Below, piece after piece: positions 1 to 64,000 of a DNA stretch of 64,000 bases. Made by a program: the position numbers and the translations under genes. Numbering within the stretch: position 1 is the first letter of the stretch; the number at the start of each line of letters is the position of its first letter. The notes under the pieces are model-generated. The model was not told the DNA's origin and made no database searches. It saw only the letters and a list, made by a program, of their open reading frames with translations. The DNA comes from Candidatus Aenigmatarchaeota archaeon (GTDB lineage Archaea > Aenigmatarchaeota > Aenigmatarchaeia > QMZP01 > QMZT01). Location of the stretch: assembly GCA_963726265.1 (NCBI GenBank), contig CAVSBQ010000002.1, positions 896,001 through 960,000 of the forward strand. Reading direction: 5' to 3'.

Positions 1-248
1 TCGCTTAAAGTTTCTACAGCCTGCAAAGCTGTCAAATATCGGGTCTGAGAAAAGCCAGCATTGAGGACTTTTTTCAATTTTACCCTTTCTGCTTTAGTGA
101 AAAAAGGCAGCGCTTCTATTAGCATATTACCATGGGTCTCAATCTGGTTTGGTACACTGCCTTTTCGCAATTCTTGCAATTCAGTCAGGTAAATGCCCAA
201 AATACCATACCTGAGCTCTTTAAGTTTTTCAGGGTTGTATTTTCCCAT
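1..248 (-). CDS. hypothetical protein, partial (runs off window start)
   Basis: Manual translation: ATG at 248 gives MGKYNPEKLKELRYGILGIY..., open to position 1; not in ORF track. Confidence 0.6.
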   Translation of the reverse strand, partial: MGKYNPEKLKELRYGILGIYLTELQELRKGSVPNQIETHGNMLIEALPFFTKAERVKLKKVLNAGFSQTRYLTALQAVETLS

Positions 249-346
249 AATAGACTCTCTGGATGCTTAAATTTAAAAGGCTTCTGGATCAGCAGAATCA
301 GACTCTAAAAATAAAGATTTAAAGTATTGCCCCAATAGAAATTAAT

Positions 347-1492
347 ATGGACGAGTTTGTCGTTCTGCTGATAATCGCGGTAGTGATAATAGGCGCTTTC
401 ATGGTCATCGGTACGCCTTTAGCCAACTGGGCCGAGGGCAACTGGACCACGGGCGGCGCAACAGGGAATTACAAGTCCCTTGCCACCTTCGACTTGGGCA
501 GGGTCGGCCTGTCCGACACCGAGGTCTCGAGGACGCTTAATTTCGGCTCGTTCACCCTTGGCCAGGACCAGGAGCAGTCGCTCAAGGAGATGACCACGCT
601 CAGCGTCTCGCAAGGCTATTTCGGCAGCGATTCGAAGAAGTTCGACATCGCTATCGACGAGAACATCCTCAACAACCTCAAGGACGTTAAAATATCGTTT
701 GACATGGGAGAGACGAACCTGTACGGCAACCTCATTTTCAAGTGGAATGACAAGGTCGTTTTCGACAAGCTGGCGAACCTCAACCACTATGACATCATAA
801 TCGAGCCAGGCGACGTCGAGGCCGATAACACGCTCGTCATCGCCGCGGCGACGCCAGGCATGTATTTCTGGGCCGCAACCACATACAGCATGAAGGATTT
901 CAAGGTCGTCGCGGAATACGGGCCCGAGAAGTTCGCCTCGTTCAAGGTCTACCCGAACGAAATCGAGGGATGGAACAAGGGCGTCCTGAGCTTCCACACC
1001 AACAATGCGCAGGCTGCGCAGCTGAGCATAAAACTCAACGGCCAGCAGATATACAGCGCGACCAGCCCCGGTTCTCAGGTCACCAAGGAGTTCCAGTATT
1101 CGGAAATCGGGAACGCCATACGCATCGGCGACAACGTCATCTCGTTCAAGTCCACGGGTTCGCTGGCGCTCAGCGACGTGCAATTCGTAATCAGTCTCGC
1201 AGCCGGCTCGGCAATCAAGGAGAGAGGCTTCAACGTTTCAAGCGCCGACAAGGGCCTGCTGGCCGGGAAAGGCAAGGGCAAAATCGAGTTCACGGTCGAC
1301 AGCGTCGACCGCCAGGGCGTCCTTATCATAAAGCTCAACAGCAACCAGCTCAACATACAGTCCGTGCGTGCAGGAGTGAACACGGTTGACTTCGCATCCA
1401 GCGACGTTTTCGAGGGCGCGAACACCGTGACCTTCAGCAGCGGCACGGGCAGCTGGGACATCAACGGCGTCAAGGTGGGTATCGCATACTAG
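347..1492 (+). CDS. membrane-anchored beta-rich surface protein (hypothetical)
   Basis: 381-aa ORF with host codon usage, N-terminal TM helix and repeated beta-sandwich-like segments. Confidence 0.75.
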   Translation: MDEFVVLLIIAVVIIGAFMVIGTPLANWAEGNWTTGGATGNYKSLATFDLGRVGLSDTEVSRTLNFGSFTLGQDQEQSLKEMTTLSVSQGYFGSDSKKFDIAIDENILNNLKDVKISFDMGETNLYGNLIFKWNDKVVFDKLANLNHYDIIIEPGDVEADNTLVIAAATPGMYFWAATTYSMKDFKVVAEYGPEKFASFKVYPNEIEGWNKGVLSFHTNNAQAAQLSIKLNGQQIYSATSPGSQVTKEFQYSEIGNAIRIGDNVISFKSTGSLALSDVQFVISLAAGSAIKERGFNVSSADKGLLAGKGKGKIEFTVDSVDRQGVLIIKLNSNQLNIQSVRAGVNTVDFASSDVFEGANTVTFSSGTGSWDINGVKVGIAY

Positions 1493-1559
1493 CATAGCGT
1501 ATTAATCCAAGTGAATGCCAGCACCAAGCGAGTAAGTGAGTAAGCGAGTGCGTATTTCT

Positions 1560-1937
1560 ATGGCTGAGTGCGAGGTCTGCGGCAAGGAGTCCGCGAACAA
1601 GCGAGCCGAGATAGACGGCGTCATTCTCGAGGTCTGCGACAACTGCGTGAAGCTCGGCAAGGAAGTCGCCCCTCCAAGACCCATTTTCATCAGGCAAGCA
1701 GTCGCGAAAACTCCAAAACCAGAGTCCATCGAAAGCGAACGCGAGCTCGCAAGCGATTTCTCAACACGAATAAGAAAAGCGCGAGAGCAAAGGAATCTCA
1801 CCCAGGACGAAGCAGCGATGAAGATGGGCATCTCCCATCTTATTTACAAGCGCATCGAGGGCGGCTTCAAGCCCGACGACTCAACAGCAAAAAGGCTCGA
1901 GAGGTTTTACAGCATCGAGCTGTATGCGAAGAACTAG
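1560..1937 (+). CDS. mbf1: archaeal multiprotein bridging factor aMBF1 (Zn ribbon + HTH)
   Basis: CEVCG...VCDNC zinc ribbon, then IRKAREQRNLTQ HTH; ATG at 1560. Confidence 0.85.
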   Translation: MAECEVCGKESANKRAEIDGVILEVCDNCVKLGKEVAPPRPIFIRQAVAKTPKPESIESERELASDFSTRIRKAREQRNLTQDEAAMKMGISHLIYKRIEGGFKPDDSTAKRLERFYSIELYAKN

Positions 1938-1966
1938 TTTTTAAAATCAAATAATTTACTAATATT

Positions 1967-2590
1967 ATGAATAAAAATAAACAAATAAAAAATAAGGTTT
2001 CTGAACTACAGCGATCCGTTCATATAGTCAATGAAAAAGGCTTTTTTAAAGACCCAATCAGGGTATCAAATATTCTCACTTCCGTATTGATTATTGTTAC
2101 AATATCTTCAGTAATTGCTACTTGTGGTATCATTTCTCTAACTAGATCTCTTGAAAATACACGACAGAAAGAGCTAATTGTTTCTAAAGTGCAATTTGTC
2201 GATAAGCTCATACTTGAACTAAAGGAAAACGAGGGCAAATTGGAACACTTAAATAAAAGTCTCGATGAATTTAGGGATAATAACGCCAACCCAATCGATA
2301 CAATTTCGATTGTTATGTTAGAAAATTCGTTTGATTTTATAGATGATAAAGAATTAGTTCAAGATATATTCGCATATTTGACAGGGTTTAGGCTACTGAA
2401 AAAAGACATTGAATATCTCCCAGTCGGAGATATGATAGTTAAAAATGATACAATAACTAAAACACGAGACAACCTTAACGGCTTATTGGCTGGAGCCAAA
2501 AATTATGATGGCCACGTGATATATGGCATTTCCAAATTAATTGAAAAATTAGAAAGTTATAAATCTAAATTAGAAAATCAATCATTGTAA
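1967..2590 (+). CDS. AT-rich hypothetical protein with single TM helix
   Basis: 207-aa ORF, much more AT-rich than neighbours. Confidence 0.7.
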   Translation: MNKNKQIKNKVSELQRSVHIVNEKGFFKDPIRVSNILTSVLIIVTISSVIATCGIISLTRSLENTRQKELIVSKVQFVDKLILELKENEGKLEHLNKSLDEFRDNNANPIDTISIVMLENSFDFIDDKELVQDIFAYLTGFRLLKKDIEYLPVGDMIVKNDTITKTRDNLNGLLAGAKNYDGHVIYGISKLIEKLESYKSKLENQSL

Positions 2591-2593
2591 TTT

Positions 2594-2650
2594 TTACTCC
2601 CCAACCACCTGCACCACTATCTCCCTCTCCCTCGGTCTCGTATCGAGGTC
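2594..2650 (-). pseudogene. orphan 3'-end remnant of yjbQ
   Basis: Translates DLDTRPREREIVVQVVGE* versus functional YjbQ tail DFDTRPRNREIVVQIIGD* (3460-3516); 13/18 aa identical, same stop position. Confidence 0.85.
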
Positions 2651-2689
2651 GCGCCAATAAAACGAAATTAACTTTATAAACCACTACTA

Positions 2690-2777
2690 CCTATAAACTT
2701 ATAGGTATATAGAGATAAATGAACAGTGAAAATCCGTTCATGCTAAGTGAACATTTTGTTCATTTATGATGAACAGT
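2690..2777. promoter_or_regulatory. operator-like inverted repeats upstream of TA pair
   Basis: CCTATAA-AC-TTATAGG (2690-2705), ATGAAC-N11-GTTCAT (2719-2741), TGAACA-TTT-TGTTCA (2748-2762), plus a further ATGAACAGT half-site at 2769. Confidence 0.6.
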
Positions 2778-2795
2778 TAAAGATAGAAAAGAAAT

Positions 2796-3137
2796 ATGCA
2801 AAAGAATATGCTCGCGCATGCCCAAGCTGCGCATGGCAGGGGAAGCGAGAAGGAATGGCATATAGAATTCAGCTGCAAGGTGGCGCATTACCCGAGGCTC
2901 GACACGGTCATCATGGTAGCGGAAGCCATAAAGAAGATAGGTCCGTGCACGAAGACCGAACTTTCAAGGAAGCTGAAGAAGGAGGTAATGTGGCCTACGC
3001 TGACCGTGATACTGGATTATTTCGAGACCATGGGCTTCATCGTCAAGGACAAGGCAGGAAGGATAGTCTGGATATACAATCCCGAGATGGTCAGGAAGTA
3101 TGCGAAGAGAAAGGATCTTGAATGGAAGCCAAGATAA
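2796..3137 (+). CDS. putative winged-helix antitoxin/regulator
   Basis: wHTH-like segment (KTELSRKL...WPTLTVILDYFE..G.I); overlaps downstream RelE-like gene. Confidence 0.6.
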   Translation: MQKNMLAHAQAAHGRGSEKEWHIEFSCKVAHYPRLDTVIMVAEAIKKIGPCTKTELSRKLKKEVMWPTLTVILDYFETMGFIVKDKAGRIVWIYNPEMVRKYAKRKDLEWKPR

Positions 3138-3451
3138 TATTTGCCGACAAAAAGCTGAAAGAAGAATACGAGTCGCTTGAGCACAGCGCGGAATTCGGCT
3201 GGCTTTACAAAGCGCTTAACAGAGCGTTCGCTGACATAATGGATAAGCCTTCCATCGGCGTACCGCTCAAGAAAAACAGGATACCGAAAGACCTAGCACG
3301 CAAAAAGATAGACAACATCTGGAAATACGATTTGCCAAGCGGATGGCGACTTTTGTATTCGCTTGGCCGTGAAGGCATAACGATAATAGCGCTTGTTCTG
3401 GAGTGGTGCGACCACGACGGTTATCAGAAGAGATACAGTGGCAGGAAATAA
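3122..3451 (+). CDS. RelE/ParE-superfamily toxin
   Basis: 109 aa, NIWKYDLPSGWRLLYS and terminal DH..Y pattern typical of archaeal RelE-like proteins. Confidence 0.7.
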   Translation: MEAKIIFADKKLKEEYESLEHSAEFGWLYKALNRAFADIMDKPSIGVPLKKNRIPKDLARKKIDNIWKYDLPSGWRLLYSLGREGITIIALVLEWCDHDGYQKRYSGRK

Positions 3452-3459
3452 GATGCTTT

Positions 3460-3876
3460 TCAGTCTCCGATTATTTGCACTACTATTTCCCTATTACGCG
3501 GCCTCGTATCGAAGTCCAAAAGAGCGATTTGCTGCCACGTGCCTAACAGGAGCTTGCGGTTCTCAAAGGGGACTGTGATGCCCGGCTTCATGAGGCATGC
3601 GCGGACATGCGCGCTGCCGTTGTCGTCGTGCCATGTTTTGTGATGCTCGTAATCTGCGCCTTCTGGGGCGATTTTGTTTAGGGCGCGCTTGATGTCCTTG
3701 ATGAGGTTTGGTTCGTATTCTAATGTCGAGATGGAAGCGGTCGAGCCGCTGACGAAGACGCAGGCTATGCCTGACTTGATTTTGGACTTGCGAATGATGT
3801 CTGCGACTTCTGCCGTGATGTCTATGATGTCCGTCGCGCCTTTCGTGCTGACTGAGAACCTTGAAGTTTCCGCCAT
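3460..3876 (-). CDS. yjbQ: YjbQ/UPF0047 family protein
   Basis: DIIDIT, GSTAS...EYEP, DNGSAHVRA, LLLGTWQQI motifs. Confidence 0.92.
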   Translation of the reverse strand: MAETSRFSVSTKGATDIIDITAEVADIIRKSKIKSGIACVFVSGSTASISTLEYEPNLIKDIKRALNKIAPEGADYEHHKTWHDDNGSAHVRACLMKPGITVPFENRKLLLGTWQQIALLDFDTRPRNREIVVQIIGD

Positions 3877-3932
3877 GATGCCCACGTCAATTAATAGGAA
3901 GCAAGGAAATAATAAAATATGGAGCGACACGC

Positions 3933-5097
3933 ATGGATGTTGAAAAAGTTGAAAAAGCGGTGGACGCGCAGAAGGCCGGGATGATAAAGCTTCTTTCTGA
4001 CCTGCTGGCAAGGAACACGGCCAACCCGCCCGGCAACGAATTCTTCGCGGCAGAGGTCGTCAAGGAATTCTTTGAAAGGGAAAAAATAGCATACAGGATT
4101 TTCGAAAAGCAGAAGGGCCGTTCGAACATAATCGGTTATATAGGCAAAGGGAAGCCGCGCCTGATTATCGCCTGCCACATGGACACGGTCCCGGCTGGCG
4201 ACGGATGGAAATCGAATCCTTTCCGTGCGCGAGTTGAGGGCGACAGGATTTATGGACGAGGCGCGGTCGACAACAAAGGCCCGCTGGCTGGCATGCTCAT
4301 CGCAGGCAAAATCCTCAAGAGGCTCGAGCCATCGCTTCGCTGCCAGGTCATGCTCGCCTGCGTCGCTGACGAGGAGATGGGCTCGGAATTCGGGATGCGC
4401 TACCTGCTTGACAGCGGCCTCGACGCGGAATATGCGATTGTGCCGGACATAGAGCACGAGCTGAAGAAAATCGACGTCGCTGAGAAAGGGTCTGCTTGTT
4501 CCTGAAGGTCACTTCCCTTGGTCGCCAGGCGCACGGCTCGACTCCAGAAGCCGGGATAAACGCCGTCTGGAACATGCTCGAGTTCCTTGCGCTGCTCAAA
4601 CGCTACAGGATGCGTTTTAAACGGCATCGTCTGCTTTCGCCGCCCACCATAAACCTCGGGCGTGATAAAAGGCGGGGAAGCGACGAACATGGTGCCTGCC
4701 GCATGCGAGGCGAAAATCGACATACGCTACCTGCCTTCTCAGAAATCTTCAGATATCATAAATGATGTAAAGAAGATGCTCGCGGTCGAGAAGGAAAAAC
4801 AGGAAGGCGAGATTCAGGCTTGAAGTGATTGACCATCAGAAGCCCGTCGCCGTCGAAGGCGGCGCGCTGGTGAGGCTGATCAGAAAGCACGTAAAAGAGG
4901 TCACGGGAAACCATGCCGAGCTCATCGGCATCTCGGGGACGACGCTGGTCAAGCCGCTGGCCGAGAAAGGGATCGTCGCAGTGGGCTTCTCGCCCGGCAA
5001 AGGCCTTGCGCATACGGCGAACGAGTTCATCTCCATCGCCGAGCTCATGGCCTTCGCGAAGATACTGTGCCTGGTCTGCCTCGACCTTTCCGCTTAG
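3933..5097 (+). CDS. M20 family peptidase/deacylase (ArgE/DapE-like), frameshifted in sequence
   Basis: HMDTVP, GRGAVDNKG, DEE, AHGSTP, AHTANE motifs spread over several frames; indels near 4490, 4660 (GGG run) and 4797 (A run). Confidence 0.85.
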
Positions 5098-5144
5098 GCA
5101 CGATAATTTTATTGATACTTTTATTAATACGCGAGGGAAAAAAG

Positions 5145-5816
5145 ATGTCTATGAAGGCGAAGAGGACGAAGAGGCTGAAGGCCAGGCCGCATAAGGCGAG
5201 GAAGACGAAGAAAACGAAAGACGCAGCCGGGAAGATAAGGATACTCTGCGTCTCCGACTACCATCGCGACAAGGGAATGGCGGATAACGTCGAGAAACTG
5301 GCCAGGAAGGAGAAGGTAGACGTCATAGTCAATGCGGGCGACTTCCTGTCCGAGGAGTTCGCGGCGAAGACGCTTGGAGCGACGCAGTTCCGCACGTTCG
5401 TCGTGCGCGGCAACTGGGACCGCGATCTCAGCGTGTCGAACAGGAAGGTCACGGTCCTGCTCAACGAGATTGCCGAGTACAACGGTTATTTTTTCCTGGG
5501 GGTCGACTGGAACTATTACGCGCAGATACCGAAGCTAGCGAAGGGCATCGACCCGAAAAGGCTCATATTAATAACGCACGACCCGCCCTTCGACATCCTC
5601 GACATAAGCTACTTCGGCAGCAACGCCGGCATGCCGGAGCTCAGGGAAGTGGTCGAGGCGATAAAACCCGTTCTCCACGTCTTCGGCCACATACACGAGT
5701 CCGCCGGCGTGGTCAAGCACAGGGGCACGCTGTTCATCAATGCCGCCCTGCCGGAATACAGGAAAGCCGCGATAGTCGAGCTGCCCAGCCAGAAGGTTGC
5801 CGTTTTCGACGTTTAG
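5145..5816 (+). CDS. calcineurin-like metallophosphoesterase
   Basis: SDYH, GD, GNWD, HDPP, GHIHE motifs. Confidence 0.88.
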   Translation: MSMKAKRTKRLKARPHKARKTKKTKDAAGKIRILCVSDYHRDKGMADNVEKLARKEKVDVIVNAGDFLSEEFAAKTLGATQFRTFVVRGNWDRDLSVSNRKVTVLLNEIAEYNGYFFLGVDWNYYAQIPKLAKGIDPKRLILITHDPPFDILDISYFGSNAGMPELREVVEAIKPVLHVFGHIHESAGVVKHRGTLFINAALPEYRKAAIVELPSQKVAVFDV

Positions 5817-5911
5817 GACGCTTCTTCAGCTTTTTCCCGTTTTGCTTAAAAACTTAGAATCCAAGAAGACTTAAAATCAATCAAAACAAATAAAGAATAT
5901 TGCGTGATTGC

Positions 5912-7224
5912 ATGCCGGAAAAATTCGAGCTGATGAATGCGAAGGGAGCGCGGGACTTTTTGCCAGAGGAAGCCATAGCCAGGCAGGAGATAACCGGCAT
6001 GCTGAAAGCGATATTCGAGAAATACGGCTATTCGCCGCTTGAAACGCCGGCGATTGAACGGAAGGACGTGCTGTCCGCGAAATTCGCAGGCGGCGCTGAA
6101 ATAATGAAGGAGATGTTCAAGGTCGAGGACCAGGGCGGGCGTGAACTGGCGTTACGCTACGACCTGACGGTCCCGCTGGCCAAGGTCGTGGGCATGAACC
6201 CCAACCTTACGAAGCCGTTCAAACGCTATCAAATACAGCCGGTATGGCGCGATGGCCCGATAAAGCTCGGCAGATATCGAGAGTTCCTCCAGTGCGACGC
6301 GGACGTCGTCGGGACGAAGTCCATGCTCGCCGACGCCGAGATACTGGCAATCGCTTCCGAATTCTTCACGAAGCTCGGGCTGAAATTCGTGATAAGGGTG
6401 AACTCGCGCAAGCTCATGAACGGCATGCTCGATTACGCAGGCATCCATGAGAACAAGATGGATGCGATTCTCGCGATAGACAAGCTCGAGAAGTTCGGCG
6501 CAGCCGCTGTGAAGAAAGAGATGGAAGAGAAGGGCTTCGCTGCGAAAGCGGTGGAAAGCCGTGCTGAAGATGCTGGAGCTGAAAGGCGGGAACGCCGAGC
6601 TGCTCGGAAAGGCCGGGAAGCTGATCAAGAGCGAGGAAGGGAAGGAAGGCGTAAAAGAGCTGCAGGGAGCTTCTGGACTATTGCGAGGCCATGGGCGTTG
6701 AGATAAAAATCGACGTCTCGCTGGCGCGCGGGCTGGAATATTACACCGGGCCGGTTTACGAGGTTTACCTGAAGGATTCGAAGGTCACGTCGTCCGTCGC
6801 CGGCGGCGGGCGCTACGACAAGATGATAGGCATGTTCATAGGACGCGGCGAATACCCGGCGACTGGGATTTCATTCGGCATAGAGCCGCTTTTCGAGGCG
6901 CTGAATGAGCAGAAGGAAGCGAGGCCGAAGACCGTTACGCAGGCCCTTGTGATTCCCATAGGCACGCTGGACGACTCGATAAAGCTCGCGAAGAAGCTGA
7001 GGGCGCTGGGAATAAAAACGGAAATCGACCTGATGGGACGCGGCATCTCGTCGAACCTGGACTACGCGAACTCGCTGGGCATTCCTTACGTCGTGTTCCT
7101 GGGGAAGAAAGAGCTCGCGGAAAAGAAGGTCAAGCTGCGCGACATGAAATCGGGCAAGGAAAAAATGGCGACTGCCGAAGAAGCAGCTTCTGTGATAACG
7201 TCTGGGCCGTCTGGGCGCATCTAA
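5912..7224 (+). CDS. hisS: histidine--tRNA ligase (two apparent +1 homopolymer indels)
   Basis: LRYDLTVP, REFLQCDAD, RGLEYYTG, GGGRYD motifs; frame restored by removing one A near 6556 and one G near 6666. Confidence 0.93.
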
Positions 7225-7285
7225 TATTTTTAAGTCCGCTTTTATTATCTATAGTAATCAACCAAACGAAAAAGAGGATGATATC

Positions 7286-9121
7286 ATGGTGATGAAAAGC
7301 ATAAGGCACATAACCAGCTCGAATTCCAGGACGCTCGTGCCAGACACGTCCGTTCTCATAAACAGGAAGCTCTCGGAGATGATAGAAGGCGGAAAACTCG
7401 ACGGCGTGAGGATAATCATACCCAGGATAGTCGTCGACGAGCTGCAGGCGCAGGCGTCACGGGGGAAGGACGTCGGCTTCCGCGGCCTGGACGAGATAAA
7501 GAAGATTAAGGCGCTTTGCGAGAAGCACAAGATAAAGCTCACCTTCAGCGGAGAGCGGCCTTCGCAGGACGACATAAGCCTGGCGAAAAAAGGAAGGCTG
7601 GACGCGCTAATCCGCGACTTCGCGGTGAAGGAGAACGCGACCCTTCTGACCAGCGACTACGTGCAGGCGCTGGTGGGCGAGGCTGAAAATGTTTCGATTG
7701 ACTACGTCCCGTTCGACATAAGCCACAAGGCGATAAAAATCGAGGGCTTCTTCACCCCGGACACGCAGTCCGTCCATCTCAAGGTCGGAGTGAAGCCTTA
7801 CGCGAAACGGGGGAAGCCGGGCGAGGTGAAGCTCGTCCACATCAGGGACAAGCTGGTCGATGAGGACGAGCTGAAGGCGATAATCTACGAGATACTTTCG
7901 AAGGTCCACAAGGACCCGGGCTCGTTCATCGAAATCGGGAAGCAGGGCGCCAGCGCTCTGGTCGTGCAGATGGGCAAATACAGGATAGCGATAACGAGGC
8001 CGCCTTTCTCGTCCGCGACCGAAGTCACGGCAGTCAGGCCCATCGTCAAGCTCGAGCTGAAGGACTACGCCCTTCACAAGGATGTGGAGGAAATGATAGT
8101 CGGCGACACGCGCGGCGTGCTCATAGCAGGCCCGCCCGGTTCGGGGAAATCGACCTTCGCAGGCAGCGTCGCCGAGTTCCTTTCGCACATGGGCAAGGTC
8201 GTCAAGACGTTCGAGCAGCCGAGGGATCTGCAGGTCGGCCCGGAAATAACGCAGTATGCGCCGCTCGAGAACGACTGGGAGAAAACCGCTGAAATGCTTC
8301 TTCTGGTCAGGCCGGATTACACGATTTTCGACGAGGTGAGAAAGACCAAGGATTTCCGCGTCTTCGCGGACATGCGTCTCGCCGGCGTTGGAATGATAGG
8401 CGTCGTCCACGCGACTGACGTAATCTCAGCGATACAGAGGTTCATGGGACGCATCGAATTGGGCATGATTCCCCACGTCGTCGACACTGTCATCTACATA
8501 AAGAACGGCAAAATACAGAGGATTTACACGCTCAGCCTGCTGGTGAAAGTCCCGTCAGGCATGACCGAAGCTGACCTGGCGAGGCCGGTCGTCGAGGTGC
8601 GCGACTTCGAGACGAAGAAGCTCGAATACGAGATTTACACCTTCGGCGAGGAGAACGTCGTCATCCCGATAAAGGAGGCGCCCAAGCCGCTGGTGGACAT
8701 GATCACGAAGGTCATAGGCAGGGAGATAGGCCACCTCGACAAGAACCTGCAGATAGAGTTCCTGTCGGAAAACAGGATCGTTCTGCGGGTAAGGAATGAC
8801 GTCATAGCCAAGATCATAGGAAGGCAGGGCAAGAACATCGAGGACCTCGAGAGGAAGACGGGCATACGCATCTCCGTCGAGCCCAGCGAAAACACGTTAA
8901 AACAGGAAGTCGCGTTCGAGATAGGCGAGCGCGGCAAGGCCTTCGGCATCATGGTCGGCGACAGGCTAACCGGCCAGCAGATCGATTTGTATGACGGGGA
9001 AGAGTATTTGTTTTCGCCAGTGGTCGGAAGAAAAGGAGAAGTCAGGGTAAGGAAGAAATCCGACGAAGGCCGCAAGATTCTGAGGGCGGTAAGCTCGAGA
9101 ACGCTGAGAGTGCTGGCCTAG
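7286..9121 (+). CDS. PIN-domain ATPase with KH domain (PINA family)
   Basis: N-terminal PIN (VPDTS), Walker A GPPGSGKST, C-terminal KH (IIGRQGKNI). Confidence 0.9.
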   Translation: MVMKSIRHITSSNSRTLVPDTSVLINRKLSEMIEGGKLDGVRIIIPRIVVDELQAQASRGKDVGFRGLDEIKKIKALCEKHKIKLTFSGERPSQDDISLAKKGRLDALIRDFAVKENATLLTSDYVQALVGEAENVSIDYVPFDISHKAIKIEGFFTPDTQSVHLKVGVKPYAKRGKPGEVKLVHIRDKLVDEDELKAIIYEILSKVHKDPGSFIEIGKQGASALVVQMGKYRIAITRPPFSSATEVTAVRPIVKLELKDYALHKDVEEMIVGDTRGVLIAGPPGSGKSTFAGSVAEFLSHMGKVVKTFEQPRDLQVGPEITQYAPLENDWEKTAEMLLLVRPDYTIFDEVRKTKDFRVFADMRLAGVGMIGVVHATDVISAIQRFMGRIELGMIPHVVDTVIYIKNGKIQRIYTLSLLVKVPSGMTEADLARPVVEVRDFETKKLEYEIYTFGEENVVIPIKEAPKPLVDMITKVIGREIGHLDKNLQIEFLSENRIVLRVRNDVIAKIIGRQGKNIEDLERKTGIRISVEPSENTLKQEVAFEIGERGKAFGIMVGDRLTGQQIDLYDGEEYLFSPVVGRKGEVRVRKKSDEGRKILRAVSSRTLRVLA

Positions 9122-9151
9122 CTTCTTTTTGATTTTTAATAATTAGAAAAA

Positions 9152-10492
9152 TCACATGCCGCCTGTCAAGCCGAACTGCTTGGCCATCTTTGCGAACGGC
9201 CCTCGTTTGAACGCCTTGCCGCCGCCGCTCATCTTCAAAAGCTTCTTTATCTGGTTGTAGTTTTTCAGCAGGTCGCGGACGTCGGCTTGCGTCGTTCCCG
9301 ACCCTTTCGCTATTCGCTGGATGCGCGCCTGCTTTATGATGTCCGGGTCTTCGCGCTCCTGCGGAGTCATGGAGCTGATGATGTGCTTCCATTTTTTCAT
9401 CTTACCCTCCTGCACGTCCATGAAGTTCGCAGGCAGTTTCCTCGCGAGCGCGCCGCCGCTGGACATACCAGGTATCATGTCCATGACCTTCGAAAGGGAA
9501 CCCATCTTCTGCAGCGAGCCCAGCTGCTCGCAGAACTCGTTCATCGTGAAGCGGCCTTCGATGATTTTCTTCGCCGACTCTTCCGCGCCTGCGTCTTTCG
9601 CCTTCTCGAGCAGACCCTGGAGATCGCCGTAGCCTATCAGCCTCGATACGAAGCGTTGAGGATCGTACTCTTCGAAGTCGTCGATTTTCTCGCCCACGCC
9701 TATCATGCGGACGTTCGATCCGGAGACGCTCGTCGCCGCGAGCGCGCCGCCGCCTCTCGCTGTCCCGTCCATCTTGGTGATTATCACGCCGGTTATGCCC
9801 ACCAGCTTGTTGAATTCCTCGGCCTGCTTCCTCGCGGCTTGGCCTATGTCGGCCGGAACGACAAGGAAGACCTCGTCCGGTTTTATGATTTCGCCCATCT
9901 TCTTCAGCTCTCTGGCCAGCTCCCCGTCGAGCGCGTCGCGGCCCGCGGAATCGAATATGACAACGTTTTCTTTCGCTTCCTTCGCAGCGTGCTGCGCGAT
10001 GTCTTCCGGCTTCCTGCCTTCGTCGTAGACCGGGACTTCCACCTGCTTCCCTATCTGCCTCAGCTGCTCCTGCGCCGCCGCCCTGTGGGTGTCGCAGGCG
10101 ACCAAAGCGACGGAAAGGCCGCGCTTTTTGAACCAGAGCGCGAGCTTGCCGCATGTCGTGGTCTTGCCGGAGCCGAAAAGCCCGATGAGCAGGATGCGCT
10201 GGTTCTTGAGGATGAGCTTGCCCTTCTCCTTCCCGAGAAGGCCGACAATCTCGTCGTAAAGCGTCTTGATGAAGAATTCCTTGAGCGTCATGCCCTTCGG
10301 CGTCTCTTTCAGGACCTTCTCCTTTATCCTCTGCGACATATCGAAAACGAGCTTCACGTCGACGTCCGACTGGATGAGCGTGCGCTGCAAATCACGCACG
10401 ATAGCTTCGACTGCCTCTTTGTCGACCACGCCGAGTCCCATGACCCTGCGGAAGACGTCCTTTATGCCCGAGCCGAACTTGTCCAGCACCAT
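9152..10492 (-). CDS. srp54: signal recognition particle protein SRP54
   Basis: GLFGSGKTTT, DSAGR, TKMDG, M-domain SMTPQER/RIAKGSG. Confidence 0.96.
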   Translation of the reverse strand: MVLDKFGSGIKDVFRRVMGLGVVDKEAVEAIVRDLQRTLIQSDVDVKLVFDMSQRIKEKVLKETPKGMTLKEFFIKTLYDEIVGLLGKEKGKLILKNQRILLIGLFGSGKTTTCGKLALWFKKRGLSVALVACDTHRAAAQEQLRQIGKQVEVPVYDEGRKPEDIAQHAAKEAKENVVIFDSAGRDALDGELARELKKMGEIIKPDEVFLVVPADIGQAARKQAEEFNKLVGITGVIITKMDGTARGGGALAATSVSGSNVRMIGVGEKIDDFEEYDPQRFVSRLIGYGDLQGLLEKAKDAGAEESAKKIIEGRFTMNEFCEQLGSLQKMGSLSKVMDMIPGMSSGGALARKLPANFMDVQEGKMKKWKHIISSMTPQEREDPDIIKQARIQRIAKGSGTTQADVRDLLKNYNQIKKLLKMSGGGKAFKRGPFAKMAKQFGLTGGM

Positions 10493-10604
10493 GGTTCACC
10501 TTGCTGTCAGACGCATTAACCGATAGATATAGAATTGGCCGGTATATATAAATATTATAAAAAGCGAAAGAAGAAAGAAAAATAAAAAAGAGAGCAAGCC
10601 CGTT

Positions 10605-10760
10605 TTACTTGGATGACAGTCTCTTGCTCTTCACGACTACCCACAGCTTCTTCGTCATTTCGCTGGGAGTTATCCTGCTCTTGCCGAAAACGTCTTCAAG
10701 AGTTTCTCTCCTGCCGGCAAAGCAGATCGTGTAACCACCAAAAGCAACTTTCTTAGCCAT
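10605..10760 (-). CDS. small SWIB/MDM2-like protein (51 aa)
   Basis: Manual translation MAKKVAFGGYTICFAGRRETLEDVFGKSRITPSEMTKKLWVVVKSKRLSSK; GGGGTG SD upstream, T-rich tract downstream. Confidence 0.7.
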   Translation of the reverse strand: MAKKVAFGGYTICFAGRRETLEDVFGKSRITPSEMTKKLWVVVKSKRLSSK

Positions 10761-10935
10761 AGTTTACACCCCTTAGAATTTTATAATATTGATTGCATTT
10801 TCTGCCTTATATACGTTAGCGACGCAGACGGCCCGTCCTACGAGGGAAGCCGCCGAAAGCTTTATATACATCTGAACCAATAAATAAGTAAAATTAACTA
10901 TTATTTAGTAACAAATGATAGGAGGGTTGGATATC

Positions 10936-11313
10936 ATGAAAATATTCAAGACAAAGTTTCCCAAGATTCCAACGGAAATGGGTACATATTTAGCTTTGGC
11001 TGCGCTTGGCGCTTCAGCAGCTGGTCTTTTATCATATACTGATTATAATCGGAAATTGGATAATCAGCTGAAATATCAACGTGCAGCTGTTGTGGAGACG
11101 CCATACAGTCCAAACATAGGATGGGATAATTTTGTGCATGAAGGCGGTGGCACAACAGATGACTGGTTTTTGTTCAATAAGAAATTACAAGAAATCAACG
11201 GCGGAGACCTGACATCATTCAGGCTCGGCGACAAAATTCTCCTGCTGGATTTGGCGAACCCGAAAACAGGAGAGCCCGACGGAAAGGTTTTGCCGGAGAA
11301 CTACTCGAAATAA
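10936..11313 (+). CDS. hypothetical membrane-anchored protein (weak LysM-like C-terminus)
   Basis: GGAGG SD at 10921, TM segment, LQEING...RLGDKILL pattern; AT-rich. Confidence 0.6.
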   Translation: MKIFKTKFPKIPTEMGTYLALAALGASAAGLLSYTDYNRKLDNQLKYQRAAVVETPYSPNIGWDNFVHEGGGTTDDWFLFNKKLQEINGGDLTSFRLGDKILLLDLANPKTGEPDGKVLPENYSK

Positions 11314-11329
11314 AGGAGTGTGATGACCA

Positions 11330-11545
11330 ATGAAAAGCCTTTATCATGCAGTTATTATGCTACAACGTACTCCTGATGGCGATGTATACAAGGGTATGTT
11401 CGGCAACCCAAAAAATTTCACTTCAGGAACCTGCGTGGATGTGTTGGAAGGCACCGACAAGCATGCCTTGATGAGAAAAGTAAACACGAGAGGCAGGATA
11501 TTGGCGCAGTCTTTAAAAACAGATTACAGGCCCATTCACTGCTAG
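11330..11545 (+). CDS. small hypothetical protein
   Basis: 71-aa ORF with AGGAG SD, co-oriented with previous gene. Confidence 0.55.
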   Translation: MKSLYHAVIMLQRTPDGDVYKGMFGNPKNFTSGTCVDVLEGTDKHALMRKVNTRGRILAQSLKTDYRPIHC

Positions 11546-11550
11546 CCTTT

Positions 11551-12303
11551 TTATTTTTCCATCTCGAAGGTGGCTTCTCCGTGCTTGGAGAACTCCCTCA
11601 CAATGTCCTCGCCCACTGAGCGAACCTTGCTTTCGACTTCCTTGTAATTCTTGCCCTCGCCCACCAGCATGTATCTGGGCGCGGAGACGTACTGGATTTC
11701 CAGGCCCTGCTTCTTCGCGGTGAGGAGGATTTTCTTTATCACACCCACGCCGTCGGGTTCGTTGGTCATGAGCCTCAGCTGGCCCTTCACCAGGAACGTC
11801 TTGTCGGCGAAGTTCTTCTGGGCGATTTCTATGATGGCCTTCGTCCATTTCTCGGGCAGGCCCTTCCTGGTGAGAAGGTCCGGCGTCCTGAAGGCCATCT
11901 CGAAAAGCTTCGTGAACGAGCCGAACTCCTCGATGATGTAGGGCCCGATTTCCTTCTTGGTCTGCTCGAGCGTCCTGTCGAGGCTCTTGCCGACCATTTC
12001 CAGCAGCTTTTCGCTTCGCTTCTCGCGCTTGAACTCGTTGAGCTTGCGCACCGTGTCCTCGCGGTGCACGCGCTTCAGGGAAAGCGAGATGCCCTCGGGC
12101 CTCGCGTCCAGCACGCGGCACACGATGTATTCGTTCTCCCTCACGAACTCGCGGATGTCGCGCACCCAGCGCGACGCGATTTCAGAAACGTGTATCATGC
12201 CCGTGGTGTCGTATTCAAGAATATAGACTATGGCGGAATGGGGGTTGATTCTCGTTACCCTGCATACGACCAGTTCGCCGTATTTGGGGAGCCTTTCATT
12301 CAT
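11551..12303 (-). CDS. eif2a: translation initiation factor 2 alpha subunit
   Basis: S1 domain (GELVV, GMIHVSEIA, SLSLKRV), YVSAPRY. Confidence 0.93.
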   Translation of the reverse strand: MNERLPKYGELVVCRVTRINPHSAIVYILEYDTTGMIHVSEIASRWVRDIREFVRENEYIVCRVLDARPEGISLSLKRVHREDTVRKLNEFKREKRSEKLLEMVGKSLDRTLEQTKKEIGPYIIEEFGSFTKLFEMAFRTPDLLTRKGLPEKWTKAIIEIAQKNFADKTFLVKGQLRLMTNEPDGVGVIKKILLTAKKQGLEIQYVSAPRYMLVGEGKNYKEVESKVRSVGEDIVREFSKHGEATFEMEK

Positions 12304-12304
12304 T

Positions 12305-12469
12305 TCAGACCTCTGTGGCGCCCTCGCCGGTCATGAAGGCCTTGCCGCCCGTGGGCCTGGCCAGGACCTCTCCGCACACGAGGCACTTGACTGCGCTGGC
12401 GGACTTCTCGAACATGACCTGCTCGTTCTTGCACTTGCTGCACTTCACTCGCAGGAACTTTGAAACCAT
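12305..12469 (-). CDS. rps27e: 30S ribosomal protein S27e
   Basis: Manual translation MVSKFLRVKCSKCKNEQVMF...KCLVCGEVLARPTGGKA; below ORF-track cutoff. Confidence 0.93.
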   Translation of the reverse strand: MVSKFLRVKCSKCKNEQVMFEKSASAVKCLVCGEVLARPTGGKAFMTGEGATEV

Positions 12470-12501
12470 ACCCATTCTCCTTATCCGTTTTCAGATAACC
12501 A

Positions 12502-12882
12502 TCATTTGCCGGGATGTTCGGTCTTGTGCTCGGCCTTCGCTTCCTTCTTGGCTTCCGGTGCCGCCTTCGACTCCTCGGCTTTCGCATCGGCATTGCCTTT
12601 CGCCTTCTCCGACCGTTTCCGGATGATGTCCATCCTCATCTTAGGCAAGGCTTCCTTCTTGTCGTATACATGCGCCGTGACCAGCGACTCGCCCTTGCCT
12701 TTCTCCGTGAATATCTTGCGTATCAGTATGCGCTCCGCGTCCGCCTTAAGCACGCTTTCCAGGGACGGCATTATCTGGCCGCGGGTGGGCGTGGGTTTGC
12801 CGTGATGCTCGAATACCGCCTTTATTTCGTCCCTTTCCATGAAGGGATTCTTTTTGTGCTCCAAAATCTTCAATGACATCAT
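12502..12882 (-). CDS. rps24e: 30S ribosomal protein S24e
   Basis: NPFMERDEI, HHGKPTPTR; position after spt4. Confidence 0.85.
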   Translation of the reverse strand: MMSLKILEHKKNPFMERDEIKAVFEHHGKPTPTRGQIMPSLESVLKADAERILIRKIFTEKGKGESLVTAHVYDKKEALPKMRMDIIRKRSEKAKGNADAKAEESKAAPEAKKEAKAEHKTEHPGK

Positions 12883-13070
12883 TTCACCCACAAGGCGTAT
12901 TTGCCCGGCGCAGTTATGCCGAGCAGCTTCGCCAGCTCCGATTCGTTAGGATCGTTGACTATTATGACGCCCTTCCACGTCTTCGTGAAATCCTTCGTCC
13001 CGCATGCGGGGCACTTCTCGTCAAGCACGAAGCGCTTGCACGTCTTGCATACTTTTTCCTTGTCAGCCAT
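12879..13070 (-). CDS. spt4: transcription elongation factor Spt4 (RpoE'')
   Basis: CKTC...CPACG, WKG, PGKYAL. Confidence 0.93.
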   Translation of the reverse strand: MADKEKVCKTCKRFVLDEKCPACGTKDFTKTWKGVIIVNDPNESELAKLLGITAPGKYALWVK

Positions 13071-13081
13071 AAGCATCAGCC

Positions 13082-13687
13082 TTATTTCTTCTTCTCTCTC
13101 CTTTCAACCTTCTCGGGCTTCTTCTCTTCCTTCCTGGCGACGGTTTCCTCGGCCTTCTCATCCTTGATGTACCAGTCGAGCGCCCCCAGGCCGGGCTGCC
13201 TAGTCGTCAGGCCGATCTTGAACTGGTTCTCGGCCATCGATATAGAGATTATCCTGGCAAGGACGACGGACTTGTCCTTTACCCTTCTCTTAGTCTTCTT
13301 GCCTGTGAACATCATGTTTTTCTGGTCATACGAGACGAAGTCGTCCATGAGCTGCGAGACGTGGATCATCCCGTCCACGGGGCCGAATCTCACGAATACC
13401 CCGAATTCCGTCACGTCTATGACCTCGCCTTTCACTATCTCGTGCTGCTCGGGCATGTATGTCAGGACCCTGAAATCCACCGGGTAGTAGAGCGCTCCGT
13501 CGCCTGGCATGATCATGCCTTCGCCTATATTCTCCACTGACATCACGGACAGTATCACGCCGAGGTTCTTGTCTATCGAGCCCTCCAGCTTCTCCTCGAG
13601 GCTCACCTTGACTGCCTCGTTGAGCTTGAGCCCGAACTTGTCTGGAGCGACGCGTACCTTGTCGCTCACGTCGAATACCTTGTACAT
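13082..13687 (-). CDS. rpoE1: RNA polymerase subunit Rpo7 (E')
   Basis: GDGA, FGVFVRFGPVDGMIHVSQ, RQPGLG. Confidence 0.95.
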   Translation of the reverse strand: MYKVFDVSDKVRVAPDKFGLKLNEAVKVSLEEKLEGSIDKNLGVILSVMSVENIGEGMIMPGDGALYYPVDFRVLTYMPEQHEIVKGEVIDVTEFGVFVRFGPVDGMIHVSQLMDDFVSYDQKNMMFTGKKTKRRVKDKSVVLARIISISMAENQFKIGLTTRQPGLGALDWYIKDEKAEETVARKEEKKPEKVERREKKK

Positions 13688-13762
13688 GTCATCACTCCTA
13701 GATTATAGGTTATAACTATACCTGTCAGGTTATATTTATAAGATTTCATGAATTTATAAACT

Positions 13763-14227
13763 TCATTCCAGTTCTTCCAGCACGCATATGTTCGGTTTCA
13801 GGGTGGCTACGTCGCTCCTGCAGAGCAGCTTTTTCATGCCGGTGGCGTCGCTTATGTTGCTCAGGTCTATCTGCGTGCCCTGGAGGTCGATCATCCAGTC
13901 GGACGTCTCGTTCTCCGAAACGCCGTAAGACAGCATGACGTACGATCTGTCCGTGTTTATGCCCTTGACGAAGTCCTGGTACATGGTTTCCCTGGCGGTG
14001 CAGTTGTCGCAGGCCTCGTTGTGGAAGTATTCGATGATGGCGTTGCCGCCGCTCAGGACGCTCCTCATCTCGTTCAGCGTGAGCTTGCGGTTCACGACGG
14101 TTGGCACCTGCACCTGCGTCGTCGTGCCGGCAGGCTGCGTGCGGAGCAGCGCCACTTCCGCGACGCTGGCCAGCATGACGACTCCTATGAATATCGCCAC
14201 AAGCCTCTTTTTCGTAAGGTTGTCCAT
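13763..14227 (-). CDS. membrane-anchored hypothetical protein with CxxC (thioredoxin-like?)
   Basis: N-terminal TM helix, ACDNC. Confidence 0.65.
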   Translation of the reverse strand: MDNLTKKRLVAIFIGVVMLASVAEVALLRTQPAGTTTQVQVPTVVNRKLTLNEMRSVLSGGNAIIEYFHNEACDNCTARETMYQDFVKGINTDRSYVMLSYGVSENETSDWMIDLQGTQIDLSNISDATGMKKLLCRSDVATLKPNICVLEELE

Positions 14228-14273
14228 GCAATCGCCGGATAATTCGAATAATCAAATATGTGATTAAGACGCT

Positions 14274-14891
14274 TTATAACCCTTTCAGCCTCTTCATGCG
14301 GAAGATGTTCTCCCTTTCCATCTCCTCGAGGCGCATGTTGATGAAGGCGGCCTGATCCTTCAGCCGCGGGATGACCACGAACTCGAGCGCGTTGACCCTG
14401 CGCTTCGTCGATTCTATCTCTTTCAGCAGCTTCCTCATGGTGGTCTCGATTTCGGCTGCGCTTATTATGCTCTCGAGCAGCTCCTCGTAAGAATTGACCA
14501 TCTCGTCTATGCGCATGCTGGTCGAAAGCATGCCGTAGCCGCGCTGGACCAGGTTCTTCCTCATGGCGCCGGCCTTTATCACGGGGACGGTCACGCCCAT
14601 TATGTTCTTGACCTCCAGGTCTATCGCCGGCCTTTCGCGGAGTGCGAGCGCGACCGACTTCACGTGGACTATGCCGTCCAGGGCCGCGCTTTCCAGCATC
14701 TTGCCGTGGGCGGCGAGGAACTTGACGTTAAGCTCCCTGCGCAGGTTCCTCGCGTTCTTGAGGACCTCGAAGAACTCCATTATCAGGCCGTCGCGTTTCT
14801 TCTTGAGCAGCTTGTGGCCTGACGCCGCAAGCTTGATTTTTTTCTTCAGGTTGATGAGCTCGGACCTCGTCGCCTTGACTTCAGTTGCCAT
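14274..14891 (-). CDS. atpD: A-type ATP synthase subunit D
   Basis: GHKLLKKKRD, TKRRVNALE. Confidence 0.96.
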   Translation of the reverse strand: MATEVKATRSELINLKKKIKLAASGHKLLKKKRDGLIMEFFEVLKNARNLRRELNVKFLAAHGKMLESAALDGIVHVKSVALALRERPAIDLEVKNIMGVTVPVIKAGAMRKNLVQRGYGMLSTSMRIDEMVNSYEELLESIISAAEIETTMRKLLKEIESTKRRVNALEFVVIPRLKDQAAFINMRLEEMERENIFRMKRLKGL

Positions 14892-14949
14892 TTTCAGACC
14901 TCATTTTATTTCCTTCGCTACGCCGTTCAGTTTTTGTGCAAACATTTTC

Positions 14950-16362
14950 TTACTTTTTGGCTTTCTCCGCCTTCTCGCTTTTATCTTCACTCTTGTCGCT
15001 GTAGAACCTCTTCTTGAAGTCCTCGCTTATCCTCGTCAGCTCGTCCCTCGGTATGGCCGAAAGCAGGTTCCATGAGATGCCAAGCGTCTTCTCTATTTCC
15101 CTGTTTTCCTTTATGCCCTGGCGAACGAACGTCTTCTCGAACTCCTCCGCGAACTTGAGAAGGCGTCGGTCACGTGGCGAAAGCGCCTCCTCGCCGACTA
15201 TGGCGACCAGCCCTCGAAGGTCGCGGCCTTCGGCGTAGCCTGCGTAAAGCTGGTCGGAGACCTGGCGGTGGTCTTCCCTGGTTTTCCCCTTGCCTATGCC
15301 CTGGTTCATGAGGCGAGAAAGGGAGGGAAGCACGTCGACTGGCGGGTAGATGCCTTTCATGTGCAGTTCCCTGCTAAGCACGACCTGCCCTTCAGTAATA
15401 TAGCCCGTGAGGTCGGGGATGGGATGGGTGATGTCGTCTCCTATCATGGTCAGGATGGGGAACTGGGTTATGCTGCCCTTCCTGCCCTTTATCATGCCCG
15501 CACGCTCGTAGATGTTGGCGAGGTCGGTATACATGTATCCCGGGTAGCCGCGGCGGCCTGGGATTTCCTCTCTCGCAGAGCCTATCTCGCGCAGCGACTC
15601 ACAGTAGTTGGTCATGTCCGTGAGAATCACGAGCACGTGCATGTTCTTCTGATAGGCCAGAAACTCGGCGGTCGTAAGCGCGAGCTTCGGCGTGATTAAG
15701 CGCTCGACGGCCGGATCGTCCGCAAGGTTGAGGAACACGACCGCACGTTCTATCGCTCCCGTCTCCTCGAAGTTGCGGATGAACTTCTGCGCTTCCTCGT
15801 TCGTGATGCCCATCGCGGCGAACACGACGGCGAAAGATTCCTTTTCGCCAAGGACTTTGGCCTGCCTCGCTATCTGCAGCGCGATGTCGTTGTGCGGAAG
15901 GCCGCTTCCTGAGAATATCGGCAGCTTCTGGCCGCGGACGAGCGTGTTCATGCCATCTATCGTCGAAATCCCGGTCTGTATGAAATCCTGCGGCGGCCCG
16001 CGGGCATACGGATTTATCGCCGCGCCCGTTATGTCCAGGTCGTCCTCGGGGATGATTTCTGGCCCGCCGTCAATCGGCTCGCTCCTGCCGTTGAATATCC
16101 TTCCCATCATGTCATCCGAAACTTTAAGCCGCATGACGTCTCCGAGGAAGCGGACGCTGGCCTTCTTGCTTATGCCGCTCGTCCCCTCGAAGCTCTGGAT
16201 GACGACGATGTCCCTCGCCGTGTCCAGCACCTGGCCTAAACGCTTTTCCCCGTTGGACAGCGTGACCTTGACCAGCTCTCCGTAGCCGACGGGATGGGTC
16301 TTTTCAACGAATATCAAAGGGCCTGCAATCCTGTTTATCGTCTTGTAATCTTTCATTCTCAT
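14950..16362 (-). CDS. atpB: A-type ATP synthase subunit B
   Basis: [37 protein letters not shown]. Confidence 0.97.
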
Positions 16363-16383
16363 ATTGAGCACCTCCAGCAATAA

Positions 16384-18147
16384 TCACTTAATCTCCCTGA
16401 TTAAACATTCTATCTCCTTGTCCATGGCCTGCACGGCCTCGTTAAGGATCTTTTCGTGGTCCTTCTCGAACTTCGCGTCCGCAATCCTGTTCTTCGCCTT
16501 GGTTTCGAGAAGGTTCCTTACCAGCACGCCCGCCTTCAGCGCGTATCTGGCCTTCTCGGAGAAGTGCAGGATGGTCTTCATCATCTTGTAGCTCTTCTTC
16601 AGGTCGCAGAACGTGTCCACCTCGTGGTAGGCGCTCTGCTGCAGGAACAGCTCTCGTATCATCCTCGCGATCTCGAGCGTGAGCTGCTCGCTTTCGGGCA
16701 GCGCGTCCGAGCCGACCAGCTGCACGATTTCCTGCAGCTTCTCCTCCTCCTGCAGGATTCTCTTGAACTCGCCGACCATCTTCCTCCAGTCGGGCGCGAC
16801 GTTCTTCGCATACCACGGTTCGAGTATGTCCTCGTATAGCGAATAGGATGTCAGCCAGTTTATCGAAGGGAAATGCCTTCTGTGCGCGAGCTTCGCGTCC
16901 AGCGCCCAGAACGTCTTGACGACGCGGAGCGTCGATTGAGTAACGGGTTCTGAGAAGTCGCCTCCAGGCGGCGAGACAGCGCCGATGATGCTTATGGAGC
17001 CGATCTTGCTGACGCCGAGCGGCTTCACTCTTCCGGCGCGCTCGTAGAACTCCGCGAGCCTGGATGACAGGTAGGCGGGGTAGCCTTCCTCGCCCGGCAT
17101 TTCTTCCAGACGAGACGAGATTTCTCTCATCGCCTCCGCCCAGCGCGACGTGGAGTCGGCCATGAGCGCGACGTCGTAGCCCATGTCCCTGTAGTATTCG
17201 GCGATGGTGATGCCCGTATAAATCGACGCCTCCCTGGCCGCGACGGGCATGTTCGACGTGTTCGCGATAAGGACGGTTCTCTCCATGAGAGGCTTCCCGG
17301 TTTTCGGGTCTATCAGCTTCGGGAAATCCTTGAGGACCTCGGTCATTTCATTCCCTCGCTCGCCACAGCCGACGTAGACTACGATGTCCGCGTCAGACCA
17401 TTTCGCGAGCTGCTGCTGAATCACGGTCTTTCCCGACCCGAACGGACCTGGAATACCGCCTGCCCCGCCTTTCGCCAGCGGGAACAGGCCGTCGAGAATC
17501 CTCTGGCCCGTGATGAGCGGGATTTCGGGGGTGAGCTTCTCCTTGCACGGCCTCGATTTTCTTATGGGCCATATCTGCATCATGCTGAGCTTCTTGCCGT
17601 TCGTGAGGACGGCGACGGTATCTTCGACCGTGAACTCGCCTTCCCTTATCTCCTTTATCTTGCCCGAGACCCCGGGAGGGACGAGGATCCTGTGGTCGAT
17701 GACGCCGGTCTCTTTCACCGTGCCTATTGTCTGGCCTTCCTTGACGTCGTCGCCTTTCTTCACGTTCGGCTTGAACTTCCATTTCTTCTTCATGTCCAGC
17801 CCAGGCGTTTTAGCGCCTCGTCGGATGAAGTCGCCCATCATGTCCTTGAGGACCGGCAGCGGACGCTGTATGCCGTCGTAAATGCTCGTGAGCAGGCCAG
17901 GCCCGAGCATCGCGACGAGCGGCTGCTCCGTGTTCTCCACGGGCTCGCCCGGCCTGAGGCCGGAGGTGTCCTCGTAAACCTGGATGGTTATCTTGTCCGG
18001 GTTCACCTGGATGACCTCGCCCATGAGGCGCTCGTTCCCCACGCGCATCAAATCATACATCCTTGCTTCTATGTCTTCCGCAACTACAACGGGTCCGGCG
18101 ACCCTGTATATCTTTCCCTTCGCTTCTGATTTTTTCTTTTCCATCAT
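16384..18147 (-). CDS. atpA: A-type ATP synthase subunit A (no intein)
   Basis: [23 protein letters not shown]. Confidence 0.97.
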
Positions 18148-18154
18148 ACATCAC

Positions 18155-18465
18155 CTACATTTTTTTCTCCCAAAGATCTATTCCCAGAGATCTTTTGATC
18201 ATGAGCCTCATGTTTTCCTCGGCCGAGATGTCGTGCGACAGGATGACGACGGTCGGCTTGACCTGGACTAAAGCGCGTTCTTTCATGCGCTCGTTCAGCA
18301 TCTGGAAGTTCTCGCTGTTCATTATCAGGATGCCGATGTCCTTGCTTTCCATGACCTCCTCGAACTTCCTGTTCACCGTTTCCTTCGTAACTTCGAAAGC
18401 GTGCCGCACCCCGGCTGCCTGGAAACCCAGGGTGAAATGCTCGCTTCCCATCACGGCTATTTCAT
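18155..18465 (-). CDS. atpF: A-type ATP synthase subunit F (likely 1-nt deletion after start)
   Basis: FTLGFQAAGV, IKRSLGIDLW; ATGAAATAGCCGTG restores MKIAVMG with one extra A. Confidence 0.9.
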
Positions 18466-19640
18466 GCGTTCTTCATCACCTTGAACATTGAATCATTAAC
18501 CACTATCAGGTTCGAGTCCACGAACTTCTCGTCCAGCCCGACGGCCTTCGCGTGGACCAGCAGCCTTATGTTCTTGGTCTCTATCTCCTTCCACAGGAGA
18601 TAGCCGAATATCGGCGAAACCGAAAGCGGCTTCCTGTGCAGCATCTTGGACGCGTAGTTGAGCAGGAACTTCTCTATCGAGGCCTCGAGCCTCGAAGGCG
18701 CCTGCTCGACCTCCGGCGTGACGAGCCCCTTGTACTGGCTCTTCCTGAGCCTCTCGAAAATCGCCTGCATGCCGTCCGCCCTTATGATGGCCTCGACCAG
18801 GCTGTCCCTGAACCGTCTCGCGGGCAGGCCACGCCTGACTCTGCCTATTTTCCTGGCGGCTTCCACCACTATCAGCTTCCTTATGGTCTCCTCGTCTATG
18901 TTTTCCTTTTTGAACCTGACGACGTTCTTTATGTTCATCAGGACGATGAGGTGCTCCAGGAACTGCTTCAGCGGGTCGCTTTGCCTCATCCTTACCCCCT
19001 GCCTGAGCTCCATCAGCCTCCTGTAGAACGTCACGTCAATCTCGTTCTCCAGCCCCGTCAGGTTGTCCGCGTCGTAGAGCTGCTTCAGCACGGCGGCGTC
19101 CACCCTCGTTATCGCGCTGATGTTCTCGATGAACTGCTCGGCGCCTTCCCTGAAAAGCCTGAGGCACGTCTCGTAGTCCGTCGGCTTTATCGGGACCACG
19201 CCGTATTTCAGGTCCTCCTCGCCCAGCTTGTTCATGCGCGTCCTCAGCACGAGCTTTACGTTGCCCAGTATCCATTTCAGCGAATAGAGCTCTATGATGA
19301 ATTTCAGCTCCTTCTTCAGCGAGATGTCCAGGAGCTTGTTTATCACGTTCGCAAGGCTCTCGTTCATGGCAAGCTCTATAAGCTCCGTCCCCTTGTACTG
19401 CTTCGAGAGCGCGTCTATCTCGCGCTTGTATTCGCTCTCCTCCAGGAAGCGGACCATCTCGTTCAGGCCCATCTTCCTCATGCGGAGGTAGTCCTCCTCT
19501 TTCAGCAGCTTGGACTTCATCACCCTTACCCTCGTGACGGTGTACGGGTAAGTCCTGAACCTTATTCTGCCTGCCTTTTTCTTCTGCCCTGCCCTGGCCC
19601 TGCCGATTCTTGCCCTTATATCCATCAAGCCACCGCTCAT
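18462..19640 (-). CDS. atpC: A-type ATP synthase subunit C
   Basis: YPYTVTRVRVMKSKLL, GYLLWKEIETKNIR; operon position. Confidence 0.9.
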   Translation of the reverse strand: MSGGLMDIRARIGRARAGQKKKAGRIRFRTYPYTVTRVRVMKSKLLKEEDYLRMRKMGLNEMVRFLEESEYKREIDALSKQYKGTELIELAMNESLANVINKLLDISLKKELKFIIELYSLKWILGNVKLVLRTRMNKLGEEDLKYGVVPIKPTDYETCLRLFREGAEQFIENISAITRVDAAVLKQLYDADNLTGLENEIDVTFYRRLMELRQGVRMRQSDPLKQFLEHLIVLMNIKNVVRFKKENIDEETIRKLIVVEAARKIGRVRRGLPARRFRDSLVEAIIRADGMQAIFERLRKSQYKGLVTPEVEQAPSRLEASIEKFLLNYASKMLHRKPLSVSPIFGYLLWKEIETKNIRLLVHAKAVGLDEKFVDSNLIVVNDSMFKVMKNA

Positions 19641-20200
19641 TCGCCGAACAGCGTTTTCGACACGCCCTTGAGCGTCCTACCCTTAAGCTGCTCTATGAGG
19701 GTTTCGAAGCTCAGGTCGATCAGCTCCCTGCCGTCCGCGCTTTCCACTATGAAGCCGCCGTCCATTTCCTTCGTCCGTATTTCGAGGCCGCGGAACAGCT
19801 TCTTCGCAAGCGTTACGTCTTCCTTGCGCACGTGGACGTATTTCGGCTTTGCTATCTGGCCCCTGGCCGAGTTCAGCATCTTCCTGAAAATCCTGCTTCT
19901 CTCATCCCCCTTCATGCCCTTCAGGTAGTCGAGAAACTCCAGATAGACCCTTTCCACCAGCTCCTTCTTGGCGTTCATGGCGAATTCCTTGGTCTGCCTT
20001 TTCACGATGGTCTGGCTCCTGAGTTCTATCTGGCGCAAAGCGAGCTCCATGTCCTGCCTCATCGCCTTTTCCTGTTCCTTAAGCCTCGCTCTTGCCTCGT
20101 CCATCAGTTTCTGGCCCTCGCCCTTGCCTTCGCTGATTATTTTCTGCGCTTCCCTGCGCGCATTTTCCCTTATCTCGAAAGATACCTTGTTCAGACCCAT
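19637..20200 (-). CDS. atpE: A-type ATP synthase subunit E
   Basis: MGL start, coiled coil, GGFIVESADG..IDLSFE. Confidence 0.88.
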   Translation of the reverse strand: MGLNKVSFEIRENARREAQKIISEGKGEGQKLMDEARARLKEQEKAMRQDMELALRQIELRSQTIVKRQTKEFAMNAKKELVERVYLEFLDYLKGMKGDERSRIFRKMLNSARGQIAKPKYVHVRKEDVTLAKKLFRGLEIRTKEMDGGFIVESADGRELIDLSFETLIEQLKGRTLKGVSKTLFGE

Positions 20201-20216
20201 GTTTTCCTCGCCTTAT

Positions 20217-20432
20217 TTACGCCATGCCTACTATCTGCAATGCGACGACCAGCCCGAAAATGATTATCGTTTCCGGAATGACCGTAAGGATAAGGCCCTT
20301 TGCGAAAAGGCTTTCCTTCTCCGCCATCGCCCCGATAGCCGACGTGCCCAGCTCCTTCTCTGCCCATGCCGTCGCAATAGCGCTCGCGCTTATTGTTATT
20401 GCCGCAGCGATTGCTGCCATGTCTCCTGCCAT
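20217..20432 (-). CDS. atpK: A-type ATP synthase subunit K (c, single hairpin)
   Basis: IPETIIIFGLVVA; GGAGGTG SD before ATG 20432. Confidence 0.93.
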   Translation of the reverse strand: MAGDMAAIAAAITISASAIATAWAEKELGTSAIGAMAEKESLFAKGLILTVIPETIIIFGLVVALQIVGMA

Positions 20433-20493
20433 ATTCACACCTCCGATTTCGAAGGACACAGGCTTCACCTGTGTCAACCACATCTATAACTAC

Positions 20494-22341
20494 TTAACTC
20501 CCGAACGGTTTGTACGGTTCACCGTCACCATGATAAAACTTCGAGAACATCTCGACGTAATGCAGCCTCAGCGACTGCAGGAAGCATCCCATGAGCGCGA
20601 GCATCATGTTCACGCCGTGCCCGGCAAAAAGCAGCGCGACGCCCATGAATAGGAATATTCCGCCCGCGTGGAACATGCCTTCCGCCATGCCGTTTATGAC
20701 CAGCGCCAGCTGCACGCCCGCGAGGCCGAGCGCGGCGATACGGGCGTATGAAAGCACGTTGCTCGCTAACGCCGGAATCTCTATGAGGCCCTGGTAGCTC
20801 TCGCCTATGACCAGCAGTACGACGCCGGCGAGCAGCACGTAAAGGCTGGTCATCGGCTCGATGCCCGTCGGGATCTTGAAGAACGTGTCCAGCAGGTAAA
20901 GTATGCCGCCCGTCTCCAGGATGAACCAGCTGACCTTGCCCAGCGCATGCTTCAGCTTTCGCTCTCGTAACGCGTTAACTAACGCCATGCCGATGCCCAG
21001 GTTGAGGTGCACGATGCCTATTATGAGGGCTATGGGCAGCATCGCGCCTATGCCCTCGGCCCTGAATATCATCGGATGGAGCGCGATCCCGGCTATCTCT
21101 TCGAAGCCGAAGAACTCCCCGAACACGAAGCCGAAGAACACGCTCACGAGCGATGAAATCATGAGGACCGATGCGACCGAGCGCATCTTCTTCATCTTGA
21201 ACCTGATGAACGCGAAGCCGGCGAAGAGGACGAGGCCGTAGCCTATGTCGCCCATCATTATGCCGAATATTATCGGGTAAGTGAGGAAAAGCAGGAATGT
21301 CGGGTCAAGCTCCTTGTAGCTTGGCAGGGAATACAAACGCAGGAAGAATTCGAACGGCTTCACCGGGCCCTTGTTTTTCAGCAGTATGGGCGCCTCTTCA
21401 TGCTCGCCGACTTCCTCGGCGTTGTAATACAGGTTGTCCGTCAGGCTGGCGAGCCGCTTTTCGAGCGCCGCTTCCTTGCCTTTCGGCAGCCATCCCTGGA
21501 TGACGAAGCTGTGCCTGCTCACCGCGAACTTGAGCGGCGCCTCGGACTTGCGTATTTCTGCGGTGAGCATGTCCTCGATGCCGAGCAGCTTTCCTCCGTT
21601 CTCTTTAGTGACGCTTTCGAATTCCGTCTTCAGCTCCTGCGCCCTCTTCTCGAGCGCCTTCACCTCTTTCCTGAAAGCCTCGACTTCGTCCGCGACGGTC
21701 GCAGTCTTCCACTCCATCTCCATGTCGAGCCTGGTGAAGCCCGAGGCCGTGAGCGCGGCTTTCGTTTTCTCCGAATCCTTCTTCCTGAAAAAAATGATGA
21801 GCGGCAATCCCTTCTCCGTTTTGTCGTCCGCGCTTGCCATGAGCTCGAAGTCGGTCCTGCCCAGCTTTTCCTTCAGGATTACAATGTCGGGAACAAAGCC
21901 CCCGGCGACATCGAGCGTTCCATACCCCCTGAGCACGTCGAACTTCTTGACCTTCAGCCCGGCCAGGAAGCCGAGCAGCTCTCCCTTCCTCTCGCCCGCC
22001 TTCAGCGCGGCCTCCGCCGCCTTCATCCCGGACGTGAGTCTGCCGACCTCCTGCTGGAAGCCGTTCAGGAAACTTTCCGCCTCGGCCAGGTCCGTTTCGA
22101 CCTTCGCTTTCAGCACGCCCTTCGTGTTCAGCTGCGCCTTTATGGCATTAAGCGTGAGAAGCAGCTCGGATATCTTTTCCGCGTTCTCAAGAGGCGAGCC
22201 TATCGGATAATGGTCCTTTTCCTTGGGGATGTAGTCCTTGAGATGCAGCACGCCCGCGTCGTAAAGCGTCTTCACGGCGTCCTTCAGGTAGGCCTTATGC
22301 GCGACCACTGTTACCCTGCACATCTCCCTAGGCACAAGCAT
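20494..22341 (-). CDS. atpI: A-type ATP synthase subunit I (a)
   Basis: FGIMMGDIGYG, SNVLSYAR, LRLHYVEMFSKFY. Confidence 0.95.
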   Translation of the reverse strand: MLVPREMCRVTVVAHKAYLKDAVKTLYDAGVLHLKDYIPKEKDHYPIGSPLENAEKISELLLTLNAIKAQLNTKGVLKAKVETDLAEAESFLNGFQQEVGRLTSGMKAAEAALKAGERKGELLGFLAGLKVKKFDVLRGYGTLDVAGGFVPDIVILKEKLGRTDFELMASADDKTEKGLPLIIFFRKKDSEKTKAALTASGFTRLDMEMEWKTATVADEVEAFRKEVKALEKRAQELKTEFESVTKENGGKLLGIEDMLTAEIRKSEAPLKFAVSRHSFVIQGWLPKGKEAALEKRLASLTDNLYYNAEEVGEHEEAPILLKNKGPVKPFEFFLRLYSLPSYKELDPTFLLFLTYPIIFGIMMGDIGYGLVLFAGFAFIRFKMKKMRSVASVLMISSLVSVFFGFVFGEFFGFEEIAGIALHPMIFRAEGIGAMLPIALIIGIVHLNLGIGMALVNALRERKLKHALGKVSWFILETGGILYLLDTFFKIPTGIEPMTSLYVLLAGVVLLVIGESYQGLIEIPALASNVLSYARIAALGLAGVQLALVINGMAEGMFHAGGIFLFMGVALLFAGHGVNMMLALMGCFLQSLRLHYVEMFSKFYHGDGEPYKPFGS

Positions 22342-22345
22342 TGTT

Positions 22346-22669
22346 TCATTCACCCAAAAACACGCGGAACTCCTTCTTCAGGCTCTCCACGGCCTTCTCG
22401 ACTTTCCTGCCCGCGTCCTTCCTGACCTTCTCCATCTCCCCCTTCCTTTCCCCGAAAAAGCGTTCCCTCTCCCTCTCGCTCCTCTCTTCGAACTGCCTGA
22501 GCTCGGCCTCCATCTCCTTCTTGAGCTTATCTAGCTCCTTCTCCTCGAAGAGCCTTGCGTTCTTCCCCATGTCCAGAATTATCTCAGCCTTCTGCCTTTC
22601 CGCCTTCTCGAGCGTCCTGTTGGCGTCTTTCTCGGCCTTCTTTATCTCGTCAAACATATCCGGATTCAT
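22346..22669 (-). CDS. atpH: A-type ATP synthase subunit H (G-like)
   Basis: EIKKAE charged coiled coil; first gene of operon. Confidence 0.75.
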   Translation of the reverse strand: MNPDMFDEIKKAEKDANRTLEKAERQKAEIILDMGKNARLFEEKELDKLKKEMEAELRQFEERSERERERFFGERKGEMEKVRKDAGRKVEKAVESLKKEFRVFLGE

Positions 22670-22952
22670 AGTTACCCAACCTCTCTGCGGCTTCGCCGCT
22701 TGTTTTGAATATGTCGTTTTTCACATTGATTTTTTCATTGAATTTGAATATGTTCCAGGCGTTCCAGGCCCCAATCACGGTTTAACCGTTATTAATATCA
22801 TTAGAGCGCCTCATTCTAAAGAGATTTATATTATATAGAATAAATATAAAGGTTTTGTTTTCCACGCGTTTTCCACGCACGGTTTTCGCTGGAAATCCTT
22901 CGGATGAAAACAAACCTTATAATTTTTGCATCCATAATTTCTAGGTGGGGTC

Positions 22953-24161
22953 ATGACTTCTCCGGCCAGGCTGTGCATAGTGTGCAAGGGCTCGAGGAAG
23001 CTCTGCGGCTGGCGCACGTGCCCGCTCTACTCGAGGATGCGCATCGCGCCCCAGATACAGGCCTCGCTGAAGAAGGATTTCTTCGGGCCATCGACTTCGG
23101 TATTCGTGGGCCATAATTTCTATCCCGACGTCTATGCCGGGCCGATGGCCGCGCTCGACCCGGCAAACACGAACATCGGGATAATCGACTCACCCCAGGA
23201 ATGGTTCGGCAGGCCATACGGCGACATCCTGCAGTTCAGGTCGCTTCTCCTCCGCTCACAGTTCAGGGAGAACGTTTTCTCCCGCTCGAAATTCGTCGAG
23301 CAGAACCAGGAGCTCGCGCTCGCTGCGAAGCCGACGGATGTCGAAATCACGTTCAAGAACGTGCCCAAGCTCTCGTTCGAATTCTCCGACATCATCCATC
23401 CCATGGGTCCGTCCGGGACGATGGACAAGTTCAAGGTCATCGGCAATCCCAGGATACCGCGCAACGTGGAGAAGGTCGTGGCTGACGAGCTCAAGACCAC
23501 GGAAGCCGCGTTCACCCTTTACAGCGGCGGCGTCGACATCTACAAGCTCATTACCATCCTCTCGTCCGGCATCTTCGGTATGCGCGAACGGCGCAAGATG
23601 GTCCCGACGCGCTGGAGCATAACCGCGACGCATTCAATGCTGGCGAACCAGCTGCTCGACAAAATCAGGCAATATCCGTCCATAAGCGATTACCGGGTCT
23701 ACTCGAGCGAATACCTGGACAACCATTACGAAATCCTGCTGATGCCCGGCAACTGGGAATACGAGAATTTCGAGTGCTGGTCGCCGGGGTCGTACTGGGC
23801 GCAGCAGCTGAAAGCGCCGGAGATAACCGAGGAATACGAGCCCTTCGGAGGCCGCAGCAGTTACGCTTCGGAACAGGGCGGCGGCTTCTATGCCAACCGC
23901 CTCGGCCTCGCCGAGGGTCTGGAGCAGATGCGCAGGCAGGCGAGATGCGTCATCTTCCGCGAAATCCACCAGGGCTATACCATCCCCGTCGGGGTCTGGC
24001 AGTGTCTGGAAAACACGAGAAACGCCTTCCGCCAGCAACCGGCGAAGTTCGCGACCATGAAGGAAGCGCTGGCCCACATAAGCACGAAACTCAAGACGCC
24101 GGTTTACGAATACGCCAGGCAGAGCATCATCCTCAAGCAGCGACGGCTAGGTGATTTCTGA
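22953..24161 (+). CDS. nreA: Nre family DNA repair protein
   Basis: CIVCKG..LCG..CP, LVPTRWSITA-like motif, C-terminal PIP box QRRLGDF. Confidence 0.92.
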   Translation: MTSPARLCIVCKGSRKLCGWRTCPLYSRMRIAPQIQASLKKDFFGPSTSVFVGHNFYPDVYAGPMAALDPANTNIGIIDSPQEWFGRPYGDILQFRSLLLRSQFRENVFSRSKFVEQNQELALAAKPTDVEITFKNVPKLSFEFSDIIHPMGPSGTMDKFKVIGNPRIPRNVEKVVADELKTTEAAFTLYSGGVDIYKLITILSSGIFGMRERRKMVPTRWSITATHSMLANQLLDKIRQYPSISDYRVYSSEYLDNHYEILLMPGNWEYENFECWSPGSYWAQQLKAPEITEEYEPFGGRSSYASEQGGGFYANRLGLAEGLEQMRRQARCVIFREIHQGYTIPVGVWQCLENTRNAFRQQPAKFATMKEALAHISTKLKTPVYEYARQSIILKQRRLGDF

Positions 24162-24162
24162 G

Positions 24163-24441
24163 TTATTCCTTTGATTTTTTCCATATATCAAGAAAATTAG
24201 GCGTTTCTTTTTTTATTTGTGCTCTGCTGTTTGCTAAAGAAATCTCCGCAATAATTCTAGCTTCTTCTGGTTCATGACCTTGACTGACAAGTGCTGGATG
24301 AAGATGATTGTAGGCGTAGTCTCGCGCTTTTGCAATTTCTAACCCGGCCCTTAACGTTTCATTGGTATAAGTTTGCATTGCTTTTGACCATTTCACATCT
24401 TCCTTCAATTTTGTTATTTCAGATTTATAATCATCCGCCAT
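24163..24441 (-). CDS. AT-rich hypothetical protein
   Basis: 92-aa ORF convergent on nreA. Confidence 0.6.
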   Translation of the reverse strand: MADDYKSEITKLKEDVKWSKAMQTYTNETLRAGLEIAKARDYAYNHLHPALVSQGHEPEEARIIAEISLANSRAQIKKETPNFLDIWKKSKE

Positions 24442-24545
24442 ACTTTAACGTTCGTAAAAAGCTTTAAAAATCACATTCAAGTGATTTTTTATCACAGCAT
24501 GTTTAAACCGAATTTATATTCCATTCCTGCCAAATTATATACTGA

Positions 24546-25328
24546 ATGATGCCGAAAAAACTGCTTTTGCTTATTGCACTGACTATAACTACTGTTGTAG
24601 GAATGCTACTGCAGACGTCAGACAGCCCTTCTTTGATCAGATACCTGTTCGCTGGCACAGGACTGATTTTTATCCCGATCATCTCGGCATGGATTGGTAT
24701 TGATGGCGCAAGGGCCTTTACCTTCAAGAGCGTCTTCGGCAAGTCATTGCTGTTCATTTCACTTGGTGTGTTAGCATGGGGACTGGGTGATGTTGCATTT
24801 TTTTATTACAACATATCGGGTACAGAAGTTCCGTATCCTTCCTTGGCTGATGTCGGATACATTGCACTGATTCCTCTTGTGAGTTATGGCGTGTTTTTGC
24901 TTCTGAAAGGCGTTAAAATGAAACTGGATGCTAAAACCATTTTCAAGATTCTGATATCGCCGATATTAGTTTTATTGGTCATATTCCCGTTTTTCATTTA
25001 TGGAAAGCTGGCCGAGGATGTGGATCTGCTCACGAAAACCCTCAATGTCCTTTACCCCGTGGGCGATGTCTTGTTCTTGTCGTTTGCTCTGATAATAATA
25101 ACCCTTACTTATGGCAGTGTTCTGTTCAAATCGCTTCGCATAATCAGTTTGGGCTTCATAATAGAAGCTATGGCAGATTTTTCATTCTCTTATGCTACCG
25201 CTGCTGGCATTTATTACACGTCAAGTTGGGATGATGTCTTATTTGCCCTAGCGTTCTTTACCATAGGCTTCGGGATGTATTACATGTCGAAAAGCCTGAA
25301 AGAGCCTGCCAAAAAGCAGAGTGCCTAG
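24546..25328 (+). CDS. polytopic membrane protein resembling stand-alone membrane sensor domain
   Basis: About 7-8 TM helices; PYPSLADVGY and YPVGD motifs recalled from N-terminal membrane domains of GGDEF/kinase sensors. Confidence 0.7.
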   Translation: MMPKKLLLLIALTITTVVGMLLQTSDSPSLIRYLFAGTGLIFIPIISAWIGIDGARAFTFKSVFGKSLLFISLGVLAWGLGDVAFFYYNISGTEVPYPSLADVGYIALIPLVSYGVFLLLKGVKMKLDAKTIFKILISPILVLLVIFPFFIYGKLAEDVDLLTKTLNVLYPVGDVLFLSFALIIITLTYGSVLFKSLRIISLGFIIEAMADFSFSYATAAGIYYTSSWDDVLFALAFFTIGFGMYYMSKSLKEPAKKQSA

Positions 25329-25436
25329 ATTTTTATCGGGTAACAGGTGCTTGAGGAGTTTTAGGTTTTATAATCAGCCTGATTATATTTTAATTGTGAG
25401 GGAAACCGCAGGCAAAAATTACAGGGTGAGATAAAC

Positions 25437-25805
25437 ATGGGAGACAGGATAAAAACCAAGAACGGCGAGGTATGGGTGGAAGGCGAAATCCTGATGATGA
25501 AGATGTCAGGCGAGATAGAAGAGGATGAGATGAAAGAGATTGCGAGAATTAACATGGACATGATCAAGAAATTCAAATTGAAATACGTCCTGGTGGTTTC
25601 GGATGTCACGAAAACGTCTTTCGACGCAAGGCAGATGGCATCCAATTTTAACCTGGACCCGATAAAAAAAATAGCCATGATATGCAAAAACCCCGTGACC
25701 AGGATCATCGCCTCGTTCTTCATGCGAAAATATGCGTTAACGATACCGACCAAGCTTTTCTCCGATACCGAGGAAGCCAAGAAATGGTTAAGGGAGGGAA
25801 AGTGA
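25437..25805 (+). CDS. STAS/SEC14 (SpoIIAA-like) domain protein, copy 1
   Basis: KIAMIC.NPVTR, KLFSDTEEAKKWL terminal motif. Confidence 0.75.
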   Translation: MGDRIKTKNGEVWVEGEILMMKMSGEIEEDEMKEIARINMDMIKKFKLKYVLVVSDVTKTSFDARQMASNFNLDPIKKIAMICKNPVTRIIASFFMRKYALTIPTKLFSDTEEAKKWLREGK

Positions 25806-25806
25806 C

Positions 25807-26181
25807 ATGGAAAAAGTAAAGTTAAAAAACAGCGAAGTATGGGTGGATGGAGATATACTCATGATTAAAATGTCGGGCGAGGCGACGTATGAAGAGATGG
25901 ACGAAATCACGAACGCGAGCGCGGACCTGGTCAAAAAATTCAAACTGAAATACATCCTGGTGGACTCGGACGTCAGAAAGATGTCCTTGAGCGCGAGAAA
26001 AAAGAATTTCACTTACGTGGGAGCAGTAACAGTGGAAAAAATAGCCTTCATCTGCGCCAATCCGGTGACCCGAGCCATTGCCATGTTTTTAGTTAGGGGA
26101 TACAAATTGGAGATACCGGTCAGGCTTTTCTCGAATGCCGAAGATGCCAAGAAATGGTTCAGTGAGGAGAAAAAGGCATGA
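25807..26181 (+). CDS. STAS/SEC14 (SpoIIAA-like) domain protein, copy 2
   Basis: Tandem paralog of previous gene; RLFSNAEDAKKWF. Confidence 0.75.
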   Translation: MEKVKLKNSEVWVDGDILMIKMSGEATYEEMDEITNASADLVKKFKLKYILVDSDVRKMSLSARKKNFTYVGAVTVEKIAFICANPVTRAIAMFLVRGYKLEIPVRLFSNAEDAKKWFSEEKKA

Positions 26182-26498
26182 AAGGAACGGAATCCGCAAC
26201 GAGCGACATCGGGAAAAGGATAAACGAAATCCTCGACGTGCTCCAGAAGGCGGCAGCCGGCGACCTGAACGTCTCCGCCCCGATCAGCGAAAAGACGGAT
26301 GAGCTGGATGCGCTGGCGGCAGGCATAAACATGATGATAGAAGAGGTGAGGGAAAGGACCAAGGAGCTGGAACAGAAGAACGAGGAGCTCGCGAAGTTCA
26401 ACAAAATGGCGGTCGGCAGGGAGCTGAAGATGATCGAGCTGAAAAAAAGGGTCGGGGAGCTGGAAAACCTGCTGCATGAACATGGCATCAAACCGTAG
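26178..26498 (+). CDS. HAMP domain + coiled-coil protein (GRELKM motif)
   Basis: AAGDLNV...DELDALAAGINMM HAMP signature, then FNKMAVGRELKMIELKKRV. Confidence 0.75.
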   Translation: MKGTESATSDIGKRINEILDVLQKAAAGDLNVSAPISEKTDELDALAAGINMMIEEVRERTKELEQKNEELAKFNKMAVGRELKMIELKKRVGELENLLHEHGIKP

Positions 26499-26548
26499 CA
26501 GCTGCGCCGCGGCGAGACTGTTTTTATTCTAAGCAGTAAGATATTATC

Positions 26549-27361
26549 ATGCGCAAAGGAACGCCAGAAGCTGGAAAGCGCAGGATGCGCATAGTCCTTG
26601 CTTACCTGCGCAAAAAATACGGTGCTGAGGTCGATACTTCGATTCTGAAGAAGAGGAGCGATTTGTTCCGCCTTCTCATCTCGACCGTCCTCTCGCAGCG
26701 CGCGAAGGATGAGACGACCGAGATCGTGAGCGAGCGCCTGTTCTCGGTCGTGACCACACCCGAAGATATCCTGAAGCTCGGCCGCAGCAGGCTCGAAGCC
26801 CTCATTCGTCCTTCAGGCCCTTTCAGGCAGAAGGCGAGGAAGATAACCGAGATTTCGAAAGCGCTGGAGCGCGATTACAAAAATTCATTCCCGCGCACGC
26901 GCGAGGAGCTGATGGCGCTCCATGGCGTCGGGCCGAAGACCGCGGACATCGTCCTTTCGTACGGCTACGGCATTCCAGTCATCGCTGTCGACGTCCATGT
27001 CGAAGTTTGTTCGAAACGACTGGGATTCGCGAGGGCGAAGGCGAAATACGAGGAGATTCGCGCGAACCTCGAGAAACTCGTGCCCGAAAACGAGCGCTTC
27101 ATCGTCAACCTCGGCCTCGTGAATTTCGGCAAGGCGATATGCATAACGCGGAAGCCGAAATGCGAGATATGCGGCCTGAGAAGGGTATGCAGTTATTATG
27201 TTTCAAACAAAAATCTAAATCAGGCACGCAAAAATAAAATAAGGCGGGAGCATGGCCTACAGGGAAAGGAATTATCCGTTCACGAAGTCGCTGACGTTCT
27301 ACATCATAGCCCTGACTGTCCTGGTCTGGGCCGCTCAATTCGCCGCCTATCCGCTGGTTGA
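26549..27361 (+). CDS. nth: endonuclease III (true stop probably near 27217)
   Basis: HhH GVGPKTAD, VDVHV, C-X6-C-X2-C-X5-C cluster; removing one A from the run near 27210 gives a stop and removes the overlap with the rhomboid gene. Confidence 0.92.
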   Translation: MRKGTPEAGKRRMRIVLAYLRKKYGAEVDTSILKKRSDLFRLLISTVLSQRAKDETTEIVSERLFSVVTTPEDILKLGRSRLEALIRPSGPFRQKARKITEISKALERDYKNSFPRTREELMALHGVGPKTADIVLSYGYGIPVIAVDVHVEVCSKRLGFARAKAKYEEIRANLEKLVPENERFIVNLGLVNFGKAICITRKPKCEICGLRRVCSYYVSNKNLNQARKNKIRREHGLQGKELSVHEVADVLHHSPDCPGLGRSIRRLSAG

Positions 27362-27935
27362 CGACGCCTTCTCGCTGGACGCAGGCTCGGTCAGCGCGGG
27401 CAATGCATACCAGCTCGTCACCTACATGTTCCTGCATGCCACCTATGTCGAAACCGCATCTGGTGGAATCACAATTTATCCAATACATATAGCCATGAAC
27501 ATGTTCGTGCTCGCGATATTCGGCTTCCCGCTTGAGCGGACGCTCGGCAGAAAGAAATTCGTAACAGTTTATTTCCTTTCCGGCATAGGCTCGGCGCTGT
27601 TCTACATCTTCATGATGCCTGTGCTCGCCGGCGTAACCGGCGGAAGCCTTATAGGAGCGTCGGGCGCGGTCTTTGGCTTGCTCGCAGCCTACGCGTTCAA
27701 ATACCCGAAGGCATGGGTCTACATGTTCGGCCTGGTCCCGATGCCTGCGGCTCTCATGCTGTTTTTCCTTTTAGTCGAAGAGGCGTTCCTCGGCGTAATG
27801 AGCCTGCAGCCGGGCGTCGCGAATTTCGGCCACGTGGGCGGCATAATAAGCGGCCTGCTCGTCATGGCAATATGGAAGCTCACCAGCCGCGAAAAGAAGT
27901 TCGGCGACGCGGGCTTCGAGTATGTCTGGGAGTAG
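27252..27935 (+). CDS. rhomboid family intramembrane serine protease
   Basis: TYMFLH, HIAMNM, GASGAVFG, GHVGG. Confidence 0.93.
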   Translation: MAYRERNYPFTKSLTFYIIALTVLVWAAQFAAYPLVDDAFSLDAGSVSAGNAYQLVTYMFLHATYVETASGGITIYPIHIAMNMFVLAIFGFPLERTLGRKKFVTVYFLSGIGSALFYIFMMPVLAGVTGGSLIGASGAVFGLLAAYAFKYPKAWVYMFGLVPMPAALMLFFLLVEEAFLGVMSLQPGVANFGHVGGIISGLLVMAIWKLTSREKKFGDAGFEYVWE

Positions 27936-27987
27936 CGCAAAAAGGAAAACGGGAAAGGCTAATAAATCACGGATTGAAAAGTATAGC

Positions 27988-28683
27988 ATGAAACTTACAT
28001 ATGCAATTCTGTCGGTTCTGGTGGTCGCGTCGGTTCTTGCGAGCGGCTGCGTCCAGCAGGGCGCTCCGGGAGGCGCAGATACGAACGGCGGAACAGGCGG
28101 ACAGCAGAACCCGCCGCTTTTTGGCGGGACGCCAAGCGGCCCCAAGCCGGGTGACTGGTCAACAGTCGCCATGACGACGACGAGCGCGAAGGCGATCGAG
28201 TTCACCTACAAGAGCGTCGAGGTTACGCTCGGCAGCGTGGCGTACACGGGCATAGAGACGGAGACTGACACGAGCAACACCTTGATTATGTGGGAAAGGG
28301 GCAAGGAGACCAGCGGAGGCAAGATGTATTCGCTCAGCAAGGTCGGGCAGCTTACGCTCTGCAACGTCATAACGACCGAGCCAACGAATATGCCGGGCAC
28401 TAAGGACCCGTATGCAAACGGCGCCGAGGGCGTAACGTCGCTGGGGACGGGGACGTACACCACTCCGACCAGCAAGACGGTCAGCGTGAACAAATACAGA
28501 TACAGCAAGGAAGGCGTGACGGGCGAATACTGGTACAGCAGCGAGGTCCCGTTCGTGATTGTCAAAAGCGACCTGAACATGACCGTCGTCGGCAGGGAAG
28601 TCAACACGAAGATGGAGCTCCAGGACTTCGGCACGGGCGCGACATCCACATTCGCGGAGAAGGACTTCGAGAAGTGCGAGTGA
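27988..28683 (+). CDS. putative lipoprotein
   Basis: Signal peptide ending LASGC, Gly/Pro linker, beta-rich domain. Confidence 0.7.
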   Translation: MKLTYAILSVLVVASVLASGCVQQGAPGGADTNGGTGGQQNPPLFGGTPSGPKPGDWSTVAMTTTSAKAIEFTYKSVEVTLGSVAYTGIETETDTSNTLIMWERGKETSGGKMYSLSKVGQLTLCNVITTEPTNMPGTKDPYANGAEGVTSLGTGTYTTPTSKTVSVNKYRYSKEGVTGEYWYSSEVPFVIVKSDLNMTVVGREVNTKMELQDFGTGATSTFAEKDFEKCE

Positions 28684-28803
28684 TTTCCCCCCTTTTCGTT
28701 CTTTGACGGATGGTTAGCCGAAGCTATTTAAAACAAAAACTGGGTAATTGAGTATTATACAACTTCGTGTATCATATCTCATCTTTGTACGGGTGGTGGT
28801 GTC

Positions 28804-30007
28804 ATGAAAAAAATAATTCCTGCCGAGAGGGCGGGCAAGGTCACTTACGCGATTCGCGACGTCGTGGTCGAGGCGAACAAGCTCAAGGCACAGGGGCATG
28901 AAGGTCCTGAACCTCAACATCGGCGATCCCAACGTCTACGACTTCGTTACCCCGCGGCACATAATAGAGGCCGTGGAGAAGGCGATGGAAAAGAATCTCA
29001 ATGGTTATGCGGATTCGGCAGGCGTCGAGGAGGCGAGGGAGGCGGTCGTGAAAGAAGCCGCCAGGGACGGCATCAAAGGCGTGACAAAAAGCGACGTGCT
29101 GATAACCACAGGCGTCAGCGAGGGCATAGAGCTCGCGCTGAACGCCCTGCTCAACCCGGGAGAAAACGTCCTCACGCCCACGCCAGGCTATCCTGTTTAC
29201 ACGGCAGTCGTGCACAAGATAGGCGCGGCGCTGAACCAGTACAAAACGGACGAGGCGAATGGCTGGCAGCCGGACATAGACGATATTCGGAAGAAAATCA
29301 ATTCGAAAACGAAAGGCATAATCCTCATAAATCCGAACAACCCGACAGGCTCCCTTTATTCCAAGAAGACGCTGCAGGAGATAGTCGACATCGCCCGCGA
29401 ACACAACCTGCTCATATTCTCCGACGAGATATACAACAAGATTTTATTCGACGGCGAGAAGCACGTCTCGACCGCTTCACTGGCGAATGACATTCCGATT
29501 CTCACCTTCAACGGCCTCTCGAAGAACTACATCGTTCCGGGGTGGCGCGTGGGATGGATGATATTCAGCGGGCCAAGCGAGCTGCGCGCGGAATTCCAGG
29601 AGACGGTCTTCCGCCTCGCGAGGGCGAGGCTCTGTTCGCCGGGGCCTTTTCAGTATGCCGTAAAGCCGGCGCTCGAAGGGCCGCAGGACCACATACCCGA
29701 GATGAACAGGAAGCTGCAGAAGCGCCGCGACCTCATCCACAAGCGCTTCAACGAAATCGAGGGTTTCTCATGCGCGAAGCCGAAGGGCGCATTCTACGCC
29801 TTCCCGAAAATCGAGCTCGACATAAAGGACGACAAGAAGTTCATCATGGACGTCCTATACAAAAAACAGATTCTCGCCGTCTTCGGCACGGGCTTCGGCT
29901 GGGAAAAGCCGGACCATTTCAGGATCGTCTTCCTCCCGCCGCTCGAAGTCCTCGACGAATCGCTCAACAAGCTGGAAGAATACGTGAAGGAGAATTACAA
30001 GAAGTAA
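28804..30007 (+). CDS. class I/II PLP aminotransferase (AlaT-like), 1-nt indel near 28895
   Basis: TYAIRD N-terminus, LNIGDP, NPNNPTG, DEIY, SKNY..PGWRVG. Confidence 0.92.
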
Positions 30008-30177
30008 AACGTTCTTTGGTAACTACCTAGCAATGCAAAATTTCTGATATTAACAGCTTTACATTAGACATTAAACCGTTTTGTATTTGAAGTGGTTCAA
30101 TCTATTGATTTTTTGTAAAATTCAAATGAATACGAATTTTACATTTTTAAATATAATAGTTCAAATTTAATTCAATA

Positions 30178-31494
30178 ATGACTTCAGAAATAGCAATATT
30201 AAACAGTGAAGGAGTTGCTCTAGCAAGTGATAGTGCAGTTACTATAAATCAAGGTATAAAAATATATAATTCAGCAAACAAATTGTTTTGCCTATCAAAA
30301 TTCAAACCAGTAGGGATAATGATTTATGGAAATGCTAGTTTCATGAAAACTCCATTTGAAACTATTATTAAGGTTTTTCGAGAAAAATTATCTGATAAAT
30401 CATACCCAAAATTAGAAGATTATGCAGATGAGTTCATAAAATTTTTAAATAAAAATGAAATTGGAATTAGTAATAGTCAACAAACGAGTTATCGTGACTT
30501 CTTTATTCGCAACATTTTTAATGAAATAAAAAATAACATAGTGGAATCTTGCGATGATTTAATAAAAAAGAAAGGAAAAATTACTAAAAAAGAAATAAAT
30601 AAAATTTCCCTTTTAATCATAAATCAATTTAAAGAAAATTTTAGTGAAAATAAAAAATTAGAATGTTATTCTGATAAATTTTTATTAAAATTTAAAAAAT
30701 CTGTCAAATCCATTATTAATAAATCTATTAAAAATATTTTTCAAAATTTGCCACTTTCAAAAAAAGAAATTAACTATTTGGAAGAAATTATAATTTCTAT
30801 ATTCACAAAAGACAATTTTCCACCATGGGAATCAGGCATTGTAATTGCCGGTTTTGGTGAAAAAGAAATATTCCCATCACTCGTTTCATATGAAATTGAA
30901 GCTTTAATTAATAATGAATTAAAATTTAAAAAGGGTTTGCGTAGAGATAAAATAGGTTTTACAAAAAAAGCTTCGATAATTCCTTTTGCTCAGTCAGAAA
31001 TGGTTCATACTTTTATGCAGGGTGTAGATCCAAATTATAAGGAAACAACTCTATCATATTTGGAAAATGTATTTTCAAAATATCCGGATATTTTAATAGA
31101 TAATTTAAAGGACTTTTCACACCTAACAAAAAGAGATAAAAAAAATATTAAACGAAAATTAAAGAAAATAAGTTTGGATATGTTTAAAGAATATGATAAA
31201 AAAATGTCTAATTTTTCAAGGAAAAATCATATAGATAAGGTTCTTGATGTTGTTGCTGTTTTACCTAAGGATGAATTGGCTGCCATGGCAGAATCTCTTG
31301 TCAATTTAACTTCTTTCAAAAGAAGAGTCAGTATGTCTCAAGAGACAGTTGGAGGTCCAATTGATGTTGCAGTTATCTCAAAGGGAGATGGATTTATTTG
31401 GATTAAGAGAAAACATTACTTCAAACCAGAATTAAATCATCACTTTTTTAAAAACTATTTTAAAATTATGGAGGTGAATAATGAAAAAGAATGA
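30178..31494 (+). CDS. proteasome-beta-like Ntn-hydrolase with large helical insertion
   Basis: After Met removal: Thr1, Asp17 (ALASDS), Lys34 (ANKLF), GIVIAGF, C-terminal TVGGPIDVAVI; extremely AT-rich. Confidence 0.7.
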   Translation: MTSEIAILNSEGVALASDSAVTINQGIKIYNSANKLFCLSKFKPVGIMIYGNASFMKTPFETIIKVFREKLSDKSYPKLEDYADEFIKFLNKNEIGISNSQQTSYRDFFIRNIFNEIKNNIVESCDDLIKKKGKITKKEINKISLLIINQFKENFSENKKLECYSDKFLLKFKKSVKSIINKSIKNIFQNLPLSKKEINYLEEIIISIFTKDNFPPWESGIVIAGFGEKEIFPSLVSYEIEALINNELKFKKGLRRDKIGFTKKASIIPFAQSEMVHTFMQGVDPNYKETTLSYLENVFSKYPDILIDNLKDFSHLTKRDKKNIKRKLKKISLDMFKEYDKKMSNFSRKNHIDKVLDVVAVLPKDELAAMAESLVNLTSFKRRVSMSQETVGGPIDVAVISKGDGFIWIKRKHYFKPELNHHFFKNYFKIMEVNNEKE

Positions 31495-31648
31495 GGTAAA
31501 TGAATTCAGATCAATTTGTGATTTGAAAAAAAGATTTTTTCCCAATGACAAAACATGTAAAAAAACAACAAATAATATTACTGATTTGGGCATAGAACTT
31601 TCACAAAAATCTCTAGATAAAATAAAAATTAAAATTTCGAACATATAA
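31481..31648 (+). CDS. small hypothetical protein (55 aa), overlapping the Ntn hydrolase gene
   Basis: Manual translation MKKNEVNEFRSICDLKKRFFPNDKTCKKTTNNITDLGIELSQKSLDKIKIKISNI; GGAGGTGA SD at 31470-31477. Confidence 0.7.
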   Translation: MKKNEVNEFRSICDLKKRFFPNDKTCKKTTNNITDLGIELSQKSLDKIKIKISNI

Positions 31649-31790
31649 TTAAAAAATTAATTGAAATCGTCTGCTAATCATGTAGTATCTTGCGTAGTTC
31701 TATTTTAATAAAAACAAAAAACAGTAAGCGGCAAAAAACAAACCGCTCACTTTTTGGAAATTATTTGCTAGCTGCTGATATTGCTGGTGT

Positions 31791-32243
31791 TTACCTGATT
31801 AACAGCTTCGCCTGCTCTGCGTTGTATTTCCAGTCTTTGGGCAATAAGCCTTTCCTGATGTAATACTTCGCGAGGCGGCGGAGCTTCGACTCGGCGAGCT
31901 CCATCCCCCTGTAAGACTGGTAGTCCTTCTTGTTCTTGTCGAGATGGCTGCGGAGATAGACTACGTTCCTCATCACGTTTATCAGGTCCTCCGGAAGCTT
32001 GGCGTAGACCTTGTTCTCCCTGAGGATTTCGCTTAACGTCTTCTTGGTCACGACCTTGACCGAGGGTATGCCGTACTCGTCCCTGAGCAGCAGGCCTATC
32101 TGCGCGCTCTGCATGCCCTGCTTCGCGTATTTTATGACAAGGTCCTCGACTTCTTTCGGCTTGTAGTCGACCCACTTCGCGACCTTGTGCAGCGGCTTAT
32201 GCGAGCCCGACTTGCCTCTCCTGCCCGAATACATTCTTGCGAT
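31791..32243 (-). CDS. rps15: 30S ribosomal protein S15 (possible ATC start)
   Basis: ARMYSGRRGKSGS, LRDEYGIPSV, ESKLRRLAKYY. Confidence 0.95.
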   Translation of the reverse strand: MARMYSGRRGKSGSHKPLHKVAKWVDYKPKEVEDLVIKYAKQGMQSAQIGLLLRDEYGIPSVKVVTKKTLSEILRENKVYAKLPEDLINVMRNVVYLRSHLDKNKKDYQSYRGMELAESKLRRLAKYYIRKGLLPKDWKYNAEQAKLLIR

Positions 32244-32407
32244 ATTCCCACCTTATTTTATTTCGATTTTAAGAACAAGGACAAATGTCACGGATACAAG
32301 ATAGCCCTGACGAACTGTCCTGTTCTTGAGATTATAGTGGAGGCGCATATTTAAAAAGGTAACTTCCGGCTGCTGCGGAAATGCGTGGAACAATATAGGT
32401 TTTTAAG

Positions 32408-32431
32408 ATGTTTAAACATATGTTTAAACAT
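32408..32431. promoter_or_regulatory. perfect 24-bp palindrome (tandem ATGTTTAAACAT x2)
   Basis: ATGTTTAAACATATGTTTAAACAT, 4 nt before ATG 32436. Confidence 0.65.
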
Positions 32432-32435
32432 TACC

Positions 32436-32681
32436 ATGAAAACCCTGAAAACCCTTTTTGACGGCAAGGAGCACAGGATAACCACGGACGGGAAGACGTT
32501 CTTCCTCTACAGGAGGTCGGCCAGCGACACCTGGGAGCTGTGCGACAAGAACTCCTTCGACAGCACAATGTACGCAGAAGCGCTGGGGGACGTGAAACGG
32601 CTGCTCGCTGCGAACATGCCCGAGGAGGATAAGATACTCAAAATCCTCGAGTCCGGCTTCTTCAGCATTTCCAGCCTGTAA
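32436..32681 (+). CDS. small hypothetical protein
   Basis: 81-aa ORF with host codon usage. Confidence 0.65.
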   Translation: MKTLKTLFDGKEHRITTDGKTFFLYRRSASDTWELCDKNSFDSTMYAEALGDVKRLLAANMPEEDKILKILESGFFSISSL

Positions 32682-32750
32682 CGCCTTCGCTTTTGGCTCG
32701 GCCGCAGCAGGATTGCAGAAGATTTATACAAATCCCCGCAAATATTATGC

Positions 32751-33839
32751 ATGGCGCTGCCTTCTTCGCTTCTCGGCGTGGTCGAGATGCTACCCCAGAT
32801 GCTCCTGCTGGCGCAGGTTGCGATGTATGTTGTTCTTTCGTGGATTTTCGGCTCCTTCGCCTTCCGAGGCATGAAGAGACGCATGCCTTTCGCGCTCAAG
32901 CTGGCCGCGCTTTTCGGCGCGGGCTTCCTATGCCTCATAGCGGGTTCTGGCCTGAGGAGCTACATGCCCTTCCTCCGCGGCACGCTTCTAGACCTGCTGC
33001 AGCTGGATCTTCTCATAGGCGGGCTCATCGCCTCGCTGGCGATGGCGGCGGCTTTTTATCTTATTACGCGCAGCAGGGGAGCGGAAAGCGACAGCATGAC
33101 GATAAGGAAGCTGGAGGAAAGGGTCAAGCTGCTTGAGGGTTTCATGGTCAAGAACAAAATCCCGGTGCTGAAGGAGGACGAGGTCCGAAGGACCGCGGAG
33201 ACGCTGGTGCCGGGCTTCACAGCCAGGCAGGTCAGCCTGAAAGGCACGGATTGGGAAATCATACTCGAGAAGGACGGCAAAAAGGCCGCCGTAGTTTTCG
33301 ACGCCTACACCGGAGACGTCAAAGCAGTAGAACGCCCCGAGGGCAAAATCAACCCTCTCATGCTCGTCGGCGTGGCCATCATAATATGCCTGGCAGTTTT
33401 CTCGCTGCTTAGTTTCAAGGGCTTCCCCAGCATAACCGAGGGCATCGCCTCTATGATGGGCATGAACGAGGACCAGTTCAGCAGCCTGATGGGCAGCACG
33501 AACATGCCAGATGGATGCGTGGCAACCGTGCGCATCGTGATGAGCCAGGGCATAAGCGTTATCGGCGGCCAGGACATGCTCACGGACGACAGCGCGAAAG
33601 ACGTGATAGAGAGCGCGACCGGAAGGAGCGTAATGCTCATGTACAACACGGATTACGAAGGGAAAAGTTATATCATCTCTATAACGCTCCCGCAAGAGAT
33701 GAACATGACGGGTATAAGCAACGACGAGATAATGCAGAACGCGGAGATATGCACGTCGACCTCCGAAGCCCTCTGCGACTGCATAAAGCTGCCCGAGCTC
33801 AGCAAGACGCCCATGACGGGCTTGATAATCGCGTCTTAG
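32751..33839 (+). CDS. hypothetical membrane protein with PepSY-like segment
   Basis: Several TM helices; WEIILE....VVFDAYTGDV PepSY-like pattern. Confidence 0.7.
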   Translation: MALPSSLLGVVEMLPQMLLLAQVAMYVVLSWIFGSFAFRGMKRRMPFALKLAALFGAGFLCLIAGSGLRSYMPFLRGTLLDLLQLDLLIGGLIASLAMAAAFYLITRSRGAESDSMTIRKLEERVKLLEGFMVKNKIPVLKEDEVRRTAETLVPGFTARQVSLKGTDWEIILEKDGKKAAVVFDAYTGDVKAVERPEGKINPLMLVGVAIIICLAVFSLLSFKGFPSITEGIASMMGMNEDQFSSLMGSTNMPDGCVATVRIVMSQGISVIGGQDMLTDDSAKDVIESATGRSVMLMYNTDYEGKSYIISITLPQEMNMTGISNDEIMQNAEICTSTSEALCDCIKLPELSKTPMTGLIIAS

Positions 33840-33874
33840 AATCAGGCAGAAAAAGCTTTGTTTTATGCTACGGC

Positions 33875-34282
33875 TCACACCTTTTTGATGGTGTGTTTTG
33901 AGCCGCAGGCCTCGCACTTGAGGAAAAGCAAGCGGTCGTCCTTCATGAACTTCGTGTCCGGCTTGCCGCAGTCTCGGCAGAGGACATACTCCTTGGCGTA
34001 GAGCTCGATTTTCTTGTCGACGACTTCAGGCCTGAACTTGCCCTGCACGACTAGCCTCGTGCCCTGCATTTCGCCGGAAGTCGCGAGTTCCTTGAGGATG
34101 AATTTCTGCAGGTGGTCGGGCTCGCGGCGGAAGGCGCTGGCAATATCGTTGAAGTTGATTATGACGGTGCGCGCGCCGGCGGGCTGGATGTTCGCGCGCG
34201 GCATCTCGAAGCGGTCGCTGCCCTCAGTATTCTTCGGCAGTTTTTCAATTGCCCTGTCCAGCAGCTTTTCGTAGGCGTCCAT
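33875..34282 (-). CDS. eif2b: translation initiation factor 2 beta subunit
   Basis: YEKLLDRA, RFEMP, YVLCRDCGKPDT, CEACG. Confidence 0.95.
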   Translation of the reverse strand: MDAYEKLLDRAIEKLPKNTEGSDRFEMPRANIQPAGARTVIINFNDIASAFRREPDHLQKFILKELATSGEMQGTRLVVQGKFRPEVVDKKIELYAKEYVLCRDCGKPDTKFMKDDRLLFLKCEACGSKHTIKKV

Positions 34283-34331
34283 AAGCATCAATTATCATAA
34301 TTAACATCCCCGAATTTAAAACCGTTTGCCG

Positions 34332-35180
34332 TCAAGAATGTGCTATAAGATATTCTATAAGCTCTTCGCCGCATGAAAAGTCCGGAATGAGTATGTCGCA
34401 TCCGGCCTTGGTGAGGCGCCTTATTTTTTCCAAGTTATAGCCGCTTCCGGTGGTCTCGTCCGAGGCCACGCCCACCGCTATCGCCCCGTTTCTTTTCGTG
34501 TCCGCTATTTCCACGGGACCGTCGCCGAATACCACGAGCTCCGAACCTGAGTTTTGAGACCTTACGAGCCTTTTGATTATGTTTCCCTTGGTTTCATCCA
34601 TCGAGGGGGTCGCCCCGTGGATGTTGCCGCCAAAAAGCCCGGAGAGCTGCAGGGCATCTGCCTCTTCGAACACGTCATCACTGTCCGTGCCGCTGGCAAG
34701 GTGCATCACGACTCCTCTCTGCCTAAGCTTTGGGCAGAATGAAGGCGCGCCCTTCACCATGAAATCAGCCGGGGTCTTCTCTCCGGATGAAAGACGGGCA
34801 AGCCTTCCCTTCACCTGCGTTTTCAGGAGTTTGCAGTATTCGCCCTTGTAATCCCACTCGTTCTTTATCTGCCCTTCCGGAACCATGCCATATCTTCTTA
34901 CCATCTCCGTGAGGGCTTTCATCTGGTTAATCGTGTAGCTGCCAGTGGAGGCATCTATGTAGCTGCGGACGTCTTCAACAATCTCCGGCCGTGGCTCCGT
35001 GCCGTTGCATATGGCCTTGAGCATGAAATCTTCCATCACTATTTCCCAACCGCGGCGCAGAAGCGAGAGGGTGCCGTCAAAATCGAAAAGCGCATTCCTG
35101 ACACGACCTTTCCCTTCCAGCTTATTATATATCCTTATGTCGGTTCCTGCCAGAATCTGGTATGGACACTTGGTGTTCAT
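34332..35180 (-). CDS. HAD-superfamily hydrolase
   Basis: FDFDGTLS, ASGT, FGDGPVEI. Confidence 0.88.
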   Translation of the reverse strand: MNTKCPYQILAGTDIRIYNKLEGKGRVRNALFDFDGTLSLLRRGWEIVMEDFMLKAICNGTEPRPEIVEDVRSYIDASTGSYTINQMKALTEMVRRYGMVPEGQIKNEWDYKGEYCKLLKTQVKGRLARLSSGEKTPADFMVKGAPSFCPKLRQRGVVMHLASGTDSDDVFEEADALQLSGLFGGNIHGATPSMDETKGNIIKRLVRSQNSGSELVVFGDGPVEIADTKRNGAIAVGVASDETTGSGYNLEKIRRLTKAGCDILIPDFSCGEELIEYLIAHS

Positions 35181-35217
35181 ACATTTAATTTACATAAAAT
35201 TTTAAATTGCTTGCCTG

Positions 35218-36987
35218 TCATTCGCAGAAATCCTCGGAGAAGGAAAGCTTCGTTTCCCGTTTTGATGCGAACTCGTCGAGGAGGCGCTTCTCATCTTCTG
35301 GAAGCTTCTGCTTGAGCCTTTCGAGAATCTCGAAGTCGCGCTCGTAAAGCACGGTCTCCAGCTCGTCGCCCTCGCTAATCTGTCTGCCGATGGTTACTCC
35401 GTCCATCGAGACCGCGACATTCTCGCCTATCTTCGCCCGGTCGACGTTCTCGCCTTCCGCCTGCAGCTCCTTTATCTCCCCGACAAGCTTGTCCCCCTTC
35501 CTCAGCTTGTAGCCGGGCCTTATTACGCCTGCGACCACCTCGACGCCGAATATCGCGGGCTTAGACTGGCGGAAGACGTAGCCCTGCATTACCCTTATCC
35601 TTCCAGGGTGGGTAACGCTGTCGAGCATCATGGCATCCGCGTTCTTCTTCATGTCGCTTTCCCATTTTTTGTATTCCTCGACGAGGCGGTAGATGATGTT
35701 CGACCTGAAAATCTTCGCCCCGAGCTTTTTCGAGCATTCCTCGGCGTCGGGGAGCACGTCGACGTTGAAGGCGAATATGACCGGCTTCTTCATGTTCGAG
35801 CTTTCCATCACGTCCGCTTTCAGCACGCTGCCGACCTTCGCCTTGCGTATCGGCACGGCCATGTCCTGCATCACCTTGATGAGGCCTTCCAGGCTGCCGA
35901 GGGTGTCCGCCTTGAGAATCGCTCCATCATTCTCCGTTTCTATTTCGACTTCCTCGATTTCCTTCTCTATGTCTTTCTTCGCTTCCTCGATGCGCTTCTC
36001 GCTGCTCACGAACCTGACCGGAGAGCCTGCGACCGCGTCCGCCAGGTCGGGCGCGGATATCTTGACGCCGCACGCCGCCGAAGCGGAATCGATGGGCTGG
36101 AAGACGCGTTCGACTCGCATCTCCTTGAGCGGCTCGGGCTTGAGCAGCGCCTTGACTTTCGTGACCATCGTGCTGCGGCCGCCGATTATCATCGTATCCC
36201 CGCGGCTGATGACGCCGTCGTAAAGTATGACATCTATGGTCGTTCCCATGCCCCTGTATTCCCTGACTTCGAGTATCGTCCCTTTCCCCATCCCTTCGGA
36301 GACCTCGAGCCGCTTTTCAAGATATCTTTGCGCGAGTCCGGTCAGGACCATGAGCAGGTCGGGGATGCCCTCGCCGGTCGTGGAAGAAACGGGGACGATG
36401 CAGACGGCCTTTGCGAAGTCGCCGACGCGGTCGTAGCGCTCGGATTTTATGCCGCGCTCTGCCAGCTGGCCGACGATCCTGTAGATTTTCTCCTCAAGTT
36501 CGTCCTGCGCCCTCGCGTCCTGCGACGCGTAGCCTTTCAGGAAGCACCCGTTCTCCTCCGAATGCCAGCCCAGGATGCGGTCGATTTTCGTCGCGGCGAT
36601 GACGAACGGCGTCTTGAACTCCTTCAGGAACGTGAGGCTTTCCTCGGTCTGCTTCTGGAAGCCCTCGTTGACGTCGATAATCAGGATAGCCAGGTCTGCT
36701 ATCGCGCCCCCGCGCTTGCGCAGGGTGGCAAAGGCCTCGTGGCCGGGCGTGTCTATGAAAAGCAGGCCGGGGAGCTTTATCTCAACGTTCATCCGCTTCA
36801 TCAGGTCCCCGCAGACGCGGATGATGTTTTCAATCGGCACTTCGCTCGCACCGATGTGCTGGGTGATGCCGCCCGCTTCGCCGTGAGCGACAGCGCTTCC
36901 CCTGATGCGGTCGAGCAAAGTCGTCTTCCCCGAGTCCACGTGACCCAGCACGGATATTATCGGCTGCCGTATTGGCATAGGCATCAC
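35218..36987 (-). CDS. infB: translation initiation factor aIF5B
   Basis: GHVDSGKT, GGITQHIGA, DTPGHE, KADTLGSLE. Confidence 0.96.
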   Translation of the reverse strand: MMPMPIRQPIISVLGHVDSGKTTLLDRIRGSAVAHGEAGGITQHIGASEVPIENIIRVCGDLMKRMNVEIKLPGLLFIDTPGHEAFATLRKRGGAIADLAILIIDVNEGFQKQTEESLTFLKEFKTPFVIAATKIDRILGWHSEENGCFLKGYASQDARAQDELEEKIYRIVGQLAERGIKSERYDRVGDFAKAVCIVPVSSTTGEGIPDLLMVLTGLAQRYLEKRLEVSEGMGKGTILEVREYRGMGTTIDVILYDGVISRGDTMIIGGRSTMVTKVKALLKPEPLKEMRVERVFQPIDSASAACGVKISAPDLADAVAGSPVRFVSSEKRIEEAKKDIEKEIEEVEIETENDGAILKADTLGSLEGLIKVMQDMAVPIRKAKVGSVLKADVMESSNMKKPVIFAFNVDVLPDAEECSKKLGAKIFRSNIIYRLVEEYKKWESDMKKNADAMMLDSVTHPGRIRVMQGYVFRQSKPAIFGVEVVAGVIRPGYKLRKGDKLVGEIKELQAEGENVDRAKIGENVAVSMDGVTIGRQISEGDELETVLYERDFEILERLKQKLPEDEKRLLDEFASKRETKLSFSEDFCE

Positions 36988-37088
36988 TTAGCATGGTAAT
37001 TATGTATGATTGATTGAGGTAATTAAAAAGTAACTCAGAGGGCGTTTGGCAAAAGTAGTTTTATATTTACACATTTTAACCATTAATC

Positions 37089-37607
37089 ATGCTAACCGAC
37101 GAGACCATACGCAAGATATTCGACGAGGAGAGGAATTCCCCCGGCCTGACGAATCTGCCCGACGATTTCTTCGAGCAGCTGAGGGAATACCTTGAGAAGA
37201 AGAGGAAGATGACGCGCGACGAGACCGACCAGTGGGCCATGGAGGCGGTGAAAAGGCGGCTCGACACGATATTCGCGAGGCGCGAGCGCAAAATCCTCAA
37301 TGCCGCCCACGGTTTCATTGATTCAGCCGTGATTCCGGAGAACATGACTAACGAGGAACGCGCCTTTTTCGAAAGGATAGTCGCGTGCGTGAACGGCTAC
37401 AGGAAGGACAGGGAGGGGAAGCTGGAGAAGCAAGAGGAGAAGCTGGCGCTGGTCACGCTCCTCGGCGAAATCCCGCGCTTCGTTGGCATCAACATGAAGG
37501 GCTACGGCCCGTTCAATAAAGGCGATGTCGCGACCCTGCCAGAGCTCAACGCCGAACTGCTCGTGAAAAAGGGCCTCGCCGAAAAGATAGAGACGAACGA
37601 CAACTAA
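37089..37607 (+). CDS. GINS complex subunit (Gins51-like)
   Basis: LPDDFF, RRERKI, C-terminal B domain YGPF.KGDVATLP..NA.LL. Confidence 0.85.
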   Translation: MLTDETIRKIFDEERNSPGLTNLPDDFFEQLREYLEKKRKMTRDETDQWAMEAVKRRLDTIFARRERKILNAAHGFIDSAVIPENMTNEERAFFERIVACVNGYRKDREGKLEKQEEKLALVTLLGEIPRFVGINMKGYGPFNKGDVATLPELNAELLVKKGLAEKIETNDN

Positions 37608-37659
37608 GGAACATGCTGGTTTTATAAAATTTTTTCCGAGATTAGAAGCAGGTGATAAG

Positions 37660-38289
37660 ATGAAAAAGCCGTTTGAACAAATATTTGTTGAGCCTATCGT
37701 TCACCCAGTTAAGCACCGCGTCGCTGAACCATATCTCAAGACTCCTGATCAGATATATCTATCCGATACTTCGCCTGTTGCAGTGGTGGTGAGGGAACTG
37801 GCCTATGCCTCCCATACCGGAGACCAGAAATTACTGATTGCTGTAATGCGCAAATACAGAGGGCTGCTCAATAAAGCTTTTGGCGTCAGCGAAGATGGCT
37901 CGTTACAATTAGATTCATTTATGGCGGAATGTGAAAAGAAATTACCCGACGACGTCTTCCCTTCTTACGCTGACGGAGGTATAAGAATCGGTGATTTTTT
38001 TAAAGATAATTTGAGAGGCTATGTTTTAGAAAAACATCCAGATTTTTCTTCTTCCAGTCCGCTGGAACCGATGTCTTACCTTTCCATGAAACCGGAAAAT
38101 TTGTCATCTTCTTTGATATTGGCCCAGCGTCCCATGAGAGATGATGACGGGAAGCCTTTTGGAAAAAAATATGGCATATCTGAAATAATACCTCTTGCCG
38201 TGAAAGCAAAAGAAAGGCCTTTGCGACAACGTGTCGAGATGTCAATGAAAAAAATACCCAGGAGAAAAAAGCAGATGACATTCCCGTGA
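37660..38289 (+). CDS. AT-richer hypothetical protein
   Basis: 209-aa ORF with AGGTGA SD. Confidence 0.65.
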   Translation: MKKPFEQIFVEPIVHPVKHRVAEPYLKTPDQIYLSDTSPVAVVVRELAYASHTGDQKLLIAVMRKYRGLLNKAFGVSEDGSLQLDSFMAECEKKLPDDVFPSYADGGIRIGDFFKDNLRGYVLEKHPDFSSSSPLEPMSYLSMKPENLSSSLILAQRPMRDDDGKPFGKKYGISEIIPLAVKAKERPLRQRVEMSMKKIPRRKKQMTFP

Positions 38290-38296
38290 TGCTTGA

Positions 38297-38905
38297 CTAG
38301 TTCTTGCCCTTTCTTATCTTTTTCTTCTTGACTTCCTTGGGCTTCTCTTCTTTCTTGGGCGCGGCTGCAACAGGCGCTGCCGCTGCGGCTTCCCCTTCTG
38401 CGCCAGGCACCGCAGCTGGCGCGGCCGCCGCCATCTTGGCTTCCGTCGCCCTCTTCTGCGCGTCCTTGAACGCCTTCATTTCCGCGTCCGTGAGGGCGCC
38501 TTTGCCTATGCTCACGCCCATGCTTCTCGCGGAACCCCTGACCTGCGTCACGAACCTGTCAGCATCAGAACCGAACTTGGCAAGCGCGATTTTCACGACC
38601 TGCTCCTCGCTGAGGTCGCCCGCCCTGGCTTTTCCCGCTTCGCTCGAGCCGCTCTCGAGGCTGAGCTCCTTTTTTATCAGCGCGCTCACGGGCGGCGTGC
38701 CGACCTTTATCTCAAAGTTCTTCGTGGCGGTGTCGACTATGACGGTGACCGGGACCTGCATGCCCTCGAGGCTCTTCGTCTTGGCGTTTATCTCGTCTAT
38801 TATCTTCTTTATCGGGACGCCAAGCGGGCCGAGCGCCGGTCCTAGCGGAGGCGCGGCTGTCGCCTTGCCTCCTTCCACCATCACGCTTACCTTTTCTCTC
38901 GACAT
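38297..38905 (-). CDS. rpl11: 50S ribosomal protein L11 with Ala/Lys-rich tail
   Basis: GGKATAAPPLGPALGPLG, GTPPVSALIKKE. Confidence 0.95.
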   Translation of the reverse strand: MSREKVSVMVEGGKATAAPPLGPALGPLGVPIKKIIDEINAKTKSLEGMQVPVTVIVDTATKNFEIKVGTPPVSALIKKELSLESGSSEAGKARAGDLSEEQVVKIALAKFGSDADRFVTQVRGSARSMGVSIGKGALTDAEMKAFKDAQKRATEAKMAAAAPAAVPGAEGEAAAAAPVAAAPKKEEKPKEVKKKKIRKGKN

Positions 38906-38939
38906 AATCATCAGTATTGCATGCCCTGATTTTTAAGCA

Positions 38940-39410
38940 TTACTGGCCCTGCGCAGGCCCCTCGCCGGGCGCGGGCTTATCCCTCTTGATGAGCTTAAGG
39001 AGCTCGACCGAGATCGTGACGGGGATGGGTATGCTCGCCTCGAGCAGCTCGACCGTGACCTCGTCCTTGACCTTGTCTATCCTCTGCACCCTTCCCTTTT
39101 CTCCCTTGAAAGGTCCGCCTATTATCTCGACTATGTCCCCATCGCTCACCGCGATCTTCACCTTCTTGGACTCGAAGAAGTGCTGTATCTCCGGAAGCGT
39201 CACGGGCTTCTCTATGAGGCCCTTGATGTGCATTATCCCCTGGATGGCCTTCCTGACCTCGCCCTCCGGGCCTTCTATGAACACGTAGCCTTTCAGCTCG
39301 CCCGGGTGGGAAATGCTCTTGACGCGCAGGTTGTCCATCCTTATCTTGTTGCCTATCATGTCGATGACGATGTGCTCCCTGCCGGACGTCGTCCTGATAG
39401 TATATATCAT
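38940..39410 (-). CDS. spt5: transcription elongation factor Spt5
   Basis: LKGYVFIE, KOW GDIVEIIGGPFKGE. Confidence 0.95.
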   Translation of the reverse strand: MIYTIRTTSGREHIVIDMIGNKIRMDNLRVKSISHPGELKGYVFIEGPEGEVRKAIQGIMHIKGLIEKPVTLPEIQHFFESKKVKIAVSDGDIVEIIGGPFKGEKGRVQRIDKVKDEVTVELLEASIPIPVTISVELLKLIKRDKPAPGEGPAQGQ

Positions 39411-39592
39411 AAGCAGAAACCCCCGAACGAGCACGCTATAATAGAGGCTATGAAAATCACGAAGCCGATCACTCCTATGAGCACCAGGCCTATCGCGCAT
39501 ATCTTGCTCGTCGAAGTGAACTCATATCTGCTAGGCTTCCTGGCTACCTGCAGGACCCTCTTCCAGTTGCCGACCAGTTCCTTGAAACCCAT
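39407..39592 (-). CDS. secE: protein translocase SecE (Sec61 gamma)
   Basis: RVLQVARKPS..EF plus TM helix; ftsZ-secE-spt5-rpl11 synteny. Confidence 0.92.
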   Translation of the reverse strand: MGFKELVGNWKRVLQVARKPSRYEFTSTSKICAIGLVLIGVIGFVIFIASIIACSFGGFCL

Positions 39593-39701
39593 GATGATAC
39601 CTTATTCTGTATTATATAGGTTATCTGTTTAAATAACTGCTTTAAAAAGGTTTGAAGGGGGCCCAGAAAAGTGTCTGGTCACGCCCCACCTGTCATGCTG
39701 T

Positions 39702-40808
39702 TTACTCGATGAAGTCTATGCCCAGGACCCTTTCTATTTCCTTCTGCTTCGCGTTCGTGAATCTCTTCTCCACAGCGAACACCTGGCCCGACTTCACACC
39801 GGTGATTATCAGCATCGCCCTTATGGTGTCGCCGAGCTCCTTCACTATCTGCGCCCCCCAGATTATCTTCGCGTCCGGGTTGAGCTTGGTCGTCACGGCC
39901 TCGACGATTTCCTGGCATTCCTTTATCGTGATGTCCTCGCCGCCCGCGACGTTTATCAGCGCGCCCGTCGCGCCTTCGATGTTCACGTCAAGCAGCGGGT
40001 TGTTCAGCGACTTCTCGACCGACTCGAGCGCGCGGTTCTCGGTGTCGCTCTCGCCCATGCCTATCATCGCCACCCCGCCCGAGCCCATCACAGCGCGCAC
40101 GTCAGCGAAGTCGAGGTTCACAAGCCCCGGTTTCGTGACCAGCTCCGTTATGCCTTTCACCGCGTTGACGAGGATTTCGTCCGCGACCTTGAACGCTGTC
40201 GTTATCGATACGTCCGGGACGATTTCCAGGAGCTTGTCGTTGGGTATGATTATAATGGTGTCCGCGACGGCCTGCAGGTTTTCAAGGCCGTCCTGCGCGT
40301 TCCTCATCCTTTGCTTGCCTTCCATGGTGAACGGCAGGGTCACGACTCCGACAGTCAGAGCGCCCGTCTTCTTGGCAATGTCCGCGATTATCGGGGCGGC
40401 GCCGGTTCCGGTTCCGCCTCCGAGCCCGCAGGTGACGAAGATGAGGTCAGCGCCTTCGACGGCCTTCTTGACGTCCTCCTTCGACTCTTTCGCGGCCTCG
40501 GAGCCGACCTTCGGGTCCGCTCCTGCGCCTAGGCCGCCCGTAAGCTCTTTGCCTATGAGGACCTTCATGTCGGCGTCAGTGTAAAGCAAATCCTGGGCGT
40601 CGGTGTTCATGGCGACGGTCTCAGCACCCACTATGCCGACCTGGGTCATGCGCGATATCGTGTTGCCTCCCGCCCCGCCGACACCGATGACCTTTATATC
40701 GGCCCTTTTCGACTCGAGAATCTTCCTGAGGTCCTCGTCGACCTCCGGGTGCTGCTTCCTCTTGTATTCCTTTACCTCTTCTTTAACATCAACGCTTCTG
40801 ACGCCCAT
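39702..40808 (-). CDS. ftsZ: cell division protein FtsZ1
   Basis: GVGGAGGN, GLGGGTGTG, NLDFAD; canonical ftsZ1 synteny. Confidence 0.96.
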   Translation of the reverse strand: MGVRSVDVKEEVKEYKRKQHPEVDEDLRKILESKRADIKVIGVGGAGGNTISRMTQVGIVGAETVAMNTDAQDLLYTDADMKVLIGKELTGGLGAGADPKVGSEAAKESKEDVKKAVEGADLIFVTCGLGGGTGTGAAPIIADIAKKTGALTVGVVTLPFTMEGKQRMRNAQDGLENLQAVADTIIIIPNDKLLEIVPDVSITTAFKVADEILVNAVKGITELVTKPGLVNLDFADVRAVMGSGGVAMIGMGESDTENRALESVEKSLNNPLLDVNIEGATGALINVAGGEDITIKECQEIVEAVTTKLNPDAKIIWGAQIVKELGDTIRAMLIITGVKSGQVFAVEKRFTNAKQKEIERVLGIDFIE

Positions 40809-40955
40809 AAAAAATCCCTCCCTCAAATCAAATGACTATTAGTTTCAATATATTCATAACAAAATAATGGCAATAAACTATTTAAATTTTATTTAATCCA
40901 AAACGCAAAAACCAGCAGCACCTAAAATGATTTTCTGCACGGCTTCAGTTCGCAT

Positions 40956-41663
40956 CTAAGCTTCCTGGCCGGTTTTTTCAGCTTCTTTTTCCTCTTTGGC
41001 ATCGTGTCCGGCTCCGGGTTCGTGCTTGTCCATGAATTCGACCTTCTCCATGCCCTTTATCCATCTCGTTATCATGTCGCCGACTATTCTCTTGGCCACG
41101 GGGCTTACCGGCTTACTGGCATGGACTTCGACGCCTTTATCGACCATCCTGATTTCGGAATGCTCGACCATGTAATATTTGAGAAGGGCTTCTATCTTCT
41201 CCTTCTCGCCGTCGATTTTCCTCAGGACCTTCACGCTGTAGTCCAGCGCCTTGCCCGCGAGCGGGTTGTTGAAGTCGACGCGCACTCGCCCGCCTGAAAC
41301 GCTCTGCACCTTCGCCTGCATGCCGTCTATGTCGAAATACGCGCCCGGCACGGGGTTTATCTTGTTCTCGATGAACTTCGATGCAGGCAGTATCTTTATC
41401 AGCCTCGGGTCGCGGATGCCAAAACCCTCGGAAGGCGCGACTTCGAACGAGCGCTCCTCTCCGACTTCCATCTTTTCCAGCTCTTTCATCACGCCGTGTA
41501 CCGTCATGCTCGAGCCGACTATCACCAGCGCCGGCCCGTAAGGCGCTTTCGGATCGTGGAGCTTCTCCTGCTTCGCGACGTCCTCGTTCGTAAGGTCGAA
41601 AATCTCCCCGGTGAGCTTCAGCCTTCCCACGTAATCGATCTCGACGAAATCTCCGTGTTGCAT
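40956..41663 (-). CDS. long-type FKBP peptidyl-prolyl isomerase
   Basis: GDFVEIDYVG, VDFNNPLAGK. Confidence 0.9.
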   Translation of the reverse strand: MQHGDFVEIDYVGRLKLTGEIFDLTNEDVAKQEKLHDPKAPYGPALVIVGSSMTVHGVMKELEKMEVGEERSFEVAPSEGFGIRDPRLIKILPASKFIENKINPVPGAYFDIDGMQAKVQSVSGGRVRVDFNNPLAGKALDYSVKVLRKIDGEKEKIEALLKYYMVEHSEIRMVDKGVEVHASKPVSPVAKRIVGDMITRWIKGMEKVEFMDKHEPGAGHDAKEEKEAEKTGQEA

Positions 41664-41770
41664 AGCTTATAATACCAGCGTTTGTTATAAATTGGTTTCG
41701 GTCCTGCATCCTGCAGCCCTGCGTCTGCCAATGAACAAAATAAAAAGGCCTGGAAAACCAGGAACGTCCT

Positions 41771-42079
41771 TTATTTTTTAGCGACTTTCGTTTCCTTGAG
41801 CAGCATCTTCGCTATCATGAAGATGACGAAGGCGATTATCACGAAGTTTATTATGGCGCTGAGGAACGAACCCCATTTCAGCGTTATCGGCCCGATCTGG
41901 AAAACTGATGTCTTCCAGTCGCCAGTCGCTGAAAGCGCAGGCGAAATCACGGGCATTATTATATCGTTAACAAGCGACTGAACCAGCGCGGTGAGCGCTG
42001 CGCCTATGATGAACGCTATGGCGAGCCCCATCACCTTGTACTCATCCAGAAACTGCTTGAACTCCGCTATCAGACCCAT
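41771..42079 (-). CDS. mscL: large-conductance mechanosensitive channel
   Basis: EFKQFL, LAIAFIIG, SLVNDIIMP, FLSAIINF. Confidence 0.92.
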   Translation of the reverse strand: MGLIAEFKQFLDEYKVMGLAIAFIIGAALTALVQSLVNDIIMPVISPALSATGDWKTSVFQIGPITLKWGSFLSAIINFVIIAFVIFMIAKMLLKETKVAKK

Positions 42080-42207
42080 CAGGACACCTCACTGTAAGAA
42101 TACTGGTTGCCGTCTTAAAAAACCTGATGCCCGAAAAGAAAACTTTCCGATAAGCCTTTCCCTGAAAGGCATGCCGGTGCAGACGTGTCTGCGCCATTCG
42201 CTTTTAG

Positions 42208-42327
42208 TGGTCCCGCTGGGACTTGAACCCAGGACCTCTCGATATCAGAACCTGCGGTTCCGATACCTCCCTTACGGAGGCTTCGCCTTATCAGTCGAGC
42301 GCTCTAGCCAAGCTGAGCTACGGGACC
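42208..42327 (-). tRNA. tRNA-Ile(GAT) with 45-nt intron (42244-42288) at 37/38
   Basis: GGTCCCG acceptor stem, CTCGA/TCGAG anticodon stem, anticodon at 42290-42292, TTCAAGT T-loop. Confidence 0.93.
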
Positions 42328-42410
42328 AATGCTAGGTTATATCCATATAAGAGAATTTTTAATTTATAAGTTTCTTTTCGCTTCATGCGCTGGGCTCTGC
42401 CTGTCAGAAC

Positions 42411-43334
42411 TCATGCCTTCAGTATGAACGTTTCCGCTCCCCTGACCTCTTCGAGAAGCTTCGACGTCTTCAGGATGCGCGCGGCCTCGTCCTTGCCTAT
42501 GTCCAGCGCCTCCGCGAAGTCCTTCACGGCAACGACCCTGCTGTCCGACACGGTTTCCGCCACCGTCTTGAGGAGGTCCGAAAATCTCAGCGGGGTTTTC
42601 GCCGGGTCGAACCAGCACGCATATTTCTCGGTGATTTTCTCCCGCGCATTGAAATGGGCGCTGCCGTTCTCCGTGTTGAACGCGAAAAGCGAAAGCCTTT
42701 TGTTGGAGAAGCCCTCGGCGAACCTGATGATTTTCTGGCTGAGCGACGCGGCGTTGCCCACGAAAACGACCACGTCATAAACCCCTTCCAGGGGGGTTTC
42801 GAGGAAGCCGTTGACCTCGTCCGCCGCCGTATCCGAGGCGGGTCTCACGAGAATGCGTATCTTCGGCTTTTTCGAGAAAAAATGCTTCTCGTAGACCATC
42901 ACCTCGAACTGCCTGTATTTTTTGTCCCTGACCTTGGTCTTCGTTTTCCTGATGAAGCCGTCGGGCGACCAGTCCAGATGCGATTTTTTCAGCCGCTGCT
43001 CGACGAACTCCATGTAGTTGAGCGTGACGTTCTTGACGTCGTCTTCAGTCGTTTCCTCTTTTTTAACAAAATCTTTTTCATGCTGTCTGCAGAAGCGCTT
43101 CTCTTCGGAAGACCAGCACTCGAGGCATACGAGTTCGCTGCAGCCGTCGTGGAGGCAGCGGCCTCCCCACTCTTCGTGCGAGCCGACCTTCCTGCCGCAG
43201 CGCGGGCAGAATTCCATCTTCTTCTTCGGGAGCAGCTGGTCGAGCTTTTCGTCGGCCTCGCGCTCCTTCTCCTCCGCCTCGTCCTCGAGCTCTATGATTT
43301 CTTCCTCTAACTCCTTGTCCATATCACTTCCCAT
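42411..43334 (-). CDS. hypothetical protein: acidic coiled coil, Cys/His zinc finger, alpha/beta domain, C-terminal HTH
   Basis: CPRC..CLHDGC..CLEC..CRQH; host codon usage. Confidence 0.7.
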   Translation of the reverse strand: MGSDMDKELEEEIIELEDEAEEKEREADEKLDQLLPKKKMEFCPRCGRKVGSHEEWGGRCLHDGCSELVCLECWSSEEKRFCRQHEKDFVKKEETTEDDVKNVTLNYMEFVEQRLKKSHLDWSPDGFIRKTKTKVRDKKYRQFEVMVYEKHFFSKKPKIRILVRPASDTAADEVNGFLETPLEGVYDVVVFVGNAASLSQKIIRFAEGFSNKRLSLFAFNTENGSAHFNAREKITEKYACWFDPAKTPLRFSDLLKTVAETVSDSRVVAVKDFAEALDIGKDEAARILKTSKLLEEVRGAETFILKA

Positions 43335-43384
43335 GGTTTATTCTTGAAGGCGTATTTTAAAAAACAAACTGCGAATAAATCACC

Positions 43385-44212
43385 ATGGCCGGGAAGAAAA
43401 GAGGGAAAGGCATGAAAAGGACGGGAAGCGAGGCGGCAGCAGGCGGGATAAGGTTCGTGACAGGGCAACCAGCGTTACTCGCCGGCGATACGCTCGTCGT
43501 CGCGGACCTGCACATCGGCGTCGAATACGGCTATTACAAGTCAGGCATACGCATCCCCTCGAACACGGGCAGCATGCTCAAGGCGCTAAGGGAGCTGATA
43601 AGGCTCACGCGTGCCAGAAACCTCGTTCTTCTGGGCGACGTGAAGCACAAGGTGCCCGGCTCGACGTTCCAGGAGATGCGCGAGATTCCGGAATTCCTGG
43701 TGTCGCTGGGGAAAGAGACCGCGGTTGACGTCGTCCCGGGCAACCACGACCCGGACCTGAAGAACTTCCTTCCGGAAAACGTGCGCCTCCGCCCGAGCAG
43801 GGGCTTCGCAAGGGGTAATTTTTATTTTGTCCACGGGCATACATGGCCCGACCCGGCGTTCATGAAGGCGGCTTATGTCATGGTCGGGCATGAGCATCCC
43901 CAAATCGAGTTCCGCGACAAGCTCGGTTACAGGTTCTTCGAGCAGGCATGGCTGCGCGCGGAGCTCGACAGGAACGCCCTGCGCAAAAGATACGGGAAAA
44001 TCCCCGTCCGCCTGCCGGAACTCATAATCATGCCGAAGTTCAACCGGCTGTCTGGGGGGATTTCGATGAACTACCCGGTTACGGCCATAGACAGGGCGCA
44101 CGGGTATGACAGCAGCGGCATAGGACCGCTGGTGAGGTCGGCGAAGCTGAAGCAGGCGAAGGTCTATCTGCTCGACGGCACGTTTCTAGGGAAATTAAAG
44201 GACCTTTTATAA
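43385..44212 (+). CDS. SbcD/Mre11-related metallophosphoesterase
   Basis: ADLHIG, LGDVKH, PGNHD, HGH, GHEHP. Confidence 0.88.
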   Translation: MAGKKRGKGMKRTGSEAAAGGIRFVTGQPALLAGDTLVVADLHIGVEYGYYKSGIRIPSNTGSMLKALRELIRLTRARNLVLLGDVKHKVPGSTFQEMREIPEFLVSLGKETAVDVVPGNHDPDLKNFLPENVRLRPSRGFARGNFYFVHGHTWPDPAFMKAAYVMVGHEHPQIEFRDKLGYRFFEQAWLRAELDRNALRKRYGKIPVRLPELIIMPKFNRLSGGISMNYPVTAIDRAHGYDSSGIGPLVRSAKLKQAKVYLLDGTFLGKLKDLL

Positions 44213-44261
44213 AACTTTTTTAATCCGCTTTTCAAATAAAACCTAGTCAAGGCTGATAGAC

Positions 44262-44942
44262 ATGAAAAACGTCGCAGTGCTTTTCTCCGGCGCGAAGGAC
44301 TCGACCTTCGCAGTCTACAAGGCCATGGGCATGGGGCTGCACGTTAAATTCCTGCTCACGCTTCTGCCCAAGAGGGACGATTCATACATGTTCCACCACC
44401 CGAACGTGCAGTGGGCAAGGCTGCACGCCGAGGCCATGGGCATCCCCATAGTCTTCAGGGAAGTGAGCGGAGAGGAGGGAAAGGAAGTCGAGGAGATGAA
44501 AGGCATCCTCGCGTCGCTGAAGCCCGAGATAGACGGCGTCGTTTCCGGCGCCCTGGCGAGCCGCTACCAGAGGACAAGGATAGACAACGCCTGCAAGGAG
44601 CTCGGCCTAGAATCCATATCGCCCCACTGGAACAGGGGCATAAAGGATTACCTCGAGGACCTGATAATATCGGGCTTTGACGTCATATTCATCGCGGTCG
44701 CGGCAGAAGGCCTCAACGAGAGCTGGCTGGGCAGGAGGCTTGACCGCGAGGCGCTGAAAGACCTGGAAAAGCTCCATGAAAAGCACGGCGTCCACATGGG
44801 TGGTGAGGGAGGCGAATACGAATCGTTCGTCCTCGACGCGCCGATTTTCAAAAAGAGGGTGAGAATCCTGCATGCCCACAAGGAATGGGACGGCGCAAGG
44901 GGCGCTTACATCATAGACAGCGCGGAGCTTGTCGAGAAGTAA
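44262..44942 (+). CDS. dph6: diphthine--ammonia ligase
   Basis: SGAKDS PP-loop variant, SYMFH, GEGGEYESFV. Confidence 0.9.
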   Translation: MKNVAVLFSGAKDSTFAVYKAMGMGLHVKFLLTLLPKRDDSYMFHHPNVQWARLHAEAMGIPIVFREVSGEEGKEVEEMKGILASLKPEIDGVVSGALASRYQRTRIDNACKELGLESISPHWNRGIKDYLEDLIISGFDVIFIAVAAEGLNESWLGRRLDREALKDLEKLHEKHGVHMGGEGGEYESFVLDAPIFKKRVRILHAHKEWDGARGAYIIDSAELVEK

Positions 44943-44951
44943 TAGTCGGTT

Positions 44952-45686
44952 TCACATTCTGGAAATTTTTCCAGCCTTTGCCAAAACCGCCTCTGCCTTG
45001 ATTTTTTCAGCTTGCCTGCGAGTAAAAGCAGCATGCAGATTTTGTTCTTTTCTAACCACCAACATCTCAGATTCATAGTTTATATAACGCAATACAGGCG
45101 TCTCGCCGTCCAGACGCAGACAAAAAAGATCAGGCCCGTCATGATGAAATGAAATTTCAACTGTCTTTTTGTAAGCTAATATTTTGGCGTAGTCACCAAA
45201 AGGAAAGATATCTTCAAACATCATTTCAAAAAGATTTTTATCCAGTTTTGGCAGTTTGAAGGCCATTCGTATAACGCATTCTTTGAATTTTCCCACGTTC
45301 CTGATTTCCATTCCATCCGGATAAAATTCCAGGCCCAGTTCCATGGGATTTTTATTGTAACCAAGTCTTTTACCTACCGATTTGCAGGATAAATCGACAT
45401 AACGCGTGTTATTATAAGAATCGACATAATCACCGCATCTGCCATAAGGAACAAATTTATCGCAACCACCCTCCGGATATGAGCATGGCTCAGGTTTAAA
45501 ATCCTTTTCCGACAGGCCTGTAATTAAAAATTTATTAATTTCTGTTTCCCCGAAAATCCGGGGAGGAGAATAAAAATCGCCGTCACCGATTCCGAATGCA
45601 GAATTAGGTTTTACCCCCAAAATTCTCAAGGCATACGTTTGAGCAAATTTCGCAGGTAAAAATGTTTCTATTGCCCTATTTGTCAT
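44952..45686 (-). CDS. AT-rich hypothetical protein
   Basis: 244-aa ORF with atypical composition. Confidence 0.65.
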   Translation of the reverse strand: MTNRAIETFLPAKFAQTYALRILGVKPNSAFGIGDGDFYSPPRIFGETEINKFLITGLSEKDFKPEPCSYPEGGCDKFVPYGRCGDYVDSYNNTRYVDLSCKSVGKRLGYNKNPMELGLEFYPDGMEIRNVGKFKECVIRMAFKLPKLDKNLFEMMFEDIFPFGDYAKILAYKKTVEISFHHDGPDLFCLRLDGETPVLRYINYESEMLVVRKEQNLHAAFTRRQAEKIKAEAVLAKAGKISRM

Positions 45687-45749
45687 ATTTTATTTTGATA
45701 ATTAGTTTTAAATCCGCATTTTTCCAGAATTTTTGCCGTTCCTGGATTT

Positions 45750-45791
45750 CTATAATCTGCGGTCCAGAACCTGGTTTACCATCCTGTCCGC
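45750..45791 (-). pseudogene. orphan 3'-end remnant of rnhA
   Basis: Translates ADRMVNQVLDRRL* versus functional tail ADRMVNQVLDKIF* (46263-46304), with synonymous differences. Confidence 0.88.
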
Positions 45792-45794
45792 ACT

Positions 45795-45835
45795 CAGAAG
45801 AAATGGGATAGTGCAGAGCTCGTCGAAAAAAATAA
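45795..45835 (+). pseudogene. orphan 3'-end remnant of dph6
   Basis: Translates QKKWDSAELVEK versus functional HKEWD(GARGAYIID)SAELVEK*. Confidence 0.8.
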
Positions 45836-45837
45836 TT

Positions 45838-46185
45838 TTATTTTTTTTGATATTTTCTTATGATGATGGATTCGGGATATCTAATGTCACCAATGAAGCC
45901 GCTAATTGACAGAACATCCCCTTCCCTGACATTCTGGATGCCACTGCGCCTGCGTAAAAGAGGGTTATAGCTGAAAACAACACCTCTTTTTTCATCTTCT
46001 AATAAGAGACATTCTGTGCTATATTCTACCCTCTTTACTTTCAGTTTATCAATCTGATACCAATGATCTCGGGTATTTTTTAGAGATTTTATTATTCCTG
46101 GTGCATTATCAATAGCGTCACCAAGAGAATCGAAAATGTAGAATGTTTTCCTCCACCAACCCTTGCCAGTTGTTGTCGTTTGCAT
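45838..46185 (-). CDS. AT-rich hypothetical protein (possible OB-like fold)
   Basis: 115-aa ORF; VREGDVLSISG segment. Confidence 0.6.
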   Translation of the reverse strand: MQTTTTGKGWWRKTFYIFDSLGDAIDNAPGIIKSLKNTRDHWYQIDKLKVKRVEYSTECLLLEDEKRGVVFSYNPLLRRRSGIQNVREGDVLSISGFIGDIRYPESIIIRKYQKK

Positions 46186-46262
46186 GATTATATGTAAGAA
46201 ATTAGTTTTTTATTGTTATTTTCACGCTTTGGTGCTATGCATGAACTTATACTGCTCATTAG

Positions 46263-46700
46263 CTAAAAAATTTTATCAAGAACTTGGTTTACCATGCGGT
46301 CAGCCCGCTGGATTACAGGGTCCGTCCTGCGCACGCTGACATAGCCGACTTTCGCGAATTTCTTCTCGAGCGTTTTCGCTTCGTCATGCAGCTCCTTCAG
46401 ATGGCCTTTCTTGACCTTGTATTCGCCCTTCATCTGGCTTATCATGAGCTGGCTGTCGGAGAAACACGTGATTTCAGCGCCTCCGCTTTCGCCTACGAGC
46501 TTCGCGGCTTCTTTCAGCGCCAGGATGAGCGCCCTGTATTCGGCGATGTTGTTGGTGCAGGCACCAATGAATTCGGCGCGCTCCTTCAGCAGGTTGCCTT
46601 TCTCGTCAGTTATTATGAACGCCGCCGCGCCCGGGCCCGGGTTGCCGCGCGATGCGCCGTCGGTGTAAATCTTCAATTTTTCGCGTTTCATTTTTTCCAC
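46263..46700 (-). CDS. rnhA: ribonuclease HI
   Basis: YTDGASRGNPGP, TNNIAEY, DSQL, RAD. Confidence 0.93.
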   Translation of the reverse strand: MEKMKREKLKIYTDGASRGNPGPGAAAFIITDEKGNLLKERAEFIGACTNNIAEYRALILALKEAAKLVGESGGAEITCFSDSQLMISQMKGEYKVKKGHLKELHDEAKTLEKKFAKVGYVSVRRTDPVIQRADRMVNQVLDKIF

Positions 46701-47506
46701 TGGTATCCCTCCTTCTGCAGGATTCCGAGCATTTTGAGCGAGTCCTGCTCGAGAATCGGGCTTTCGGAAATTATGGTTATGTTTTTGATTCCGCTCTTCA
46801 AAAGGCTTTGTGCCAGTTGGACGAAATCGGGTTTCCTGTGGTCGATGGTCAGATGTCTGCGCTCGCCTTTCGCCGTGTATTCGATGCCTGAGAAATGGCA
46901 GTGATGGTGTGCGATGTCCAGCGCTTCCATTTTCTTCAGCGTTTCGCTGAAATCTATACTGCCGGCGTTCCTGGCGAAGATGTGGGAGAAATCGACGGCT
47001 GGCATGCAGTTTTTGATTTTCTTGTGGACGGCGATGTTCTCATCAAGCGTGCCGAACTGCGAGCCCTTGCCGGTCGTCTCGAGGCCGAGCTTCACGTCCC
47101 ATCCTTCTTTCGCGATTTTGTCGTTCATGTCCCCGCAGGCCTCCAGGACCAGCTCGAACGCCTTCGTTTTATCCAGCGTCCCGTAGAAGCCTGAATGGAA
47201 GACCACGACCCACGCGCCGAGGTGATGCGCCCTCTCGCACGAATCGAGGATGCGCTTCTTCGACGCTGCGACTTTTTCCGGGTTGCAGAGGTTTATGAAA
47301 TATGGCGCGTGTATCGAAAGCAGGATCCCCTCGTCTTTTGCAGCCTTCCCTGCCTGCTTCGCGGACTCGACGCTCATGTGCACGCCGCGGACGAACTCGA
47401 CTTCCATCGCGTTGAGGCCGAGCTCGGCGACGTGCCTTATGCCATCCGCCGTCGAAGAGCCTTTTAATGTGGTCGGGATGCCTGCAGGGCCGAGGAAAAT
47501 GCGCAT
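46688..47506 (-). CDS. nfo: endonuclease IV family AP endonuclease
   Basis: HAPYFINL, ETTGK, DFSH, HFSGI, ISESP. Confidence 0.92.
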   Translation of the reverse strand: MRIFLGPAGIPTTLKGSSTADGIRHVAELGLNAMEVEFVRGVHMSVESAKQAGKAAKDEGILLSIHAPYFINLCNPEKVAASKKRILDSCERAHHLGAWVVVFHSGFYGTLDKTKAFELVLEACGDMNDKIAKEGWDVKLGLETTGKGSQFGTLDENIAVHKKIKNCMPAVDFSHIFARNAGSIDFSETLKKMEALDIAHHHCHFSGIEYTAKGERRHLTIDHRKPDFVQLAQSLLKSGIKNITIISESPILEQDSLKMLGILQKEGYQWKK

Positions 47507-47738
47507 GATTTTTTATTGGAAAAGCTGCATAAAAACGCGAGCACGCAAAAAATGCCGCAAAGTAAATTCTATATTCGCGCAAAAGCTTTATATTCGCTTT
47601 CCCCGGGCAGTGAAAGGAAAGCTTTATATTCTGGTTCTGTATATTGAAATCATCAGCAGGCGAGCCATACGCGGCGTTAACGACGGCTGAAATGGGGTAA
47701 AGAGCGGAGCACTTTTTAAGCAAGAGGAGGTTGAGGCC

Positions 47739-47825
47739 ATGAACAAGAAAAAGGACAAGAAAAAAGTAATTGAAGAGGAAGAAGAAGACACGGAAACAGA
47801 AGAAAGCGAGGAAGAGGAGTTCTGA
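47739..47825 (+). CDS. 28-aa bipolar (Lys-rich then Glu-rich) micropeptide
   Basis: MNKKKDKKKVIEEEEEDTETEESEEEEF*; GGAGG SD and upstream TATA-like CTTTATATT. Confidence 0.5.
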   Translation: MNKKKDKKKVIEEEEEDTETEESEEEEF

Positions 47826-47959
47826 GTTTTTCCGAAAGGACATCATAATCAGTGGCGTGGCGAATTCCGGAAATTGCGCCACATTTTTTCTTTTCCCCCT
47901 ACGTTTTTCTGCAAGCTGCAAGCGGAAATTATTTAAGCTGTTACCTACAATTCTATACG

Positions 47960-48442
47960 ATGAAGCTCAATCATTCGCTCAAGACGGGCCTTAGCTTTGG
48001 CCTCACTTCCGCGACCATCACCACGCTGGGCCTTATGGTCGGCCTGGAGTCCGGGACGAAATCGAAACTCATAGTCATGGGAGGCATACTGACGATAGCG
48101 ATAGCCGACGCCTTCTCCGACGCGCTCGGCATTCATGTCTCCGAAGAATCGGAAAACAGGCACAGCTCCCGGGAGATATGGATGGCGACCGTCTCGACTT
48201 TCGCGGCCAAGTTCCTTTTCGCCATGACGTTCCTGATACCGGTCATACTGATGCAGCTTTCCACTGCGATTATCGTGAGCATATGCTGGGGCCTCGTAAT
48301 AATGACATTCGCTAGCTACCAGATCGCGAAATCCGCGAAGCAGAAGCCGCTGTATGTGATTGTTGAGCATGCCGGCATAATGCTCGTGGTCGTCCTGATA
48401 ACGCATTACGTAGGCGACATGATAGCCTTCCTTTTCGGATGA
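47960..48442 (+). CDS. VIT1/CCC1-like membrane protein
   Basis: SFGLTS, IADAFSDALGIHVSEE. Confidence 0.8.
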   Translation: MKLNHSLKTGLSFGLTSATITTLGLMVGLESGTKSKLIVMGGILTIAIADAFSDALGIHVSEESENRHSSREIWMATVSTFAAKFLFAMTFLIPVILMQLSTAIIVSICWGLVIMTFASYQIAKSAKQKPLYVIVEHAGIMLVVVLITHYVGDMIAFLFG

Positions 48443-48542
48443 CCTGCCAACCTAACTTGCAACTTGCCTAAAAACTATTTAAAACCACGGGCATATGTAT
48501 TGTCTTCGAGCGGGTTATTTTAGAAATGCACGGCTGATGATT

Positions 48543-49547
48543 ATGAACGCGATAAAAGTCGAAAATCTGACCAAGAAGTTCAACGGTTTCACGGCAGTCG
48601 ACGGCATATCCTTCTCCGTCGAGGAAGGCGAGCTCTTCGGCCTTCTCGGGCCGAACGGTGCGGGCAAGACCACGACCATAAACATGCTTTCCACACTTCT
48701 TAAGACGACCTCAGGCCACGCAGAAGTCGCGGGCTTCGACGTGACGAAAAGCACGGACGACGTACGCAGGAGCATCGGCATAGTCTTCCAGGAGCCGGCG
48801 CTCGACAACAAGCTGACTGGAAAGGAGAACCTGGAATTCCACGGCATGATGTACGGCATGGCGGCTGACGAGCGGAGGAAGAGGATAGGCGAGGTCCTGG
48901 CGCTGGTCGAGCTGACCGACAAGGCAGGCGTGCTGGTCGAGAAATATTCGGGCGGCATGAAGCGCCGCCTGGAAATAGCAAGGGGTTTAATCCACAGGCC
49001 GAAAGTCCTTTTCCTGGACGAGCCGACCCTTGGCCTCGACGCGCAGACCCGCCGCCGCATCTGGGAATACATAAAGAAGCTCAACAAGGAGGCGGGCGTG
49101 ACGATAATTCTCACCACCCATTACATGGAGGAGGCGGACTACCTCTGCGGCAGGATAGCCATAATAGACCACGGCAAAATCGTCGCTCTAGACACGCCGA
49201 AAAAGCTGAAAGACGTGCTCGGCGGCGACGTCGTGTGCCTCGAAGTCGAAGGCGACACCGCAAAATACATGCAATACGCGAAGGCGCTGAAGTGGGTAAG
49301 GAACGCGAAAATCCATGACGGCGAGCTCTGCCTCACCATGGAGCACGGGGAAAAGAGGATTCCCGAGCTTGTCTGCGCGGCGCCGAAGCACGGCATCAGC
49401 ATACGTTCGGTCAGCCTGCGCAAGCCGAGCCTCGAGGACGTTTTCCTGCACTTCACCGGAAAAACCATCAGGGAGCATGAGGCTAGCCAGGGTGGCTTCG
49501 GCAGGGAGATGATGAGGATGAGGGCAGGGCGTGGGCACGGGATGTGA
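48543..49547 (+). CDS. DrrA-type ABC exporter ATP-binding protein
   Basis: GPNGAGKTT, YSGGMKRRLE, LDEPT. Confidence 0.93.
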   Translation: MNAIKVENLTKKFNGFTAVDGISFSVEEGELFGLLGPNGAGKTTTINMLSTLLKTTSGHAEVAGFDVTKSTDDVRRSIGIVFQEPALDNKLTGKENLEFHGMMYGMAADERRKRIGEVLALVELTDKAGVLVEKYSGGMKRRLEIARGLIHRPKVLFLDEPTLGLDAQTRRRIWEYIKKLNKEAGVTIILTTHYMEEADYLCGRIAIIDHGKIVALDTPKKLKDVLGGDVVCLEVEGDTAKYMQYAKALKWVRNAKIHDGELCLTMEHGEKRIPELVCAAPKHGISIRSVSLRKPSLEDVFLHFTGKTIREHEASQGGFGREMMRMRAGRGHGM

Positions 49548-49558
49548 AGGTTGATATC

Positions 49559-50323
49559 ATGATAAACACTAACGCGATTTATGTGTTGTGGCTCAGGGAA
49601 ATGAAGAGATTTGTAAGGGCTAAATCCAGGATAATAGGCATGCTCGCGATGCCGCTGCTGTTCCTGTCGTTCATGGGCATGGGTTTCTCGGGCATGGCAA
49701 TCCCCGGTCTAGGTAGCGGATTGAACTACATAAGCTTCCTCGTGCCCGGCATAATAGGCATGGGCATGCTTTTCACCTCGATGTTCGCAGGCATCTCGGT
49801 TTTGTGGGACAGGGAGTTCGGCTTTCTGAAGGAGATAATGATAGCGCCCGTGAACCGCGTCTCCATCGTGCTGGGCAGGATAGCGGGCGGCGCGACCACC
49901 GCCCTTATTCAGGGCATATTGATACTTTTGATTTCGATGGTCATCGGCTTCAGGGTTCCTGGCGTTCTTGCAGTCCTTACAGCAGTCGTGTTCATGACGC
50001 TGATAGCGACGACGTTCATAGGCCTCGGCCTCGTCTTCGCGTCCAAGATGCGCGACATGCAGGGCTTCAACCTGATAATGAACTTCGTGATTTTCCCGTT
50101 GTTCTTTTTGTCCGGGGCGTTATTCCCTCTGGACAACCTCCCATGGTTCATAAAGGCGATATCGTTCATAGACCCGCTGACATACGGCATCGACGGCATG
50201 CGCGCTGCGCTCATAGGCTTTTCGACGTTCAGCATAATGGTCGATCTTGTAGTGCTGCTCGGCATGTCAGCGACCATGGTTTTCCTGGGCGCGTATTTCT
50301 TCGAGAAGAGCGAGAGCGTGTGA
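49559..50323 (+). CDS. ABC-2 type permease
   Basis: Six TM helices, DREFGFLKE, FLSGALFP, PLTY. Confidence 0.92.
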   Translation: MINTNAIYVLWLREMKRFVRAKSRIIGMLAMPLLFLSFMGMGFSGMAIPGLGSGLNYISFLVPGIIGMGMLFTSMFAGISVLWDREFGFLKEIMIAPVNRVSIVLGRIAGGATTALIQGILILLISMVIGFRVPGVLAVLTAVVFMTLIATTFIGLGLVFASKMRDMQGFNLIMNFVIFPLFFLSGALFPLDNLPWFIKAISFIDPLTYGIDGMRAALIGFSTFSIMVDLVVLLGMSATMVFLGAYFFEKSESV

Positions 50324-50378
50324 GCCGCGGGCGACCAACGCTTAATTTTATTTAAACCGCTGAAACAATATTGATATC

Positions 50379-50927
50379 ATGATTGATGCCATGGAGAAAG
50401 CAATCGACCTCAGGGCGAAGATACGCACGGTCCCCCATTTTCCCAAGCAGGGCGTTATGTTCAGGGACATCACCACGCTGCTGCAGGATTCCGGGGCGTT
50501 CCGCCAAGCCATAAAGGAAATGATAAGGCACTTCGAGGGGAAGCGCATAGACAAGGTCGTTTCGGCCGAGAGCAGGGGCTTCATCTTCGGTTCTGCTATA
50601 GCGTATGAGCTGGGAGCGGGCTTCGTCCCGCTCAGGAAGCCGGGAAAGCTGCCGTGGAAAAAGATACGCGAGGAATTCGATACAGAATATTCGAAGGACG
50701 CGTTCGAGATGCACGAGGACGCTATAAACAAAGGCGAGAACGTCCTGGTGGTCGACGACCTCCTCGCGACCGGAGGAACGATGGAAGCGGCCGCGAAGCT
50801 GATAGAAAGGCTCGGCGGCAACATAATCGGCATGGCCATACTGATAGAGCTCGGCTTCCTGAAGGGGCGCGAGCGCCTGAAGGGGTATGATGTTTTTACC
50901 ATAGTGAATTACGAGTCAGAGGAATGA
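50379..50927 (+). CDS. apt: adenine phosphoribosyltransferase
   Basis: FRDITTLL, ESRGF, RKPGKLP, VDDLLATGGT. Confidence 0.96.
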   Translation: MIDAMEKAIDLRAKIRTVPHFPKQGVMFRDITTLLQDSGAFRQAIKEMIRHFEGKRIDKVVSAESRGFIFGSAIAYELGAGFVPLRKPGKLPWKKIREEFDTEYSKDAFEMHEDAINKGENVLVVDDLLATGGTMEAAAKLIERLGGNIIGMAILIELGFLKGRERLKGYDVFTIVNYESEE

Positions 50928-50968
50928 TAATTTTCTTGTTCACGTTTAAAACCGGATGAGTTAAATAT

Positions 50969-51010
50969 TAATACCTTTAAAGGTATAATATTATAACAAA
51001 AAAGGTATAA
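50969..51010. promoter_or_regulatory. tandem palindromic operators upstream of MNT-HEPN pair
   Basis: Perfect ATACCTTTAAAGGTAT (50971-50986) and imperfect TTATAAC-N6-GGTATAA (50991-51010). Confidence 0.7.
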
Positions 51011-51011
51011 T

Positions 51012-51632
51012 ATGGAAAGGCTATCAAGGAACGGGATTGGGATATTGAACCTGTTCAGAAAAAACATTTTTTTAAGCGGCTCCATCAGGGAGATAGCAGC
51101 CTTGCTGAAAAAGCCGTACCCGAAAGTTTACGAGGCGGCCAAAGAGCTTGAGAGACGAAACGTCATACATCTGAGGAAAGCCGGGAACGCCAGCCTGTGC
51201 GAGATCATGCTTTCGAAGGAGGCTGTTTCTGTTCTGTCCTTCCTGGACGGGCAGGAGGCAATCTCCCGGAACATCCCGAACATGGAAAAGATACTCGAGT
51301 TCAGGGAATTTTTGGATGACATAATAGTAGTCGCGGGAAGCTACGCAAAAGGCAGGCAGACCCCGAAATCGGATATAGACCTGGTCTTGATAACCAAGGA
51401 AGGCGCTGCCCGAAAGCAAAAGCTGCTGGAGAACATGACCATGACCTTCCTTCCCAGAATACATGCGGTTACATTCAGCTACAAAGATTTTGTAGACATG
51501 CTTTTGAGCAGAGACGAGAATTTCGGGAAAGAGGTTTTCAGGAATCACCTGATATTCAGGAACACCGAAAGATATTATCTTTTGCTCAAGGAGGCAATTG
51601 AAAATGGATTCAGAAGCAAAAATCTATCTTGA
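51012..51632 (+). CDS. HTH-fused minimal nucleotidyltransferase (MNT) antitoxin
   Basis: N-terminal wHTH; GSYAKG...SDIDL. Confidence 0.85.
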   Translation: MERLSRNGIGILNLFRKNIFLSGSIREIAALLKKPYPKVYEAAKELERRNVIHLRKAGNASLCEIMLSKEAVSVLSFLDGQEAISRNIPNMEKILEFREFLDDIIVVAGSYAKGRQTPKSDIDLVLITKEGAARKQKLLENMTMTFLPRIHAVTFSYKDFVDMLLSRDENFGKEVFRNHLIFRNTERYYLLLKEAIENGFRSKNLS

Positions 51633-52113
51633 ACGGGCGGACAGCAAAATCCTGCTTGCGAAAACCGTTTTTGACATATCCATGAGCAGGCAGCTGAAGG
51701 GGATATTGGGCATCACGCAAGACAAGACCTTTTTCAGCGACGTCATTTCCATGGCGTATTACGGCATATTCTATGCGGCTAAAGCGTATCTGCTCTCGGA
51801 GAGGATAAAGACCTCTCCGCCGGAGGAGCATAAGAAAACGTATGACGAATTCAAAAAATTCGTCGCCTCGGGGAGAATAGGCAGGCAGCTTCTGGACATT
51901 TACGATGAGGAGACTCAAAAAGCGGAAGCCCTGTTGAAAATATTCCACGACGAGAGGAGAAAAAGAGGCATTTTTACATACAACGTGAAATCCGAGGCGA
52001 ATATCCCCGCTGCGCGGGAGTCCATCGACAACGCAAGGGATTTCATTTCGGCGGTCAAGCTTGTGATGGGACAAAACGGGCACTTTATTAAAAACAGGCT
52101 ACAAAAGAAATAA
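51604..52113 (+). CDS. HEPN domain protein (toxin)
   Basis: AYYGIFYAAKAYL, EH, R..FTY; overlaps MNT gene. Confidence 0.85.
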   Translation: MDSEAKIYLERADSKILLAKTVFDISMSRQLKGILGITQDKTFFSDVISMAYYGIFYAAKAYLLSERIKTSPPEEHKKTYDEFKKFVASGRIGRQLLDIYDEETQKAEALLKIFHDERRKRGIFTYNVKSEANIPAARESIDNARDFISAVKLVMGQNGHFIKNRLQKK

Positions 52114-52130
52114 TATGGTGGGATATTATT

Positions 52131-53518
52131 ATGCTTGACATACAGCTTTTCAGGGAGAACGCCGACGTCATCCGCGAATCGGAGAAGAAGCGCTTCAAGG
52201 ACGAGGCGCTGGTCGACAAGGTCGTGGAGCTGGACAGGAAATGGCGCGAGGCTCTTAAACAGGCGGAGGCGCTGAGGCACAGGAGGAACGTCGTTTCCAT
52301 GGAGATTGCCGGCCTGAAGAAGGCAGGCAAGCACGCCGACGGCAAAATAAGCGAGATGAAGAGCGTCAACATCAGGATAGGCGAGAACGAAAGCCTGGCG
52401 AACGAGCTGCTCGCGAAACGCGACGCCTGCAGGTATAAGATAGGCAACGTCCTGCACAGTGACGTCGTCACGGGCAGGGGCGAGCACGAGAACAAGTTCA
52501 TCCGCGCCTGGGGCAAGCCGCTCGTCCTTCTCAACGACATGGAAAGCTTCAAGCGAGATACGAGGGGAACGCTCGCCTTCGAGCCGCTCCACTTCAAGCC
52601 CAGGAGCCATGTAGAGCTGCTCGAGGAACTCGACCTCGCCGACATCGAAAGAGCGGGAAGCTTTCCGGCGCGAGATTCTATTATCTGAAGAACGAGCTGG
52701 TCATGCTCAACCTCGCGCTCATACGCTTCGCCTTGGACTTCCTCGTGAAAAAGGGCTTCACGCCCATGTGGACGCCCTTCATGCTGCAGAAGGACGCGAT
52801 TTCCGCCGCGGCCGAGCTCGGCGACTTCGAAAGCCAGCTCTACAAAATCGAGGGAGAAGACCTGTTCCTTATAGCGACGGCCGAGCAGACGCTGGCGGCG
52901 TATCACATGGGAGAGACGTTCCAGGAGAAAGAGCTGCCCAAGACGTATGCGGGATTCTCGACCAACTTCCGCCGCGAAGCGGGTTCGCACGGCAAAGACA
53001 CGAAAGGCATCTTCCGCGTCCACCAGTTCGACAAGGTCGAGCAGTTCGTCTTATGCAGGCGCGAAGACTCCGGGGCATGGTTCGACAAGCTGATCGCGAA
53101 CGCCGAGGCGCTCTACCAGAAGCTCGATATTCCATACAGGATAATGTCCGTGTGCTCGGGCGAGATGAACGACAACGCGGCGATAAAGTATGACCTCGAG
53201 GCATGGATGCCGGCGCAGGGGCAGTTCCGCGAGATGGTGTCATGCTCGAATTGCACGGATTACCAGCCGAGGAAGCTGGGCATAAAGGTGATGAGGAAGG
53301 ATGGTAAGAGCGAGACGCTCCACACGCTCAACTCGACTGCGATAGCGACGGAACGCGCTCTCACCGCGATCCTCGAGAACTGCCAGCAGAAGGACGGCAG
53401 CATAAAGATACCCAAGCCGCTTGCCGCATACGCCGGCTTCAGGGAGATAGAAAGGAAGGCGGTCAAGGAAAAGACGAAGGGAAGACGCGAAGAAGAGATA
53501 GCAACGGGGATGGCATGA
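52131..53518 (+). CDS. serS: serine--tRNA ligase (1-nt indel near 52658)
   Basis: MLDI..FREN, LIATAEQ, FRREAG, RVHQFDKVEQF, SCSNCTDYQ; adding one A restores GKLSGARFYYLKN. Confidence 0.94.
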
Positions 53519-54558
53519 TTCTGGACGACGCGAAGGAGATAGAAAGGCTCGACCTGTCCAAGGTCGTTGCCTCGCTGGAGAGGTTTCCGGAGCAGTGCGA
53601 GGAGGCCATCCAGCTGGGGAGGAAGTTCGCCAAAAAACTGGAGGCGCCGAGGCCGGAAAGGGTCTTCATATGCGGCATGGGCGGCTCCGGCATAGCCGGG
53701 GACATAGTCTCCGGGATTTTCCCCGAAAGAGACATACGCGTCTTCAAGGACTACGGCCTTCCAGGCTACGTTAGCAGCAGGGACCTTGTTTTCGTGGTGA
53801 GCTATTCCGGCGACACCGAAGAAACGCTTAGCTCGTTCAGGGAGGCGCTCAAGAGGGGCAGCAGGCTGATCGCCATAACGTCCGGGGGCGAGCTCGAAAA
53901 TGAATGCGCGAAGCGCGGCGTCGCCTGCGTCCAGATACCCAAAGGCATGAAGCCGAGATTCGCCATAGGCTACCTTGTTTTGCCCATCATAATCGCGCTC
54001 GAGAAAATGAAGTTCGTGGAGAAGCAGAACCTCGAGCTGGTCGTGAAGAACCTGAAGGAGACGAGGGACGAGATAAGGGTGGGGACGCCCGCGCAGGACA
54101 ACCCGGCCAAGAGGATAGCCATGAAGCTGGCGGATTCCGTGCCCGTGATCCACGGCTTCGGCATATACGAGTCCGTGGTCTACAGGACGAGGACCCAGTT
54201 CAACGAGAACTCCAAGGTCATTGCGCTTTCCGAGACGTATCCGGAGCTGAACCACAACTCCATAATCGGCTGGGACGGCGGCGGCCCGACCAAGAATTTC
54301 TCGGTCATAATAATACGCGACAACAGCGAGAGCGAAAGGATAAGGAAGCGGATAGAGTTCACCAAGGAGCTGCTGAAGAAGGCGGCGCGCTCTGTCATAG
54401 AGGTCTGGTCCGTCTATCCTTACGGGCTTTCGCGCGTGCTCTCGACCATGTACGTGCTCGATTTCGCGAGCATCTACCTGGGCCTGCTCAGGGGCAGGGA
54501 CCCGGGTGACGACAGCATAATAGCGAAGCTCAAAACCATTTTAAAGGAACAGCAGTAA
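53515..54558 (+). CDS. bifunctional phosphoglucose/phosphomannose isomerase
   Basis: CGMGGSG, SYSGDTEET, QFNENSK, PELNHN. Confidence 0.92.
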   Translation: MILDDAKEIERLDLSKVVASLERFPEQCEEAIQLGRKFAKKLEAPRPERVFICGMGGSGIAGDIVSGIFPERDIRVFKDYGLPGYVSSRDLVFVVSYSGDTEETLSSFREALKRGSRLIAITSGGELENECAKRGVACVQIPKGMKPRFAIGYLVLPIIIALEKMKFVEKQNLELVVKNLKETRDEIRVGTPAQDNPAKRIAMKLADSVPVIHGFGIYESVVYRTRTQFNENSKVIALSETYPELNHNSIIGWDGGGPTKNFSVIIIRDNSESERIRKRIEFTKELLKKAARSVIEVWSVYPYGLSRVLSTMYVLDFASIYLGLLRGRDPGDDSIIAKLKTILKEQQ

Positions 54559-54610
54559 TATTTATAATCCGGATACAATTGGTTATATCGGATTCGGAGG
54601 GTGTGGTTGC

Positions 54611-55135
54611 ATGAAGCTGATTTTCGTCGCGGGCCTGCCGGACATAGACAAGGCGACCATAATAGACCTCGCGCTCCAGCGGGCGGGGCGCAAGCAGGAG
54701 TTCCTGCTGGTCGATTTTGACGCAATAGAGGACATAGTCCAGAACGCCGCGGAAGCGGACGACATGGAGGCTTCGAGGCTCATGCTTGCGAAGTTCTACG
54801 ACAAGACGGAGAAGGCTCTGATAGCGAAGCTCAAGGAGCAGAGGGGCAGCATCATTGTGAACGGCTACCTAACCTTCGGCACGAAATACGGCTATTCGAG
54901 AGGGGCGACGGACGACTTCTTCCGCACTTTCAACCCGGACATCATAGTCATTCTTGAGAGGTACGCCGAGACCGGAGAAAAAACCGACGCGTCGACGGTA
55001 GACCAGCAGCGCATCAACAGGTATTACGGCACGATATTCTCGTCCATGTGCGGCTCCTCGCTCAAGATAATAAAGTTCAGGGAAAGCAGGATGATGGAGG
55101 CGGTCGCGGAGCTGGCCGACGTCCTGAAGCATTAG
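54611..55135 (+). CDS. archaeal adenylate-kinase-like protein with degenerate P-loop
   Basis: AdkA-like layout (PDIIVILE, QQRINR) and adk-DUF106 synteny; P-loop reads GLPDIDKAT. Confidence 0.65.
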   Translation: MKLIFVAGLPDIDKATIIDLALQRAGRKQEFLLVDFDAIEDIVQNAAEADDMEASRLMLAKFYDKTEKALIAKLKEQRGSIIVNGYLTFGTKYGYSRGATDDFFRTFNPDIIVILERYAETGEKTDASTVDQQRINRYYGTIFSSMCGSSLKIIKFRESRMMEAVAELADVLKH

Positions 55136-55147
55136 GAGACGAAACTT

Positions 55148-55810
55148 ATGATCCTGCCTTACCAGTATGTTTTCCTCTGGGCGCTGCTGCTGTCGTTCCT
55201 GGTCGCGCTCATATACAGGCTCTTCACCAAGCCGGAGCAGATGCGCCAGATAAAGGCGGACATGAAGCTTTACAGGGAGAAGTCGAAGGAGGCGCAGAAG
55301 CAGAAGGACCTCAAGAAGGCGAACGAATACATGAGCGAGATGATGAAGCTCAGCCAGAAGCAGATGCGCCAGACCATGAAGCCCATGTTCATAACGCTGG
55401 GCGTGGTCCTGATCCTCATCGGCTTCATAAACCAGGCCTACAGCGGCGTGGCGGTCGAGACGAAAGCGGTCGACGCAACAACCGCTCTCGGCCAGTTCTC
55501 ATACGCGGACTTCAGCCATCAGCTCAGGGCCGAAAAGATAAACGAAACGGATATCATAGTCACGGTCGACGCCAACGCCAACGGCGATTTCACGGACGAC
55601 ACGTCTTATGCGAACGGCCAGATCGCGCGGTTGGAAGGCATAAACTGGCAGGTTGCGCCGCAGAGCCTCAACGTCACCAAGATGGACACGATAGTCATGC
55701 TGCCCTTCAGCATGCCCTTTTTGGGCAGCCAGCTCACCTGGATAATGTGGTATATCCTCGTCTCGCTTCCGGGGACCTGGATGTTCAGGAAGGCGCTGGG
55801 CGTCGAGTGA
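55148..55810 (+). CDS. EMC3/TMCO1 (DUF106, Oxa1 superfamily) membrane insertase
   Basis: TM-coiled coil-MKPMFIT, WIMWYIL, RKALG. Confidence 0.88.
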   Translation: MILPYQYVFLWALLLSFLVALIYRLFTKPEQMRQIKADMKLYREKSKEAQKQKDLKKANEYMSEMMKLSQKQMRQTMKPMFITLGVVLILIGFINQAYSGVAVETKAVDATTALGQFSYADFSHQLRAEKINETDIIVTVDANANGDFTDDTSYANGQIARLEGINWQVAPQSLNVTKMDTIVMLPFSMPFLGSQLTWIMWYILVSLPGTWMFRKALGVE

Positions 55811-55831
55811 GAATTATAACGGGCGGGTCTT

Positions 55832-56527
55832 TTATCTTGGAGTAAAAACTAGATGACTGAATTTTACAGGAGTCTTTCCGTCTGGAGCTGGTTTAAATGC
55901 GGCTCTTGCAACTTCCCTTTCTTTCCAAGCCTCCTCTCCGTCTACCAAAAGATAGCTTTGAATATGGAACTCTTTTGGCTGTTTTGTCGTTATAGAAGGC
56001 CTATTTATATCAAATGCATAGGTAAAATCTCCAGTTTCTTCATAATTGGAAGAGTCAAAATTTATTAAAAGATGCTCATTTGGAATTGTCCTTCGGTTTG
56101 ATGTCCCGCCATAATTACTCTTTCTTATACGAACACCTGTAACAATTGTTCCATCTCCTAAGTCGATAGTTGTTACTCCTAACCTTTCTTGCATTTTTGA
56201 TTCTTCTTCACAAATTTGTTTAATTGCATCACCAAAATCCATGGAAAAAATAACTTCTAAATCACCCTGTGGTATTAACAACTCCCCTCTCCTTTGCCAG
56301 ACAGGATTTCTTAATACGTATACTTCTGCTTTATGCGCAGAAAGCTTATCGTGTTCTCTGTTTGGTGGAAATCTTTTGAGAAAATCCAATCCTGCCTCAG
56401 CCACTTCTTTCTTAACTCCGACTTCGGCAGCTTCTTCGGGATGTGATAAACAATGTCGGTAAAAACTGGTATTATCTTCAATTCTGCATTTCGTGTAATT
56501 AAATCCGTTATATTTCGCGCCTCTCAT
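55832..56527 (-). CDS. AT-rich hypothetical protein
   Basis: 231-aa ORF with atypical composition. Confidence 0.65.
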   Translation of the reverse strand: MRGAKYNGFNYTKCRIEDNTSFYRHCLSHPEEAAEVGVKKEVAEAGLDFLKRFPPNREHDKLSAHKAEVYVLRNPVWQRRGELLIPQGDLEVIFSMDFGDAIKQICEEESKMQERLGVTTIDLGDGTIVTGVRIRKSNYGGTSNRRTIPNEHLLINFDSSNYEETGDFTYAFDINRPSITTKQPKEFHIQSYLLVDGEEAWKEREVARAAFKPAPDGKTPVKFSHLVFTPR

Positions 56528-56605
56528 GTAAATTATAATCTTGACAATCTTTATAAACCTATAGATTGTTTACTACTTTATCATTACTAATTTTATACGT
56601 TCTAG

Positions 56606-56860
56606 CTATCTGCTGTACATGAAGAGGTCCGGGACCCAGCTCTTCATCATCACGTAAACGACCAGCGTGTCCACGAAAAGGAAGATGCCCACTATGACTA
56701 TGCCGAAGATGATGCTCGTGTTGAGCTCGCCCACGTTGCAGACGAACTTCTCCTTGTAGTCGCATATCAGCTTGGTCTTTATCATGGAATCGAAGGTGAA
56801 GAAGATGAAGACGCAGGAGATGAACACGACGAGCATGCCGAGAAAAAGGACGATTTTCAT
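56606..56860 (-). CDS. small two-TM membrane protein
   Basis: 84 aa, overlaps rnp4 stop. Confidence 0.65.
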   Translation of the reverse strand: MKIVLFLGMLVVFISCVFIFFTFDSMIKTKLICDYKEKFVCNVGELNTSIIFGIVIVGIFLFVDTLVVYVMMKSWVPDLFMYSR

Positions 56861-57207
56861 GCTTTCTTTCTCCTCTTTTTAATAATTCCCCTTTCCCTTA
56901 TATAAGGATGCCTCGCCACAGAACCGCACGCGAGGCACGTGACGACGACGGCCTGCTTGTCATCACGTAAGCGAATTCTGCAGCTCACGCCGGGCCTGAG
57001 ATACGCATTGCACTTCCTGCAGAACTCGCTTTTTTGTCGCTTGCCCAGCCTCACGTTGTAGCGCATCGCAATCCTGCGCGCGAGTTCGACGTAGCGCTTC
57101 GCCCGCTCCGGATGCTTCCTGAACTCGCGCTCCGCCTGCTCGAAGAGAAGCGCGATCCGTTCCTTCGATATGTTCGTCCAAGCCTCGGGCTTCTTCCTGC
57201 TGCGCAT
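56857..57207 (-). CDS. rnp4: RNase P protein component Rpp21
   Basis: ERIALLF, RYVELARRI, FCRKC...TCLACG..RHPY. Confidence 0.92.
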   Translation of the reverse strand: MRSRKKPEAWTNISKERIALLFEQAEREFRKHPERAKRYVELARRIAMRYNVRLGKRQKSEFCRKCNAYLRPGVSCRIRLRDDKQAVVVTCLACGSVARHPYIRERGIIKKRRKKA

Positions 57208-57289
57208 GAATAGGTTTTGTTTCGCAAAATAAAAAGCGTTCCTGCTGCTATGGCTATCAAAAATAAAGGTAAAAAAAATCAAAAGGGAA

Positions 57290-57832
57290 TCAAGTTTTCG
57301 GTTTTTCAGCTGGTGCTCCGCCCTTGTTGCCTTCCTGCCCTAGCCAGAATATCACTATCGCAAGTATTACGATGAAGAACAACACTGTCCAGAAGTCAGA
57401 ACTCATGGTCCATCCTGGTATGTTCACAAGCCACGCGCCGCCAGCTCCGAAGAACATCACTATGCCTATGAAAACCAGCAGGAGAACCAGCACCCATTTG
57501 GTGGTTTTTCCTTCGGTCAGCGTCTTCACGTCAAAGCCGACAATGGCCAGCAGGATCACTATGAACAGAAGTCCCGTAGCGACCACTAACCACATGCCGG
57601 AAAGGTTGGCGAAGAAGCTGACTATCATTGAGTTCCAGCTGGAATACAGCATCACGAAGAACGCCACTATGAGGGCTATCACTCCCGTCGCTGATTTTGG
57701 CAGCCTGTCCTTAAGCGCCCATGACATAAGTCCGTAGACTATCGCTAGTGCAAGCAGGAACGGAAACAAGAACTGGAAGAAGCCCAGCCTTGACATGTTC
57801 TGCAATAATATGCCGAATGCTCCGTCTGCCAT
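57290..57832 (-). CDS. conserved DPANN-type membrane protein (PFLL motif)
   Basis: FLFPFLLALAIVYGL; five TM helices. Confidence 0.75.
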   Translation of the reverse strand: MADGAFGILLQNMSRLGFFQFLFPFLLALAIVYGLMSWALKDRLPKSATGVIALIVAFFVMLYSSWNSMIVSFFANLSGMWLVVATGLLFIVILLAIVGFDVKTLTEGKTTKWVLVLLLVFIGIVMFFGAGGAWLVNIPGWTMSSDFWTVLFFIVILAIVIFWLGQEGNKGGAPAEKPKT

Positions 57833-58056
57833 AATAATCTATTGTGACATAACCTTTATAAGTATATCCTTCCCCGTCTCTTTTCCCGTTTATTTTCCCG
57901 CCTGATGCCGCTTTTGCGCGCGGTTTCGGGGCGGCTTTTTCATGTTCTAAAATGCGCCCGGAAAGGGGCCTGAAAAGCTTTATAAATAGTAAAAACTACT
58001 ATTAAGTAATAAAAATTAACATAGATGTAATTTGTTAGGGTGTCATTGGCGATAAA

Positions 58057-58425
58057 ATGGTAAAGGAAATTGATATCGGTAAATATCTGAAAACACTAGA
58101 AGATGGTTTGAAGGAGCTTTACAGCGACAAGATAGATCTCAGCAGATACAAATTCAAGGAAGAGACACTCGAGGCTTATGAAATTCTGATGCAGGGATTC
58201 AAAAAAGGAGACAGGGAATTCGTAAGCAAAGGCCTTAGTGCCCTTTATACTTACACAAATCCGGATATCCCAGAAAACGAGATAATGAAAAACTACAGCG
58301 GCGACAAAGTCGTGCTGGATCTGTTCTACAAAATATCAGGCGCCGTAAAGGGAATGGCTGACGAGATTTCAAAGGCATTCAGTGAAGCGCAAGCCCACCA
58401 GGAAGCGCTCCCGCAGGCAGCCTAG
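58057..58425 (+). CDS. hypothetical protein inserted against the cluster orientation
   Basis: 122-aa AT-richer ORF with its own TATA box. Confidence 0.65.
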   Translation: MVKEIDIGKYLKTLEDGLKELYSDKIDLSRYKFKEETLEAYEILMQGFKKGDREFVSKGLSALYTYTNPDIPENEIMKNYSGDKVVLDLFYKISGAVKGMADEISKAFSEAQAHQEALPQAA

Positions 58426-58438
58426 TTCTCTGTTTTTG

Positions 58439-58891
58439 TCACGCGCCCGTCTTGTATGCCTTCCACAGGATGACGGCCACTATCAGTATGCCTATTATCC
58501 ACACGAGGTTCGTGTTCGAAAGTAGGCTGCTGCTCGGCAGGATGTCGGTCGTCTGCATCCTCGCCAGTATGATGAGAACCAGCACTAAGATGACTATGAT
58601 AAGGACGGGATCTCCTTTCTTGCCTTCCTTGCCGCTGCCCCTCAGCGGCTTCAGGACTATCCATATCAGGAACAGCACAACGAAGAAGCCGGCTGCGTAA
58701 GGCAGAATCGAGTTTATGAACGAGACCACCTGCGAGTTCATCACAGAGAAGAACGCGAACACCACGGCGATTATCCCGTTCACGGCGCGGTTCTTGAAGA
58801 CCTTCGAGACCTCGAGGGCGCCGTAGATTATCGCCAGCACCAGGAAGAACGGGAGCAGGATTTCCATCGAAATGAGGTCGAACGGGAACAT
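58439..58891 (-). CDS. conserved DPANN-type membrane protein (paralog of 57290-57832)
   Basis: ILLPFFLVLAIIYGAL, N.IIA..FAFF. Confidence 0.75.
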   Translation of the reverse strand: MFPFDLISMEILLPFFLVLAIIYGALEVSKVFKNRAVNGIIAVVFAFFSVMNSQVVSFINSILPYAAGFFVVLFLIWIVLKPLRGSGKEGKKGDPVLIIVILVLVLIILARMQTTDILPSSSLLSNTNLVWIIGILIVAVILWKAYKTGA

Positions 58892-58969
58892 AATTACCAC
58901 TTTGGAGATTCTCCTTTCATTGCTCTTATAAGATTATTTCTTAATTTCGTGATTCCAGGATTTTTTCGC

Positions 58970-59566
58970 TTAAAATGGAACCTTTTTTTCCAGCTTATCA
59001 ATTTCTTCGTGCGTGCTATTTAAAATATCTTGATAGTGTCCCTTTATCCCCGTTTTCTTCTCCGAGGATACTTGTTCATATATATACTGGATATTATGTT
59101 CAATCATCTCCGCTTCGCTTTTGTATTCGCCAAAGGGGTTAACCTGATCTACAGCGCCTGCAACAGAAAAAATACTTCTCATACCTTCAATCGCACTCCC
59201 GTGCGCTGGGCCGTGGCCGCCCCCGCCTCCTCCCCCACCCCCTCCACCGCCTCTATATGTGATGAAGTAGATGAAGCCGAGGAACAGCAGCAAGAAGAAC
59301 CAGTATTTGCTGAGCATCACGAAAAAGCTGTAATAGCCCTGTAAAACTATGAAAGCGTAAATGCCGGCGGCGAGCACCGCCCTGAGGCCTTTGTGCTGAC
59401 CCATTATCTTGTTGGAGAGAATCCATACGAAAATTACTATGACCAGCGTCGGGAAGATGAAAAGGTAGAATAGCTGGTAAAGCGACCCCTGGCTGGCGTA
59501 TTCGGAAACGAGGCTTTGGTTTATTTTCAGGATGTCGACCAGCATTCCGAATATGTCCGTAGCCAT
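58970..59566 (-). CDS. membrane protein with poly-Gly linker and coiled-coil tail
   Basis: Three TM helices, G12 run. Confidence 0.7.
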   Translation of the reverse strand: MATDIFGMLVDILKINQSLVSEYASQGSLYQLFYLFIFPTLVIVIFVWILSNKIMGQHKGLRAVLAAGIYAFIVLQGYYSFFVMLSKYWFFLLLFLGFIYFITYRGGGGGGGGGGGGHGPAHGSAIEGMRSIFSVAGAVDQVNPFGEYKSEAEMIEHNIQYIYEQVSSEKKTGIKGHYQDILNSTHEEIDKLEKKVPF

Positions 59567-59603
59567 GTTAATTTATTAGGCAGACAGGTTTAAATTTATG
59601 GGA

Positions 59604-60558
59604 TTAATTAAGCAGCTCTGATGAATGATTTCCAAGCATGGCCTTCAGTCTTCTGTTTATCTCTTCATCTTGCCGTATGCCTTTCTGGTCACTCCGGTCG
59701 CTATGCCACAGCCGCTTTACGCAAAAAGCTCTGCTGTTGTTTCTGCTGAATAAGACTTTCAGTACTACCGCATGTTGGTGATTTCTCTCTTGCCGGCCCT
59801 CCGGGTAATAGCCGAGGCCTAACAAAGCGTCAGTGAAACCTTCCCATGTCTCGATGCACTCTTCCATGACTGGCATTGAGGTTGATCCCACACTTTTCCA
59901 CCATGTTTGCTATCCACCCGTAAAATTTATGAAGTGGCTTGAAGATTTTTTCATTGCCATACTAAATATGCCCAGCGTCAGAGCCATGTTGCGTGCGGCA
60001 TCATATTTGTCAACGGCCATGGCTATCTTTCGCTTTTTTACCTTTACCGTCGCCGCCTATTTCGCCTGATTGGCAGCGCGTAAAGTTCCCGTAACGCGGG
60101 TTCCTTTTATCTGCTCTGCTACGAGAAATCAGGGGCTTCTATGCCTTGATATCTTTTATCTTAAAGGGAGCCGATGTCGTCAGTCAGGGCATCGACTGCT
60201 TCTGTTGCGTTCACGAAATCGCTGAAGTGGGGATCTGTCAACGCCTTTTCCTGTCCGAAAACCAGCGTTTTGACATCGTTTATGTATTTATCAGAAGCTC
60301 CGAGGAAATGCGAATTCCCTTCACAATCGAATTTCATAATACAGCCATGTCTTATTCTGGACACCGAGCAAAATAACCCAGATGATCGGTTGATCTGTCT
60401 AGCACACCGCCCTGTCTGTTGGCCCACGTAATCGGGACGTATTTTAGAACATCATAAACTATTTCCCCGGCCAACCTGGGTACAGCTGTCGCTATCCTTT
60501 TAAGGCTATCCGGTCCAAATGACGCGTTTCCATGGCTCGAGTTTACATGACCTGACAT
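59604..60558 (-). pseudogene. fragmented hypothetical gene
   Basis: AGGTG SD and ATG at 60558, then a chain of short same-strand ORFs in changing frames. Confidence 0.4.
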
Positions 60559-60574
60559 GATCACACCTTTCTCT

Positions 60575-61054
60575 TTAGACGAATCCCCTTACACCTCTGA
60601 GTGAAGTATTGTTATAAATTTTTTCTGATACTTCGTCAGCCCATATTTCCTCGTTAACATAATCCGGAACTTTTACCCATCCTTTGGCCTTTGCCCTATG
60701 AGCTCTTTCATGTAAAAGCACCTTGAAAGGATCATGGCCGTATTTTGTCGCATCCTTAGCTATCCTAATCTTGTCATCATCTTCTGTGTAAAGGCCGACA
60801 TGCTTTCCAGGAAGTCCGTAACGGTTTGCAATTCTCGTTACATCTTCAACATCAAGCAGCTCGACATCGGAATCTCCATCTACGTATCTGATTCCAGGAC
60901 CGTTCTTGCCGAATATGAAATCTTTTATGTATTTCCAGCCCTTTCCTGCTATTTCCAGAATCGGTTTGTATGGATTTTCAGTGAACTGTGGAAACGGCTG
61001 AGCACGTGCTACCGACTCTCCGCCTGAATAATTTTTAAATCTTTTTCTTGTCAT
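60575..61054 (-). CDS. small zincin-like metallopeptidase (ImmA/IrrE-like)
   Basis: GLY....IRI, LLHERAH (HExxH), EEIWAD. Confidence 0.6.
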   Translation of the reverse strand: MTRKRFKNYSGGESVARAQPFPQFTENPYKPILEIAGKGWKYIKDFIFGKNGPGIRYVDGDSDVELLDVEDVTRIANRYGLPGKHVGLYTEDDDKIRIAKDATKYGHDPFKVLLHERAHRAKAKGWVKVPDYVNEEIWADEVSEKIYNNTSLRGVRGFV

Positions 61055-61380
61055 CTCAAGCACCCTTTTCTGCTTCGTCTTTTTTATTTTCTCGTTTTTT
61101 ATTTTGTATAAATCTGAGATGCCACACCCTTTACCCTCATGGATGTGTTGTCTCTGATAAGTAATTAATTCTGGTATATATAAAGCTTTCTTCGGGGATT
61201 TTTCGATATGCATCGCCGCTGCTTTTGACGGGTAAGCGCTTCCTGGGCGTGGGCAAAGAAGGCTGGAAAAGCCTTATTTTCGCCAAAGCGGGCCGTAAAA
61301 CTTTATATAGCGAAAAAGGAATTATCTAGCGTAACTGTTTGAACTGACGTTGCAACGGTGTGAGAAATAGGGGATTAGAC

Positions 61381-61440
61381 GGCAACTTTTGGCGAAGTTG
61401 CCTTCGTGCGAACCCAATTCGTTTGGCGACGAAGAGGGTT
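61381..61440 (+). other. twin hairpins with identical TTGGCG loops in ftsZ2 upstream region
   Basis: GGCAACTT-TTGGCG-AAGTTGCC (61381-61402); AACCC..TTCGT-TTGGCG-ACGAA..GGGTT (61411-61440). Confidence 0.6.
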
Positions 61441-61608
61441 CATTGAATCTGATTTTCGTGTGTTACTCTTGAGTATAAGCTATTTCTTGGAAAATAATTG
61501 AAAAAAGAACATAAATACATTTCGCTTCCAGAAAACAGACGATTGGAAATATATTTTCCAGTGGAGTTTTCGGCGGCGGGATGGGTTGTAAAGGAGGGGT
61601 GAGTGAAA

Positions 61609-62946
61609 ATGGACGCAATTGAGGATAACGCGGGAGGAAACGCGGCCGAAGCTATGGCAGCCATAGACGCGGTAACAGCGGCCGCAGAAACGGCGCCAGC
61701 AGCCGTAGCCACAGAACCGGTAACGGTGGAAGCGGCACCTGTGATAGCAGAAGCAGCGCCAGTTGTGCAAGTTACGCTGGCTGCAGAGGCCGTGGTGGAA
61801 GCCATGCCGGTTGTGGTGAATGTCGCGCCTGCGAAGGCAGACGTACAGTTGAAGGAAGTGAAGGCTGCGAAAGCGACGGCGGCAGGCGAGTGCGTCGAGG
61901 ACAGGATAAAGGACGAATTCGGCCTCGAGATGATGAACGCCAAGATAATGGTCATGGGCGTCGGAGGGGGCGGCAGCAATACGGTGACGAGGCTGACTGA
62001 GCTCGGCATAAGCGGAGCGAAGACCATGGCGATAAACACGGACGCCAGGCATCTTGCGACTTCGAAGGCGCACGCGAAGTTCCTGCTAGGCAAGGATATC
62101 ACGCGCGGCCTCGGAGCGGGAGGCTACCCGGCGATAGGCAAGAAAGCCGCTGAAGAGAGCGAGCGCGACCTGCGCAAGATCCTGGAAGGGGTCGACATGC
62201 TGTTCCTCGTGGCCGGCATGGGCGGAGGAACCGGAACGGGCGCAGCGCCGGTCCTGGCAAGGATAGCGAAGGAGCAGGGCGCGATAGTGATAGCGAACGT
62301 GACCATGCCCTTCAAGGTCGAGGGCGCGAGGATGGGCAAGGCGGAAGACGGTTTATACAATCTTAGGCAGTATTGCGACACTGTTATAGCCATAGAGAAC
62401 GACCGCCTCCTGAGGATAGCGGGCAACTTCCCGCTGAAGCAGGCATTCTGCGTCGCGGACGACCTCGTGGCAGGCATGATAAAGGGGATAACGGAAACGA
62501 TTTCCATGCCTTCGCTGGTCAATCTCGACTACGCCGACGTGCGCGCGATAATGCATTCCGGCGGGGTCGCGACGGTCGGGTTCGGAGAGGCGGACTCGAA
62601 AGGCCGCGCCGAGAGCTGCATCGTAAGGGCCATGTCCAACCCGCTGCTGGACGTCGATTACCACGGCGGCACGGGCGCGCTTATCCACATCACGGGCGGG
62701 CCAGATCTCCGCCTGGACGAGGTGAGCCTGATAGGCGAATACGTGTCGAAGCAGCTGGACCCGGACGCGCAGGTCATATGGGGCGCCAGGATAGACCCGA
62801 GCTACGGCAACAAAATGAAAGTCATAACCATCGTGACGGGCGTCAAGTCGCCTTACATCATGGGCAAGTTCGGCTGCGAGAGGCATGCGGATTTGATGCC
62901 GGAGCGCAGCCTGCACGCGGAGCTTGGCATACCGCTGCTTGCGTAG
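61609..62946 (+). CDS. ftsZ: cell division protein FtsZ2 with ~100-aa low-complexity N-terminal extension
   Basis: GVGGGGSN, GLGAGGYP, GMGGGTGTG, NLDYAD; GGGGTGA SD. Confidence 0.94.
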   Translation: MDAIEDNAGGNAAEAMAAIDAVTAAAETAPAAVATEPVTVEAAPVIAEAAPVVQVTLAAEAVVEAMPVVVNVAPAKADVQLKEVKAAKATAAGECVEDRIKDEFGLEMMNAKIMVMGVGGGGSNTVTRLTELGISGAKTMAINTDARHLATSKAHAKFLLGKDITRGLGAGGYPAIGKKAAEESERDLRKILEGVDMLFLVAGMGGGTGTGAAPVLARIAKEQGAIVIANVTMPFKVEGARMGKAEDGLYNLRQYCDTVIAIENDRLLRIAGNFPLKQAFCVADDLVAGMIKGITETISMPSLVNLDYADVRAIMHSGGVATVGFGEADSKGRAESCIVRAMSNPLLDVDYHGGTGALIHITGGPDLRLDEVSLIGEYVSKQLDPDAQVIWGARIDPSYGNKMKVITIVTGVKSPYIMGKFGCERHADLMPERSLHAELGIPLLA

Positions 62947-63136
62947 AATCCCGGGAACGCACGGATGCTCAAGCCGGCAATCTGAGAAGCGCCAGGCAAG
63001 GCTTGCAGAAAGGGGAATATAGCGGGACAAGCGCAGCTCACCCCTCCGCCGTTTCGCTACCCATCCCTACCGCCTGCCTTTACTTTCTTTCATTTTCCGC
63101 TTTGTTTTTTTATGCAGGCCTGCCCAATTATTCCTC

Positions 63137-63538
63137 ATGAAGGGCCAGCTTTTCATGGTCGCCATAGTTTTCCTCATAGGCATGGTCTTCGTCGTGCAGC
63201 AGGCGCTTTTCACATATTCATCCATCGACGTTTCCCAGCCCTTCAACGCGAGGGGCGGCGGCCTTTTCCGGGACATGGTCGGGATAGTCAACCAGACGAT
63301 TAAGGATACCTATTACTGCAACGAGACCAGGGACAGCTTCCAGGACAGGCTCGATGACATAAAGACTTTGTTTCTCGCAGAGCACGGCAGGGAATATTCC
63401 ATAGAGTTCACCTATTCCCTAAACTGCTCGGCCTGGTCCAATGCTCAGCCGTCGCCTTCGCCGCTGCGCATAACCATAAGCGTAACCAGCCGCGGCAGCG
63501 ACACCAGGGGGACGTTCGATTTTTACCACAAACAATAA
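63137..63538 (+). CDS. class III signal peptide (pilin-like) protein
   Basis: MKGQ followed by hydrophobic helix. Confidence 0.65.
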   Translation: MKGQLFMVAIVFLIGMVFVVQQALFTYSSIDVSQPFNARGGGLFRDMVGIVNQTIKDTYYCNETRDSFQDRLDDIKTLFLAEHGREYSIEFTYSLNCSAWSNAQPSPSPLRITISVTSRGSDTRGTFDFYHKQ

Positions 63539-63564
63539 AAGGGGGTCGCCACCAATAATAAAGC

Positions 63565-63783
63565 ATGCTAGAACAAAACGAAAAACAGATTCTCGGCATT
63601 TTCGGCCAGCGCCTTCTCATCAGGAAGGACGAGCTCAGGTCCGTGCTGAACCAGAACGGCTTGAATGACGGCATCATGGTTGTCAACAGGCTTAGCGGGC
63701 TCGGCTACCTGAAAATGATAGAAGCCGTCGGGTCGCCATGCTACACGATAACCCAAGAGGGGCTTCGCGCCATCAAAAGCTGA
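63565..63783 (+). CDS. small winged-helix protein
   Basis: 72 aa; RLSGLGYL...YTITQEG wing motif. Confidence 0.6.
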   Translation: MLEQNEKQILGIFGQRLLIRKDELRSVLNQNGLNDGIMVVNRLSGLGYLKMIEAVGSPCYTITQEGLRAIKS

Positions 63784-63877
63784 AAACCCCTCTCACTTTC
63801 TTTTTTATTTCAAGCAAAACAAATCAGTTAATAGACAGCAGACCGACAGCCTGCTGCAGGCTGTCCTTCGAGACATC

Positions 63878-64000
63878 AGCCCCGTAGTCTAGTGGCCAAG
63901 GATACCAGGCTTTGGGTTCGCAAAGTCCAAAACTTTGAGCAGGCCTTGCCTGCCATGAAAGAAGAAACCTGGCGACGGCGGTTCAAATCCGCCCGGGGCT
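63878..64000 (+). tRNA. tRNA-Gln(TTG) with 51-nt intron (63916-63966) at 37/38
   Basis: AGCCCCG/CGGGGCT acceptor stem, CCAGG/CCTGG anticodon stem, anticodon at 63912-63914, CTTT:GAAG BHB-type helix. Confidence 0.92.

Follow-up and report, generated by a model that had tools for sequence, protein, structure and literature searches.

A group of proteasome homologs was catalogued in 2021 by Fuchs, Alva and Lupas (Bioinformatics, PMC8665760) under the name PMI, for "Proteasome homolog with Multiple Insertions". PMI-3 and PMI-4 are named together in this catalogue as sharing two insertions, a long one that follows H1/H2 and another between H3 and H4; PMI-4, whose representative is HDY66466.1, comprises 501 nr90 sequences with the widest spread in its Table 1, and PMI-3 comprises 28 sequences. 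Among orphan families of proteasome homologs, the PMI-4 type is the largest. From their own models the authors inferred that the insertions should prevent the formation of proteasome-like rings and, according to the searched text of the paper, they found no genomic context or co-occurrence pattern pointing to the function of PMI proteins (PMC8665760). A literature search found no functional study of PMI-4, only the catalogue itself; a 2026 review lists the catalogue among its references without any other mention.

Connectase is the one monomeric proteasome homolog for which a specific substrate is known; as described in PMC7980362, it acts on the Asp-Pro bond of a short KDPGA motif, which is bound in the cleft in beta-strand form. 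In structural terms, connectase is defined by the loss of H1/H2 and by a two-helix insertion between S3 and S4 (PMC8665760).

The locus considered here belongs to the small genome of an archaeon, Candidatus Aenigmatarchaeota, and lies in a window of 64,000 nucleotides, that is the whole stretch of DNA that was analysed. It consists of a large enzyme gene followed by the gene of a small partner protein (Table 1). The enzyme-partner pair spans bacteria, archaea and temperate phages, and the partner is so far unreported in the searched text of PMC8665760. This protein of 55-65 aa, co-inherited with the enzyme and often missed by gene callers, is the first usable functional clue for an enzyme family catalogued in 2021 without a functional lead and makes the function of the family open to simple experiments.

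Table 1. Features of the two-gene cassette and its borders, in positions of the window.
Feature	Position	Strand	Basis or remark
AT-rich 5' flank of the cassette	30008..30177	+	GC 0.17-0.31
11-nt direct repeat ATTAACAGCTT, left copy	30049..30059	+	repeat family D3, spacing 1749
TATA-like TTTAAATA	30146-30153		in the 5' flank, about 28 nt upstream of the large-gene ATG
Proteasome-like Thr Ntn hydrolase, PMI-type, most likely PMI-4, 438 aa	30178..31494	+	ORF list, profiles, predicted structure
Shine-Dalgarno-like GGAGGTGA within the large-gene 3' end	31470..31477	+	3 nt upstream of the small-ORF ATG at 31481
Conserved 55-aa partner protein	31481..31648	+	ORF list, homologs, predicted model
AT-rich 3' flank of the cassette	31649..31790	+	GC profile; up to the S15 stop codon
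Ribosomal protein S15 gene, convergent with the cassette	31791-32234	-
11-nt direct repeat ATTAACAGCTT, right copy	31798..31808	+	last S15 codons, opposite strand

The large enzyme and its predicted fold

The 438-aa protein begins with MTSEIAILNSEGVALASDS and contains the segments ANKLF, GIVIAGF and TVGGPIDVAVI, just as the original prediction, made from the letters of the stretch, had read this open reading frame. Its AlphaFold (AF2) model (pLDDT 84.2, pTM 0.77) shows core strands at residues 4-50, 219-271 and 389-412, H1/H2 at 60-91, H3 at 273-281 and H4 at 364-379, with low confidence in the tail at 417-438. In the model the first insertion is a four-helix block at about 92-215 (helices 99-210) that follows H1/H2, and the second, which separates H3 from H4, forms a long hairpin of helices at about 285-360. 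The doubled size of the enzyme is due to these two insertions, in line with the expectation of a protein of about twice the normal size carrying long helical insertions.

Foldseek run with this model returned 43 PDB matches at E<=0.001, of which all among the matches listed are 20S beta subunits or Anbu, with a probability of 1.00 and a TM of about 0.5 per target. VIA-align superposes the model on yeast beta5 with Z 16.7 over 189 of 211 residues at an rmsd of 3.9 A, and with Z 16.4 over 183 of 212 at 3.0 A, and residue 2 of the model falls on residue 1 of the yeast beta5 chain. A proteasome-type Ntn sandwich, as anticipated, is supported by the predicted structure. The sequence-only links between the enzyme and proteasome beta subunits are marginal (E 0.022 in a profile search; E 0.012 and a probability of 3.5% in hhalign), hence it is the predicted model that carries the fold claim. 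Neither the enzyme nor the partner matches Pfam (E<=0.01) or NCBIfam, PF00227 included for the enzyme, and a PF00227 search of the host genome retrieves two canonical proteasome genes only. A direct sequence search against PDB chains gave no match and a BFVD search none at E<=0.001; in the ESM Atlas the enzyme finds only unnamed clusters plus one PF00227 cluster (rank 23).

A profile alignment against 30 archaeal PsmB sequences places T2, D18, K35 and G51 of the enzyme on Thr1, Glu17, Lys33 and Gly47, respectively. The start codon is directly followed by Thr, and D18 and K35 are present, in all 154 full-length relatives (7 partial rows were excluded from this count), none of which has a propeptide; G51 is kept in 137 of the 154. 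The equivalents of Thr1, Asp17 and Lys33 that had been proposed are thus invariant, as T2, D18 and K35, and the propeptide-less state holds for the whole set.

Both insertion sites of the predicted model match those described for PMI-3 and PMI-4 in PMC8665760. As in the description of PMI-4 given there, the enzyme lacks a propeptide and has a Thr1/Asp17/Lys33-type centre in a proteasome-like core, and it belongs to a very large family that occurs in many bacterial phyla, in Euryarchaeota and in phages. The enzyme family, as far as the text of PMC8665760 describes it, is already catalogued and not new; PMI-4 is the most likely assignment over PMI-3, made by description (size and spread). The original prediction had set the enzyme apart from the proteasome, HslV, Anbu and connectase, and this distinction stands; the idea of an unknown kind of enzyme has to be given up, since such insertions were catalogued in 2021 as PMI-3/PMI-4 (PMC8665760).

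The conserved partner protein

The small ORF overlaps the final 14 nt of the large gene, and the position of the Shine-Dalgarno-like site ahead of its ATG suggests that the two genes are translationally coupled. A partner homolog is found directly downstream of the enzyme gene in 66 of 80 cellular loci, from other species and many phyla (55 were detected by jackhmmer on called ORFs), with starts ranging from -58 to +24 nt relative to the large-gene stop. At E<=1e-3 the partner family has 1231 representative clusters in an independent protein library, with lengths of 48-90 aa in nearly all of them. The pairwise identities of enzyme and partner are correlated (r=0.67 over 51 pairs), a value that 0 of 500 permutations reach; the partner co-diverges with the enzyme and is conserved and dedicated to it. 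The overlapping ORF with its Shine-Dalgarno site and the dedicated small partner had both been foreseen, and the F.S..D.KK.FFP motif noticed beforehand corresponds to the motif of the family, approximately [FY]-[RH]-S-x-x-E-[FY]-x-K-x-[FY]-F-P-x-S.

The predicted model of the partner has helices at 12-19 and 33-53 and, between them, an extended linker that begins at the nearly invariant Pro21; a nearly invariant Gly37 lies at the start of the second helix. At least 90% of 44 sequences retain this Pro, which is preceded by two aromatic or hydrophobic residues. A D-P-x-x-[FL]-G segment is frequent in the family, and the window's own partner is without the D-P pair. Neither a fused enzyme-partner nor a longer partner-domain protein was found, which is weak evidence. 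With regard to size, one near-length representative is a 113-aa form with an N-terminal zinc ribbon, and a 1600-aa repeat protein among the partner matches is most likely there by chance.

In the prophage relatives the position of the downstream small ORF is kept in 75 of 77, and iterative HMM searches found 1 of these 77 ORFs homologous to the window's partner. A positional control on cellular loci is not discriminating, with a downstream sense small ORF in 73 of 76 and an antisense one in 58 of 76. The frequency of antisense frames could be taken to mean that the small ORF is no gene and that its frame stays open in the 3' region by chance, together with the fact that the partner matches nothing in Pfam, NCBIfam, PHROGs or PADLOC and gives no usable match in the ESM Atlas. 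This explanation is very improbable: the ORF is more than a chance frame because 66 of 80 loci, drawn from many phyla, have a protein-level homolog with a conserved motif at the equivalent position, and the clusters of the independent library, the co-divergence with the enzyme and a start that overlaps the large gene behind a Shine-Dalgarno-like site also speak against chance.

Base composition, borders and carriers of the cassette

The one-kb bin 30001-31000 has a GC of 0.242, the minimum among the 64 bins of a window of about 0.55, and the next-lowest bins are at 0.325 (31001-32000) and 0.370. In particular, GC drops from 0.52 at 29900-29999 to 0.11-0.38 within the island and has recovered to 0.54 by 31800-31899. 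The large gene is present in 1 of 41 related genomes, only the window's own, and in two same-genus genomes the gap between the aminotransferase and S15 genes is 40-50 bp; the GC of the large gene is below that of its locus in 75 of 75 loci. These observations agree with the original prediction, which had named the block the most AT-rich of the window and horizontally acquired, and support a two-gene cassette foreign to its host.

The TATA-like element of the 5' flank may, judging from its letters and position, be a leaderless archaeal promoter; a sigma-70 scan gave 13 sites where 11.1 were expected and did not exceed shuffled sequence, and a scan of the 3' flank found no terminator-like site. 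The two copies of the 11-nt repeat sit at the edges of the GC drop, and since one exact 11-mer repeat per 2 kb is, by a rough estimate, about a coin flip by chance, the pair is a lead only. Flanking direct repeats of at least 12 nt occur at 13% of the loci versus 0.6% in inter-locus controls; most of the long ones recur elsewhere within their own locus and look like genome repeats, and a clear flanking duplication is found only at locus L020.

Clustered at 90% identity, the enzyme family amounts to at least 7877 protein clusters, and it occurs in more than 329 species genomes, in 13 of 50,697 phage records, Streptococcus satellites included, and on 118 IMG/VR contigs. Small shares of the window's cassette are present in only two metagenome runs, with no RNA run listed for it. 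Prophage moron sites and satellite ends are among its carriers; in 17 prophage loci the gene is at most two genes away from lysis or Q-antiterminator genes in 8 and from a cI-like repressor or integrase in 4. No third conserved gene was found within 4 kb in 80 loci, where the largest cluster of the 593 neighbouring ORFs covers 3 loci, and no alpha subunit, HslU or Anbu-operon gene is recurrent near the enzyme in the same 80 loci or their 90 immediate neighbours. Many of these neighbours are housekeeping genes by a Pfam scan, such as proline, thiamine, tRNA-synthetase and CO-dehydrogenase genes. In 16 of 37 loci at least one of the four nearest genes has a PADLOC match (E<=1e-10), a raw count without a matched control, and in 21 there is none; clear restriction-modification genes account for 9 of the 16. 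Searched against the 5027 models of PADLOC 2.0.0, the enzyme has a best E of 0.45 and the partner no match. The genomic contexts are compatible with a conflict module.

Possible roles of the pair and comparison with known systems

The best explanation, for which the chances appear evenly balanced, is a horizontally acquired and self-contained two-gene cassette in which a PMI-type Thr hydrolase and its coupled partner form a conflict module. By analogy, the pair could be a module of the toxin-antitoxin or abortive-infection kind with a pseudosubstrate gate, a tentative view whose chances fall just short of even. The removal of the initiator Met alone would expose an intact Thr1/Asp17/Lys33-type centre, and the two helical insertions would keep the enzyme from proteasome-like rings. 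The second gene, which belongs to the first and is apparently coupled to it in translation, encodes a helical protein of 55-65 aa that evolves fast and whose extended, conserved aromatic-aromatic-Pro segment would lie in the substrate cleft as a pseudosubstrate gate. Once this gate is lost, displaced or cleaved, for example upon phage infection or loss of the cassette, the protease would be freed and would cut cellular or phage proteins. Such a module would be cargo of temperate phages, phage satellites and defence islands and could stand alone between housekeeping genes. It is possible, if doubtful, that the PMI-4-type family and its micro-protein form a two-component proteolytic conflict system that is widespread in bacteria and archaea as well as in temperate phages and satellites, with a gate released on infection or cassette loss. 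A conflict module, if this is what the pair is, would give the PMI-4-type family its first function and add a new effector chemistry to modules of this sort. In a bolder variant, the enzyme may transfer the micro-protein onto targets in a connectase-like manner, and an enzyme that ligates like connectase could be a new protein-engineering tool.

It is unlikely that the partner is instead a dedicated substrate or tag which the enzyme cuts or transfers at the conserved X-Pro bond, for maturation or conjugation. The precedent is connectase with its Asp-Pro bond in KDPGA (PMC7980362), and the well-kept Pro, the frequent D-P-x-x-[FL]-G segment and the location of the conserved motif at the start of the linker between the modelled helices are in keeping with it; however, the likeness to connectase is that of a short motif only, the window's own partner is without the D-P pair, the modelled enzyme has H1/H2 and no connectase-type S3/S4 insertion, and the neighbourhoods point to no target or pathway. 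An ordinary protease outside any conflict, with the partner as an assembly, stabilising or specificity subunit and a patchy distribution resulting from the frequent transfer of a useful gene, is quite unlikely as well. Many copies do lie among housekeeping genes, the enzyme is under strong purifying selection at a mean identity of about 42% across phyla, and disruption affects only 5 of the 80 cellular copies, yet the gene is confined to a single genome among the close relatives, its GC is always lower than that of the host locus, moron sites and satellite ends carry it, and no metabolic neighbour is conserved.

The module might also serve the phage or satellite that carries it, in counter-defence or in the control of lysogeny or lysis, with the chromosomal copies as remnants. 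The vicinity of lysis genes, Q-like antiterminators and cI-like repressors (at most two genes away in 12 of 17 prophage loci) and a full-length match of the enzyme to PHROG 5990 (E 7.6e-128) favour this reading, which is nevertheless improbable given how few phage records and IMG/VR contigs hold the enzyme in comparison with species genomes and protein clusters, and given that phage genes are absent from the vicinity of the window's copy and of many others.

The preferred reading as a conflict module draws on a resemblance to type II toxin-antitoxin and single-effector abortive-infection modules. In these, the two genes overlap, and one of them is far shorter and evolves more quickly than the other; such modules occur sporadically, as AT-rich segments in prophages, satellites and defence islands or alone between core genes. 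The cassette appears to share with them the gene layout, the sporadic AT-rich occurrence and the carriers. Unlike type II toxin-antitoxin modules, the partner shows no DNA-binding fold in its predicted model; a literature search found no description of an Ntn or proteasome-type toxin.

With the 20S proteasome beta subunit the enzyme has in common the Ntn fold (Z 16-17 against catalytic beta subunits, in the predicted model) and catalytic residues in register, and Anbu is also among the Foldseek matches of the model. In contrast to 20S beta, HslV and Anbu, the enzyme is about twice as long owing to roughly 200 residues of helical insertions, has no propeptide, and is mobile and patchy rather than vertically inherited. 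It differs from the account of PMI-4 in PMC8665760, whose searched text makes no mention of a partner, in the conserved small protein encoded downstream. Like connectase, it exposes its N-terminal nucleophile without a propeptide and would have one dedicated protein partner with a short motif that places Pro at the reactive bond, cleavage of the partner being putative. Unlike connectase as described in PMC8665760, the modelled enzyme retains H1/H2 and has nothing inserted between S3 and S4, its strands at 27-50 being contiguous; moreover, MtrA, the partner of connectase, is a large enzyme encoded elsewhere, whereas the partner here is a co-transcribed protein of 55 aa.

Fold, catalytic center and family of the enzyme

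The two ORFs and the peptide strings quoted in the original prediction are all present in the window ORF listing exactly as described.

Features of the cassette formed by the enzyme gene and its partner gene (genes in window positions; enzyme residues counted with Met as 1)
Feature	Position	Strand	Size	Source
Enzyme gene	30178-31494	+	438 aa	ORF listing
Partner gene	31481-31648	+	55 aa	ORF listing
H1/H2 helices of enzyme	60-91			AlphaFold2 model
Insertion 1 of enzyme, four-helix block	~92-215, after H1/H2			AlphaFold2 model
H3 of enzyme	273-281			AlphaFold2 model
Insertion 2 of enzyme, long hairpin	~285-360, between H3 and H4			AlphaFold2 model
H4 of enzyme	364-379			AlphaFold2 model

Searches of the enzyme against Pfam, NCBIfam and PADLOC, and directly by sequence against PDB chains, gave no match; in PHROGs, phrog_5990 (function unknown) matches it full-length with E 7.6e-128. 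Homologs form at least 7877 clusters at E<=0.001 (8000 candidates scored), and the 120 matches listed are 391-452 aa long, without precomputed Pfam domain and with names almost all absent or "hypothetical". A profile of 30 family members (A1) matches the Thermoplasma proteasome beta subunit marginally (E 0.022) in two colinear stretches, the first aligning the enzyme N-terminus with the beta subunit from its Thr1 onward and the second placing TvGGPiDVaviskGDgf on asGGmIDVAVItrkDGyv. The hhalign match of the family to 30 PsmB sequences of the host's own phylum is weak (E 0.012, probability 3.5%), colinear across enzyme residues 2-412, and its register pairs T2 with Thr1, D18 with Glu17, K35 with Lys33 and G51 with Gly47 of PsmB.

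The AlphaFold2 model built on A1 has a mean pLDDT of 84.2 and a pTM of 0.77. Foldseek returned 43 PDB matches at E<=0.001, all 20S beta subunits or Anbu among those listed, and VIA-align of the model gave Z 16.7 (rmsd 3.9 Å, 189 residues) and, against yeast beta5, Z 16.4 (rmsd 3.0 Å, 183 of 212 residues), with model residue 2 superposed on chain residue 1. The fold comparison is decisive: as modeled, the enzyme is a proteasome-like Ntn hydrolase, in agreement with the original prediction, and its unusual size, ascribed there to long helical insertions, is accounted for in the model by two of them. The proposed triad and absence of a propeptide hold as well, since Thr directly follows the start codon in all 154 full-length relatives (from 80 cellular loci, 80 viral loci and the window itself, minus 7 partial rows) and the enzyme is therefore without propeptide; D18 and K35 are kept in 154/154 and G51 in 137/154. 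Once methionine aminopeptidase has cleaved off the initiator Met, the Thr nucleophile should be exposed.

Disrupted enzyme copies occur in 5 of 80 cellular loci (L011, L028, L037, L069 and L080), through in-frame stops (three), a frameshift (one) and an N-terminal truncation (one); the truncated copy retains a recognizable partner ORF.

Fuchs, Alva and Lupas described 22 new proteasome homologs in 2021 (PMC8665760). In the available text of that catalog, insertions between H3 and H4 are found in PMI-2 to PMI-6 (PMI, proteasome homologs with multiple insertions), a propeptide is absent from every new family, insertions at the two sites occupied in the enzyme (after H1/H2 and between H3 and H4) should hinder ring and double-ring assembly, and PMI-4 surpasses the other families in abundance (501 nr90 sequences) and in spread, which includes phages. 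The size and spread of the enzyme family fit PMI-4, the assignment to PMI-4 or PMI-3 being made by description. Functional work on PMI families later than the catalog was not found in the literature searched, and the enzyme family is already cataloged yet uncharacterized.

The overlapping micro-protein gene

The partner ORF starts within the end of the enzyme ORF, with a 14-nt overlap, and GGAGGTGA lies at 31470-31477, 3 nt ahead of its ATG. In 80 loci from other species, 75 with an intact enzyme gene by ORF scan, most have a same-strand ORF of 42-110 aa starting -58 to +24 nt from the enzyme stop. Jackhmmer seeded with the window partner recruited such ORFs in 55 loci, stop-to-stop translations scanned with an HMM contain a homolog in 66/80, and several of the 14 remaining loci have a degenerate but recognizable motif. 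As had been proposed, the small ORF encodes a genuine partner dedicated to the enzyme.

Family members share an approximate motif, [FY]-[RH]-S-x-x-E-[FY]-x-K-x-[FY]-F-P-x-S; after it come a variable linker, often with D-P-x-x-[FL]-G, and a long helix containing L-A-x-E-S-L. Pro21 and Gly37 are each conserved at 90% or more across 44 sequences. In the partner model (pLDDT 80), an extended linker connects two helices, 12-19 and 33-53. Against 1.84 billion representative proteins the partner profile gave 1231 matches at E<=0.001, of which 85 reach E<=1e-10; almost all have lengths of 48-90 aa. One relative, P0143 (113 aa), has a four-cysteine zinc ribbon at its N-terminus; P0136, a 1600-aa repeat protein matching the first motif seven times (FNSVSEWIAQ[IV]FPKTKKEI), was taken for a chance match inflated by repeats.

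Pairwise identity of the enzyme tracks that of the partner (r=0.67, 51 pairs; 0/500 permutations as high), which shows that the two are inherited as a unit, though not that they bind, and mean identities of 21% for the partner versus 42% for the enzyme indicate about twofold faster partner evolution. No third recurrent gene was found within 4 kb (593 ORFs clustered, largest cluster 3 loci). Among prophage relatives, with enzymes 30-42% identical, 75/77 loci have an ORF of 40-95 aa at the partner position; homology to the window partner is detectable in only 1/77, and one subgroup carries the similar string E-L-R-E-W-Q-K-K-F-N-P-S.

Mobility and genomic contexts

The cassette is foreign and mobile, and its suspected horizontal acquisition is supported. 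The enzyme gene occurs in 1 of 41 related genomes, that of the window itself; GC falls to 0.242 in the bin 30001-31000, the minimum of 64 1-kb bins, with mostly 0.50-0.60 elsewhere. At 100-nt resolution the drop begins just past the aminotransferase gene stop (30007) and lasts until the stop of the convergent ribosomal protein S15 gene (31791). The aminotransferase-S15 gap, empty of the cassette, is 40-50 bp in two same-genus genomes and is filled by a radical-SAM-like gene of ~295 aa in two others, and therefore seems a recurrent insertion spot (same-genus loci L116:2107-2985 and L119:1984-2883). Enzyme gene GC is below that of its own locus in 75/75 loci.

Each border of the GC drop carries a copy of an 11-nt direct repeat, ATTAACAGCTT (30049-30059 and 31798-31808), and the right copy is where the S15 gene has its 3' end. 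At locus L020 the cassette is flanked by a 282-bp direct repeat of 92% identity (5208-5489, 7357-7632), in which the 5' end of a DNA methyltransferase gene is duplicated; these repeats hint that the cassette inserted by recombining with a duplicated target. ORFs 1967-2590, 44952-45686 and 45838-46185 (207, 244 and 115 aa) lie in further window patches of low GC (bins 0.37 and 0.39) and may be additional acquired genes. Two tRNA matches, 42208-42327 (-) and 63878-64000 (+, interrupted by the window end), are each ~120 nt long where the model has 71 positions, suggesting archaeal tRNA genes with introns.

Immediate neighbors in 45 loci include GmrSD, methylases, Uma2, HicB, IS200 and rve transposases and plain housekeeping genes. 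As a raw count, 16/37 loci have a PADLOC match at E<=1e-10 among the four nearest genes (148 proteins), nine with clear restriction-modification genes, and 21 have none. In an ANME-1 contig (L009:4432-8928) the cassette sits inside a core operon between the CO-dehydrogenase/acetyl-CoA-synthase genes cdhC and cdhD. The enzyme occurs in 13/50,697 phage records and relatives in 118 IMG/VR contigs; in Streptococcus satellites no large gene comes after it and a 55-aa ORF lies next downstream, and in a Stenotrophomonas phage it sits, on the opposite strand, between lysis and tail genes. Of 17 prophage loci, eight have it no more than two genes away from an endolysin, holin or Q-like antiterminator gene, four equally close to a cI-like repressor or integrase gene, and five elsewhere. 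Sites near lysis/Q-antiterminator and repressor/integrase genes are classic moron positions.

Proposed function

The micro-protein partner and the cargo-like spread of the pair appear unreported, and they make the function of the enzyme family directly testable. The intact, propeptide-less Thr Ntn center, the insertions, the co-inherited overlapping micro-protein, the mobility and the cargo-type contexts form the base for a tentative reading, to which we give slightly less than an even chance: enzyme and micro-protein would act together as a self-contained conflict module, in which the micro-protein would gate the protease, its extended aromatic-aromatic-Pro segment plausibly occupying the cleft as a pseudosubstrate, and once the gate is released, proteins of the cell or the phage would be cleaved.

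That the small ORF is spurious is barely credible. That the enzyme is an ordinary protease and the micro-protein its small subunit is distinctly improbable, and a function serving the phage is very unlikely. In the main rival to the gated conflict module, itself unlikely, the micro-protein would serve as substrate or tag in connectase-like chemistry; connectase acts at an Asp-Pro bond within a short strand-forming motif, according to the available text of PMC7980362. The window partner, however, has no D-P pair, and the enzyme differs from connectase in lacking its defining architecture.

Follow-up and report, generated by a model that had tools for sequence, protein, structure and literature searches.

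In an Aenigmatarchaeota-like genome (1.1 Mb; 88% complete), two accessory genes lie one behind the other between dph6 and rnhA, with a second 3' end of each flanking gene caught between them, and the locus raises the question of how such a stack is built. We located its features in the window, by which we mean the whole 64,000-nt stretch of DNA that was analysed (see the table). Their coordinates and strands bear out the order dph6, ORF244, rnhA tail, dph6 tail, ORF115, rnhA that a first-pass annotation had read from this DNA, and its statement that the two orphan tails abut is true to within one codon (3 nt lie between them). The spacer upstream of ORF244 is likely to hold a putative promoter region for that gene.

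Features of the dph6/rnhA slot and of a second stacked slot in the window
Feature	Position	Strand	Evidence
ORF207, older AT-rich cargo of the second stacked slot, behind an HTH gene	1967-2590	+	
Orphan yjbQ (UPF0047) 3' end, 19 codons, stop in register	2594-2650	-	score 75, 41/57 nt
Newer cargo of the second slot, HTH-like and weakly ParE/RelE-like genes	2808-3451	+	Pfam below cut-off, E 0.02, 0.05
yjbQ (UPF0047), anchor gene of the second slot	3460-3885	-	Pfam PF01894, E 1e-35
dph6, diphthamide synthase family, working copy	44262-44942	+	Pfam PF01902, E 1e-73
ORF244, older cargo, GC 0.395, GC3 0.35	44952-45686	-	no family match
Spacer 5' of ORF244, AT-rich (GC 0.27)	45687-45749	-	
Orphan rnhA 3' end, 14 codons including stop	45750-45791	-	30/42 nt identical; HMM
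Non-homologous junction separating the orphans	45792-45794		
Orphan dph6 3' end with 27-nt internal deletion	45795-45830	+	8/8 aa core
ORF115, newer cargo, GC 0.376	45838-46185	-	homolog in L050/L051 slot
rnhA (RNase HI), working copy	46263-46700	-	Pfam PF00075/PF13456

The orphan rnhA tail reads ADRMVNQVLDRRL and ends in a stop codon that is in register with that of the working tail, ADRMVNQVLDKIF. Over a 10-codon core the two copies differ at six positions, all synonymous, and their final three sense codons hold six non-synonymous differences. The orphan dph6 tail reads QKKWD followed by SAELVEK, with the 27-nt deletion sitting between two Asp codons; its 8-codon core also differs from the working tail by six changes, all synonymous, and its 5-codon left piece by one synonymous and two non-synonymous changes. 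All 12 differences in the two cores together are synonymous, and the earlier claim that orphan and working tails differ mostly by synonymous change holds at 13 of 21 differences overall. When six substitutions were placed at random in each core, all six came out synonymous in only 6 and 7 of 200,000 trials, respectively, a contrast that is inflated by the choice of core limits by amino-acid identity. An HMM of the rnhA tail recovers the rnhA orphan with a genome-wide E of 6.5e-4; the dph6 orphan by itself is a weak match (score 37), and its identification leans on position. An exact-seed repeat finder missed the orphans, and tiled blastn recovered only MFS, pcm, yjbQ and low-complexity pairs, missing those of rnhA and ndk.

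Which copy of each tail belongs to the resident gene can be approached through composition and relatives. The working dph6 tail looks native: the contig of a relative about 95% identical (run X2) matches dph6 through 44933 and connects that position directly to 46318, so skipping the slot. The last 14 to 18 or so codons of working rnhA, on the other hand, are probably donor-derived. GC3 along this gene is about 0.7 and then 0.44 and 0.17 in the final windows, identity to L044 drops from 91% to 61% from codon 133 on, and the X2 alignment ends within rnhA at 46318. The orphan rnhA tail is the more GC-rich of the two, as had been noticed (GC3 10/14 versus 5/14 in the working tail), whereas in dph6 the difference runs the opposite way (working 7/8, orphan 3/8). 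The rnhA orphan core is also nearer to relatives than the working tail is in 19 of 22 comparisons (one tie, two opposite), these relatives being kin and not independent. The dph6 orphan is no further from relatives than the working dph6 tail, and the evidence for polarity at dph6 is therefore GC3 across 8 codons together with X2. Since both rnhA tails are shorter than in most relatives of the same genus, and the X2 tail aligned with neither copy, the rnhA orphan, as a displaced earlier tail, may itself have been brought in by a previous event instead of being native.

The arrangement appears to be physically continuous. A contig from run X1 covers 45555-45960 across both orphans with 0 differences, extending more than 160 nt on either side of the junction at a depth like that of the flanks, and run X3, from another study, covers 46085-46235 on the ORF115/rnhA side unchanged. 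The first-pass annotation had asked whether 45750-45835 was continuous; the X1 contig spans it, and as far as this can be tested a chimera is not indicated. No circular or excision joints were listed for the contigs of X1, X3 and X4, but contigs drop rare forms, so that this result carries no weight.

The cargo genes themselves are mutually unrelated, and each has its sole detected relative alone in the dph6/rnhA slot of another genome. ORF244 has a probable remote homolog in the slot of G005 (BLASTP E 3e-5), with a score reached by 0 of 2000 shuffles and best among the 1202 own proteins. ORF115 is 32% identical over 114 aa (E 4e-20) to the lone slot gene of L050/L051, which stops at the dph6 stop as ORF115 does here; the rnhA of L050/L051 is only 58% identical, and the actual donor is not in hand. 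Pfam and PADLOC gave no family for either protein, and homolog searches returned each protein alone, among 322 and 1 candidates. A search of representatives with ORF244 gave itself and one 32-residue match to a 1043-aa protein. Two-sequence profiles run against 371 genomes of the class found ORF115 in one and ORF244 in two, all members of the models, and 0 of 269 viral candidates was confirmed for ORF115. The ESM Atlas held no usable match to ORF244; for ORF115 it gave matches below 0.9 only, some in tRNA_anti/BOF clusters, which we take to be OB-folds and treat as a lead only, and the AlphaFold model of ORF115 has a pLDDT of 40.

The interval between the two genes varies among relatives, as a check proposed at the outset had anticipated: most are empty and a few hold different single cargos. 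Among the 13 related genomes with dph6 and rnhA on one locus, 12 have an empty slot (gap -18 to 24 nt) and the remaining one, G005, has a 704-nt single-cargo interval; among 80 metagenome loci, dph6 lies downstream in 9, of which 7 are empty and 2 filled (one interval, identical in both). The slot thus occurs empty, with an ORF244-like gene, with an ORF115-like gene and stacked, as expected of a minimal mobile element. G005 and L050/L051 carry a single cargo without an orphan, as a double crossover would give, and one relative of about 95% identity skips the site. A second rnhA tail was not found nearby in 44 other matching genomes (of 91).

Further tail remnants, which the annotation had suggested looking for, do exist in this genome: the same scar follows yjbQ, ndk, pcm and an MFS gene. 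Downstream same-strand tail copies scoring at least 45 were found for 5 of 1062 genes, compared with 0 antisense and 0 at random places; the copy behind C2:35341-35775 was discarded as low-complexity, leaving 4 of 1062. Control matches of at least 42 (at least 10) were repeat proteins, paralogs with mis-called starts and one likely chance match. No orphans were present within the 1.5-kb flanks of ndk at 15 relatives' loci or of pcm at 14. Tail pairs are nearly identical at pcm (31/33), G339 (35/39) and L242 (69/72), and 9 of 9 differences in these young cases are synonymous, stop-to-stop changes counted. At MFS and pcm, the orphan does not exceed its working tail in GC content.

The yjbQ scar is the most informative of these. 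It is present in the window, where ORF207 adjoins an HTH gene that is presumably MBF1-like and the newer HTH-like and ParE/RelE-like genes form a possible toxin-antitoxin pair, and in four other, independently assembled genomes. (Nine of 13 genomes with two yjbQ-tail matches were dismissed as paralogs, copies on other contigs or noise.) The five orphans start 12, 13, 18, 20 and 23 codons ahead of the stop, and the five scars carry five different cargos. In G018 the orphan equals the working tail of its sister G014 in amino acids (12 synonymous and 0 non-synonymous differences), and starting at about codon 97, roughly 25 codons ahead of the orphan's first codon, the identity of the working G018 gene to G014 falls from 71-95% to 53-63%; the anchor crossover thus lay upstream of the illegitimate join. 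This signature is clear only in G018; at dph6/rnhA no more than about 4 codons separate the anchor from the join.

Comparison of the junctions revealed no common motif, flank or crossover core, and start points vary. Six of eight junction folds were no better than shuffles (z -0.8 to +2.4); the dph6/rnhA junction gave z of -2.55 on one strand and -1.55 on the other. Two tyrosine recombinase genes (PF00589) are present, at about 110 kb on C2 and at the end of C1, and both are sited away from the scars, at which no recombinase was found, in agreement with the earlier report of no integrase at the locus. An adjacent IntI, an attC-like hairpin with a fixed crossover and a recombinase within the element were likewise not found here. 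Five yjbQ start points with five cargos argue against a fixed att site, and the earlier description of an integron-like array that uses gene ends as recombination sites does not survive these results. The genome has RadA and RadB-like genes, and DprA was not found in it at 88% completeness. Four of seven co-directional junctions are no more than about 11 nt away from the cargo stop codon, which plain homology-facilitated illegitimate recombination (HFIR) does not predict.

We consider it probable, at about two chances in three, that the stack arose by an HFIR-like displacement of 3' ends by a piece of a relative's DNA carrying an rnhA tail, ORF115 and a dph6 tail. The junction of dph6 and rnhA, tail to tail, would be a small slot open to exchange and occupied by a single accessory gene in a few relatives, and ORF244 would have been its first occupant in this genome. 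A piece from a diverged relative, in the order rnhA, ORF115, dph6 3' end, would then have recombined homologously inside rnhA near the gene end, and its far end, the donor dph6 tail, would have been joined non-homologously to resident rnhA at about codon 133. This would leave rnhA with a donor tail, its old 14 codons orphaned beside the dph6 stub and ORF244 pushed along; the 27-nt deletion that shortened the stub may have been later or concurrent. General recombination would suffice (RadA is present), with no dedicated enzyme. HFIR as such implies that linear DNA acquired by transformation is integrated in one step that depends on RecA or RadA. The direction and order of the events, a linear route in a single step and the way in which the DNA got in are inferred from the scars. 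Among the features of HFIR, the one-sided homologous anchor is clear in G018 and is indicated for rnhA, at low resolution, by GC3, L044 and X2, and a non-homologous join at variable positions is evident from the five yjbQ start codons. HFIR joins typically use a few bases of microhomology; here the dph6 codons of relatives would allow a 5-nt overlap. The earlier proposal that a relative's dph6/ORF115/rnhA junction came in through homology in rnhA, supplanted its tail and lined up beside the older cassette gains support from L050/L051, the 19 of 22 comparisons and the other remnants.

The same end structure could be produced if a tail-plus-cargo piece circularised, integrated by a single crossover in the tail and had its redundant DNA trimmed later. 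Jackson et al. 2009 (PMC2935791) put forward such a route for rhs C-terminal displacement, the deletion in the dph6 orphan shows that trimming occurs, and the junctions at cargo stops in pcm, ndk, G339 and L242 resemble a self-closed unit of tail plus gene; but a minimal circle would need later trimming to explain foreign sequence some 25 codons ahead of the G018 orphan, and the dph6/rnhA joint is 45 nt beyond the ORF115 stop, within the dph6 stub. We judge this route unlikely, though worth keeping in mind. Doubtful to a greater degree is the idea that integrase-free mini-cassettes, each a housekeeping tail with a gene or toxin-antitoxin pair and cut or closed at the cargo stop, dock across genus and family borders and stack in the manner of integron cassettes; if true, the stop-codon precision (4 of 7, one recent) and the five independent uses of yjbQ would mean a dedicated or transcript-linked capture and not random illegitimate joins.

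Insertion by an integrase with restoration of the target gene's 3' end, or an integron-like system with the integrase in trans or lost, is very improbable. Its outline of gene, cargo and orphan is that of icd/e14/icdC (PMC13626634), two tyrosine recombinases are encoded in the genome and the cargos include several toxin-antitoxin pairs of a sort that mobile elements typically carry; it is, however, largely refuted by the five yjbQ start points, and at least six different anchor genes, junctions without common sequence or, in six of eight, better-than-shuffled folds, inserts of 0.5-1.3 kb whose DNA holds no recombinase, and the unexpected donor dph6 stub all count against it. We give equally little credence to local duplication of host sequence (a tandem slot or long target duplication) followed by neutral decay. 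The near-identical tails at pcm, G339 and L242 do resemble 40-50-bp target duplications (PMC2853133), yet 12 of 12 core differences here and 9 of 9 differences in the three young cases are synonymous, ORF244 is unrelated to ORF115, and after a target duplication a single cargo would have both tails on either flank, an order other than that observed. Least credible of all is that the assembly merged two co-occurring relatives that carried different cargo: the halves look like two relatives' alleles, X1 is possibly the sample of origin and no single piece compared covers the whole stretch, but the X1 contig crosses the junction unchanged, the scar recurs in the four other assemblies, and an internal deletion with 71-75% identity would hardly be made by an assembler join.

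The HFIR-like reading has close counterparts in bacteria. The T6SS arrays of V. cholerae (Kirchberger et al. 2017, PMC5361080) share a one-sided homologous anchor, a non-homologous far join, an older module displaced downstream and retained orphan 3' pieces, with no integrase shown; they differ in that single-copy housekeeping genes serve as anchors here, the tail gives way to the equivalent one of an ortholog, the cargo is unrelated to the anchor, each of the two flanking genes has left a stub and the host is an archaeon. In rhs displacement (PMC2935791) an incoming 3' end also replaces the resident one, which is kept downstream as a remnant of varying length, but there the tip is the payload and in the archaeal locus the tail is a handle only. 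Neisseria minimal mobile elements (PMC3787668, PMC1797815) are exchanged by double homologous crossover and leave no orphan, whereas here two alleles are stacked and the comparison of alleles runs across species and genera, not strains. Prophage e14 (PMC13626634) likewise replaces the 3' end of icd and leaves a diverged C-terminal pseudogene beyond the insert, but is a 15-kb excisable element, unlike the 0.5-1.3-kb inserts described here, which have no recombinase and variable starts. Long target duplications (Furuta et al. 2010, PMC2853133) have 40-70 bp repeats, sometimes over a gene 3' end, around an insert without mobility genes; their repeats are near-identical and their cargo is restriction-modification genes, in contrast to the synonymous differences (71-75% identity) and varied cargo here. 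That survey kept no archaeal case. Our own search, mostly of non-subscription papers by titles and beginnings of abstracts, found no archaeal case of HFIR among the papers listed, DPANN and Aenigmarchaeota included.

The structure is clearly a natural scar left by a process known from bacteria and not a new cassette machine; what is gained is a wider range for that mechanism and a good test set. The remnants (24-42 nt, 71-75% identity) are probably too short and too diverged for re-use, but orphan tails form a readable record of events, including their order and direction, and the yjbQ slot provides five natural replicates for comparing one-sided recombination of linear DNA with circular intermediates. 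In core genes, the final codons can differ in ancestry from the remainder of the gene. An archaeon of 1.1 Mb with almost no mobile-element machinery can still gain single genes and toxin-antitoxin pairs, with the ends of housekeeping genes as handles and from donors whose silent sites may be close to saturated with changes.

The first-pass annotation read this locus as stacked cassettes, and that observation is confirmed: between the convergent core genes dph6 and rnhA lie two AT-rich, minus-strand cargo genes, ORF244 and ORF115, which are in turn separated by leftover 3' ends (orphans) of rnhA and dph6, 3 bases apart. The dph6 orphan carries a 27-nt deletion flanked by two Asp codons.

Features of the dph6-rnhA locus and of other slots and scars (window positions unless a locus is named)
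Feature	Position	Strand	Description
dph6	44262-44942	+	PF01902
rnhA	46263-46700	-	RNase H
Orphan rnhA tail	45750-45791	-	ADRMVNQVLDRRL (working copy ADRMVNQVLDKIF), stop in register
Orphan dph6 tail	45795-45830	+	QKKWD then SAELVEK (working copy HKEWD-GARGAYIID-SAELVEK)
yjbQ scar	yjbQ 3460-3885; orphan 2594-2650		yjbQ, HTH/ParE-like pair, orphan, then older ORF207
ndk scar			ndk, two genes (one nucleotidyltransferase), orphan
pcm scar			pcm, nucleotidyltransferase + HepT-like pair, orphan
Metallophosphoesterase-dph6 slot genes	G001 (L031 ~5896-6766); G003 (L029 ~7532-8350); L049 (~1670-2517)	antisense	

We compared the assembly with contigs of four sequencing runs (X1-X4). A contig of X1, which may be the source sample, covers 45555-45960 with 0 differences, at a depth (4.6) similar to that of neighbouring stretches, and so spans the junction at 45750-45835 that the annotation had proposed to map. 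X3, from a separate study, covers 46085-46235 without change. X2 contains a relative that is ~95% identical, a contig of which links 44933 to 46318 and bypasses both cassettes, as judged from its aligned ends. No single contig piece in the four runs crosses the entire dph6-rnhA locus.

As had been claimed, the orphans differ from the working copies mostly at synonymous positions: all 12 differences in the tail cores (10 codons of rnhA, 8 of dph6) are silent, as are 13 of 21 when the edges are included. In simulations for the two cores, which had been picked by amino-acid identity, a set of six random substitutions was entirely silent in only 6 and 7 of 200,000 trials. Strong divergence at silent sites beside intact amino acids suggests that, until recently, selection maintained each copy in its own lineage; this disfavours local duplication followed by decay.

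Both genes occur at 13 of 15 loci examined in related genomes, and in 12 of the 13 their stops are adjacent (gap -18 to 24 nt); in G005, of a different genus, a 704-nt gap holds one 210-aa gene. Among 80 metagenome rnhA loci, some of which may duplicate these genomes, dph6 lies downstream in nine, of which seven are empty and two (L050/L051) have one identical interval with a single 113-aa gene. This gene is clearly homologous to ORF115 by sequence (32% over 114 aa, E 4e-20), shares with it a 12-nt upstream stretch, and ends at the dph6 stop, much as the 3' end of ORF115 lies next to the dph6 orphan. The gene in G005 is probably homologous to ORF244 (28% over 68 aa, E 3e-5), its score being reached by 0 of 2000 shuffles and ORF244 being its top match among the 1202 proteins of the window genome. 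Both homologs were located by inspecting this slot (an exchangeable gap between two core genes), so that their position is a biased sample; homolog, profile and viral-candidate searches found no further member of either family outside it. The slot thus occurs in four states: empty, with only an ORF244-like gene, with only an ORF115-like gene, or with the two stacked and orphans between them. The metallophosphoesterase-dph6 gap is a further slot, occupied in three relatives by homologous antisense genes of ~255 aa with an HGNE motif, which we take to be M14-peptidase-like; the gene is absent from the window genome and most other genomes.

By several measures the working tail of rnhA is the aberrant one. 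It is AT-rich, and the orphan uses host-like GC codons, as the first-pass annotation had noted (GC3 of 5/14 and 10/14). The orphan core is the nearer to 19 of 22 relatives (one tie, two opposite; the relatives are not independent), working rnhA falls from 91% to 61% identity with its nearest locus, L044, from codon 133 on, and the X2 alignment ends at 46318 in rnhA yet extends nearly to the dph6 stop. For dph6 the orphan is the AT-rich copy (GC3 3/8, working 7/8). These patterns would make the incoming piece dph6 stub-ORF115-rnhA tail. Neither rnhA tail reaches the length of most same-genus tails, the X2 tail aligned to neither, and the two dph6 tails are equally close to relatives; thus the rnhA orphan may instead date from an earlier arrival of ORF244.

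The window genome (1.13 Mb in 4 contigs, completeness 88%) has 1202 genes by a simple, unvalidated custom gene caller, and on these calls core genes have a GC3 of ~0.7-0.85. On the 1.105-Mb contig that holds the window (C2) 94 of 125 low-GC3 runs are single genes; accessory genes are thus scattered one by one between core genes. When the C-terminal 25 residues of each of 1062 genes were compared with the following 3 kb, scores of at least 45 were obtained in 5 cases downstream in the same orientation and in 1 case upstream, and in none antisense or at random places; head and middle peptides gave 3, 3 and 1 cases. The control matches trace to repeat proteins, to paralogs whose starts were mis-called or, in one case, probably to chance. 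One of the five downstream copies was discarded for its low-complexity tail, leaving rnhA, yjbQ, ndk and pcm, and an earlier scan of 848 genes gave an MFS-gene orphan overlapped by its own cargo ORF; other tail remnants, which the annotation had anticipated, are therefore present. The duplicated pieces are 3' ends only. The ndk orphan resembles working ndk tails of two relatives (G003 and G004), and the gene 3' of it is the one directly after ndk in both.

Five single AT-rich ORFans between core genes (24163-24441, 30178-31494, 37660-38289, 55832-56527 and 60575-61213) had neither a Pfam match nor an orphan in the Pfam search and tail scan, a pattern that clean double-crossover insertion would give. 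An HTH-nucleotidyltransferase and weak HEPN pair of intermediate GC3 (51012-52113) also has no orphan beside it. A weak, noise-level candidate orphan of 8 codons with its stop in register (18/24 nt; score 30) lies on the minus strand of C2 at contig positions 55385-55408, 600 nt downstream of a presumably glyA-like gene (contig 56009-57247). At window 52131-53518 one gene, which from its motifs we take to be seryl-tRNA-synthetase-like, is in two ORFs (52131-52688 and 52703-53518); this and two comparably split stretches (3933-5097 and 5912-7224) may reflect assembly indel errors. The contig also has a direct repeat at 424076-425108 (195 nt, 95% identity, 840 nt apart).

A yjbQ-tail profile, whose sensitivity is lower in genomes more distant from the family, gave matches in 244 of 371 class genomes, with two matches in 13 of them; four of the 13 (the window genome, G002, G018 and G339) have orphans, and in the other nine the second match is noise, a paralog or a copy on another contig. 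Of the 80 named yjbQ loci, 64 have at least 1.5 kb downstream, and scores of at least 40 occurred in three (antisense 0, upstream 1), two repeating counted cases and one, L242, being new. Each of the five scars has its own cargo: an HTH/ParE-like pair, a Gly-X-Y-repeat gene of 165 aa, a LAGLIDADG-like gene, an AbiEi/AbiEii pair and a Bro-N gene. The orphans start 18, 13, 20, 12 and 23 codons ahead of the stop with no common flank. At the amino-acid level the G018 orphan equals the working tail of G014, a genome of the same genus, the two differing at 12 silent and 0 replacement sites. Working G018 yjbQ, in contrast, drops from 71-95% to 53-63% identity with G014 from about codon 97, a stretch in which G014 and G009 stay at 82-85%. 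Foreign sequence thus begins ~25 codons ahead of the orphan start, which points to a homologous anchor upstream and a separate illegitimate join. The G018 cargo (L207:3369-4514) is a free-standing LAGLIDADG-like gene of 381 aa that ends in an HTH and overlaps the yjbQ stop, and it could have taken a homing-type route. In the window genome, yjbQ codons 81-111 (~3550-3645) are 91-93% identical to G003 against 60-82% upstream, hinting at an extra mosaic tract. In another archaeon (L244:180-1050) an 8-oxoguanine glycosylase gene (PF22175) is followed by a short gene and a diverged glycosylase tail that lacks the stop in register, possibly the same scar type.

Stacking of a relative's dph6/ORF115/rnhA junction by recombination, as the first-pass annotation proposed, is supported by the slot states, the odd working rnhA tail and the AT-rich dph6 orphan. 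The data are best explained by integration through homology on one side and a non-homologous join at the far end, a route that has been put forward for the effector-immunity arrays of V. cholerae (PMC5361080). Crossovers in both rnhA and dph6 would give a clean cassette swap, as G005 and L050/L051 suggest, and a one-sided event would stack the cassettes. The genome has RadA and a RadB-like gene; at 88% completeness, neither DprA nor a resolvase was found in it. The displacement model described for rhs (PMC2935791), in which a circular intermediate integrates and is later trimmed, would yield the same end state as one-sided integration, and we consider it the less likely of the two. The integron-like array with gene ends as sites is not supported: both tyrosine recombinases of the genome are far from the scars, orphan start points vary rather than marking a fixed crossover, and the junctions share no hairpin (the window junction gave z -2.55 on one strand, the sole fold beyond -2 among 8). 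One-sided integration leaves one feature unexplained: the orphan starts within ~11 nt of the cargo stop in four of the seven cases in which the cargo is co-directional with the gene whose tail is duplicated (pcm, ndk, G339 and L242, the tails of the last having 3 differences in 72 nt, all silent), the distance being 45 nt at dph6-rnhA and 62 nt in G002, with overlap at the MFS gene.

The scar would work like 3'-end displacement by homology-facilitated illegitimate recombination (HFIR) at a minimal-mobile-element slot, as that element is defined in PMC3787668. The icd/e14/icdC arrangement is similar in outline but needs a prophage, as described in PMC13626634; long target duplications differ in their near-identical repeats, and the survey in PMC2853133, as it describes its cases, retained none from archaea. 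The literature searched, mostly outside subscription journals, held no archaeal or DPANN report of such a scar. HFIR-type displacement is already known from bacteria; what this locus offers is an unusually complete set of states, together with five yjbQ replicates.
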